Source of the DNA: Pocillopora damicornis
Taxonomy: Eukaryota
Direction of reading: 5' to 3'
DNA length: 64,000 bases
NCBI RefSeq assembly: GCF_003704095.1
Contig: NW_020847248.1
Location: forward strand, 806,001 to 870,000
In this document: positions 1 through 64,000 of the stretch, one piece after another
Position numbering within the stretch: position 1 is the first letter of the stretch
Layout: each line of letters starts with the position of its first letter
Notes under the pieces: model-generated
Database searches by the model: none
The model's input: only the letters and a program-made list of their open reading frames with translations
What the model was told of the DNA's origin: nothing
Position numbers and translations under genes: made by a program

Positions 1-13400: not shown

Positions 13401-16400
13401 CATGATTACGTAAGTAAACCACATTTTCCCACAATTTACGCAGTTGCTGTTACTCTACCTTGTCATTGGCCACTTGTGGTTGGCTATTGTGATAGTTACA
13501 GTAATCGCTCTGACGAATGGCTAACACTCGAAACGTCAGCCTTTAAACTCTCTGCGGTGGTCAATTTACGTTTTCAACTCATTTGTCAACACTAGATTAC
13601 CTGTTATACTCTCCCACCGACGCAGCACTAGTTTCTTTAGAAACGTAGCCCCTTTATTGTGATAGATAACTTTAGTTTTACGACGCTCAATCGAAAAGCA
13701 CTCTATTCATGGAATGACTGTCTGACGGATAATCTCGATCTTTCTTTATAACTAGAGGATACTTTTGGTCTTCGTCATTACTTTTTCTAAAAAATTCATA
13801 CTTGAGAATGTGGACACCTGTCAGACTCCTGATTAATATCCTGCAGTGTCCTTTTTCAGTTATGTAAAATTGTTTCACAATTTGCTAGGCTGACATCAAC
13901 CAGACAAACTTTCATGAACATCCCCGGTCAAAAGAGAAAAGATGGTCATGAGTCAAATCACGCCTAATCCTGGATATCTCAAACTTCCTTTTCTCTTAAA
14001 CTTGGTTCGAACCTGTTTTAAAGTTTCGTTCGAAACGTCATGTCTGTTATAGGAAGGGGTAATTATTGAATAACACTTTAAAATATGTACAAGAAAAAAA
14101 GAAACTTTGCACGTATCCTCAGTTGCTAAATTGTTTGGCTTATACAAAAATGGGTGACGGAACCTGCAGTGCTCAAAATTCTCCTTTAATACTGCCTAAG
14201 GTTATGCTGTTTTTTTGTTTTACCGGTTTATGTAATACTGCACGTAATTTCATGGTAGGGTGATTTCATTTATAATCGAAATTAGTCGAAAAGCCGTTGT
14301 AAAATGCGACTTTCTCATCCCTTTTTTAAACTTTGAAAATCCAAATTCGTGGAGGTTTGCATCTTTTTAAGCGAAAAAACAACAAGTTCGTCATCGTCAA
14401 AGAGTGCAATAATGGGCTGTTTGTTGATAAACTGAAAGATGATGCCGCGAAAAACAGTAAAATTAAAATTAGCATTTTGAGCAGGCTGTTTTTGTATTGA
14501 CGTAGGACAAGATACGTGTCAAAATTTCGTTTTAAAATGAATATGCGTGGTCGTAATTATTTAGTCAAGTTTTTGATAGTATGTATAGAGCACGTTGGTC
14601 TAGTAAGTTGATACTAAAACACCAACCACCGTCACTCGATTCAGCTTCGTTTTTGTAAGACAATGTTGAATGCCTCTGATCCAAATTACGATTTTTATCT
14701 GACGATAATCGTGGACAAAGCATACTGGTCGAGTTTGGCTGCAGCAGGATTCATTTTAGCGAGTATCATTATTATAGCAAATTCAGCCCTGCTCTTCACG
14801 ACATATAAAGATCCTCAAAAGTCGCTCCGAAAATTACCTGCGGTTTTACTGATCACAAATTTGAGCCTGTCTGATCTTCTGTTGGGGTCTTTGAATGTTT
14901 TCCTGGTTGCTTTGAGAGATGTGTTTCGATCTAGACTCGAACACATACCTCACATTGTGGTTTTTAAGTCGATCGTGTACACAGTGCTCTCTACGACTCT
15001 ATTTGTAAGCAGTTATTCCATTATCGCCATGTCAATAGCTTGTTACGTAGCGATCAACTCTCCCGTGGATTACAAATCAATTATTACAAAGGGAAGACTC
15101 AAGGTGTTTATCGCTGTATTATGGTTTGCATCCATCGCAATGTGTTCACTTCCTCTAACTCGCTTATCAGAGGAAACGTACACACTTATATACCTTCATA
15201 CTCACATTTCTCTGCCTGCCGTATTTTTAACGTTCATCTACGCCAACGTTTTCCTCTCTCTCGTTTCTCAAACGCGTGAACTTCAAACTGGTGGGTACGA
15301 TTCTGTCGCGAGGTACTCCTTAGAACGTGAGAGACGAATGGCCATTACTATTGCAATCATTCTAGCGTTGTTTTACATCACATATATTCCACAATACGTC
15401 ACTCTTCATTTGTTGTACTTTTGCAATCGCTGCCAGCAATCGGTAACTTTTCACAAGATCGACGTAGCGTCTTCCAGATTTTTGTACATAAATTCGGCCA
15501 TAAATCCCTTCATCTACGCTTGGAGAGTCTCCCAGTATCGCCGAGCGTTTTTACAAGTTTGGCAGAGTTTTTTCGGAACCTCAGGAGCTACTTCACAATC
15601 TTCATCGTCGCTCAACTCGACGCAGAGACGTACTGCTTTTAGTGCACACAGTCCAGGGATAGGGAGACCTTTGTATGGCAAGGCAAAGGCTGATTGTGAA
15701 AGATGTGGAACAACCAGCGTTTGAAATGCGAAAAGGGTAACATTCGTTAATCACTTATTGATGACAGATTTTAGGATGGAGTTGATTTACAGTAAAAAGT
15801 TCCCGTTTTTTCCAGCACTGTTTTAGTTCAATGATTGCCTAAGCGAGAAGGATATCGAACCCTGCTAGCTCGACACACCGAGAAGCTCGAGTTAGCAGAC
15901 TGAAAGTGAAAAAAAGTGTTCCTCAAAGGAATTGGCTTCAAGTTCGAGCTGGCGAAAGGTTCGAATTAACTGCTTTCAAGCCGTCTACCCTTGAAAGTTC
16001 GCTTTAACATATGAATTGTTAATGTAAATTATTAATGAAAAATTGCCAGCAAATTAAAATGATAAACAAACCAATTCATCTGTGTGAGCACTTGTGCTCT
16101 TTCTCACCTGAGTTAATTACGTATGTAAGTGCAAATGCGAACAGCTTCCAGGCTGTTACGTGCGCAGGTATCGGCTCAATTCCTTTTGAAATCTCGGTAG
16201 AATCTCACGATTGATGTTCACGCTTTTTGTTTTTTACTCTCTTTTTTCCGTAGATGGAATTCTCTTTTGTAATTGTAATGAAGTTGTAGTTTGGTGTGTC
16301 TGAATAAATTTGCCGTGTCGCGGTCTGTTCTTAACCAGTCTCGCTTTTTCAATTTCAAGACTCGAAAACTTGATTCGCAGCCGTTTTGATTGAGCTAAGT

Positions 16401-19400
16401 TTTTTAATCAGTTTGAAATCATTCTTATTTTTCCCTTGGAAATAGTATCTGTAGAATTAAACATCCTTGAAGTGCAGGACAAATATCTTAACTTACCGCC
16501 TCACCCGTACGATACAATTCTCTCTTGAGAGATTCATTCTGAGCTAGGACGTGCATTATGATTCTCGCACACAGTAAAGGGTCTTGCAAGTTTTCCCTTC
16601 AGCTTCTCGACTTTCCCTTTGTACTCATTGGAAGTCTTGATTACTTAACTTCAGATTTTACGACACGCAGTCGAAAAACGCGTGGGAGAGTTTTTCTGGT
16701 AGTGGTAAAATAAATTTTTATATTACAGACACATTAATGAGACACCAGTGACAGAGCAGGCATTCATTGAACAACTGCACGAGTTACACCACAAGATCGA
16801 CTTTGCAAAAGAGCAATCTTTTAAAGGGGCTCTCTCGGTCAATGATGTGGGACATATACTGGAGATGCTGAAAGGCAAGGTAATGTACCAGACGTGAAGT
16901 TCATTGTTTGTGGATTCATAGTACTGCCCGATCAGACAGTCGCACTCAAACGGCGTAAACCCATTTCATTTCTCATCGACCTTTGAACGTCGAAGGCTCA
17001 AGATCACCGATTCTCAGGTCTAACTATTTAAGCAAAGTTTGGCTGTTGTTTAACAGATCCGCGTCCTATACAATTCTTAATTTAGCTGAACCTTTTATCT
17101 GAACCTTTAAATTTGTGAACAACGAATAAATCAACTCTCGTGTAGAGAAAGCCTGAGCTAGGCCCACCGATTACGTAAAACCGTGGTGTAGGTTAGACCT
17201 TGAGTGAATAACCGGGCCTCAGGGTTTGGTTATTCTCTGAAACTCTTTTTTGCGAGTTCGCGACCCATTTCTTGGGACTTCCATCCGTCGTTTTAGGCCC
17301 AAATGTATGATATTCCAAACGGATTCATGATTCCCTTCAGTACTTACTTTCAAAAGATCCTAATTAAGACTAATAACAGGTTAATTAGTGTAAGTATCTG
17401 ATACATGATCTCTTTTGAGAGCAATACCTAGAGTGTAATGACATGCAAATATCCTCCTTTGTTTTATAACCAATTTCTCAAGCGTTATTGTAAAACTGTA
17501 CCATGAATTTACTGTTCTATTCATTTCCAGGCAGTGCACAAGATACGAGACTATGTGTTGCAGAGGATATATCAATTTCGTCGCCCGATGACTAATTATC
17601 AGATTCCACAAAATGCCTTACTCAAATTTAGGTATTTAATTTTTTTCGGTTTAATATTATGTCGGGACTGTTTTGAACTGAGCGTCAAATCTACGTATTT
17701 GTTTTACTTTTCATCGCTCAGGTACTAATGTAAAAACCTCGCTCCATTTTCTCGCCAATTAATGACACGGGAAAGCAAAACTCGTGGAAATCGAGGGAGG
17801 AAGAGACAGCCTAACTTTTAGTTATAAGCTTAGAATTAACATCAAGTAGAGAAAATTTAAAGAAAAGCTCACCTTGTCTAAATGGTGATTTGGTTTTAAT
17901 CAATTGAGTTGATAATGTAAATTGGCTACCGTAAAGAGTTTCTAAAGCTTACGATTCCAGCATGTACGCTTCGTCTTTCGCTCTGACGAAGGGCTAATGC
18001 TCGAGACGTCAGCTTCAGAAACTCTTTACAGTGGCCAATTTACGTTAAAACAAACTATCTTGCAATACCCTCCACCAACACTGAACTAAAATTAATTTAG
18101 AAAGTTACCCCATTCCCTCTGAATAGTGCTTGAGTGACAGATGCCGACTGAAGCTTGTTCATTTTCTTATCGTTGCCAGGTATTTTAATGAATTTCTTAC
18201 GGCGCATCATCGTCAAGTTGCGAGGGAAATAAAGGATGAGTACATCGACACCATGAGCAAGATTTATTTCTCATATTTTAAAACGTACATTTCCAAACTT
18301 CTCAAGCTGCAGGTGAGCAAATATCACCTTTTCTTGGTTGATTTCCGTCCCATTTTTTTTTTGCAAGCACGCGAAAATTTTCCCATCGGTGGGATCACAC
18401 AACACAACTTTCCGTGCTCATGGGGTCAAGTTGTTCTGTAACAAAGGACTCGCCAAGTTCTGAATCCGTCTCGCCAATATTATCTTATGTCACTCTGGAT
18501 TAAAAAAATATCCCCTGTTTTTCTTTATGACTGCAAGAATTTCAAGTTGACGCGTAACCTTTAAGCCAACATAGTGTCCATTTTTTCATTTGTGCATTTA
18601 TCATTGTACTTTTTATTCTCAGTTCGAAGAACAGGCGGATAGAGACGACCTTATGGGAATTGAGGATAACGCTAAGAGAGATATCCTTTTCTAAATGAAC
18701 ATGTAATTCAGTTTTTTTTAGTTGTATTGGTGTAATTTGTGATGGCATTGTGAATATGACTTAATGGGACAGAAGGATACTTAGGGGCCATCAAAACCTT
18801 TCAACTGGGATCTTATTCAATTTTATAAGTGTAGCATTATCAGCTGAACCGGATTTTTCCTTAATTCTTTTTAAGTATTTTCTCTGGAAGAGTTGCTTTA
18901 AAGAATCGTTCCACAATTTTTACTCTAGGAAGCCGTGGCAGTGTTTTAACATCAGAGTTAGAAGAACCCGTGATCGTGCCTCATGCGGCGCAAAAGAGCG
19001 AAAAGAAGGTGAGAGAGTCAATGGCCACACTGAAACAGAATGTCTACTGTTAAAAAGCTTTCATTTACTTCATCATTTGCTTAAAATTTGCTATTTGTTG
19101 ACCATCGCATAATAAAAAAAAACTATTGGAATTTTTTTGCAGAAGTAACTTGTTATCTCGAATTCTGATTTAGCCGAGGCGGGTTGATTTCCACTACACT
19201 AATATATTTTGCACTGGGTTGTGTGGTTATTGACGCGTCTTGTTGTCTTACACTTACTGTCAATTTATTTCGGGGGAAATGTAGTGTAATTGTTTGAGCT
19301 TTACCCATGATGATGGAGAGTATTTCGAACCGTTTGTTAATCTCTTCTTTTTACAGCACTCCTTTGAAAGTCTGTTTCGCAGCATGCACTTTGCTTTACT

Positions 19401-22400
19401 GGATAACAGCTGCCGTGAATACCTATTCCTAGCTGACTTTTTCATGGTACAGAAAAACTCAGCAAGAGATCTGTTTACCGCTGTGTTCGGCAAAACATTA
19501 TCCTTATTTCTGGTAAGTTATGTCATAGAGGTTTGTTTCAAAGAGATCTTTTGAGAGACATAAAATGAAATCGGCGAAGGTGCTTTCAGTTTTCCCATTG
19601 TTGTCAAGTCGTTACAGTGACTGTTAACAAAGGTGTTGTGTCTTTAAAGAGACCGAAACGTTTTAATTTTTTTATTATTATCATTATTTTGCCACTGTTT
19701 TTTCCCTGCTAAAATATTTTTCAGAGAGTGGGCTGAAGTACTTACTAATTTTGTTTGCCTTTGTTTTCCAAATCAGAAACAAATGGACACATATTTAGAG
19801 AGCTGTTTTGACGCTATTGGAATCTTCCTGTGTATACACATTGTACACCGATACAGAATACTGATGCACAAGAGAAGCGTCCCGGCTCTGGACAAGTAAG
19901 TGATTATCAACCAGGAAAGAGTACCGGGATTAACCCCTTAAGTCCCAAGATTTGATTGTTAATTCTTCCCTCTAACTGCAACACATCTCCTTGTAAATCC
20001 GCAGTTACGAGAATTTGGTGTTGGATCAAGATAACAACTTCCACCCGATTAGTTTGAATATTCTCATTACCTGTGTACAGGATAATGTTTGGATATTGTA
20101 GGGAGAAGTTACATGCTAATCACTTTTGGGAGTTAAAGGGGTTAACATAAAGTTTGCTTTGTCATCAGCCAAACAGTTCAACCACGTAATAGTTGTTCAT
20201 AAGAAGTCTACGTTGTAATCATATGTAATATTTTGTGGCTATCCTCACCAGGTATTGGGACACAGTGCTGGAAATGTCATGGCCACGTTTCACGTACGTA
20301 GTAGAGTTAAATGTTGACAGTGTCCGTAACACAGATCCTCAAAGACTTGGAGTGATCGACATCAGACCACATTACGTAAGCACTGCTTCTAACTATTCTT
20401 TGCATTTTTACCGGCTTCGTAGAACACCGTGTAACAAAAAAAGTTTATATACTCTCGCGTTACGTATGATAATGTTCATCTCTTTCATACGTGACTTGAG
20501 CCAAACGCGTGACATGCACAGATTTTTATATGAAAGTCTTGAAGTGTAGTACTAAATTGTTTGTAGAAAGTAATCTTGATTTCTTCAAGGTAATTTAGTG
20601 TAATCAAATGAGTTGATAACGTAAATTGGCCACCGTAAAGACTTTAAAGGCTGGCGTTTCAAGCGTTGGCCCTTCGTCAGAGCGATCGTATCGTTAATCA
20701 GTGTAATCACTTGATTACACTAAATTACCCTGTTACACTCTCCCACCAACACATCACCACAGTCTCTTTAGAAACTTAGCCCCTTTATTTATTTATCTTG
20801 ATTTATTCAGTTTTCTTCAAATGTGTTTTTTTTAGATAACCCGTCGATATGCAGAGTTTTCTGCCGCGATTGTCAGCTTGAATGAAAGTTTTCCAGATGA
20901 GAAGGTTAGAATAATTAAATTTAATTCACTTACTGTGACCTCTTTCTTAATTTTATTTTGTACTTTAGGTGAAAAATTTCCTGTGGTAATCTCCTCTATT
21001 AACCAATTTTTTTTCAAGGTAAACAAAGTCCTTGCAGCTTTACAAGTCGAGGTCGAGAACTTCATTTTGCGCATGGCCGCCGAGTTTCCTTTAAGGAAAG
21101 AACAGCTTATTTTCCTAATCAACAACTACGATATGATGCTGGCTGTTTTACTGGTATGTTTTACACAAGAACACCCGATTTAAACTACTATGAATAGTAA
21201 ATGCCCGACGGTATGGCCAACTAATAAGATCTAGAAAATGTGAGGGTTGAATTCTTTTCGGGGTCATTTTTTCTTGGTTGGCTGTGTGAATTTTGTTGTG
21301 CTTGTTTGTTTGTTTTTTTGTTTGTTTTGGAGTGCAATAAATGCACACTCTGTTGTGCCAACATTTTATCTGTTCTCTTTTTCAGGAGAGAACATCTGAA
21401 GACTCCAAAGAGGTGGAAAGTTTTCAGCAGTTACTCACGGCCAGAATTCAGGAGTTTGTTGAAGAGGTATGACCTGACTCTGTTCTTATAGTGTAGAGAA
21501 ATTTGACTCAGTGATTTTCATTAAATTAGTCTCGTGATTTTCATGACTGCTTTTTTGTCTTTAATTTGTCCCTAGAAGTGCAAGCCTTTGATTGAGAATG
21601 AAAATAATTTTAAATTACTTTTCTGTGTGTAGGCTCTCTCTCCCGCTTTTGGTGGAATGGTTGCCTTCGTTAAAGAGACAGAGCCTCTTTTGGAACGAGG
21701 ACAAGGACAAGTTATCAGGCCAGATGAAAGTATGTCGGCTGTTCAGTATTTGCTTCGCTGATATATTCTTTATTTATGTACTCATTTCTATTTTGTGTAC
21801 TGTAAAAGCCGAAAATCTCTTGGCTCTAATGGTGACTTTTGTTGTGGTTTTCAAAACGTCAGCGGGCGTCACCACCCACAATTGCTTCCAGGGCCACTCT
21901 TACACTGTGGGACACACCACACAACGAGTTGTATGTCTTCGGCCTGTTACTGATTTCTTGTTTCCATTTAGAACGCATTCAACAACTTGTGCGTGGTTTC
22001 GCATCGGACTGGAAAAGGTCAATTGAAAATATAAATCAAGAGATAATGAGATCGTTCTCCAACTTCAAGAATGGTACAACAATTCTGCAGGTATCACGTT
22101 CACAAAGAGTAGCTACTCGCAAAGTGAATTAAGTCTTCGGTATTTAAATAACCCCTTGGGTGAGGCCAAGCACAAACTATTAGTTTGGTGAGAAACACAA
22201 GTTGCGAAGAAAAGTTCAAATGGACAGAGAAAGATATCCCCATGAGATGGACTTGCTCTCGGCTTCACAGACCCCAAATGTAATGCTTTGTTCAGCTAGT
22301 GGCATGTTATGTAATTAGCCTTTGATGCAGACTCTAGCTCGTCCTCATAACAATTCTGTTTTATATTTCCTAGGCTGCTCTAACACAACTGATCCAGTAT

Positions 22401-22520
22401 TATCACAGATTTCAAAAAATTTTATCTCAACATCCTTTTAAAAGGCTTCCGATCCGGAGTGAACTGATTAACATTCATCATGTGATGGTGGAGGTCAAAA
22501 AACACAAAACAACGTTTTGA
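10420..22520 (+). CDS. VPS52: Vacuolar protein sorting 52 (GARP/EARP subunit), ~22 coding exons
   Basis: Spliced exons give LGELDLTSQDEFILDEVD, YIKESENIASLHNQI, RRPMTNYQIPQNALLKFR, FESLFRSMHFALLDNSCREYLF, DPQRLGVIDIRPHYITRRYAEFS, EQLIFLINNYDMML, SFSNFKNGTTILQ and ELINIHHVMVEVKKHKTTF*, all colinear with known VPS52. Confidence 0.96.
11356..11527 (+). other. U12-type (minor spliceosome) GT-AG intron in VPS52
   Basis: 5' site GTATCCTAC; branch-like TACTTGAC ~12 nt upstream of AAG acceptor; joins ASILD/Y-IKESE in frame. Confidence 0.75.
11959..12167. mobile_element. piggyBac-like MITE
   Basis: TTAAACCTTTAACTCCC ... GGGAGTTAAAGGGTTAA termini. Confidence 0.75.
13506..13660 (+). mobile_element. 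Short Penelope-related repeat carrying a degenerate minimal type I hammerhead motif
   Basis: CGCT-CTGACGA-ATGGCTAACACTC-GAAA-CGTC-AGC; flanks are shared with 17903-18115 and 20587-20790. Confidence 0.65.
14663..15724 (+). CDS. Intronless class A (rhodopsin-like) orphan GPCR nested in VPS52 intron 13410-16728
   Basis: 353 aa with seven hydrophobic segments; TM2 NLSLSDLL, TM3 end IACYVAI (DRY position), TM6 FYITYIP, TM7 NSAINPFIYAWR; N-terminal NAS sequon. Confidence 0.9.
   Translation: MLNASDPNYDFYLTIIVDKAYWSSLAAAGFILASIIIIANSALLFTTYKDPQKSLRKLPAVLLITNLSLSDLLLGSLNVFLVALRDVFRSRLEHIPHIVVFKSIVYTVLSTTLFVSSYSIIAMSIACYVAINSPVDYKSIITKGRLKVFIAVLWFASIAMCSLPLTRLSEETYTLIYLHTHISLPAVFLTFIYANVFLSLVSQTRELQTGGYDSVARYSLERERRMAITIAIILALFYITYIPQYVTLHLLYFCNRCQQSVTFHKIDVASSRFLYINSAINPFIYAWRVSQYRRAFLQVWQSFFGTSGATSQSSSSLNSTQRRTAFSAHSPGIGRPLYGKAKADCERCGTTSV
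17903..18115 (+). mobile_element. Hammerhead-motif short repeat with an inverted partial copy in front
   Basis: Core CGCTCTGACGAAGGGCTAATGCTCGAGACGTCAGC at 17979-18013; 17905-17975 is a degenerate reverse complement of the downstream part. Confidence 0.65.
18681..18874 (+). other. U12-type intron with AT-AA termini in VPS52
   Basis: 5' site ATATCCTTTT; branch TTCCTTAAT at 18857-18865; only the ...TTAA|GT acceptor restores NAKR-G-IFSGRVALKNRSTIFTLG. Confidence 0.75.
19930..20146. mobile_element. piggyBac-like MITE
   Basis: TTAACCCCTTAAGTCCC ... GGGAGTTAAAGGGGTTAA; TTAA at both ends. Confidence 0.8.
20587..20790 (-). mobile_element. Hammerhead-motif short repeat (core on the minus strand, 20650-20684)
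   Basis: Reverse complement reads CGCT-CTGACGA-AGGGCCAACGCTT-GAAA-CGCC-AGC. Confidence 0.6.
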
Positions 22521-23687
22521 ATAATTAACAAGGCTTCTGAACAAAACATCCAAGCTCCTTCTCTAGTTTTCTTGCCAGTGAAGGGATATCGGACTACAGT
22601 AGTCATACTACGATAAGCTACAAACAGTTTTACAATCAGCCACGACAAAAGCATCTAGAAAACTTGTTCTGGTACTTTAAACCACATGAGGGTTTTTGTG
22701 TTCAAACGTCGAACTTTCAGCAACCCGAAACTTATACCTTGATTAAAAGCATGAGAGGTTGTTTGTTTGAATAAATTAAGCGCGGCGTTTTAAATTGCAA
22801 CGTTTGAGCCGTATTTCCTTTTTAGTTCAGCTGCGAATTTCGATTTTTGAATAGGTCTGGTTCCAGAATATTTCATGTTGAAAACCCTATGCGTAATCCA
22901 AAAGAACAGACATTTGTAAGGTCAAACGTTCTCACTTTCAAGAAAGTCCAACACTTTAAAAATTTTGTGTTCCCATTCTTGGCTAAGTTTGAAAACTTCT
23001 CTCAGAAATGATATGCGTGATGGTTAGAAATTGGGTCCACAATTTAGTGACAAATTTAGATTGAATAAAGGGCAATTAAGCATGTTAAAGATCGTTGACG
23101 TACAATGTCTTAGAGAGGTCTGATATCATGCCAAGTGAAAACCATAGTAAGTAAATAAAATCTTTGAAAATGAGTTTAACAGACATGTTATGTTCTGAAT
23201 AATAACAGAACTGCAACTCACCTACAAAGTAACAGCGTTTCCTTCGGTTTTTTGTCATTACTTTTATCATTGATATTGGTTTTACTGTCGTTTTTGTTGT
23301 TATTCGGAACGTGTCGCGTTACGGCAAGAGTTCGTAACATTGTTAAAGCCGAAAATGTTGATGACGTGGCGAGTTCGTAGAAATCGAGCAGTGTATTTCC
23401 TGTTTTTACGGACAGAGCTTCGTCGTTGATGAGAACTGACACGAGGTTTCATAGGAAATCGGGAACCTTTTTATTTCCATAATAGGGAAACGGTGTAAAG
23501 AATCGCTTTTGAATTTATTTCTCAAGGTAAGACAAAGTAAGGCTGGCCAAAACGGAAGTAAACGAAGTTAATGTAGTATTACTAAGCATTGAGATAGTTA
23601 TTCGATTTTATTCGTGAGCTTGCAAATTTGTATTGTCTAATTCTGATTGAATTGCAATCTTTCGTGAGTAGACTGCACGCTTATAAA

Positions 23688-24381
23688 CGAAAGTGTAGGG
23701 AGAAACACCAGACATAGTCGAGTGTTTCAGACTAAAAAAGGCTTCAGGCGAAAGAGTTAAATTAATAAGTTTGTAAACTATTGCGGAATGTGAACTTTGA
23801 TGGTTTTTGAACTTTGATGGTTTGACATTTTTGACAGACGTAGTCGGGTGTTTCTCCCCACTTCTTTCGTACCCTAGCCGCTTCCTAGGTGCTTTAAAAC
23901 AGAACTGAGCACAGTCAAGGCTCCTCTATTTGTTTGATAATAGAGAATCCGTTAAATTCCCCACGCATTACTTTCAATTTTCAAACCAAAGTTTATTTCC
24001 AAAGCGAACAACAGTGTCGTCAGCATGCTCTATACTCTCATTAATCAAAACTATAACAAACTTCTCGAACGTCATTAGTTATCACCAGCCCGATTGATTT
24101 CAGCAGTAATAGGACCGGTACACGTCAAACTTGTAATTGGACAGTAATAGAACAGTTTAAGGGAAAGTTGACTCGTCATGCCTACGTAAGTGGACAGAAC
24201 GCGTCATGAGCGCGAGCTGTTGTCTCGCATTTCGCCGAGTTAACTGCTGGTTTTTTTAGGAAAACGTACGACCAATGTCTAGTTTTTTTCTCAAATTTTG
24301 TCATAGTTTTGATTAACTGGTAACAGTACTTCGTGTCGTCCAATTCTGTCTGTAATCATACTCGTGATTAACAAATCGGAC
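23688..24381. repeat. Cluster of short inverted-repeat (MITE-like) elements ending at an assembly gap
   Basis: IR pairs GAAAGTGTAGGGAGAAACACC / GGTGTTTCTCCCCACTTCTTTC (23689-23868) and TTAATCAAAACTATAACAAA / TTTGTCATAGTTTTGATTAA (24041-24316). Confidence 0.55.
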
Positions 24382-24482
24382 NNNNNNNNNNNNNNNNNNN
24401 NNNNNNNNNNNNNNNNNNNNNNNNNNNNNNNNNNNNNNNNNNNNNNNNNNNNNNNNNNNNNNNNNNNNNNNNNNNNNNNNNT

Positions 24483-24957
24483 TGTCCCATTAAGCCACAT
24501 TCACAATGCCATCACAAATTACACCAATACAGCTGAAAAATTACATGTTCATTTGGAAAAGGATATCTCTCGTTGCGTTCCCATAAGGTCGTCTCTATCC
24601 GCCCGTTCTTCAAACTGAGAAAAAAATATTACAATGATAAATGCACAAATGAAATAATTCTTGCGGTTATAACGAAAAACGGGAAATATCTTTTAATCCA
24701 GAGTGACATGAGATAATATTGGCGAGAAGGATTCAAAACTTGGCGAGTCCTTTGTTACAGAATAACTTGACCCCTTGAGCACGGAAAGTTGTGTTATGCG
24801 ATCCAAGCTGCTTCACTGATGGGAAAATTTTCGCGTGCTTGCAAAAAAAATGGGCAGGAAATCAACCAAGAAAAGGTGATATTTGCTCACCTGTAGCTTG
24901 AGAAGTTTGGAAATGTACGTTTTAAAATATGAGAAATAAATCTTGCTCATGGTGTCG
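24483..24957 (-). pseudogene. Inverted duplicated VPS52 fragment (copy of ~18246-18770: parts of two exons plus introns)
   Basis: Reverse complement gives DTMSKIYFSYFKTYISKLLKLQ|gtgagc and FEERADRDDLMG (followed by a deletion) then ATATCCTTTT; intron sequence also matches. Confidence 0.9.
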
Positions 24958-25464
24958 CTGTTCAGCCTGCGAGCAGGCTCTGTGTTTGGGTTTCGCCTTA
25001 CAGCCCCTTTTTCCCTATTACGTCATCGGCAGCCGCTTATGGGAAAAATATTGAAACTCCGGCTTCTCATCGATAGGTCATTCAAACATGATATATTTCG
25101 TATATCATATGTGGTAATGGCCGTATCTCACATTAAATCACTTGTCTGTCATTTTGAGAATATTCTTTTGTAATTTTGCTGGACCAAGTATTTAGATAAA
25201 AAGGTCGTTTTCTGCTTACCCGTTCCAGTCTCCTTAAAAATGTTCCTGAAATAAGATAATGACACAAGCGACAGCAAATCAAGACTAGGCATTCACTAAA
25301 AAAAAATTGGGACGAACTAGAAAAAAATGACTGAAGGACAGAAAAAGCTTGTTAGAGTTTAAATGTTACAGTGGTGACAACTTTTTTTAATACAGACTCG
25401 ACAATAGAGCTGTCGCTGTAATTTATAATTAGGTCAAAGATCTCCTCTAATCGTTTTTCTGTAG

Positions 25465-27583
25465 ATATCGATACAATTGAAATTCGTGCAGACGAGGTAG
25501 AAGGAAGTGGAGCGATTAAAGCACGATGGACGTATAACTACAGGGTAAAAAGCTTTGTTTTCTTTTAACCCTGCTCTAGATAATCTTGCTAAATAAGTTC
25601 TTTGAAGAAGAAGAGTCCCCCTCTTCATCATTTTATGTGAAATAGTCTTGCCATTTTATCAGAGGACTACGAAGATTCTGATTCGTATTTATCCTCTCAG
25701 GCTTTTTAAAAGTTTTACTCAATTATTTAAGAGAGTCTGGTGTAAGATTACGGACCTAAGCTGATAAGATGGTCGATTCTAATTATTTTTTTCGCTGGAT
25801 AATGTATTGAAATTGCCGGAGATGTTATATTTTTTAGGTAACTTCTAGTGGTCGGTGAATATTTTTAATGATGTATGCTGTTGGTAAGGATTCACAAGTG
25901 AGCACGTGAGGAGTGCAGACATAATTCAGCTCTGTCGTCCCTCGGAATTAACTTAATCTTTTCCCTTCGCTGTTTTATCAGGTGGTTATGGTTAAAGGAG
26001 ACACAGTACTGGACATGAGAGGACGTTGTAGCGCTGGACAGAAGGTTTGAATGGGAAGCATACACTAAGATAAGACCCCACGAGGCATTCGTCCTTCGAA
26101 CGGGCCTTAAAGATCTTAAATTGGACTCTTGCGAGCATAGGAACCTTGTTTTCTGTTTCGTTCTTTATTTTGTTTTGTTATTATAATTATTATTTTTTCT
26201 TTTGACGTGTGTTTGTATCATCGTTTTTACAATGATTTGCCTGGCACACTATCAATTGAGCTGCATAGGAGAATTGACGTAGTGACAAGCCACATAAGTC
26301 AGTGAAATTTTGATGTTCTTTGTCACTTTGAGATGCTTTTACTACCCTTCTCCTGACCTTCGAAACATAAATCGTAAAAGTGCAAATGGGAGGTGACTTT
26401 TGACTTTCTGAAGGACAAAAGATTGTGTATTGCTGGTACGGTATATTTAACTAGAGACTGTTTGGAAAATTTTCATTTAATTTCGTTTTTTCTTTTTACA
26501 AACCCTCTCTTTACTTTTCATCTGCTGATATATTGCTATTACAGGTTCTGGCATCGTTGATAATCAGATTAGCAGAAACATTCTGTCTGAACTGCGGTAT
26601 TTTAACTCTCGACGAGCCGACTACAAATGCGAACCAATTAGCAGCGTAAGTTTCTTTGATAATACTGCTCAGCTTACTGCTGTGAACTGAGTTATCTGTT
26701 GCTGTTTATACGTCAGATGTTTGCAGATTTTTTACGATTTGTATCGCCTTATCAAGTTTTTGATCAGCCACCCACAGTTGTCTTTAGACAGTTCTCGGGT
26801 CATCCTAGTTTGCTTTCAAAAATTTAAAAAAAGACAGTTTCTTTTCATCCAGATGGGCCATTTATTTTGTTTGGAGGTGGTACGTTTGATAGTTGTCTTC
26901 GTTCGTAGGCCGTTATTTTCACGAGAGTTAGAATCGGAAAAGTGGGTAAATTTGTGTGGGGAAGAAAAACGAAAACAAATTTTATCATCGAAGAGGCACT
27001 GTTGTAAGGTTCTACAGGACCCACTTAATATCTTGTTTTTCTTATTAACAAATTTTCCTTGTTAGTCAGTGTGTTAGGCTTACTAATATAGTTACCCATT
27101 GTTGCCTGGTTCTCATCAAATTTTTTTCCTTTTTTTTTTTTTTCCTTTTGGCTCTCTGACTTTTTAAAACAGATTTTAACCATATGACGCGTTCGTGGTT
27201 AGAGAAAATTTATTTAGTTCTTTATGTTGAATCTTAACCCTCACTGCGTCAAAGTATGACATTCTTCATGTTAGATTTGTGTTTCATCGCCAGAAAAGTC
27301 GAATCGACTCGCACAGTTGAACCGTTTTAACAGCAATGGTTGAATATGAAGACAGAGCCTTTTCAACTTTTAAAACTATAGACATCACTAAGACGCACTA
27401 AGGAGTAAATCTCTTTAACTCTTTAATTTATTGCCAAAGCTTCTGCTGAAGCTTATTTCCTGACGCTAAATTTGAAATTGTCGGGTCGGGCTTCTAACGT
27501 GCTTTTCTCTATTTTGCAAGGGTTTCTCGAAGATAGTGAAACAGAGTGTGGCTGCTCTGCACTGGGAGGAATCTTTCCAGTAG
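25465..27583 (+). pseudogene. RAD50 3'-end duplicate (inverted copy of ~47868-50356)
   Basis: Exon copies [69 protein letters not shown] and [14 protein letters not shown]-loop deleted, H-loop exon missing, no 5' part. Confidence 0.9.
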
Positions 27584-28454
27584 ATTTCTTGTATTAAAAG
27601 GAAATTACATGTCAAGGCTCTTCACTGACGATAACTTGATGTTTTGCGTTAATATTGTACAATATTTAAAGATAACTGAAAGTTGATATTATAAGACTTC
27701 AAAGGAACATCGTGTAGAGTTTGATTTCCGTGTTATTAAGATTGCTGTTGTTTATCAAGATTCAATTATTTTCTGATAAAAACCATTCAGCGGTGAGATA
27801 GGAAAGCTGTATTTCCTTTCATTCAAATGCGAATTTGACGACAATTTGCAGGTTCTTACTCGAACACTGTCACTGTAACAAAGCCAAGCTGAAGGATTCA
27901 AATACTCCTCGAGTAAGTTATTGTCATCGTCTACAAACTCAATGCGAAATTTCATTATTCATGGAGCATTCGTCTCATCGCCTTCTCGAACGCCCTCCAT
28001 GTAATATAATAAACGAATTATATTCTTTTGTGAGTGCATCGAAAAATTTAGTTTTGCGGTACTGCTAACTTTTGCTCTTCGACAGGTATCATGACCGTGT
28101 GGTCTAGGGCACTGGTTTAGGCACCAATCTCTTCTGAGGCTTGGGTTCAACTCTTATCGCTGCCACCACTCAACTCACTGGTTAAACCTGAGTGAAACTC
28201 AATAGGATACGTTTTGACGTGATGACATTGCTTTAGTGTTTTGACACGAGATGGGGTTTTATAATAAAACATAAAAAATTGCAAATTATGACCGTAAAGT
28301 AAACAGGAAATCAAAGAGAAAGTAAGGTGCAAGTATATTTATTTCATTACAAGTGGTAAGAAAAAGGGAAGAAACTTGAATTCTACTATTGATATGTATT
28401 TTCTAAAAGGAATCTGAAAACTGCAATAGGATCTTTCGCAAGCCACCTTCATAT

Positions 28455-31400
28455 GTTGCATCCAACATCAAATTGTTTCGAAGCTTGAAGCAAAAGATCA
28501 GCCGATTCCAATTCGTCTACGATTATTTGATGGGAACGGGCTTATCCTTGCACACACAATGGTGATTTCCGAAGCGCTATTACCCTTAGAAGTCAAAATG
28601 GAAGGATCAGCGCCTAACGAGAGAAATGTCTTCAGTACAAGCTGATTGCCACCTTGAGCAGCTCTATGTAACGCTGTGTATCCCTCTGCATCACGACACT
28701 CGTCTATGACACGGAATCCTAAGGGAGGGGCCTTTATCGCTTTCATAACGAGAAAAAGTAAAGTTATCACAGGTGTGGTATTCCAGAAGATTTTCTGACG
28801 GGCCTGTCGGCTTTCTGAATGCCAGCAGGTGGAATTCGGACGTGTTAAATGGCTTCCCACAGTCGATGTGAATGGGTGCATCAAATCGTTCCAAGATTAC
28901 GTCCAGCCACTTGCCACCACTCTGAAGGTGAGTTAACAGTGGTGTTCGACCTTGCGCATCTTTACAGCTTAGCCTAAAGCCCTTCGAAGGTATAAGGTAA
29001 GCAATTACTAGCTTGTGCACTTCAAAGGCGTGGCGCAATATATGTGTTTTTTCTTCGTCGCACGTCTGGGTTAAGTTAACCTCTCTTGAGAGGAGAATCC
29101 TAACTATTGAATCGTGATACCTTTGGTTTACGGCCAGAATTATGTCTAAATCATCGATGTTGTCGCACCAGCTACACTCGCGCACTTCGGTAGAAAACGC
29201 CGTAGCAAAGTCTAGAGGGGTTTTCCCTTGAAGGTCATATAAATCTGCTTTTGCGCGTTTTTCCAGTAGCCGTATGACACAACACTCCTCTCCATTTTTT
29301 GCTGCGAGATGCAAGGCTGTTCTTCCATTTATATCCATCGCATTTATGTACGAATTATTTGATGATTCTATAATATCTGTAAGCTTTGAACACTGAAAGT
29401 TTAACGGCAAAGTCCTATAAATGACATCAGAATCACGTGTCACCGTAATATCACCCTTTGACCCCAGAACTGTGGTAAACAACGAACCGTTCGCGATCAC
29501 TCTTCGAAATAATACAATTGAATCGGTTTCATATGCATTTATGACAGTATAATGCAGAGGCGTCATTCCGTTTTCATCAGTTTCATAGATGTTCGCACCC
29601 ATGTCTAACAGAGGTTTGATGTCCCGGTTGATTTTACAAATGGCGCTGCTATGAAGCGGTGTAGAGAGGTTTTTACTTTTCATGTTAAGATGAAGAGAAG
29701 TTCGTTGAGAGATGAGCCATCTAATTAAATCGTAATGCCCATGACATGCAGCAATGTGAAGAACCGTGGCCCCTTGGCAATCCTTATCGTCACACTTTGC
29801 ACCATACCGCAAAAGCAGGGACGCGACCTCAATATAACCGTATCTTGCTGCAAGTAGAAAGGGTGTGGTGCCACAATGGCACAGATCCCTTTCGTATTCT
29901 TCTAGCTCTCTTTTGTTTAAAAATGTTCTCAGCTGATTACACTTCTCTGAGTTGTTGCAAACAGAGGATAAATTTTGAAAGCGCATACATTTTTGAGAAA
30001 CTCTTGCACCACTTCTTATAAGAAGCTCTGATATTTCCACATGATTTTGTCTTATCGCTTCATGCAGAGGAGTTCGGCCTGTGAAGTCCTTGCAATGGAT
30101 TGTATTATCTTCCACAGAAAGTAGTAATTTAACAACCTCTGTATGTTTTTCGGCGACTGCTAAATGAAGTGCACTTTGGCATTTGATTCTGTAATCATCG
30201 TCTGCCAAAATGTACCCATGTGAGTCGTTGAAGTTATAACTAGGCCCTGCCTGATATCGGACTTTGTTTCCAAGCCAGTAAAATATACCATCACATGGCA
30301 TGCAGGTGTCCAGTATACCGATCTTCATGAGGAATTTAACAACGTCTGTATGGCCGGCGTGAGCTGCATATTGAAGACAAAGATGGTCTGCATTTGACCC
30401 ACTATAGTACAAAAGCTGAACAACATCTAAATGTCCATTTTGTGCTGCGAGCTGGATGGCTGTCAAGTTAACACCATTTACTTCTCGAAACGAAGCGTTC
30501 CTTTTCAGAAGAGCTCGTATTACGGCTGTATGACCTCCCGATGCAGCTGCGTGTACCATGGTGGAGTTCCAAAGGGTGGTTTTGGCTCGTTCAATAGGAT
30601 CAGTTGCAAGTACAGAGCTATCCATTAGAGAGTAGAGCGAAGGTGGTGGCTTTGTTCGGTGTTCAATGTTAGCTCCCTTGTTGATGAGAAATTCAACGTT
30701 TTCTTTGAGACCGCTCTTTGCTGCAACAAAGCCAGGAGTAAAGCCGTAGTTGTCCTCACAGTCAACGCTATCAAACGCTGGAACAAGTAACTCAAGAATT
30801 TTTCTATTGCTATTTTCTGCAGCTAGATGGAGAAGTGTCCTGTTCTCGCCGTCAATAGAGGCATTTATGTAAGAAGCTTTGATATTGCCAAACTCTTCTA
30901 GAAAATTTTCGTCACCCTCTCCAAAAGTAACGTGTTGAGCTAAACGGTAGATGTCCATAGAAGAGTTCTGGGTCTTTTTTACAACACTTAAATAATATTC
31001 CGCTAAGCGTCTATGACCACGTTTCAGACTTACATAGTATGGGTTTCCAAGGTTTTCATTGCTAGTGAGCCACTCTGTAAAGGAAAGGTGGAAAATAGTG
31101 ATGGTGTTGTCTGCGCCATATCTGATAAAATGTGAAAGATCTTTAAGCGCGTAAACAAATTCATATTCATAGTCGATGTTTTCCTGCGTTCTTAAAACTC
31201 GATACAAATCATCAACCGGCATCGGTTCAAATGCAGCCACCATGATCTCTAGAATAGCTAAAGCGGGCTTGAATTTCTCTCTGGAACCATAAATCCTTTT
31301 CAAGTACCTCTCGTAAATCCCACCAATTGTTTTTGGGATATGTCCGAAGTCATTATTCCTATCTTCTTTCCAAAAATGGAACATTTCTTTTACGTAAAGA

Positions 31401-31991
31401 AAATTTCCTTGGCTCTGGCTTAATAACCTGCTCGTCAGGAAAGAAATCTCTTCACCGCTACTAGAACCTAACATAGCTTTCAATCTTTCGAGAATAGAAG
31501 CGTCTTCGAATAGTTTAGCGGTGATAAAGACTTCGATGTCTTGTAAGTTTCGTGCATCTTTGGAAGACAAATACACTTTGCGAAAATGACTGAAGTGTTT
31601 TAATACATTTGAGTCATTGCGAGAAGTCATTACAAGCTTGATCCATTTTGGCAGCTTACTGGACGTTTCTCTGATAAACTGAACCACTGAAGTCCCTCCA
31701 CTGTCTGACGAGCATTCGTCTAAGGCATCTATGATAATGAAATAGGTTTGAGGTTCACCTTTTAACTGCAAAAGTGGCGCCATCACGGCTTGTTCGAAGC
31801 ATTCAAGCGGATCTCCTGAACAACTCTTAAGAACTGAAAGGATTAATAAGCTGTTAGAGACCAACATTCCATATTCTGGAACTCTTCTGGCCATCAAGTC
31901 GACTAAATTGCGAACAAATCGACCGGGGTCCTGAGTGGCTTTGTCTGCGTGCTTACATAAATGGTAACCAATGATTCTTTTGTGAATAAAA
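28455..31991 (-). pseudogene. C-terminally truncated paralog of the NACHT-ankyrin gene (pseudogene or truncated variant)
   Basis: Open for ~3.2 kb and highly similar to 41852-45100. A net -14 nt frameshift lies at ~28750-28760, and a ~1.6 kb deletion at ~28455 removes the C-terminus. The 5' part is lost in the gap at 31992-32091. Confidence 0.8.
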
Positions 31992-32225
31992 NNNNNNNNN
32001 NNNNNNNNNNNNNNNNNNNNNNNNNNNNNNNNNNNNNNNNNNNNNNNNNNNNNNNNNNNNNNNNNNNNNNNNNNNNNNNNNNNNNNNNNNNATGAATCGA
32101 CAATCCCCGAATAACAATCATGAAGTGCGTTGGCGCTAACTCCTAAGATGGAAAAATGCGTTGAAACATGATTACAAAAACCACAATGTTTGTAATTTTC
32201 AATTAACAAAATTCTCATTTATTAA

Positions 32226-32452
32226 CTTTGTCTTTACCGACAGAAGAAGTCTTTCATGTAAACGGCCAAAATCGGCAAGTGGCAAATCTTCCAGTCGTCG
32301 ATTTTCATTCTCAGCCGGGAGAAATGCTAACACCAAAGCCACTGAATACCTTCCGGTTTTTCTCCTAGTATTTTGGTTTTCTCCCTCTTCTAGGAATGTT
32401 TGAACCTCACTGTCTGTCAGCGATACAGATTTTTTAGTGTTTTAGCCGCCAT
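32226..32452 (-). mobile_element. Probable Crypton/DUF3504 (KIAA1958/QRICH1-like) N-terminal remnant
   Basis: Frameshifted reading SVSLTDSEVQTFLEEGENQNTRRKT...VLAFL...ENRRLEDLP.ADFGRLHERLLLSVKTK resembles the N-termini of DUF3504 tyrosine-recombinase-derived proteins (recognised from memory). Confidence 0.5.
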
Positions 32453-33030
32453 AATTCGAGAAAGCTCTGACAAACAACTTGCACAGAGAATCTTGAAGGC
32501 TTTGCCATTCATTCATCAACCTGACTGAGTGGCGCCAAAGGCAAGTGACGTGTCAGCAGCTGATTGGCTATATCAACACACGCGAAAAAATACAATATTT
32601 TTTCACGTGTGTTACGGCTTTTCTTAGGGCCGGAAATCCCTGTAGCACTGCAGTTTATATGATAGAACTTTGTTTATTTATCTCGTTGTAGTGCTGTTGT
32701 CACATTGACATTGCTACTGTTGTTACTTTTAGTTTCTTGAGTGCAGGGGGGAATTGATGGCTCGTGGGATGTTTTTTCGGAAACTTAGGTTAGAATTATA
32801 CATGGCCCCTTCGAGCTTGTGTTTATGCCTGAGGTTTCGCACCTTTCACGCAGCAGGATATCTTTCATTTCAGGAAAGGGCTTGACTTTATCACAAATTA
32901 TGTATTTCTGATAACAAAATACGATGGAAACTACAACTGGTAGGATTTTCATTCAATAAGAAAAGCGCAAATGTAGTCATGTGCAAAGACAAGGAGTATT
33001 AGTACATCTCAAGCGCTTGAAATAAACAAC

Positions 33031-36000
33031 ATTATAATAAAGTTCGGATATAACGCGCACTGTCATTGGTTGAAAGAGTGTGCTGTATGAGAGTACAGGA
33101 CATAGAGCTGAACCAGACGTTAACATTATAACATACTTTACAAGTGAAGAATACATTGTCGAGTTTAAATTAAGGAAATTCCGCTAAATTTTGTATGGCT
33201 GTTTCCTTCACACTAGTCGATCTTAAGTTTCTTGTTCAGCAGAGTTTTAGCTTATCACTGTAGCTGCTAAGACCTACACTTGCAAAGGTAAATGAAACTT
33301 ATGAAAAGTATCGCCTCTATAATGCCCTTCTCATAGTGCTACTGGTTAGAAAGATCCCCAAGATGAAATTTCTATTTTCTTGTACCTCTAGCCGGTAGGA
33401 TCTTAGGAGGCGTAAATAATACTACCAGCTAGAGGTACAGCTTGCATATTTGGTCAACTTTGCTCAGCTATTACTACGGTTTACTTTTTCTGCACTCCAA
33501 ATTAGTCTAACAGTCCTTTGAATCACTTTTTTCAAGAATACGTATATATTCATTTATTTTTATTTGGTCTTGTACCTCTAGCTATGGCTAGAGGTACAGC
33601 TTGCATACTTAGTGGACTTTGCCCAATTTTTATTATGGTTTGCTCCATATTTTACTTTTCTGCACTCCAAAATGTTGTCTTACATTCTTTGGAATCACTT
33701 TTTACAAGAGTACGTTTATACTTATATTTTTTATTTGGTCTTGTACCTCTAGCTGGTAAGATTTTGAGAGGCTTAATAAAGACTACCAGCTAGAGGTACA
33801 GCTTGCATATTTAATTGACTTTGCTCAATTTTTATTACAGTTTGCTTTGAATTTTGCCTTTTGGCATTCCATTTTGGTCTAACACTACGTTAGAATCACT
33901 TTTTTAATGAATATCTTCGTTTCTTGGTCGTGTACCTCTAGCTGGTAGGATCTTAGGTGGCGTAGAAAATACTACAGGCTAGAGGTACTTCATGCATTTA
34001 TGGTGAATTTAACTCATTTCATTTACTTCTTGATTTATAGAAAAACCTTTCAACATTCCATGTTAGGCTTTTTCTGTTGTGGAGTCACTCTATAGGTATA
34101 TTTTCATGCTTTGCAGTCCTGTTCATCTGGCTAGTAGTATGTTAGATTACTCAGAAAACACTACCAGCCAGAGGGGCAGCTTATGTATGTGACGTAAGCT
34201 TGAAATCATTAACATTGTTATGTTTTAAATGTATTTCAAGTAAATAAGTTTTAAACCAGCATGGTTTGTATTTTCTTTGTTCGTGGATTTATTTCAAAAC
34301 AAACATAACCAGTTTTAGCTGAATTTGAATCGAAATTCATTTTAGACTTCAGTGGACTTGCCAACCAGATCTACTGCAGTTCGTCATGTAAAACTCTGCC
34401 TAAGTATGAAAGGAATTTCTTAGAAAGGAACAGTTTCTATTTTCATGATATTTGTGTTTGATTGGAAGTATTGTTGACAAGGCCAACCATTGCCTGAAAT
34501 ACTAAAATCAAGTCATCTTTAGGTAGTCATAGGATAACATGATTTTAATTCACCAAGTTGAAATTTTCCCTTTGTATTTTCAATGATATTTAACAGCTAG
34601 TATGCAAGTTATTCTTGAAAATATAGAGAGGTCATCAACATCTACAGAAATTATACAATTAAATAANNNNNNNNNNNNNNNNNNNNNNNNNNNNNNNNNN
34701 NNNNNNNNNNNNNNNNNNNNNNNNNNNNNNNNNNNNNNNNNNNNNNNNNNNNNNNNNNNNNNNNNNTAACCTCTAGCTAGTAGGATCTTAGACTTAGGGT
34801 TAAGTACAGCTTGCATATTTAATTAACTTTGCCCAATTTTTATTACAGTCTGCTTTGCATTTTACTTTTTGGCATTCCATTTTTATCTTATACTACATTG
34901 GAATCATTTTTTCCAAGAATTTATTCTTGTTCCTCAGTCATGTAACTACCTCTGTTTATTTGATAGCACAGCATAAAAGTTTGGAGCATCGAATGACACT
35001 TTCTGGGGAATCAGCTGAAACTAAAGCAGGCATTATTTGGCAATAAGCAAAGGGTTTCTGGTTGTTGTTCAAATAAGAAAGGTTTGATTTCTTTTTAATA
35101 ATAGCAACTTTTATAAAAAAATAAAATAAATAACACAGGCACAGGTTAATCTCATTTATATAATTGTATAATTTCTGTAGAAGTATATAACTTATATTTT
35201 CAAGAATAACTTATGTACTAGCTGTTAAATATCATTGAAAATACAAAAGGAAAATGTCAATTTGGTGAATTTAAATAATGTTATCCTATGACTACCTAAA
35301 GATGACTTGATTTTGACTAATCAAACACAAATATCATGAAAATAGAGGCTGTTTTTTATTAAGAAATTCCACTCATACTTAGGCAAAGCATTACTTCAGT
35401 AAATCTGTTCGACATGTCCACTGAAGTTTAAAATGAATTTCAATTCAAATTCATCTAAAACTGGTTATAATCGTCTTGAAATAAATCCACAACCAAAGAA
35501 ACTACAAATCAGGCTGGTTTAAAATTTATTAACTTAAAATATATTTAAAACATAACAATGTTAATGATTTCAAGCTTATGTCACATACTTAAGCTGCTAC
35601 TCTGGCTGGTAGTGATTTCTGAGTAATCTACCATCTTACTAACCAGATGAACAGGACTGCAAAGCATGAAAATATACTATGGAGTGACTCCACAACAGTA
35701 TAAGACTAACATTGAAAGTAGAAAGGTTTTTTCCATAAATCAAGAAGTACATGAATGAGCTAAATTGACCATAAATGCACAAAGAACCTCTAGCCTGTAG
35801 TATTTTCTAAGCCACAGGTCCTACCCGCTAGAGGTACACGACCAAGAAACAAGATATTCATGAAAAAAGAGTGATTCTAATGTCGTGTTAGACTAAATGG
35901 AATGCCAAAAAGTGAAATTCAAAGCAAACTTTAATAAAAATTGGGCAAAGTTGATTAAATATGCAAGCTGTACCTCTAGCTGGTAGTCTTTACTAAGCCT

Positions 36001-37190
36001 CTCAAAATCCTACCAGCTAGAGGTACAAGACCAAATGAAAAATATAAACGCAAATGTACTCTTGTAAAAAGTAATTCCAAAGAGTGTAAGAGTACAACTT
36101 GGAGTGCAGAAAAGTAAAATGTGGAGCAAACCATAACAAAAATTGGGCAAAGTCCACTAAGTATGCAAGCTGTACCTCTAGCCAGTAGTGTTTTATAGGC
36201 CCCTTCAGATCCTTCCAGCCAGAGGGACAAGACCAAATAAAAATAAATAAATATATACTTATTCTTGAAAAAAGTGATTCAAAGGACTGTTAGACTAATT
36301 TGGAGTGCAGAAAAAGTAAAATGTGAAGCAAAGCGTAATAACAATTGGGCAAAGTTGACCAAATATGCAAGCTGTACCTCTAGCTGGTAGTACTTTCTAC
36401 TTCTCTTAAGATCCTACTGGCTAGAGGTACAAGACAGTAGAAATTTCATTTTGGGGATCTTTCTAACTAGTAGCACTATGCGAAGGGCATTATAGTGGCG
36501 ATACTATTCATAAGTTTCGTGTACCTTCGCAAGTGCAGGTCCTAGCAGCTACAGTGTTAAGCTATAAAACTCTGCTGAACAAGAAACTTAAGATCGACAA
36601 GCATTAAGGAAACAGCCATACAAAATTTAGCGTAATTTCCTTGATTTAAACTTAAACAATGTATTCTTCACATGTAAAGCATGTTATAATGTTCATGTCT
36701 GGTTCAGTCACGTTGCTTGACAGTTGGTCAAGCAACGTGTGATTAGTACGAGTTTGAACAGTTATGTCAGTTTGGCTATATTTGTCATCATTCCTGTTTT
36801 GTTCTGTTTTGTTTTTGAACACAAAAGTTATACACCACACAAGTGCTGGCTGCGTTTCATTTTTATTACCAAACATAGGCTTGCAATCTAGCTGAGTGTA
36901 AAAGCCTTCAAAACTCGGACTGGCCATTTTCGTTTACTCTCTGAGGATTTTCGTCTCTGCTCACGTTATAATAACGTCAATTACGGCGCCTGGCATGTTT
37001 ACAAACCTTTGTTGGGTTCTTCTGTTCCTATTTGCCGACTTGCCTGTTCTGAAAAAAACTAGGTAGAAGTCCCGAAGAAAGTCGGATATAGTACACCTGA
37101 ATTTTGCAGATGGCGTGACAGCTTTAGCTCTGCACAATATTCTCGTACAGCACGCTCTTTCAACCAATGACAGCGCGCGTTATCGTCGCC
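33031..37190. mobile_element. Foldback-like element: long inverted arms (~33047-34666 vs ~35150-37184) with ~190 bp hairpin-bearing subrepeats
   Basis: Arms are reverse complements over ~1.5 kb. The recurring stem GTACCTCTAGCTGGTAG...CTACCAGCTAGAGGTAC occurs at ~33381, 33571, 33742, 33931 and mirrored at ~35790, 35970, 36170, 36372. No transposase ORF. Confidence 0.75.
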
Positions 37191-38904
37191 GAAATCTTCC
37201 TTTGACGCACGCGGTTCTCCTTCGTAGGGCTGAACCGTACGCGCAACTTCCATTTCTTCTTTACTACTTAGGTACGATGTATCAAAACTCTCAGTAGAGC
37301 CTGCTGAAGGTAGTAATGTATAAGTTATACATCGCTATCGGACATTATTTCAAGAGTATTTCAACGCTGACTGATACAAAATTACAAGAGATGGTCAGAG
37401 ATGTGAGAGATTGAGAGTTTTCACAGGTTTCTACGTCATCGCCCGCTAATTATCAGTCCACGGGAAACTTTTCAGGCAAAATAAGAGCACTTTATGGCCC
37501 GAAAAAACTGAGTTTTAAGTTTTTTGAAATCTTTCTTCTATCGGAATTGGTTTGTACATATAATAAGCTAAATATTGACGCAAAAAAAATTTTGTGTCAT
37601 AGGCACTTTAAGTTTCAGTTACAACCTAAGAACTAAAATTTCAACTAGTTGCTCTTCTGTTTCTGGAAGCGAAGTATGCTCTTGAAATAATATATTCCTT
37701 ATCGTTGCCATTGTAAATAAATACAAAATTATGACAATGTACGTGTTTTGAGATTCCGAAACCTAATCCTTCCGAAAATTGTCTTCAGTTTACCTCAAAC
37801 ATCGAATCGTGCTTCGCAACCTAGCCGTTTAGCAATGGCTTGTGTTTAGTGACCTTTAGTCTTATCTTATATGGACGAAATCGTTGGAAATCAGACGGGA
37901 ACGTCCACATTCGGACGGAAGCGTCGGAAATCACAGACATTGGCTAGGATATTTAAACATAGCTACGCTACTCATGCAAGAGTGAAAGTTTTTGGATCTA
38001 TGGGGTGAGGTGGGACATTTAATGTTTTCTTTTTTGTAAAATAAAAGAAGCCTTAGCTTTCAAATTATTCCATCGTAATAAACTTATTACTTTTCATAAA
38101 TCGAGGCAAAGCAAAAGAGCCCCTCTGCTATCTTAAAAAGCCTCAGACAAAAGTTATTTTTTGGGGTTTTTTAACAATAATATGTAAAATAGACAGCACA
38201 TTGTCAGGCTTTCTGCTGTTCCTCCGTCAGGTACAGTTATTTGCCTTGAAAATATCAATTCACATAATTTTAGAGGTAAAGTAAAACTTCAACACCACAA
38301 AATACTCAATAAACGCTGACCAAAGATACTGTGCGGTCTCTCTCCTCCAATATGAATCAACATGAAATGCACTGAACAAAGAGAAAATGATCATATTTTG
38401 AAAAGCTTCCAGCTCAAAGCGAATTTGATTCGTAGAAAACGTCAAGTCATGTAACAAACAATAGCGAAAGTTCTTCGTACAAAAAAATTTGTTGTCCTCT
38501 GCGTCAGTAAAACACCGATAGGTTTTCCAAGTGGGGCGACTGGAAAATTCTCGAGGATCAATTTCAATTTATTTTAACTCATCTCAAGATTTGTAATATT
38601 TTGAACTAGTACATGCTGTTTCGCGTGAATTAAAATGTGACGACTTTAAAAAATCATTCATATAAAGCGATAGATTGATAAATCTGCTTCTCTTTCTACA
38701 TCCTTCACAACTTCCCACCTACTGGCATCCAGCCAAGAGATACACTCAACCGTTACATCTGCATGAAGGGATCGCCTTTTCAAAGTAGGGCAGGTATGGT
38801 TGAGAAGGGTTCTCCATACGTTTATTATCTCTTCCCATTTTAAAGTAAATCTCCTTGCTGTTGCAGATTGTCATATTCACCAGACTGGAAACCGTTCATG
38901 AGCA

Positions 38905-41900
38905 ATGACGTCTTGCTCGACTGCAGCGAACTGGCAATCAAAAATCCTGAAGAAAGAGTACCAAAACTGGCTGGCTGTAAGCCACGCCCTTTCTCTTATG
39001 TGTGATGGGCTAAGGCCTTTCATCGAGAGGGAGATCAAAGCCTTTCATCAAGTGTTAATGGCAAACCTTACCTCTACACCCCCTTGCACCTGTAGAAACC
39101 CCCTAAAACACTCTTGTGCTTGGGCTACACAGCTTTTAATGTACCATANNNNNNNNNNNNNNNNNNNNNNNNNNNNNNNNNNNNNNNNNNNNNNNNNNNN
39201 NNNNNNNNNNNNNNNNNNNNNNNNNNNNNNNNNNNNNNNNNNNNNNNNCCACGATCGGTATCCTGTTTCATCAAATTCGTTTCCAGTTCATTGTAGAGCC
39301 AGCGCCGTCCAGTGAACCTTTCTCGAGCATTACTTAAGTAGCTTATGAAATTGAATTCCTTACTGTCAAAAGGAACAAAACCATCTTCCATCGGGCAACC
39401 TGAAAGGAAAAAAAAAGTAAACTGAAAACAACTGCGTTGACAGTTTCGATGTTTATTTCGAATAACTTTCAGACATAGTTTGATGCTACACTGGTTTGCA
39501 GATTTAATGAATGTAACCGAAGAAGTTACAATTCATAGACCCAACGTTTCGACACTCCTGTCTAGTGCCTTCATCAGGGGTGATCTAAACGCTGCAACAA
39601 GAAGTCCTTTTATATGATCACTAATTAGCGGCCTTTTTTCTGACGAGGTGTAAATAGGCGTCAGGAAGCAGACCGCCATCGTCACGATTTAAAGGAGCGT
39701 GGGCGGAGTTAATGTGCCAAGCCTCCAAACAATTATTTTTTGATTTCAAGAGAATTTTAAATAGCCACAACGTTAAAGTTGCTCAAAAACCTTTTCAGAC
39801 TTTGGGGCATATTTTCGCCAAACCTAAGGATCCTGTCACGAAAGAACAACGAACCGAATTTATTCTATTCCTTGCAATGACTGTGACAACGAATACATCG
39901 GACAGACCAAACGCCAGTTTGGTTCACGGTTAAAAGAGCACCAATTACTGGATAAAGCAAAACACAGATAAGAGTAGTTTGAACGGTCCTAACTCGTCAC
40001 CTTTACCAAAACTCGAACAGAAAGCTGTCCTCTTTACTCTCTATCTTTTCATTGGCATTGCTTTGCCTCTAGTTAGATAATCAAATTAGCTGTTCATCCA
40101 TATCTGACAGAGTCAAAACTCACCATCGTTGTAAGAGTTCTTACTTAAACATCTAGGGCGACTCAGGAGTACCATTAACAACAACCACAGAGTGAAGTAC
40201 TTATTCATGCCGCGAAGGTTGTCAAAGACAAACTGCTTTCCCCTTGTAAATATCCATCTGACAAGGTTTGAANNNNNNNNNNNNNNNNNNNNNNNNNNNN
40301 NNNNNNNNNNNNNNNNNNNNNNNNNNNNNNNNNNNNNNNNNNNNNNNNNNNNNNNNNNNNNNNNNNNNNNNNGTGGCGCCAAAGCGACTCTTACAAGTGG
40401 ACAGATCCAAACCTTGGTTACTGGGAGGTAGCCAAACTTTTCATGTCCGATTTGGGGAACAGCGCTGTTGATGTGATAGATGCGAGTAGTACCGATTGCA
40501 CGGGATTGACCAGTCTACTCTTCTGGTGTTCTCACTTTCCCGTACAACACCATCTAGTTGAAGAGGTGCGAAAGACGCGAAATACTAGATGGGGACACGC
40601 TCCGAGACAGGAACTAACAGATGGAGAAAAGGCAGATGCCCTTACAGCAATAAGAAATCTCCTTCAAGATCCGAACTTAATTTCTGACAATGGCGCCAAA
40701 GCGGCTCTCGCAGAGATTGACGCAATGGAGAAGGATTTCGATGCACGAAGTATTGAAAGGAAAGTTCTGGCAGATTTCCAAGAGACAGTGTGTGGTCAAC
40801 TGGATGACATTGAAGGGGAAATTAAGGCCTTCAGGAAAGACTGCAAAGGTGTAAGCAACAAGGTAGAGAAGAAACTGTTGAGCTTACAAACCCGACAGAC
40901 GAAGGTCTTCAAACTTCTGAAAAGTATTGATGACAGAATGGAGGACGCGGCAAATCGAAACCTTTCATATGTAACACAAGTTTCAAACCTTGTCAGATGG
41001 ATATTTACAAGGGGAAAGCAGTTTGTCTTTGACAATGTTCGCAGCATGAATATAAAGTCCCTCACTCTGTGGTTGCTGTTAATGGTACTCCTGAGTTGCT
41101 TTAGATGTTTAAGTAAGAACTCTTACAACGATGGTGAGTTATGACTCTGTCAGCTACTTTCAGTAATATACTACATTTGTTTTCAATTACTTATTGGTGT
41201 GCGATCGAAAAAGGGGAAGACCGGACAAAGGTTTTAAGCACGATATGGATGAAGAGCTAATTTGATAATCTAATTAGAAGCAAATCAATGCAAATGAAAA
41301 GAAAGAGAGTAAAGAGGACAGCTTTCTGTTCGAGTTTCGGTAAAGGTGACTGGTTAGGACCGTTCAAACAACTATTATCTGTGTTTTGCTTTATCCAGTA
41401 ATTCGTTTCATGATAACTGTCTACAACAAAAAAGATGCTTCCTACCCTTAATAGCAGTTAATCAAAGAGATCGATCACGAAAGGCGAAAGTGAGTGGTTA
41501 AGTTAATTTGTTGGGTACTGAGAAAGACTGAGGAGACCTTAAGACGAAAACAAAAAGTTATTCGAAATAAACATCTAAACTGTCAACGCAATTGTTTTCA
41601 GTTTATTTTTTTTTCTTTTCAGGGTGCCCGATGGAAGATGGTTTTGTTCCTTTTGACAGTAAGGAATTCAATTTCACAAGCTACTTGAGTAATGCCCGAG
41701 AAAGATTCACTGGACGGCTCTGGCTCTACAATGAACTGGAAACGAATTTGATGAAACAGGATACCGATCGTGGGGTTCTAGTAATTGGTGAGCCAGGCGC
41801 AGGGAAATCTGCACTGACTGCCCAATTGATCTGTTCTCGCTCATCTAATCCTTTTATTCACAAAAGAATCATTGGTTACCATTTATGTAAGCACGCAGAC

Positions 41901-44900
41901 AAAGCAACTCAAGACCCTGGTCGATTTGTTCGCAATTTGGTCGACTTGATGGCCAGAAGAGTTCCAGAATATGGAATGTTGGTCTCTAACAGCTCATTCA
42001 TCCTTTCAGTTCTAGAGAGAAGTTGTTTAAGAGATCCGTTTGAATGCTTTGAACAGGCTGTGATGGCGCCACTTTTGCAGTTAAAAGGTGAACCTCAAAT
42101 CTATTTCATTGTCATAGATGCCTTAGACGAATGCTCGTCAGAGAGTGGAGGGACTTCAGTGGTTCAGTTTATCATAGAAACGTCCAGTAAGCTGCCAAAA
42201 TGGATCAGGCTTGTGATGACTTCTCGCAATGACTCAAATGTATTAAAACACTTCAGTCATTTCCCCAAAGTGTATTTGTCATCCACAGATGCACGAAACT
42301 TACAAGACATCGAGGTATTTATCACCGCTAAACTATTCGAAGATGCGCCGATTCTCGAAAGATTGAAAGTTATGTTAGGTTTTAGTAGCGGTGAAGAAAT
42401 TTCTTTCCTGACGAGCAGGTTATTGAGCCAGAGCCAAGGAAATTTTCTTTACGTAAAAGAAATGTTCCATTTTTGGAAAGACGATAGGAATAATGAGGTA
42501 GACTTCGGACATATCCCAAAAACAATTGGTGGGATTTACGAGAGATACTTGAAAAGGATCTATGGTTCCAGAGAGAAATTCAAGCCCGCTCTAGCTATTC
42601 TAGAGATCATGGTGGCTGCATTTGAGCCGATGCCGGTTGATAATTTGTATCGAGTTTTAAGAACGCGGGAAAACATCGACTATGAATATGAATTTGTTTA
42701 CGCGCTTAAGGATCTTTCACATTTTATCAGATATGGAGAAGACAACACCATCACTATATTCCACCTTTCCTTTACGGAGTGGCTCACTAGCAATGGAAAC
42801 CTTGGAAACCCATTCTATGTAAGTCTGAAACGTGGTCACAGACGCTTAGCGGAATACTATTTAAGTGTTGTAAAAAAGACCCAGAACTCTGCTATGGACA
42901 TCTACCGTTTAGCTCAACACGTTACTTTTGGAGAGGGTGATGACAATTTTCTGGAAGAGTTTGGCAATATCAAAGCTTCTTACATAAATACCTCTATTGA
43001 CGTCGAGAACAGGACCCTTCTTCATCTTGCTGCAGCAAATAGCAATAAAAAAATTCTTGAGCTACTTGTTCCAGCGTTTGATAGCGTTGATTGTGAGGAC
43101 AACTATGGCTTTACTCCTGGCTTTGTTGCAGCAAAGAGCGGTCTCAAAGAAAACGTTGAATTTCTCGTCAGTAAGGGAGCTAAAATTGAACACCGAACAA
43201 AGCCGCCACCTTCTTTCTACTCTCTACTGAATAGCTCAGTAGTTTCAATTGATCCTATTGAACGAGCCAAAACCACCCTTTGGAACTCCACTATGATGCA
43301 CGCCGCTGCATCAGGAGGTCATGTTGCCGTAATACGAGCTCTTCTGAAAAGGAACGCTTCGTTTCGAGAAGTAAATGGTGTTAACTTGACAGCCATCCAG
43401 CTTGCAGCACAAAATGGACATTTAGATGTTGTTAAGCTTTTGTACTATAGTGGGGCAAATGTAGACCACCTTTGTCTTCAACATGCAGCTCACGCTGGCC
43501 ATACAGAGGTTGTTAAATTCCTCATGAAGATTGGTATACTGGACACCTGCATGCGATGTGATGGTATATTTTACTGGCTTGGAAACAAAGTCCGATATCA
43601 GGCAGGGCCTAGTTATAACTTCAAAGACGCAGATGCGTACATTTTGGCAGACGATAATTACAGAATCAAATGCCAAAGTGCACTTCATTTAGCAGTCACT
43701 GAAAAACATACAGAGGTTGTTAAACTGCTACTTTCTGGGGAAGATAAGACAATCCATTGTAAGGACTTCACAGGCCGAACTCCTCTTCATGAAGCGATAA
43801 GACAAAATCATGTGGAAATATCAGAGCTTCTTATACGAAGTGGTGCTAGAGTTTCTCAAAAATGCATGCGCTTTCAAAATTTATCTTCTGTTTGCAACAG
43901 CTCGGAGAAGAAGTGTATTCAGCAAAGAACATTTTTGAGTAAAAGAGAGCTAGAAGAATACCAAAAGGATCTGTGCCATTGTGGCACCACACCCTTTCTA
44001 CTTGCAGCAAGATACGGTCATATTGAGGTCGCTTCCCTGCTTTTGCGGTATGGTGCAAAGTGTGACGATAAGGATTGCCAAGGGGCCACGGTTCTTCACA
44101 TTGCTGCATGTCATGGACATTACGATTTAATTAGGTGGCTCATCTCTCAACGTACTTCTCTTCATCTTAACATGAAAAGTAAAAACCTGTCTACACCACT
44201 TCATAGTAGCGCCATTTGTAAAATCAACAGAAACATTAAACCTCTGTTAGACATGGGTGCAAATATCTATGAAACTGATGAGAACGGAATGACGCCTCTG
44301 CATTACACTGTCATGAATGCATATGAAACCGATTCAATTGTATTATTTCGTAGAGAGATTGTGGACGGTTCGTTGTTTACCACAGTTCTGGGGTCAAAGG
44401 GTGATGTTACAGTGACACATGATTCTGATGTCATTTACAGGACTTTGCCGTTAAACTTTCAGTGTTCAAAGCTTATAGACATTATAGAATCATCAAATAA
44501 TTCGTACATAAATGCGATGGATATAAATGGAAGAACAGCCTTGCATCTCGCAGCAAAAAATGGAGAGGAGTGTTGTGTCATAAAGCTACTGGAAGGACGC
44601 GCAAGAGCAGATTTGAAGGACCTTCAAGGGAAAACTCCTCTTGACTTTGCCTCAGAGTTTTCTACCAAAGCGCATGAGTGCAGGTGTTGCAACAACATGG
44701 TTGATTTAGACATGATTCTGGCCGTAAACCAAAGATATCATAATTCAATAGTTGACATTCTCCTCTCAAGAGAGGTTGACTTCACCCAGACTTGTGACAA
44801 GGAAAAAACACATTTATTGCACCGCGCCCTTGAGATGCAAAACCCAGTAATTGTTTACCTTATACTTTCGAAGGGCCTTAGTCTAAGCTGTAAAGATGCA

Positions 44901-46634
44901 CTAGGTCGAACACCACTGGTAACTTACCTTCAAAATGGTGGAAAGTGGCTAGACGTAATCTTAGAACGATTTAATGTACCCATTCACATCGAATGTGGGA
45001 AGCCATTCAACATGTCCGAATTCCACTTGCTGGCATTTAGAAAGCCAACAGTCCCGTCAGACAACCTTCTGGAGTACCATACCTGTGATAACTTTTATTG
45101 TTTTACAGAAAATGGGCCCGTTATGAAAGCGATAAAGGTCCATCCCTTGGGATTCCGTGTCATAGACGAGTGTCGTGATGCAGAGGGATACACGGCGTTA
45201 CATAGAGCTGCTCAAGGTGGCAATCTGCTTGTACTAAAGACATTTCTCTCTTTAGGTGCTGATCCTACCGTTTTGACTTCTCAGGGTCATAGTGCTTTGG
45301 AACTTTCCATTATGTGTGCTGGGATAACCCCGTTCTCATTTCAACAAAATAGAAAAATTGCCGAGAAATCGGCTGATCTTTTGTTTCAAGCTTTGAAACG
45401 TTTGGCACACTTTGATGTTGGATGCAACAGAACCCATGCAAAGCTTACGATCTATCACTTGTCCGCTTATAGAGGTCTAACTGGCTTTGTGAGAATGCTT
45501 TTAAGTGATACTGGTCTCAAGGGAATTGACCCAAACTGCTCTAATCTACATGGTATAACACCTCTGTACCTGGCCAAACTCAATATTGGGACAGTGAACA
45601 CTTCCGAAGGTGAAAGAGATTACTGGCAGGAAATTACTGATTTGATTGAGAGCAATGGGGGTGTTCTCTCCTATCCTAATCGTGAGGTTGAGCTTCACGC
45701 AATATATCAACATCTCTACGGTAGTCACCTTGAACCGTTTACACTTGGTGTATTTGAAGCCGACGGTAAACAATTCTACAAAAACGAGCTAAGTACATGC
45801 ACGGAACATGATTTAAGATATTACAGTGCTGGTACAAAGATAAATCCTTACGCTGAAGAGATCGATGTAACCCTGAGGCAAATAATGAAGTCTCTCCGTA
45901 ATGGAATACTTCTTCCTGAGCAAAGAACGATAACACAAGCCTTAAAAATTCTCCTTGAGAGACAGCAAGCCTTACAAGATCTGTCTGTCCTGTTTCATGA
46001 CCTTGCAAGTGGGTTTGAAGAAATTAATCTAAACGAGGACAGCATTGGGGTGAAGGCTATCACGGACAAAACAAGCTCTCTAGCCGTTCAGTACCCAAGC
46101 TTTGTTCCAACTAACACAATGCAGTCTTTGTTCATCCTAAAAGACAAGACACGTCGCAGCGAAGAGCGTCTTCGTAAGCTTCATTTCGAACACAAGTCTG
46201 TAAAAGCGATCAATCGCCACGAACTAATGTATCTTAACAAGTTTTGGTATGAATACAAGAATCTCTTGGGATATAGTAAGGAGTTCTTCAATCTTCTCGA
46301 AAAGTACGAAAGAAGTGAAGTATGCGAGGACGAACTTTTTCAAGCCACACTATTGAAATTAGCGTTTCAAACTTATGTTTCAAAATCTAGAGTAAATAAT
46401 CCGATAAGTTTGACGCGAGATAGACTTGAAAACGCAGAGTTTTTTTCCAGCCGGATCCCAAAGGAGTGGATAGTTACGCAAAAGGGAGGCTGGAATCGAG
46501 CTGTTAAGTTTCTTTATCAGCGGGCAACCAAGAGAGATTTAGCTTTCGACTATCTTAAAGATTTAAGTTTGGGATCTGATACGGACACGCGGATTCCACT
46601 GAGTGCAGATTCCCTATTTTGGCTCCATTTTTAG
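38905..46634 (+). CDS. ~2,010 aa DUF4559/CXorf38-like HEPN domain - coiled coil - hydrophobic anchor - NACHT/STAND (TANC/NPHP3-like) NTPase - ankyrin repeat protein; coding segments 38905-39148, [gap] 40373-41133, 41623-46634
   Basis: EYQNWLAVSHALSLMCDGLRPFIERE, YWEVAKLFM, DCTGLTSLLFWCSHF and RNTRWGH match CXorf38-type motifs. A phase-1 splice (GATG|gtgagt ... ttttcag|GGTGC) joins in frame. Walker A GEPGAGKS, Walker B FIVIDALDEC, LVMTSR, GNFLY, IFHLSFTEWL, and many TPLH/TALH ankyrin motifs. Confidence 0.85.
39470..39946 (-). mobile_element. Truncated, internally inverted Penelope-like retroelement (GIY-YIG remnant)
   Basis: Plus strand KRILNSHNVKVAQKPFQTL...IYSIPCNDCDNEYIGQTKRQFGSRLKEH (frameshifted); minus strand EAWHINSAHAPLNRDDGGLLPDAYLHL followed by a hammerhead. 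Absent from the orthologous intron 41134-41622. Confidence 0.85.
39536..39587 (-). ncRNA. Minimal type I hammerhead ribozyme of the Penelope-like element
   Basis: TAGAtcaCCC-CTGATGA-aGGCACTagacaggAGTGTC-GAAA-CGTT-GGGTCTA: intact core, stem I and stem II pair, palindromic stem III. Confidence 0.8.
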
Positions 46635-47867
46635 AAAATAGCAACTGGGATAAAAGAAGCGACAATTTAATGATAAGATATATCTTTGAACAGTTCTTTT
46701 GAAATCTCCACTTTAAGATATCGCAAAGTACAAAGTTGAATTTAAAAGGTTACCCAGAACGTTGATTGGTATACACACCATTGTATTGTTACAATGGTTT
46801 CAAGAAGAGTCAATGAGAGATGAGAATGGGTTTGTGAAGCTAAAGGTAACTGGTAACTGGTCAGTGGTTCAATCAAAGTTCTCTCGCGTTTAAAGCTAAT
46901 GACAGTAGTTGATCAAGACATCTAAGATTGCTATTTTATGATCAACTGCTTCCAAGTGTTCCCAAATCTCACGGGGCTAAGCTAATTTGACATGGTTTCT
47001 TCCATATGGAGGTAGCTTGCGAAAGATCCTATTGCAATTTTAAGATTCCTTTTAAGAAGATACATATCACTGGTAGAATTCAAGTTTCTTCCCCTTTTCT
47101 TACAATTTGCAATGAAATAAATATACTTGCACCTTACGTTCTCTTTGATTTTCCTGTTTACTTTACGGTCATAAGGAATTTGCAATTTTTTAATGTTTTT
47201 ATGTTTTTATTATAAAACACCATCTCGTGTCATAACACTAAAGCATTGTCATCACGTCAAAACGTATCTTATTGAGTTTCACGCGGGCTGAACATGTGAG
47301 TTAAGTGGTGGCAGTGATGAAAGTTGAACCCAAGCCGCAGAAGAGACTGGTGCCGCAAACCAATGCCCTAAAACACGGTCATGATACCTGTCGAAGAGCA
47401 AAAGTTAGCAGTACCGCGAAACTAAATTTTTCGATGCAGTCACAAAAGAATACAATTCGTTCATTATGTTACATGGAGGGCGTTCGAGAAGGCGATGAGA
47501 CGAATGCTCCATGAATAATGAAATTTCGCGTTGGGTTTGTAGACGATGACAATAACTTACTCGAGGAGTATTTAAATCGTTCAGCTTGACTTTGTTACAG
47601 TGACAGCGTTAGTGTAAGAACCTGCACATTGTCGTCAAATTCGGATTTGAATGCAAGGAAAGATAACTTTCCTATCTCACCGCTAAATGGTTTTTAAATA
47701 CTTTAATCTTAATTTGTACACGGAAATCAAACTCTACACAACGTTTCTTTCAAGTCTTATAATATCAACCTTCACTTATCCTTAAATATTGTACAATATT
47801 AACGCAAAACATCAAGTTATCGTCAGTGGAGAGCCTTGACAAGTAACTTCCTTTTAGTACAAGAAAT

Positions 47868-50800
47868 CTACTGGAAAGATTCCTCCCTGTTCAGAGCAGC
47901 CACACTCTGTTTCACTATCTTCGAGAAACCACTGCAAATTAAAGAAAAGCACGTGAGTAATCCGACCCGACAATTTCAAATTTAGCGTCAGGAAATAAAC
48001 TTCAGCAGAAGCTTGTGGGCAATTAACTAAAGAGTTAAAAGAGATTTACTCCTTAGAGCGTCTCGGTGATGTCTATAGTTTTAAGCTGAAAAGGCTCTGT
48101 CTTAATCTTAAACCATTGCTATTAAAACGGTTCAACTGTGCAATTCGATTAGATTTTTCTAACGATGAAACACAAATCTAATATGAAGAATGTCAAATTT
48201 TGACATAAAGAACGAAGATTTTCTTTAACCACGAACGCGTCGTATGCTTAAAATCTGTTTTACAGAGTCAGAAAGCAAATAGACGCCTAAGCCCATAAGA
48301 ATGTTTGAGAGACGAACAAGGTAATTGATAAGTATTAAGTAGGATCAACTGGTACGCTTCTGACCAATGAGGCGCTCTAATTATAAGAAAGGAAGTGCCT
48401 AACGCATCTCTGAGGGGTAAATATTATGCACAGCATTCTTTTACTCTGAACTGATAAATTACTTTTCGTCCTTGTATATCCTAAAGTAGTAGTCTACAAA
48501 ATCGCTTCTCCCAAGATTTTCCACAAACTCTTCATCATGGGTGATGATCACAAGTTGAAAGTTTCTCTGCAGATGTCTGGTTCTGATGACGCTGAAAAAA
48601 ATTAATGAGAACCAGGCAACAATGGGCAACTATATCAGTAAGCCACACTGACACACTGACTAACAAGGACAATTTGTTTACAAGGAACCCAAATTACAAA
48701 AGTGGTATTCAGTGGGTCCTGTAGAACCTTACAACAGTGCCTCTTCAGTAATAAAATTCGTTGTTGTTTTTCTTCCCACACAAACTCAACCACTTTTGCA
48801 ATTCTAACTCTCATGAAACTGAGTATCGGCCCACTAACGAAGACAACTATCAAACTTACCATTTCTAAACAAAATAAATGGCACATCTGGATGAAAAGAA
48901 ACGTTTTTTTTCTTTTTAATCTTTCAAAGCAAACTAGGGTGACCCGAGAACTTTCTAAAGACAACTGTGGGTGGCTGATCAAAACCTAATGAGGCGATAA
49001 AAATCGTGAAAAATCTGCAAACATCAAACTATAAACAGCAGCAGATTGCTTAGTTCACAGCAGTAAGCTGAGCAGTATTATCAGAGAAACTTACGCTGCT
49101 AATTGGTTCGCAAGACTCTCTATGTTATCTTCATCCAAATTTGTAGTCGGTTCGTCGAGAGTTAAAATACCGCAGTTCAGACAAAATGTTTCTGCTAGAG
49201 CTAATCTGATTATCAACGATGCCAGAACCTGTCAAAGCAAAATAGCAGCGGACGAAAAGCAGTGAGAGGGTTTGTAAAAAGGAAAAAGGAAATTAAATTA
49301 AAATTTTCCAAACAGTCTCTGATTATATACCGGACCAGCAATACACAATCGTTTGTCCTTCAGAAAGTCAAATGTCACCTCTCATTTGCACAATTACGAT
49401 TTATGTTTCGAAGGTCGGGGGAAGGGTGGTAAAAAGATCTCCAAGTGACAAAGAATATCAAAATTTCAGACTTAGGTGGCTTGCCTATGCAGCTCAATTG
49501 ACAGTGTACCAGGCAAATAGTTGTAAAAAAGATGACACAAACACACTTCAAAAAAAAAAATAATAAAATAAAATAATAATAATAATAATAATAACAATAA
49601 TAATAAAACAAAATAAAGAACGAAACCGAAAACAAGGTTCCTATGGTCGCAAGAGTACAATCTAAGATCTTTAATACCTGTTCGAAGGACGGTTGCCTCG
49701 TGGGGTCTTATCTTAGTGTAAGCTTCCAATTCAAGCCCCTAATGCTCAGGCACTGCGGCTGTGAAAAGAAATCAGCGAGTAAACAAACCTTCTGTCCAGC
49801 GCTACAGCGTCCTCTCATGTCCAGTACTGTGTCTCCTTTAACCATAACCACCTGATAAAACAGTGAAGTAAAAAGATTTACTTAATTCCAACGGGCGACA
49901 GAGCTGAATTATGTCTGCACTCTTCACGTGCACGCTTGTGAATCCTTACCAACAGCATACATCATTAAAAATATTCACCGACCACTAGAAGTTACCTAAA
50001 ATCTCCGGCAATTTCAATACATTATCCAGCGAAAAAAATAATTAAAATTGACCATCTTATCAGTTTAGGTCCGTTATCTTACAACAGACTCTCTTAAATA
50101 ATTGAGTAAAACTTTTAAAAAGCCTGAGAGGATAAATACTAATCAGAATCTTCGTAGTCCTCTGATAAAATGGCAAGACTATTTCACATAAAATGATGAA
50201 GTGGAGGACTCTTCTTCTTCAAAAAACTTATTTACCAAGATTACCTAGGGTTAAAAGAAAACAAAGCTTTTTACCCTGTAGTTATACGTCCGTCGTGCTT
50301 TAATCGCTCCACTTCCTTCTTCCTCGTCTGCACGAATTTCAATTGTATCGATATCTACAGAAAAACGATTTAGAGGAGATCTTTGACTTAATTATAAATT
50401 ACAGCGACAGCTCTATTGTCGAGTCTGCATTAAAAAAATTGTCACCACTGTAACGTTTAAACTCTAACAAGCTCCTTCTATCCTTTAGTCATTTTTTTCC
50501 CAGTTCGTCCCAATTTTTTTTATCGAATGCCTAGTCTTGATTTGCTGTCGCTTGTGTTATTATCTTTCAGGGACATTTTAAGGAGACTGGAAGGGTAAGC
50601 AGAAAACGGCCTTTTCATCTAAATATTTGGTCCAGCAAAATGACAAAGGAATATTCTCAAAATGACAGACAAGTGATTTGATGTGAGATACGGTCATTAC
50701 CACATATGATATACGAAATATATCATGTTTGAATGGCCTATCGATGAGAAGCCGGGGTTTCAATTTTTTTTCCATAAGCCGGCTGCCGATGATGTAATAG

Positions 50801-53800
50801 GGAAACAGGGGCTGTAAGGCGAAACCCAAACAGAGAGCCTGCTCGCAGGCTGAACAGACGGCGGTAAGAGGTCTTATGGGCTGCAGTAGACCACCCGTAA
50901 CCGGCTTTTAATGAAATTAGCGCAGAAGCGAATTGAGAGCATGTCTAAGAGACTCGCTTATCTGACCTGTAAACTCTCTTAAAGACCTTCCACAAGGGAA
51001 AACAGGAAAATTGCAGGCTTAACAGACTGAGTTAGACAGAGTTATGTATTCTTACCATTCCCCTTGTATGTGTTGATCCAATACTCTTTGATAATTTTGT
51101 TGATCTCAGCCATTTTAATTCCGTGATATCGCATAATGGCCCTAGAATACACCAGTCGTTAAAACTGAATGTTACTGTTGAGTTAAGAAATGTGACTTGC
51201 GCTGCGTGAATGCGCATGACATTTGTCCTGATTGAGAGAATACAAAGCAAATAAGTCGACGGCATTGAGAACATCTAAAGGAACACACTCCCACAGCGTA
51301 AATGTACAATCTTGTTTTGAGTACGTCGTCGCTATTGACTGATGAAACGACTGAGACCAAAGAACAACTACAATAACAACAAAAGCCCAGCAAAACATAA
51401 TGCTTGAGTACAACTCGTATTTGCTAGAATTAAATTTAAATGAACATCTTAAATAACAATAAACTTTCAATAAAAAATCAATAGACTAAAAAGAAAAAGT
51501 AGTAAGAACTAGAAGACGAGACTAGAACCAATGTCCCAGAAGAAAGGGCTGCCTAAATTAATTAACCACACCACCTAATGAAGAAGATCGCCAACCTGTC
51601 AAGAGCCTTATAGTACTTTCCAAGGTCATCATTTGCCATTTCAGTGGTCTGTAAAGTATTGACAACGGTTAAAAGCTTTGCGAAAACATTGACGAGACGA
51701 AGTTACCCAACCAGACATACGGGGCTTAAAACCACGTGTCACAAAATTAAGCGATTACGTTCACTTTCAGTTGGAGGAAATTGGAGGAAATTGGAGGACC
51801 TCAATCTTCCAAATACTTTGAAATCATACATTCTGCGCACGCACAGCCCAACATGGTTTTAAGTTTTTGAACGTCTCTCACATGTTAGAAAGGGACGTTT
51901 GACTTTAGGTGCGCGGACGAACGCGTTAACGAAGCATTGTATATGGTTAGGGGGACCTTAACGAATCATAAATATCCGCCATGGTAAGAGAAAATAGGCC
52001 TCTAAAAACAAAAATTCCAAGGTCTAAATTATACGTAAGCTACAATTAGCGTCGAGAATTTCATATAAAAATGTGCAAAGAATCGAAAATTGAATCATCT
52101 CATTTGTTCCCTACGTGCTAAGTACGAAAGACGTTGGGAGAAAAGCACCACCTGCACACTGACCATTTGAAAACTATTATGCCTATTGAGGTGGGCGAAT
52201 CACTAGTTATTGCCTGTATCACTCACCTTCATAGCGATGACTTTTTGTCTGTGTTTCTCCTCAGCATTTTTAAACAAGTCACTGCGCAACTCCTTTTGGC
52301 ACCGCCTCAGGTCATCCTCGTAACCTGTAAGTCGCCCTTCGTGGTGCGCTTTCTGAAAACAGGTCAAGTATGTCATAGGAAAATTGATCAGAAAACTTCT
52401 GTAAATATGAATATTAAAATGATTATCTCCCCAATTTTCTTTAAACAGCGCTGTCGATTTCTTTTTCAATTGCTTCCATCGAGAAAAGCTATCGGCATCA
52501 ACACCAGGATTCTTCCTTGCCTTGTTTTCCATGTCAGGTGTTGGGAACTGCCAGTTTCGATATAGGCATTGATATTTACAAAGAAAATTATTAAGGATTT
52601 CAAACATATTGTAGTCTAGCAAGTTCCCCTTAGCGACTTTCCCTGGAGGGACATTATATACAACAAACGCTTTTTCTTTGCTTTGCAACTGTCAAAGAAA
52701 GCTTGTTAAAACAAATGTCTGTGATAAGAGGCACGAGAAAAATTAACCGTTTAAGTATACATTTCACTTGCACAGCCATTACTGTTGCCTTCATCAGCCC
52801 CCTTAGATAAGATCTATTTTGGATGATAAGTTAAAATCTCCTCGATAAACCGATACTTTCCTGTGGTTTATACAATGTGATGCGCGCAGTTACCTCTTTC
52901 CTTAGATCGTCAGATCGCTGTTGCAATTCTTGCCTCTCACTAAAATGAAAAAAAAGCCGTAGTTTTTTTAGAATAAATCATTTTATAGAGAAGTGCAAAC
53001 CAGTTCCATTCATTCAAACTTTCACATGTCTCGAGACGGCCCAGAGCGATTGAAAACTTTGATGTACATGCTCAAGACAGTGTCACGATGAATTATTCTC
53101 AAAATGTCTCCAGAACCATTTTTGTGCTTCTGAGCTGAATACCTTCCCCTTGTCGTTTGTTTCTTCCTGTTAATAAAATTGACAGTTTTCCCTGCGTCGA
53201 TCTACCCAAAGATCGTTCATGGAATGAAAGATAATCTTAGCCTGCCTTCAACGTGGAAACCACGGCGTACTCCACGCAATTGGAAAGTGATGGCAAGCTT
53301 TTCAACTGTGTCTTGGGAGATGGGCACGCACAGAAAGAAAAACTTGATATTCCATGTGACTCCTCACGTAACTCCTTTTTTGGAACACTGAAGCAATCAA
53401 GAGTTTATTTGACTCCTAAAAGAACCGAAAGCCTAGCATAACTGAAAGAAAAAACCAAAAGGGACTTTAGGCAGCTTTTCCTTGTCTCTTACCTAGCAAG
53501 GTCCTGGTGGTCGCCAAACTTACGCAGTTCTTTGTAAACATCTGCCATTTTCTTGTCGATATTTTGAATTTCTTCCTGGGTACTCTTCAACTGAATGTTG
53601 TCCTCAAGTTCACGGGCCCGTATCTGTCAACAAAGTTTAAAACATCTCGTAGTTTTGAATCTGGACAATCTCCTTTAGTGACTTGGGGAATTTGGTACAA
53701 GAATCGCTTCTCCGCAGAGTACAAACTGTTGTTTTAGCTGTTACATTCATTAGCTTAGCCGTAGTTTATCGAAAAAAGAGAAATCTGAAAAGGAAATGGG

Positions 53801-56800
53801 TAACGAAAGAACAAATTGTTTGAAGTTCATCATAAATAAAAAAGTTATTTATGATTTACAGGTTATCAATCATTGATTATTCGAATACCCTATGCATTTT
53901 TTATACTAATGTTCTCTACCAGGCACGCAATGCAATCAATCTGCCACTTTTTAAGAGAGAGTGTGGAAACAACTACGCATGACGCTTTCGTGCATGAGCT
54001 GTCGATAATTTGTAGGCAGCTATTTTCAAGCTAACTCGCACGGCGGGCTCCTAATAGGCAATTGGAAAAGGAAAAAAATTCCATCGAATCATATTTATAT
54101 TTTTGAAGACAAAAATTTTAAAGGCTAACCTGTTGCTTGGAAATGTCGTTCTTCAGTTTATCGATTTCAGAAGACACAGCTTCTTTCTCCGATTTCAGTT
54201 TGTCTGCTCTACCTTCCACTTCTCGTAAACGAGCCTCGTTTTCCTGTAAGGCCGTTGTGCCTCCATCGCTCACGTACCTTAAAAAAAAAACCCTGAATTA
54301 ACAATTCACCGCATAAAGTTAGAGTTTAGACATTCAATGAAGATTCAGATAACGTCTCTCTAATAGTAATAGAGGTTGGTACATCATTACCATTCGCTGG
54401 TAAAATGCTCTTTCCCGTTTGGGGTGAGAATGATTGTACCACCCCTCCCCCTCCCCCGCACACACACACACACACCCAACCACTCACCCATTCGATGTAC
54501 GTAAAGCAGGTGGTAACCTTCTCATAAATAAGGATCGGATTAAGTTTACCTAACATCTTAAGAATATAACTAAACAATAACATTTGAAATAAAAGGAAAC
54601 CTAAAGATAATTCGTGATTGTTTAAAAAGTCAACGTGGTTCAGAATTAAAGTTAATTGCATGAGTCCATGCAAAAACTCTGTCATTGACGATGTTGCTTC
54701 CATTGCTGAAGTTGTTAAGAAAAGCAATGAGGCAGCAGGTTTCTTCTGCTAGTACAGGGCAAATATTAGACATGTCACTTCTGACGGCTCCTTTGAGAGC
54801 TAATAAATTGCACGCCGGCAGTTTTACTGTGGTAGTTAAACTCCAACTATAATACTTTGAGGTATAACCGATACTCATATTTTAAGGACACGATTTCTTC
54901 GAGGTTTGACCACTAAGTTTGTTGAGTTGTCCATAAATTTTTGAGCAATAATAAATAATAAACGTGCCAAGTTATTTAAAAAGACAAGAACCGGAGATTG
55001 ACTTTTTACGTAATTTTTTCAAATTCAATTTATGCAATACACATTGTTCTTTTAGCTGTTATTTCAAGGGAAATCCAGTATTGAGTTAAAAAAAAGAATA
55101 ACATGCATCTGCATGTGATTTATCTGCACTCAGAGAAAGCTTTCAAACAAAATTTAAAATTTTGCGGTTCATTTTAGCTTCAATATCATTCCTTCAAACT
55201 GGCGACAACGTGTCACACTGCTTTCAATTAAGATAACAAAGAGCACAGAGATAAATATTCCTTCACAAAAGAAGAAAAAATTGGATCGAAGTGAACCCTT
55301 CTGAAATAATAAGAGTCGGTTTGATTGACGGTGGAAAAGAACGTAATCGCTGAAAAACAAAACGACAAGGGATATTGCTCTACCATCTGTATTTACCATT
55401 GACACAAAGAAAAATTAATATCCCCGTTGGGCCCATTAAAAACAAAAAAACAAATAAAACTCAATTAAGGTGCTTAAACAAAAGAATAGAAACGATTGCA
55501 TGGAAAACGACTTAACATATGCTAAAACGGCTTGCACTGTAAATGCTGATGGTAAACGATTGTTAAACTTGAGCGCACGGAAGCAACATGCAGCACAACG
55601 AGAACTCGACGTTCGACTCGTTCACAGATCTCATCAACACAACAACACGTCCGTCGGAAGAGAGGTACGTCTTGGACCACTGGGCTTTTAAGTTTTTCTC
55701 TTATTTCTTTGGCATTGCTTTTGGTATTTTTTCGCTTTGCTGCCTTGTTTTCATCGTTCGACAATGTAAGCAGCCATCAAGCAGTCGGAGCATCCACAGT
55801 CGCTTTACAACTGTTCAACTGTTTGTGGCAGCGGCTTTGAAAGAAGTCGCGCTATTTTGGTCCCCTCTGCTGTTAGACGGTGAAACAACTGAAATAGTAT
55901 TAATAACACTACTTGTAGATTGTGTCTCGGTAGCGCTGATTCTGACTGCTTTTAGCATTCTTCTCCTCATATTGCTGGAATCAACCAAAATATCATTAGC
56001 TCCACCGAGGCTCCAAAACATTTGGGTGTTGCTCGGATTTACAGTGGTTCCGACCGTAATTATGCTCACATTCAACCTGTTGGTGCTGTACGTCAGAGAA
56101 GTTTGGTACCTCGTATCCTATGTGACAATTCTTGGCTGGGGAATATTCATCTGCGTTGGTTACCTAATAGCAGGACACAGGATGTGGCGAAACCTGAAGT
56201 CATCGCGACAGCTCGGAACATCTTCGGGAGATCGAAAGCTCAGAAACATAACCTTCCTTGTATTCGTAGCACCGTGGATCACTGCAGTATTTCTAATTCT
56301 CGACGTCTGCCTCGCTGCCAGCTTTTACGAAATGTCATCAGTGGCGGTCACCGAAAAGGAAATCTGGGAGAGATATACGATAGCATTTTTGCTCCAGAGC
56401 TGCGAGTTTACAATTGTGCTTCTGATATTCGGAGTTGTCGTAAGAACGAAGTCTGGAAAAGGTTCAGTTGATAATGCTCCAACAGTACAGTTAGGAACAT
56501 TTTTTGATGAAGAGCCAAAGACAGAGAACTAAGAAGATGACAACGAATATGGAAGTAAAATCATCACACCAAAGTAAGACATGGATTCCTGTGGGACGTT
56601 CTTTCTTTCCCACACAAGTAACTTTAGTTGCGAGAAAAGAATTCAACTATAATAGCAATTAGATAGCAAAACAAGAATACAATGCGAGTCGATTGAAAAT
56701 TTAAAAATTCTTCAAAAGAGGGAGCTACTACAAAGCCAGCGTGACGGGCACTCAGTGACGTAAATCTAGAGCGTGAGTTTGTAGGGACGTTGTGGGAAGA

Positions 56801-59800
56801 GGGAAAACGCACCTCTTTCGAGCGCGCGTGCCAAGGAACAAACGCTTCTTTAACTGGAGCGGTTGCTACACAGAATGTTAACGAGGTCGAGCCTTTCAAC
56901 TTGAGGACACAACTAAGATAATCCTCAACTGAAATTATAATAACTTCTCCTGCTAAATTTTACCTTTCAGTGTTACCTAATAGTTAATATATAATCCTTG
57001 AAACGTAATTTTTTATATAGCGATAGACTCTTTCTCAGAGAGCCGCGTTCAATTTACGTGGTGATTTCATTCGCAAACTTTACAATTCAGCGCACTGTCT
57101 ATTTAACATGACAAGGTTTTTCAATCAATATTTACCAAGGACAAAGGTACAAGGGATTATGTCCTCGCTTGTGAAAAGCCGCTTTTGTCGCGTAGTCGGT
57201 AGCGACACAACCCTTTTCGGGTTGGCCCTTATCCAATCGAGGAAGACAATGGTAAAGAATATGAACTTAAAATAAAAATTACATCATGAATGGTCTTATT
57301 ATGGAGTTCAACAATCAATAACCACTTCGTGAATATTCATTAAATAAAGAAAATATTTTTCTCGTCTCAGTTCTTTGAGAATGACCAAGGAAAGATAATG
57401 TTAAAAGGTCAATGTTAGTAAAAAAAAATTGATAAATTGATTGGTAGTTTTTGCCATGAAATATTCCAAGCACGCGATTTTGATAAAAAGATGTCACCTC
57501 CTTAATTTCAGTCAGGAAACATAACTATAAAGCAGAGATTCAGCAATTGTAAAGCACACCAGATAAGTAAGGCTAATGCAATAACCTTCCACAAAGATGC
57601 TCTGAATTCTCTTTTCAAAGTCTCCTTCGCCTGAAGTTAGAACGCACTTCTTATAAATTGGAATACCGACGATATAAATAAAGTCAATTCCGAACTCTCG
57701 TTAATCTAAAAAAAAAAAACAAAAAGAGAACAAATAAACACAAACTACTCAACAGAAGCAATAACAATCCGAATGCGTGCATAACAATTAACGAATCCGC
57801 ATTACACTAAATTTAGCTTTCATCATTCATTTTGAGCATCCTTGCATGACCATTAAGTGTAGAAAGCCATCGTTAACTTCTGAAGTAAAACCTGTCACAA
57901 TACACGTTTGTATCTACTGACATTAAAGTTTGCCTTCAAAACGTCAATCTATTTTAGAAAAGGAACGCGCAATTGAACAAATTTGCATCAATTGTTCATG
58001 CGCAACTGCAAATAGCGATACGTTATTAAAAAACTATGGGTCTAAGTCGACGCACAATCGCAACGAAATGAAACAAAACCAAACCTGGTCGCAAGAAACA
58101 CCACATTTATTTTCCACGCCGAGCCTTATGTCATCTACGAGCGTGGAGGAACTTTTAAATCACTGGGCATGGAAGTTTCATACTTATTTTTTTGCGGCAT
58201 TGTATATCATTTTCGCAGTGAATTGTTTAATTGCTTTAATAGAAAGAGAAATTTCCAAGGCGCGCTATGTTACCGCACTAGTGTTGTTCAGCTTTTCAAA
58301 GGCCTTCAATCTATCGGCCTACAGCATACTTCTCCTGGTTTTACTCGAATCAACAAAGGTTTCAATCGCGTCACCGCGCCTTCAAAATATTTGGGTGTTA
58401 CTAGGTTTCACAGCTGTCTTCACGGTAACCCTTGCTACGTTCAATTTGCTGGTACTGTTCGCAGACAAAGAGCTTTGGCGCTTTACCTCAGATCTGGTCG
58501 TCTCTACATGGGGAGGACTAATTTGCTTTAGTTACGCGGTGGCTGGGTATAGAATTTGGCGCAACCTAAGATCTTCGAGAGACATGGACAACGGTCGAAG
58601 AAATAGAACGCTCAGGANNNNNNNNNNNNNNNNNNNNNNNNNNNNNNNNNNNNNNNNNNNNNNNNNNNNNNNNNNNNNNNNNNNNNNNNNNNNNNNNNNN
58701 NNNNNNNNNNNNNNNNNNNNNNNNNNNNNNNNNNNNNNNNNNNNNNNNNNNNNNNNNNNNNNNNNNNNNNNNNNNNNNNNNNNNNNNNNNNNNNNNNNNN
58801 NNNNNNNNNNNNNNNNNNNNNNNNNNNNNNNNNNNNNNNNNNNNNNNNNNNNNNNNNNNNNNNNNNNNNNNNNNNNNNNNNNNNNNNNNNNNNNNNNNNN
58901 NNNNNNNNNNNNNNNNNNNNNNNNNNNNNNNNNNNNNTGCGGGGACATAACATGCTCACGAATCTGACGTCTAACCTTTTTATTTCAGCAGTTTTCTCCC
59001 GCACTTTGTCCCCTCTCGTTCTTATTTCTTGGAGCTGCAAACCAAGATATTAATAAATTTAATCTTACATAACGTTATATCTTTCGTGTTAAAGCAAGTG
59101 TTCTCTCTTGCAAGCTAGAAAGGCGACGAGCGTTGCTTCTTTAATTAGTTGTTTGTCCATTTGGTTGTCTTTACCGCTCTTTAGAAATTATAGTAGCTTA
59201 GATGACAACTCTTAGATAATTTTTTATTTGATTGAGTAAAAACACCTCAAAGCGATTTCCCACTCGCAACTGTATAAAATATCATCTGCTACACAAATGA
59301 AGTGGAAGGTGAGGAGGCATAATAATTAGATCGCTAACCTCCGGGTCGAGAGGCCAGGATTCGAGTCCATCCGCGTTCATTTTGTTATGTTCTAAGGTAG
59401 GATACGTTCCCACAATACCTCTCTTCACCCAGGAGTATAAATGGGTACCACAGAACTGTCAGCGAAACCTGACGAAATTATGTGGAGTGGTGGGGTAGGT
59501 AAACTGTGGTGGGCTAGCATTCTATGAAATACTCCATGTCACTCCCAACCAACCCCTCCCCAAGACGCCGGAAAAGGTCCGGAAGCTGTGCGATTCATTC
59601 TCGTATGTGAACCTACACGTACCTTTTTTTTTCAAACAAACAGAAACTTGTTATTTACCTTCTTGCGATTTTCGTCATCTGAAGCCTCCTTCTGACCCAC
59701 AACTCGTTGTTTTTCCTCCTGCAGTTCTTCAAGTTTTTCCTAAAAAAATACGCCAAAAACCTAAGCTTTTTTCTTTTTTGTGAAAGAGCAGTGGATAAAA

Positions 59801-62800
59801 CTCCACAGTAATAAAGCGATTCCACTCACCGCGATAGGGGCTAAATCTTCCTCGGCTTCCTGTGAAACGAAAGTAAAACAAGAAAAAAGGACTCAGTTTA
59901 CCAAATTTCCTAACATTTCATTCTGCAACTGTCAAGTGAAAGCTAAAAGTGATAAAAGACGGCACTGGTCTTGATTCATTCATTGTGCAATGTGATTGAT
60001 CTAGAATACTCGCACCTCTCCCCCCCGTCTCATTACTAAACACTAACAAAATCAGAACAATTCGGAACTTAGTTATCGTCGTTCTCCAGCGCTTACATCG
60101 TTTAACAGGTACTTTCTAGAAGTTCTCTGCAGTTTCAAGTGATATTAACCTTTGCTCTGATTGAATGTTGCGATTAAATCAGTTTTGGATTTACGAACCT
60201 CAATAGAAAAGCGCTCCAAAGATCGATTGCCATTCTTATTACTACGATATTATAGTTTATGAGCAATGAACAGTTAGCGACTAACGGTTTCTTTGCCTTC
60301 TCCCCATATAGGCGCATTTCTTAAATGTTTCTACTTACCTTAATTTCCCTTGCAAAGGCATTGTTGTTTGCGGTGAGTTCGGCTTTTTGTTGTTCTAAGT
60401 GAGTTCTCGTCTGCAACTGAGCTTTCAATCGAAGCTATGGAAATTCAGATGAAAGAAAAAGATAGAATAGATTAGATGAAGCAGACAGGCAGAAATACTT
60501 TTCGAGCAAAGTTACCTTTTGTGACTTGAGCTCGTGCACATTAGTCTCCAAGTCACTTAGCTGCCGCTGCAGTTGGCTCAACTGAGTTCTTTTACGATCA
60601 ATGTGGTTATTGAGCGTGTCACTACGAAATAATAAGAGTAATAATATAACGCGGTAACACTGTTGAGTGACATAAAATCAAGAACGACCGGAGTCAAAAG
60701 AATTCCTCTATTTCCAGAAGAACAAAAAAATCCAACAGAACAGTGGGAAAAATTCAATAAGAATTAACTGAAAAGCGGGCAGTTCTGAATCAAAACTAAA
60801 AGAATCGTCTTTATAAATCACTTTAGCTGATCAAATGTGAAATAAAATATTTTTGAGCGCAAAACTGCAGTAAGGGGAGACCTCAGATCTAATCTTAAAC
60901 AAATGGGAACCTCCATGAGCCATGGAAACAATTTTTCTTAGATAGAATAGGAGAGATGGTAAATTCTGGGCTCGACAATAAACCAAACGAAAATATTTCG
61001 AGAGGAATCGCGCCCAGACCTTCCCATTCTTCGCTCCAAAGCGACACCATTAAGCTACAGAAAACTCCAAAGTGAACTAGTAGGTCATTACTTCAATCAT
61101 ATGAAACAAGCGTCTCAATGTACATATTGGTACTCACGAGCGATCTTGTCTATCGGTGATTTCATTTGAAACTGACTGCATGGTTCTACCTGGCGCTAAA
61201 ATAAGGAAAATAAAAAAATTAAANNNNNNNNNNNNNNNNNNNNNNNNNNNNCCCCCCCCCTAATTTTCCCAATTGACTTAGAGCGAATCGACTAGTTGCA
61301 AACGATTTTTAAGTTCTGACTAAAACAATTGCTTGTGATCCAATTGGAAACAAAAAAATCTTACCAACTCCACGGAGTTTAGACTGCAGCAAAGATATAT
61401 TCTTGTCCATTTCCTTCAGCTCTGACTTGTATTTGTCCAACATACGAATGTCTGGTTCCATATCTCGAGCACTCTGCGCCTCGCTTTCGGTCAAACTCTG
61501 AACATCTTCAAGCTTAAGAGAGGAAGAGTCAACAGTTAGGTTTATGTCAGTTTGGATCACTGTACAAATGAATAACAAAGGCTACGATGGGAAACAACTG
61601 TCTTACATAAACAAAAGTAAGAACTACTTAAAATAAAAAACAGCAGTGCAAGGTGAAACATGAAGCCTTACATTGCGAGAAAAAAAAAGCTGATTTGAAA
61701 GCAAGACAGGTGTGTCAAAAATAACTTTCCCTGCAAAACTCAACATTTTTCGTTTTACCTCCGTTATCTTATCCTCGATTCTTTGTATCTCACTTGCGAT
61801 CTCTTCCAGTTTAGATTTGGCCTCAGGAATTCGGTTGTTTTCCAGTTTTTCCAGCTAGAAAAATTGATAAACAGCAGGTTATGTCTATGGAGATGACCAG
61901 TAACTAATTATTCGAGTTACATGCGATTTTCAAAGTTCTACAATCTATCTATCAGTTGACAGACTGTCTAATTGATGAACTGGCTGACTGACTGACCGAC
62001 TTACTTACTGAAGGACTGTTGGACTGACGGCCTGATGGATTGACTGACGGACTGAGGGACCGACTGATTAGCTCACTGAGTGATTGAGGGACTAAGTGAC
62101 AGTCTAACCAACCCATCGGCCGACCGACCGACCGACTAACTGAATGAGTGAGCGACAACGACCAACTAAATTGTCCGAATGATTCGAAAACTGTGTGCAA
62201 GGCACAACGTTGTTCATACTTACAGTTTCTTTTGCTGGGGCCAGCTCAATGACGCGATGAAAGCGTTTTTGCTCTTGGTCGAGCTCTCTTTCCATCGACT
62301 CTCTTCTCTCGGGGAGATCTCGAATCTTATTTCTCAACTACAAATTAGAAGAAGGACAGTGAATCCCTGAACTAGGGAAATTTTCTGCAGTTTAAAAATG
62401 TGAAATTTGAACAAGATCACAAAAATGTTGATAGAAATATGTTTACTTTGTCCCTCGAAATTCACGAGCAATTCAACTATTTTAATAGCCTCTAAATCGC
62501 GCGAACGCTTGTTGGACGATTTTACCCACATGGGGCAAGTTTCTCAAAGAGTGCTTAGAGCGAATTTTCATGAAAAAGTAATGAATAAACATCATGCAAT
62601 TTCTCCTAGCTCGAAATCATCCTTCGTTTTCATGCTAACATCGCAGACTTGATGTTTATCAAAGACGAGTTTCTCTACTAAAGGCCTCCTGGTTTTCGCA
62701 AATATCCCCAGGAAAATTTATGAACTAAATACCTCTGAAACAAGAGCAGTAATCTGCCTGTCACTATCAAAGGTTCTATGACACAGAGGACAGCCACTTG

Positions 62801-63363
62801 AGTGGACATCTTCACTATCCAGTTTAGAAACATACTTGGAGTAGATTTTCTCCAATGAGCCGATGATTCCTCGTTCACTATGAAATGCATCAAAAGCACA
62901 CAAATAAAACTGTGAACATGTCACGTCTTTGAGTCTTGCAACCCATGAATATCATTGCATTTGCCATATTTAGTGATACGATAAGAATCTACAGTTTGCT
63001 ATGCAAGTTAGGCGTAGTCGCTTATGTTGTCCTTCGGTAGCATTTCAAAGTAGCATAATAGTTTCCAGTGAAAATCAAATGCGACTTAAAATTCGCCGAT
63101 CCACAGAATCACTATGGACAGAAAACATTTTGTAGCACAGCTAAATAAGGGAAGATGAGTGGTGATACACTGGTACACAATGTTACAAAACAAGGTAGCC
63201 TCCTACCTGATAACATCAATCACGCTTGAGTACTTACTCTTGTAGATTTGCAATTCTGTCCTTGATGGTTTCCCTTGTGGTGTTGTAATCATTTTCCCCA
63301 CAGACCTCAGAAATTTGCTTTTTGTGCCGCTGTGCTTCTTTCTCTTTGTCTTGTAGGTTTTCT
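47868..63363 (-). CDS. RAD50: DNA repair protein RAD50, 3' half (>=21 exons visible; 5' exons lie beyond the window end)
   Basis: Zinc hook GCPLCHR (~62780), long coiled-coil exons, [24 protein letters not shown], signature [10 protein letters not shown], Walker B/D-loop [12 protein letters not shown]-loop [12 protein letters not shown], and final exon [21 protein letters not shown] (47868-47931). Confidence 0.96.
49558..49605. repeat. (AAT)n microsatellite
   Basis: AAT run in a RAD50 intron; shorter in the duplicate at ~26175. Confidence 0.85.
55588..56532 (+). CDS. Intronless ~7-TM membrane protein, PRRT3/PRRT4-like, nested antisense in RAD50 intron 54278-58975
   Basis: 314 aa; N-terminal sequons NST and NTT; [15 protein letters not shown] first helix, [16 protein letters not shown] and PRLQN motifs; about seven hydrophobic segments. 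The family call is from memory of motifs. Confidence 0.75.
   Translation: MQHNENSTFDSFTDLINTTTRPSEERYVLDHWAFKFFSYFFGIAFGIFSLCCLVFIVRQCKQPSSSRSIHSRFTTVQLFVAAALKEVALFWSPLLLDGETTEIVLITLLVDCVSVALILTAFSILLLILLESTKISLAPPRLQNIWVLLGFTVVPTVIMLTFNLLVLYVREVWYLVSYVTILGWGIFICVGYLIAGHRMWRNLKSSRQLGTSSGDRKLRNITFLVFVAPWITAVFLILDVCLAASFYEMSSVAVTEKEIWERYTIAFLLQSCEFTIVLLIFGVVVRTKSGKGSVDNAPTVQLGTFFDEEPKTEN
58068..58617 (+). CDS. Second PRRT3/4-like paralog; 3' end hidden in the gap at 58618-58937
   Basis: [44 protein letters not shown] and [13 protein letters not shown] match 55588-56532; ~40 aa in-frame deletion relative to the paralog. Confidence 0.7.
59305..59560 (+). mobile_element. tRNA-derived SINE with Nin/Deu-type central domain
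   Basis: B-box-like GATTCGAGTCC followed by CTCTTCACCCAGGAGTATAAATGGGTACC core. Confidence 0.65.
61955..62170. repeat. Degenerate tetranucleotide (GACT/GACC)n microsatellite
   Basis: GACTGACTGACCGAC... runs in a RAD50 intron. Confidence 0.8.
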
Positions 63364-64000
63364 CTGTGTAACAATAATTACGTCAAGACAAGTTTTAATC
63401 GTCTAACTGGACACGTTTTAATTTAGGCGTACCATGGAAGCACAGTGTATTCCTAAAACACCGAAACACTTTTGCGTCACGCACATTTTCTCAACCACAT
63501 GATTATTCAGTTTTTGTCAGAAAGGAAACGATCTAAGCATAAAATTTCATTTTCAATGTTATTGACCAATGTAAACTGGGGCTACTGAAGAACGATGGGC
63601 GGGCTGATCATTCGCATAAAATAAATAAATACACAAATTAGATATCCTTCGGTTGGCCACGCTTGCAGCGCAATGATATTGAGCGTCGTACAATGAAAAC
63701 TAAACAAATGATCACAGCTTATCAGAACAAAGCTTACATCACGAGGAGCCAATAAGTACTCAAAGTAATTAACTTAACACGAAGCGCGGGTAAATGCAGC
63801 TCACCAAGCCGTGATTGGTTCAATTTTTGCACCTGATTGGTTGAGAGCGGCACGAGTTTTCCTTACCTATCACGCTTCGTAGTGAAATAGAATCAGTCTA
63901 GTGCATTCCCAAAAGGCCCCCCGGTACTAAGTTGAAAACTGTTTTAATGCATCGTTTAAATTGATGCAACACATCATAGGCCATGTTTTACGTGCGTAAA

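What the first reader, a model, noticed from the sequence alone, without database searches (positions are those of the whole stretch)
40960..41700. Signal-anchor-like segment between effector and NACHT suggests an NLR-like protein that spans a membrane
Seen: after the coiled coil comes a basic amphipathic stretch (LVRWIFTRGKQFVFDNVRS), then MNIKSLTLWLLLMVLLSCFRCLS, retained in the paralog as MNKYFTLWLLLMVLLSRPRCLS. The downstream NACHT-ANK part has roughly 17 N-X-S/T sequons by my count and many Cys clusters. Established: positive-inside rule; NLR NTPase domains are normally cytosolic. Inference: type II topology with a cytosolic HEPN-like domain and a luminal/extracellular NACHT-ankyrin sensor (an IRE1-like arrangement built from NLR parts). 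Alternatively, the internal Met plus signal peptide yields a secreted NACHT-ANK form. The hydrophobic core is short (~14-15 aa) and sequon enrichment is modest, so this is tentative.
Basis: partly seen in the sequence, partly recalled or inferred. Interest (0 to 1): 0.8.

Follow-up and report, generated by a model that had tools for sequence, protein, structure and literature searches.

The report
Conserved membrane-type helix inside a coral NLR-like protein
A stony-coral immune-type protein (RNase-like HEPN head, NACHT ATPase, ankyrin repeats) carries a conserved, membrane-type hydrophobic helix between head and ATPase, so it is probably membrane-anchored, but sequence alone cannot show that the ATPase-ankyrin part lies across the membrane.

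Summary
One spliced mRNA encodes a protein of about 2013 aa: CXorf38/DUF4559-type HEPN, long helices, a hydrophobic segment (window 41061-41111, protein residues 320-336), a conserved linker, a TANC-like NACHT, about 20 ankyrin repeats and a helical tail.

- **Splicing:** RNA contigs from four runs carry the GT..AG joint 41133|41623.
- **Conservation:** the segment is the top hydropathy peak of each ~2000-aa ortholog. It is present in all 59 exon-1 homologues (33-91% identity) and in four diverged paralogues of this genome.
- **Character:** residues vary but stay hydrophobic. Charge is positive on the N side and negative on the C side in 57 of 59.
- **AlphaFold:** a low-confidence lone helix followed by an unstructured linker, not a core helix.

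I rate a membrane anchor at about 0.65. Standard rules then predict HEPN in the cytosol and NACHT-ankyrin outside it, but this is unproven (about 0.3).

The 17 sequons are confirmed, but the excess is modest (z about 2) and absent in one paralogue. About 7 of the 12 conserved ones sit at ankyrin consensus positions.

The internal Met is Leu in 48 of 59, so the secreted-form idea fails. The "paralog" copy is a mis-scaffolded inverted piece with a degraded core.

The HEPN-NACHT-ankyrin fusion is known; the helix appears undescribed.

The parts
38905..39148 (+). Exon 1, first part: start codon and N-terminal part of the CXorf38/DUF4559-type HEPN domain; runs into an N gap
   Evidence: ORF; Pfam PF15112 35.1 bits against cut-off 27. 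RNA contigs begin at 38865 and join 39148 to 40373.
39149..40372 (.). Scaffolding artefact inside exon 1: N gap (39149-39248), inverted 1024-nt piece (39249-40272), N gap (40273-40372). On its minus strand the piece carries the end of a paralogue's exon 1, an intron and the start of its NACHT exon.
   Evidence: N runs; minus-strand translations. In four RNA runs the contigs skip these 1224 nt and carry 25 other letters instead, which keeps the reading frame (tables 5 and 5c).
40373..41133 (+). Exon 1, second part: rest of the HEPN domain, long helices, basic stretch, hydrophobic segment, start of the conserved linker
   Evidence: Open frame from 40374; Pfam PF15112 41.6 bits; donor GT at 41134; RNA joint.
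40578..40598 (+). HEPN catalytic-type motif R-N-x-x-W-x-H (RNTRWGH)
   Evidence: Sequence; R69, N70, W73 and H75 are invariant in 59 homologues.
40743..41045 (+). Helical stalk (three long helices in the model of the orthologue), ending in the basic, moderately amphipathic stretch 40983-41045
   Evidence: AlphaFold2 helices 214-246, 252-285 and 289-314 of the orthologue, pLDDT 83 falling to 51; muH 0.44.
41061..41111 (+). Hydrophobic segment, 17 residues (protein residues 320-336): candidate transmembrane or anchor helix
   Evidence: KD19 1.88, the unique maximum. 17-mer sum -1.15 on the Hessa 2005 scale against +5.7 for the best elsewhere. Columns are variable but hydrophobic; W 91% and L 94% conserved. 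Helix 317-332 with pLDDT 51-64 in the model.
41112..41133 (+). First half of the conserved polar linker (..NSYNDG); D and G invariant; exon ends in phase 1
   Evidence: D253 and G254 100% of 59.
41134..41622 (+). Intron, 489 nt, GT..AG
   Evidence: Sequence. Spliced joint in contigs of four RNA runs from three studies. One 212-nt contig of one run lies inside the intron.
41623..46634 (+). Exon 2: rest of the linker (CP.E.G.VPF..KEFNFT), NACHT, winged helix, ankyrin repeats, helical C-terminal domain, stop codon
   Evidence: ORF; Pfam; homologues.
41721..42227 (+). NACHT / NPHP3_N P-loop NTPase core; Walker A GEPGAGKS at 41787-41810; Walker B DALDE; sensor-1 region TSRNDS
   Evidence: Pfam PF24883 69 bits and PF05729; motif position; Foldseek matches to STAND ATPases.
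42567..42926 (+). TANC1-like winged-helix domain
   Evidence: Pfam PF25521 68 bits.
42987..45584 (+). Ankyrin-repeat region (about 20 repeats, with Cys-containing inserts)
   Evidence: Pfam Ank families, up to 265 bits; repeat reading of the translation.
45612..46631 (+). C-terminal all-helical domain with no family or fold match
   Evidence: No Pfam hit; AlphaFold2 pTM 0.72 with long helices; no Foldseek match at E<=0.001.
28691..32218 (-). Neighbouring paralogue (93% identical in the NACHT). Its 5' part is lost in an N gap, and its ORF ends after 1175 aa and continues in another frame (28498-28884).
   Evidence: Matching 1173-1183-aa ORFs occur in many other assemblies (P0034, P0036-P0040).

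Best explanation
The segment is a genuine, selected, lipid-type alpha-helix that tethers a HEPN-NACHT-ankyrin STAND protein of stony corals to a membrane.

Shown:
- One mRNA encodes HEPN, helical stalk, a 17-residue hydrophobic helix, a conserved linker, NACHT, ankyrin repeats and a helical tail.
- The helix is conserved in hydrophobicity and position but not in sequence.
- Its N flank is basic and its C flank acidic.

Inferred:
- The N-terminal HEPN RNase domain and stalk stay in the cytosol, because there is no N-terminal signal and the N flank is positive.
- Ligand sensing by the ankyrin-NACHT part drives NACHT oligomerisation. That brings the stalks and HEPN domains together at the membrane surface and switches on RNA cleavage, as HEPN domains are switched on by dimerisation in RNase L and IRE1.

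Open:
- On which side of the membrane NACHT-ankyrin sits.
- If the helix truly spans, the C-terminal 1670 aa must be exoplasmic (type II). I rate that at about 0.3.
- If it is a shallow or conditionally inserted anchor, the whole protein is cytosolic. I rate that at about 0.35.
For: Gene model:
- Spliced joint 41133|41623 in four RNA runs, and a 6.5-kb RNA contig from 38865 to beyond 43300.
- An uninterrupted 2041-aa ORF on a contig of a related coral (L025).
- Annotated full-length models in Oculina, Montipora, Acropora and Desmophyllum.

Helix:
- Unique hydropathy maximum.
- 17-mer insertion-scale sum -1.15 against at least +5 elsewhere; below 1 in 53 of 59 homologues.
- Per-column identity is low (22-67%) with mean KD 3-4.
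- Present in own-genome paralogues at 32-41% identity, with the same exon end and a NACHT exon that has no start codon of its own.
- Net charge +2.6 on the N side against -1.2 on the C side, in 57 of 59.
- AlphaFold2 gives an isolated helix 317-332 (pLDDT 51-64) followed by residues 331-362 at pLDDT below 50. HEPN exceeds 90 and the NACHT is folded.

Comparison:
- TM-less HEPN-stalk-NACHT families in the same genome join the same parts directly, so the helix is an added feature.
- The only copy with a degraded core (SRPR) also has a truncated ORF.
Against: - No dedicated topology predictor could be run.
- Hydrophobicity is marginal in some orthologues (Oculina KD19 1.46, scale sum +1.4).
- The uncharged run is only 14-19 residues.
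- All known NACHT/STAND and ankyrin modules are cytosolic (established knowledge). A spanning helix in mid-protein would therefore force an unprecedented topology.
- The model gives no contact information, so a helix that packs on the ankyrin part (not included in the fold) is not excluded.
Confidence: 0.65

Rival explanations
1. One reading: a type II single-pass protein. HEPN and stalk are cytosolic; NACHT, ankyrin repeats and tail lie in the ER-derived lumen or outside the cell (for instance facing a phagosome or symbiosome lumen). The signal crosses the membrane by clustering, as in IRE1.
For: - This is the topology that standard rules give for a uniformly hydrophobic mid-protein helix with a large N-terminal domain made first and a positive N flank (positive-inside rule, established knowledge).
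- Sequons exceed shuffles in the window protein (17 against 11.0, z 2.0), in three of four orthologues (z 2.6, 3.1, 3.2) and weakly in two of three paralogues.
- 12 of 17 sequons are kept in at least 80% of 30 orthologues. Mean retention is 0.71 against 0.40 for the reversed motif.
- The juxtamembrane NFT is kept in 97%.
- The sensor-1 region reads TSRN[DEV]S in all members with the helix but TTRPE in relatives without it.
Against: - About 7 of the 12 conserved sequons sit at ankyrin consensus positions: Asn in place of the Gly two residues before the TPLH Thr, or NAS in place of GAD. Several revert to Gly in paralogues.
- Without them the count is at expectation.
- Paralogue L028 has 10 against 11.2 expected.
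- Cys counts of 38, 37, 30 and 32 are not consistently even.
- Walker A/B and sensor motifs are intact, which argues for an ATP-rich compartment.
- No luminal STAND NTPase or ankyrin array is known.
- Some orthologues have marginal hydrophobicity.
Confidence: 0.3
2. Not a membrane segment at all. The helix is buried in the resting protein (for example against the ankyrin solenoid or NACHT), or forms the hydrophobic core of the oligomerised stalk bundle. The protein is soluble and cytosolic.
For: - All homologous modules are cytosolic.
- Hydrophobicity is marginal in some orthologues.
- The ankyrin part was not in the fold, so packing there was not tested.
- Cell-death proteins such as BAX, and plant CC-NLRs, hide membrane-active helices until activation (established knowledge).
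Against: - Buried helices are usually conserved in sequence. Here identity is low while hydrophobicity is kept.
- The consistent charge asymmetry has no obvious role in a buried helix.
- AlphaFold2 gives low confidence and an unstructured 30-residue linker rather than a packed element.
Confidence: 0.2
3. Intron retention gives a tail-anchored HEPN-stalk-helix protein as the functional membrane form. The full-length fusion is a separate product.
For: - Read-through of the donor meets a stop within 0-3 codons in five own-genome copies.
- One RNA contig lies inside the intron.
- The C4335 copy has no NACHT exon within 4.8 kb, but that stretch ends at the contig end.
Against: - Across 59 homologues the read-through tails are 1-65 aa, so an early stop is not conserved.
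- All four RNA runs carry the spliced joint.
- The NACHT exons have no start codon of their own.
Confidence: 0.05
4. One reading: an internal start at the Met of MNIKS uses the segment as a cleavable signal peptide and yields a secreted NACHT-ankyrin protein.
For: A Met lies 4 residues before the segment in this gene. The hydrophobic core is of signal-peptide length.
Against: - That position is Leu in 48 of 59 homologues and Met in 4.
- The residue before a possible cut after C-L-x is D, N or E in many.
- RNA contigs are continuous across the site, although contigs cannot show transcript starts.
Confidence: 0.03

Closest known systems
CXorf38-family HEPN fused to NACHT and ankyrin repeats in cnidarians (Anantharaman et al. 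2013, PMC3710099)
   Same: Same head (Pfam DUF4559/PF15112 with the R..H motif), same NACHT plus ankyrin combination, same phylum.
   Different: That survey lists no transmembrane element in this architecture. Here a conserved hydrophobic helix and a conserved linker sit between the stalk and the NACHT.
Anthozoan 'membrane-bound NLRs' with three to four N-terminal transmembrane helices (Yuen et al. 2014, PMC3879445)
   Same: Anthozoan NACHT proteins predicted to be tethered to a membrane.
   Different: Those have a multi-pass connexin-like N-terminal module that leaves the NACHT cytosolic. This protein has one helix after a 318-aa soluble HEPN-stalk part, which makes the topology problematic.
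IRE1 and RNase L (KEN/HEPN RNases switched on by sensor-driven dimerisation)
   Same: A HEPN-superfamily RNase coupled to a sensor. IRE1 has a single transmembrane helix between sensor and RNase side. RNase L uses ankyrin repeats as its sensor (established knowledge; PMC3710099).
   Different: No kinase or pseudokinase. HEPN is N-terminal and of the CXorf38 type. The sensor is a STAND NTPase. The side of the membrane is unknown. This is an analogy of working principle only.
TANC1/2, ANKRD50 and NPHP3-type P-loop plus repeat proteins
   Same: NPHP3_N and TANC1-type winged-helix Pfam matches, followed by ankyrin repeats. NCBI names two Acropora orthologues ANKRD50-like.
   Different: To my knowledge those are soluble cytosolic scaffold proteins without a HEPN head or a hydrophobic helix.
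DZIP3-type HEPN-stalk-NACHT proteins expanded in corals (Emery et al. 2021, PMC8260672; Noel et al. 2023, PMC10236652)
   Same: HEPN head, helical stalk and NACHT in the same order; present in this genome (L015, L017-L021).
   Different: A different HEPN family, a single ORF, no hydrophobic helix, and canonical TTRP at sensor 1.

Membership tests
CXorf38/DUF4559-type HEPN domain | Profile match above the curated threshold | tested here: met
   PF15112: 35.1 and 41.6 bits for the two exon-1 pieces against cut-off 27, covering profile positions 3-53 and 91-257 of 305.
CXorf38/DUF4559-type HEPN domain | R-x(4-6)-H catalytic motif | tested here: met
   RNTRWGH at 40578-40598; R, N, W and H are invariant in 59 homologues.
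CXorf38/DUF4559-type HEPN domain | RNase activity | not testable with these tools
   Needs an enzyme assay.
NACHT / STAND NTPase | Walker A, Walker B and a sensor-1 Arg in order | tested here: met
   GEPGAGKS, IVIDALDEC and MTSRN in exon 2; nearly invariant in 47 sequences.
NACHT / STAND NTPase | NTPase core followed by a winged helix; STAND fold | tested here: met
   PF24883 69 bits and PF25521 68 bits. Foldseek hits to MalT, Apaf-1, NOD2, NLRP3 and plant NLRs at E 1e-5 to 1e-3. PF05729 itself is below its cut-off (21.7 against 26.7).
NLR in the strict sense (NACHT plus LRR) | C-terminal leucine-rich repeats | tested here: not met
   Only ankyrin families match. It is NLR-like, not a prototypical NLR.
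Single-pass type II (signal-anchor) membrane protein | One hydrophobic helix long enough to span, and no N-terminal signal peptide | tested here: inconclusive
   17 hydrophobic columns, uncharged run 14-19 aa, KD19 1.46-2.23 in four full-length orthologues and 1.88 in the window protein. No hydrophobic N-terminus. Short and marginal in some orthologues. DeepTMHMM and Phobius were not available.
Single-pass type II (signal-anchor) membrane protein | Positive-inside charge bias | tested here: met
   N flank +2.6 and C flank -1.2 on average; N flank above C flank in 57 of 59.
Single-pass type II (signal-anchor) membrane protein | Exoplasmic marks on the C-terminal part (used glycosylation sites, paired cysteines) | tested here: inconclusive
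   Sequon excess is modest, largely at ankyrin consensus positions and absent in one paralogue. Cys parity is inconsistent.
Single-pass type II (signal-anchor) membrane protein | Experimental membrane integration and orientation | not testable with these tools
   Needs protease protection, a glycosidase shift or carbonate extraction.
Anthozoan multi-pass membrane-bound NLR (Yuen et al. 2014) | Three to four N-terminal transmembrane helices (connexin-like module) | tested here: not met
   Only one hydropathy peak in 2013 aa, at residues 320-336.
Tail-anchored protein | Hydrophobic helix within about 30 residues of the C-terminus of the main product | tested here: not met
   The main RNA form is spliced to a 1670-aa exon. 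An early stop after the donor is not conserved.

The most novel reading that the evidence does not exclude
A STAND receptor turned inside out. The hydrophobic helix is a true type II signal-anchor, so the NACHT ATPase, about 20 ankyrin repeats and the helical tail face the lumen of the secretory or endocytic system, possibly the phagosome or symbiosome. The cytosolic HEPN RNase is switched on by clustering across the membrane. This would be an IRE1-like device built from NLR parts, conserved across stony corals.
Probability: 0.3. Interest if true: 0.9.

Novelty: new variant of a known kind. Interest (0 to 1): 0.6.

Why it matters
NLR-type STAND receptors are textbook cytosolic sensors. Corals have hugely expanded HEPN-NACHT families whose workings are unknown.

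A conserved membrane-type helix placed exactly between effector and NTPase makes this subfamily a membrane-localised RNase switch at the least. In animals that house intracellular algae and face marine pathogens, that points to surveillance at a specific membrane.

If the helix spans, it would be the first NACHT-ankyrin sensor on the far side of a membrane, and a second, independent IRE1-like design.

The question can be tested directly with standard topology assays on one short segment. The gene model here, with the scaffold error identified, gives the construct boundaries.

Tried and rejected
1. **Tail-anchored isoform by intron retention.** It looked attractive because five own-genome copies stop 0-3 codons after the donor. 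In 59 homologues the read-through tails are 1-65 aa, and RNA is spliced.
2. **Internal Met plus cleavable signal.** The Met is not conserved, and the residue before the possible cut is often D, N or E.
3. **Two-helix hairpin with the upstream stretch.** In this orthologue group the upstream stretch is polar (mean H -0.1). It is more hydrophobic only in paralogues L003 and L004.
4. **Sequon enrichment as proof of a luminal location.** It is modest and largely at ankyrin consensus positions.
5. **Cys parity.** Inconsistent.
6. **C-terminal domain as a compartment marker.** No Pfam match and no fold match.
7. **Taxonomic range beyond stony corals.** The protein atlas gave only mollusc DUF4559 and HEPN_DZIP3 clusters. 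The region search returned only scleractinian names. This is no evidence of absence.
8. **Literature.** I found no paper describing a transmembrane element in this architecture.

Not run:
- Complex prediction: no binding claim depends on it.
- Any search or fold of the window's own joined exons. By rule I worked exon by exon, and used a natural uninterrupted ORF of a related coral (L025) instead.
Full report
**What the window is**

The window is a eukaryotic scaffold with several 100-N gaps. It lies in a 234-Mb assembly of 4393 contigs.

- The nearest named relatives of the gene are all stony corals: Oculina patagonica 67%, Montipora foliosa 56% and Acropora cervicornis 55%, plus Desmophyllum pertusum and Acropora millepora.
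- From memory only, the assembly size and contig count fit the published Pocillopora damicornis assembly. I did not verify this.

**Gene model**

The plus strand carries a two-exon coding gene.

- **Exon 1** starts at the ATG at 38905 and ends at 41133. It is interrupted in the scaffold by 39149-40372: an N gap, an inverted 1024-nt piece and a second N gap.
- **RNA across the break:** contigs from four runs of three studies join 39148 to 40373, with 25 other letters between. That number keeps the frame (244 + 25 + 761 nt).
- **Artefact:** the interruption is therefore a scaffolding error, not an intron.
- **Intron:** the same four runs carry the GT..AG joint 41133|41623, and one 6.5-kb contig runs from 38865 past 43300. 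One short contig of one run lies inside the intron.
- **Junction:** it is in phase 1, and exon 2 (41623-46634) has no usable start codon of its own in the paralogues.
- **Independent support:** a related coral gives an uninterrupted 2041-aa ORF on a 7.4-kb contig (L025). Annotated full-length models exist in four named coral species.
- **Product:** about 2013 aa.

**Domains**

- Exon 1 matches Pfam DUF4559 (the CXorf38 family) above threshold. It has the HEPN R-N-x-x-W-x-H motif, invariant in 59 homologues.
- AlphaFold2 on residues 1-820 of the L025 orthologue, with an 82-row alignment, gives these regions:

| Residues | Element | pLDDT |
|---|---|---|
| about 10-210 | HEPN fold | above 90 |
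| 214-314 | three long helices | 83 falling to 51 |
| 317-332 | lone helix | 51-64 |
| 331-362 | unstructured stretch | below 50 |
| 361 onward | folded NTPase | moderate to high |

- Foldseek places the NTPase among STAND ATPases: MalT, Apaf-1, NOD2, NLRP3 and plant NLRs.
- Exon 2 matches NPHP3_N, the TANC1 winged helix and many ankyrin families. Walker A, Walker B and the sensor-1 Arg are intact.
- The last 340 aa fold as a long-helix bundle (pTM 0.72). They have no Pfam or PDB relative.

**The segment itself**

It lies at window 41061-41111, protein residues 320-336.

- **Hydropathy:** it is the single highest 19-residue window of the protein, at 1.88 against 1.33 for the next best. In four full-length orthologues the values are 1.46-2.23 against 1.1-1.3.
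- **Insertion scale:** The best 17-mer elsewhere is +5.7. The sum is below 1 in 53 of 59 homologues.
- **Conservation:** in the alignment of 59 exon-1 ORFs (33-91% identity) every sequence has the segment at the same place. Per-column identity is only 22-67%, while mean hydropathy is 3-4. A Trp near the N end (91%) and a Leu at the C end (94%) are conserved.
- **Linker:** the following polar motif ends in an invariant D-G at the exon boundary. "Hydrophobic but variable" is the usual mark of a lipid-facing helix (established knowledge).
- **Charge:** net charge is +2.6 in the 15 residues before the segment and -1.2 after it. The N flank is the more positive in 57 of 59.
- **Paralogues:** four diverged paralogues in this genome (32-41% identity in exon 1) have the same layout, exon end and following NACHT exon.
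- **Relatives without the helix:** the next NACHT families in the genome (DZIP3-type HEPN, stalk and NACHT in one ORF) lack any such helix.

- It lies on the minus strand inside the mis-scaffolded piece.
- Matching ORFs in other assemblies (P0122, P0123) show a core of only 12-13 residues, ending SRPR, with KD19 about 1.1.
- The neighbouring minus-strand NACHT-ankyrin ORF is 93% identical, loses its frame after 1175 aa and has its 5' part in a gap.
- I infer that the inverted piece is the missing 5' part of this copy. So the one copy with a degraded helix also has a truncated body.
- No RNA contig lay on the coding ends of the piece in the four runs. The tool warns that such a hole proves nothing.

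**Is the NACHT-ankyrin part outside the cytosol?**

For:
- The rules for a mid-protein signal-anchor predict it.
- Sequons number 17 against 11.0 +/- 3.0 in shuffles (z 2.0). Four orthologues give z 2.6, 0.8, 3.1 and 3.2.
- 12 of 17 sequons are kept in at least 80% of 30 orthologues. Mean retention is 0.71 against 0.40 for the reversed motif.
- The sensor-1 region reads TSRN[DEV]S only in the family with the helix.

Against:
- About seven of the conserved sequons sit at ankyrin consensus positions: Asn replacing the Gly two residues before the TPLH Thr, or NAS for GAD.
- Several of these revert to Gly in paralogues.
- One paralogue shows no excess, with 10 against 11.2 expected.
- Cys counts are 38, 37, 30 and 32.
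- The NTPase motifs are intact.
- No luminal STAND or ankyrin array is known.

The evidence does not decide.

**Alternatives checked**

- **Internal Met:** Leu in 48 of 59 homologues.
- **Signal-peptidase site:** not conserved.
- **Early stop after the donor:** not conserved, with read-through tails of 1-65 aa.
- **Upstream stretch:** only moderately amphipathic (muH 0.44) and not hydrophobic in this orthologue group.

**Literature**

- The CXorf38-HEPN plus NACHT plus ankyrin fusion in cnidarians was listed in 2013, without a transmembrane element (PMC3710099).
- A different anthozoan NLR clade with three to four N-terminal transmembrane helices was called the first putative membrane-bound NLR (PMC3879445).
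- Surveys of coral NLR repertoires do not mention this helix (PMC8260672, PMC10236652).
I agree, and the RNA joints confirm it.

**Verdict**

- The most likely reading (0.65) is a conserved membrane-anchoring helix in a HEPN-NACHT-ankyrin STAND protein, with the HEPN side in the cytosol.
- Within that, a true type II topology with an exoplasmic NACHT-ankyrin part is about 0.3. A shallow or conditional anchor with everything cytosolic is about 0.35.
- A buried, non-membrane helix is about 0.2.
- It is a new variant of a known architecture.

Noticed in passing
window 39149-40372: Scaffolding error: two 100-N gaps flank an inverted 1024-nt piece that carries another copy's exon-1 end, intron and NACHT exon start. 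RNA contigs replace the whole 1224 nt by 25 letters, in frame.
   Followed up: yes
window 39404-40007: Inside the inverted piece's intron, RNA contigs pile up to summed depths of about 2000 (against 6-70 on the gene), with many joints, strand switches and loose ends. This looks like an abundant dispersed repeat or mobile element.
   Followed up: no
window 28498-32218 (minus strand): Neighbouring paralogue, 93% identical in the NACHT. Its ORF stops after 1175 aa and continues in another frame. Equally truncated ORFs (1173-1183 aa) recur in many other assemblies, so the truncation is real rather than an assembly slip.
   Followed up: partly
window 41112-41133 and 41623-41700: The linker after the helix (..NSYNDG | CP.E.G.VPF..KEFNFT) is better conserved than the helix itself, with an invariant D-G, yet AlphaFold2 leaves it unstructured (pLDDT 26-31). 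Two conserved Cys bracket it. It could be a docking, lipidation or processing site; its function is unknown.
   Followed up: partly
window 45612-46631: The C-terminal 340 aa form a confident long-helix bundle (pTM 0.72) with no Pfam family and no PDB fold match. The domain is conserved in all orthologues.
   Followed up: partly
L007 (G000:C934) and L008 (G000:C2489): A second CXorf38-type HEPN family in this genome: HEPN, a very long helical stalk and an NB-ARC-like P-loop (GGCGKT) in one ORF of about 1700 aa, without any hydrophobic helix.
   Followed up: no
L029 (G000:C4335:1-7200): An exon-1-type ORF (HEPN, stalk, two adjacent hydrophobic stretches separated by RAR) with a conserved donor. 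There is no NACHT-ankyrin match in the 4.8 kb downstream, which runs to the contig end. It is either a solo copy or a split assembly.
   Followed up: partly
window 14663-15724 (+): Intronless 353-aa ORF matching the rhodopsin-family 7TM receptor profile (PF00001, E 2e-25). This is one of the GPCR genes that are expanded in corals.
   Followed up: no
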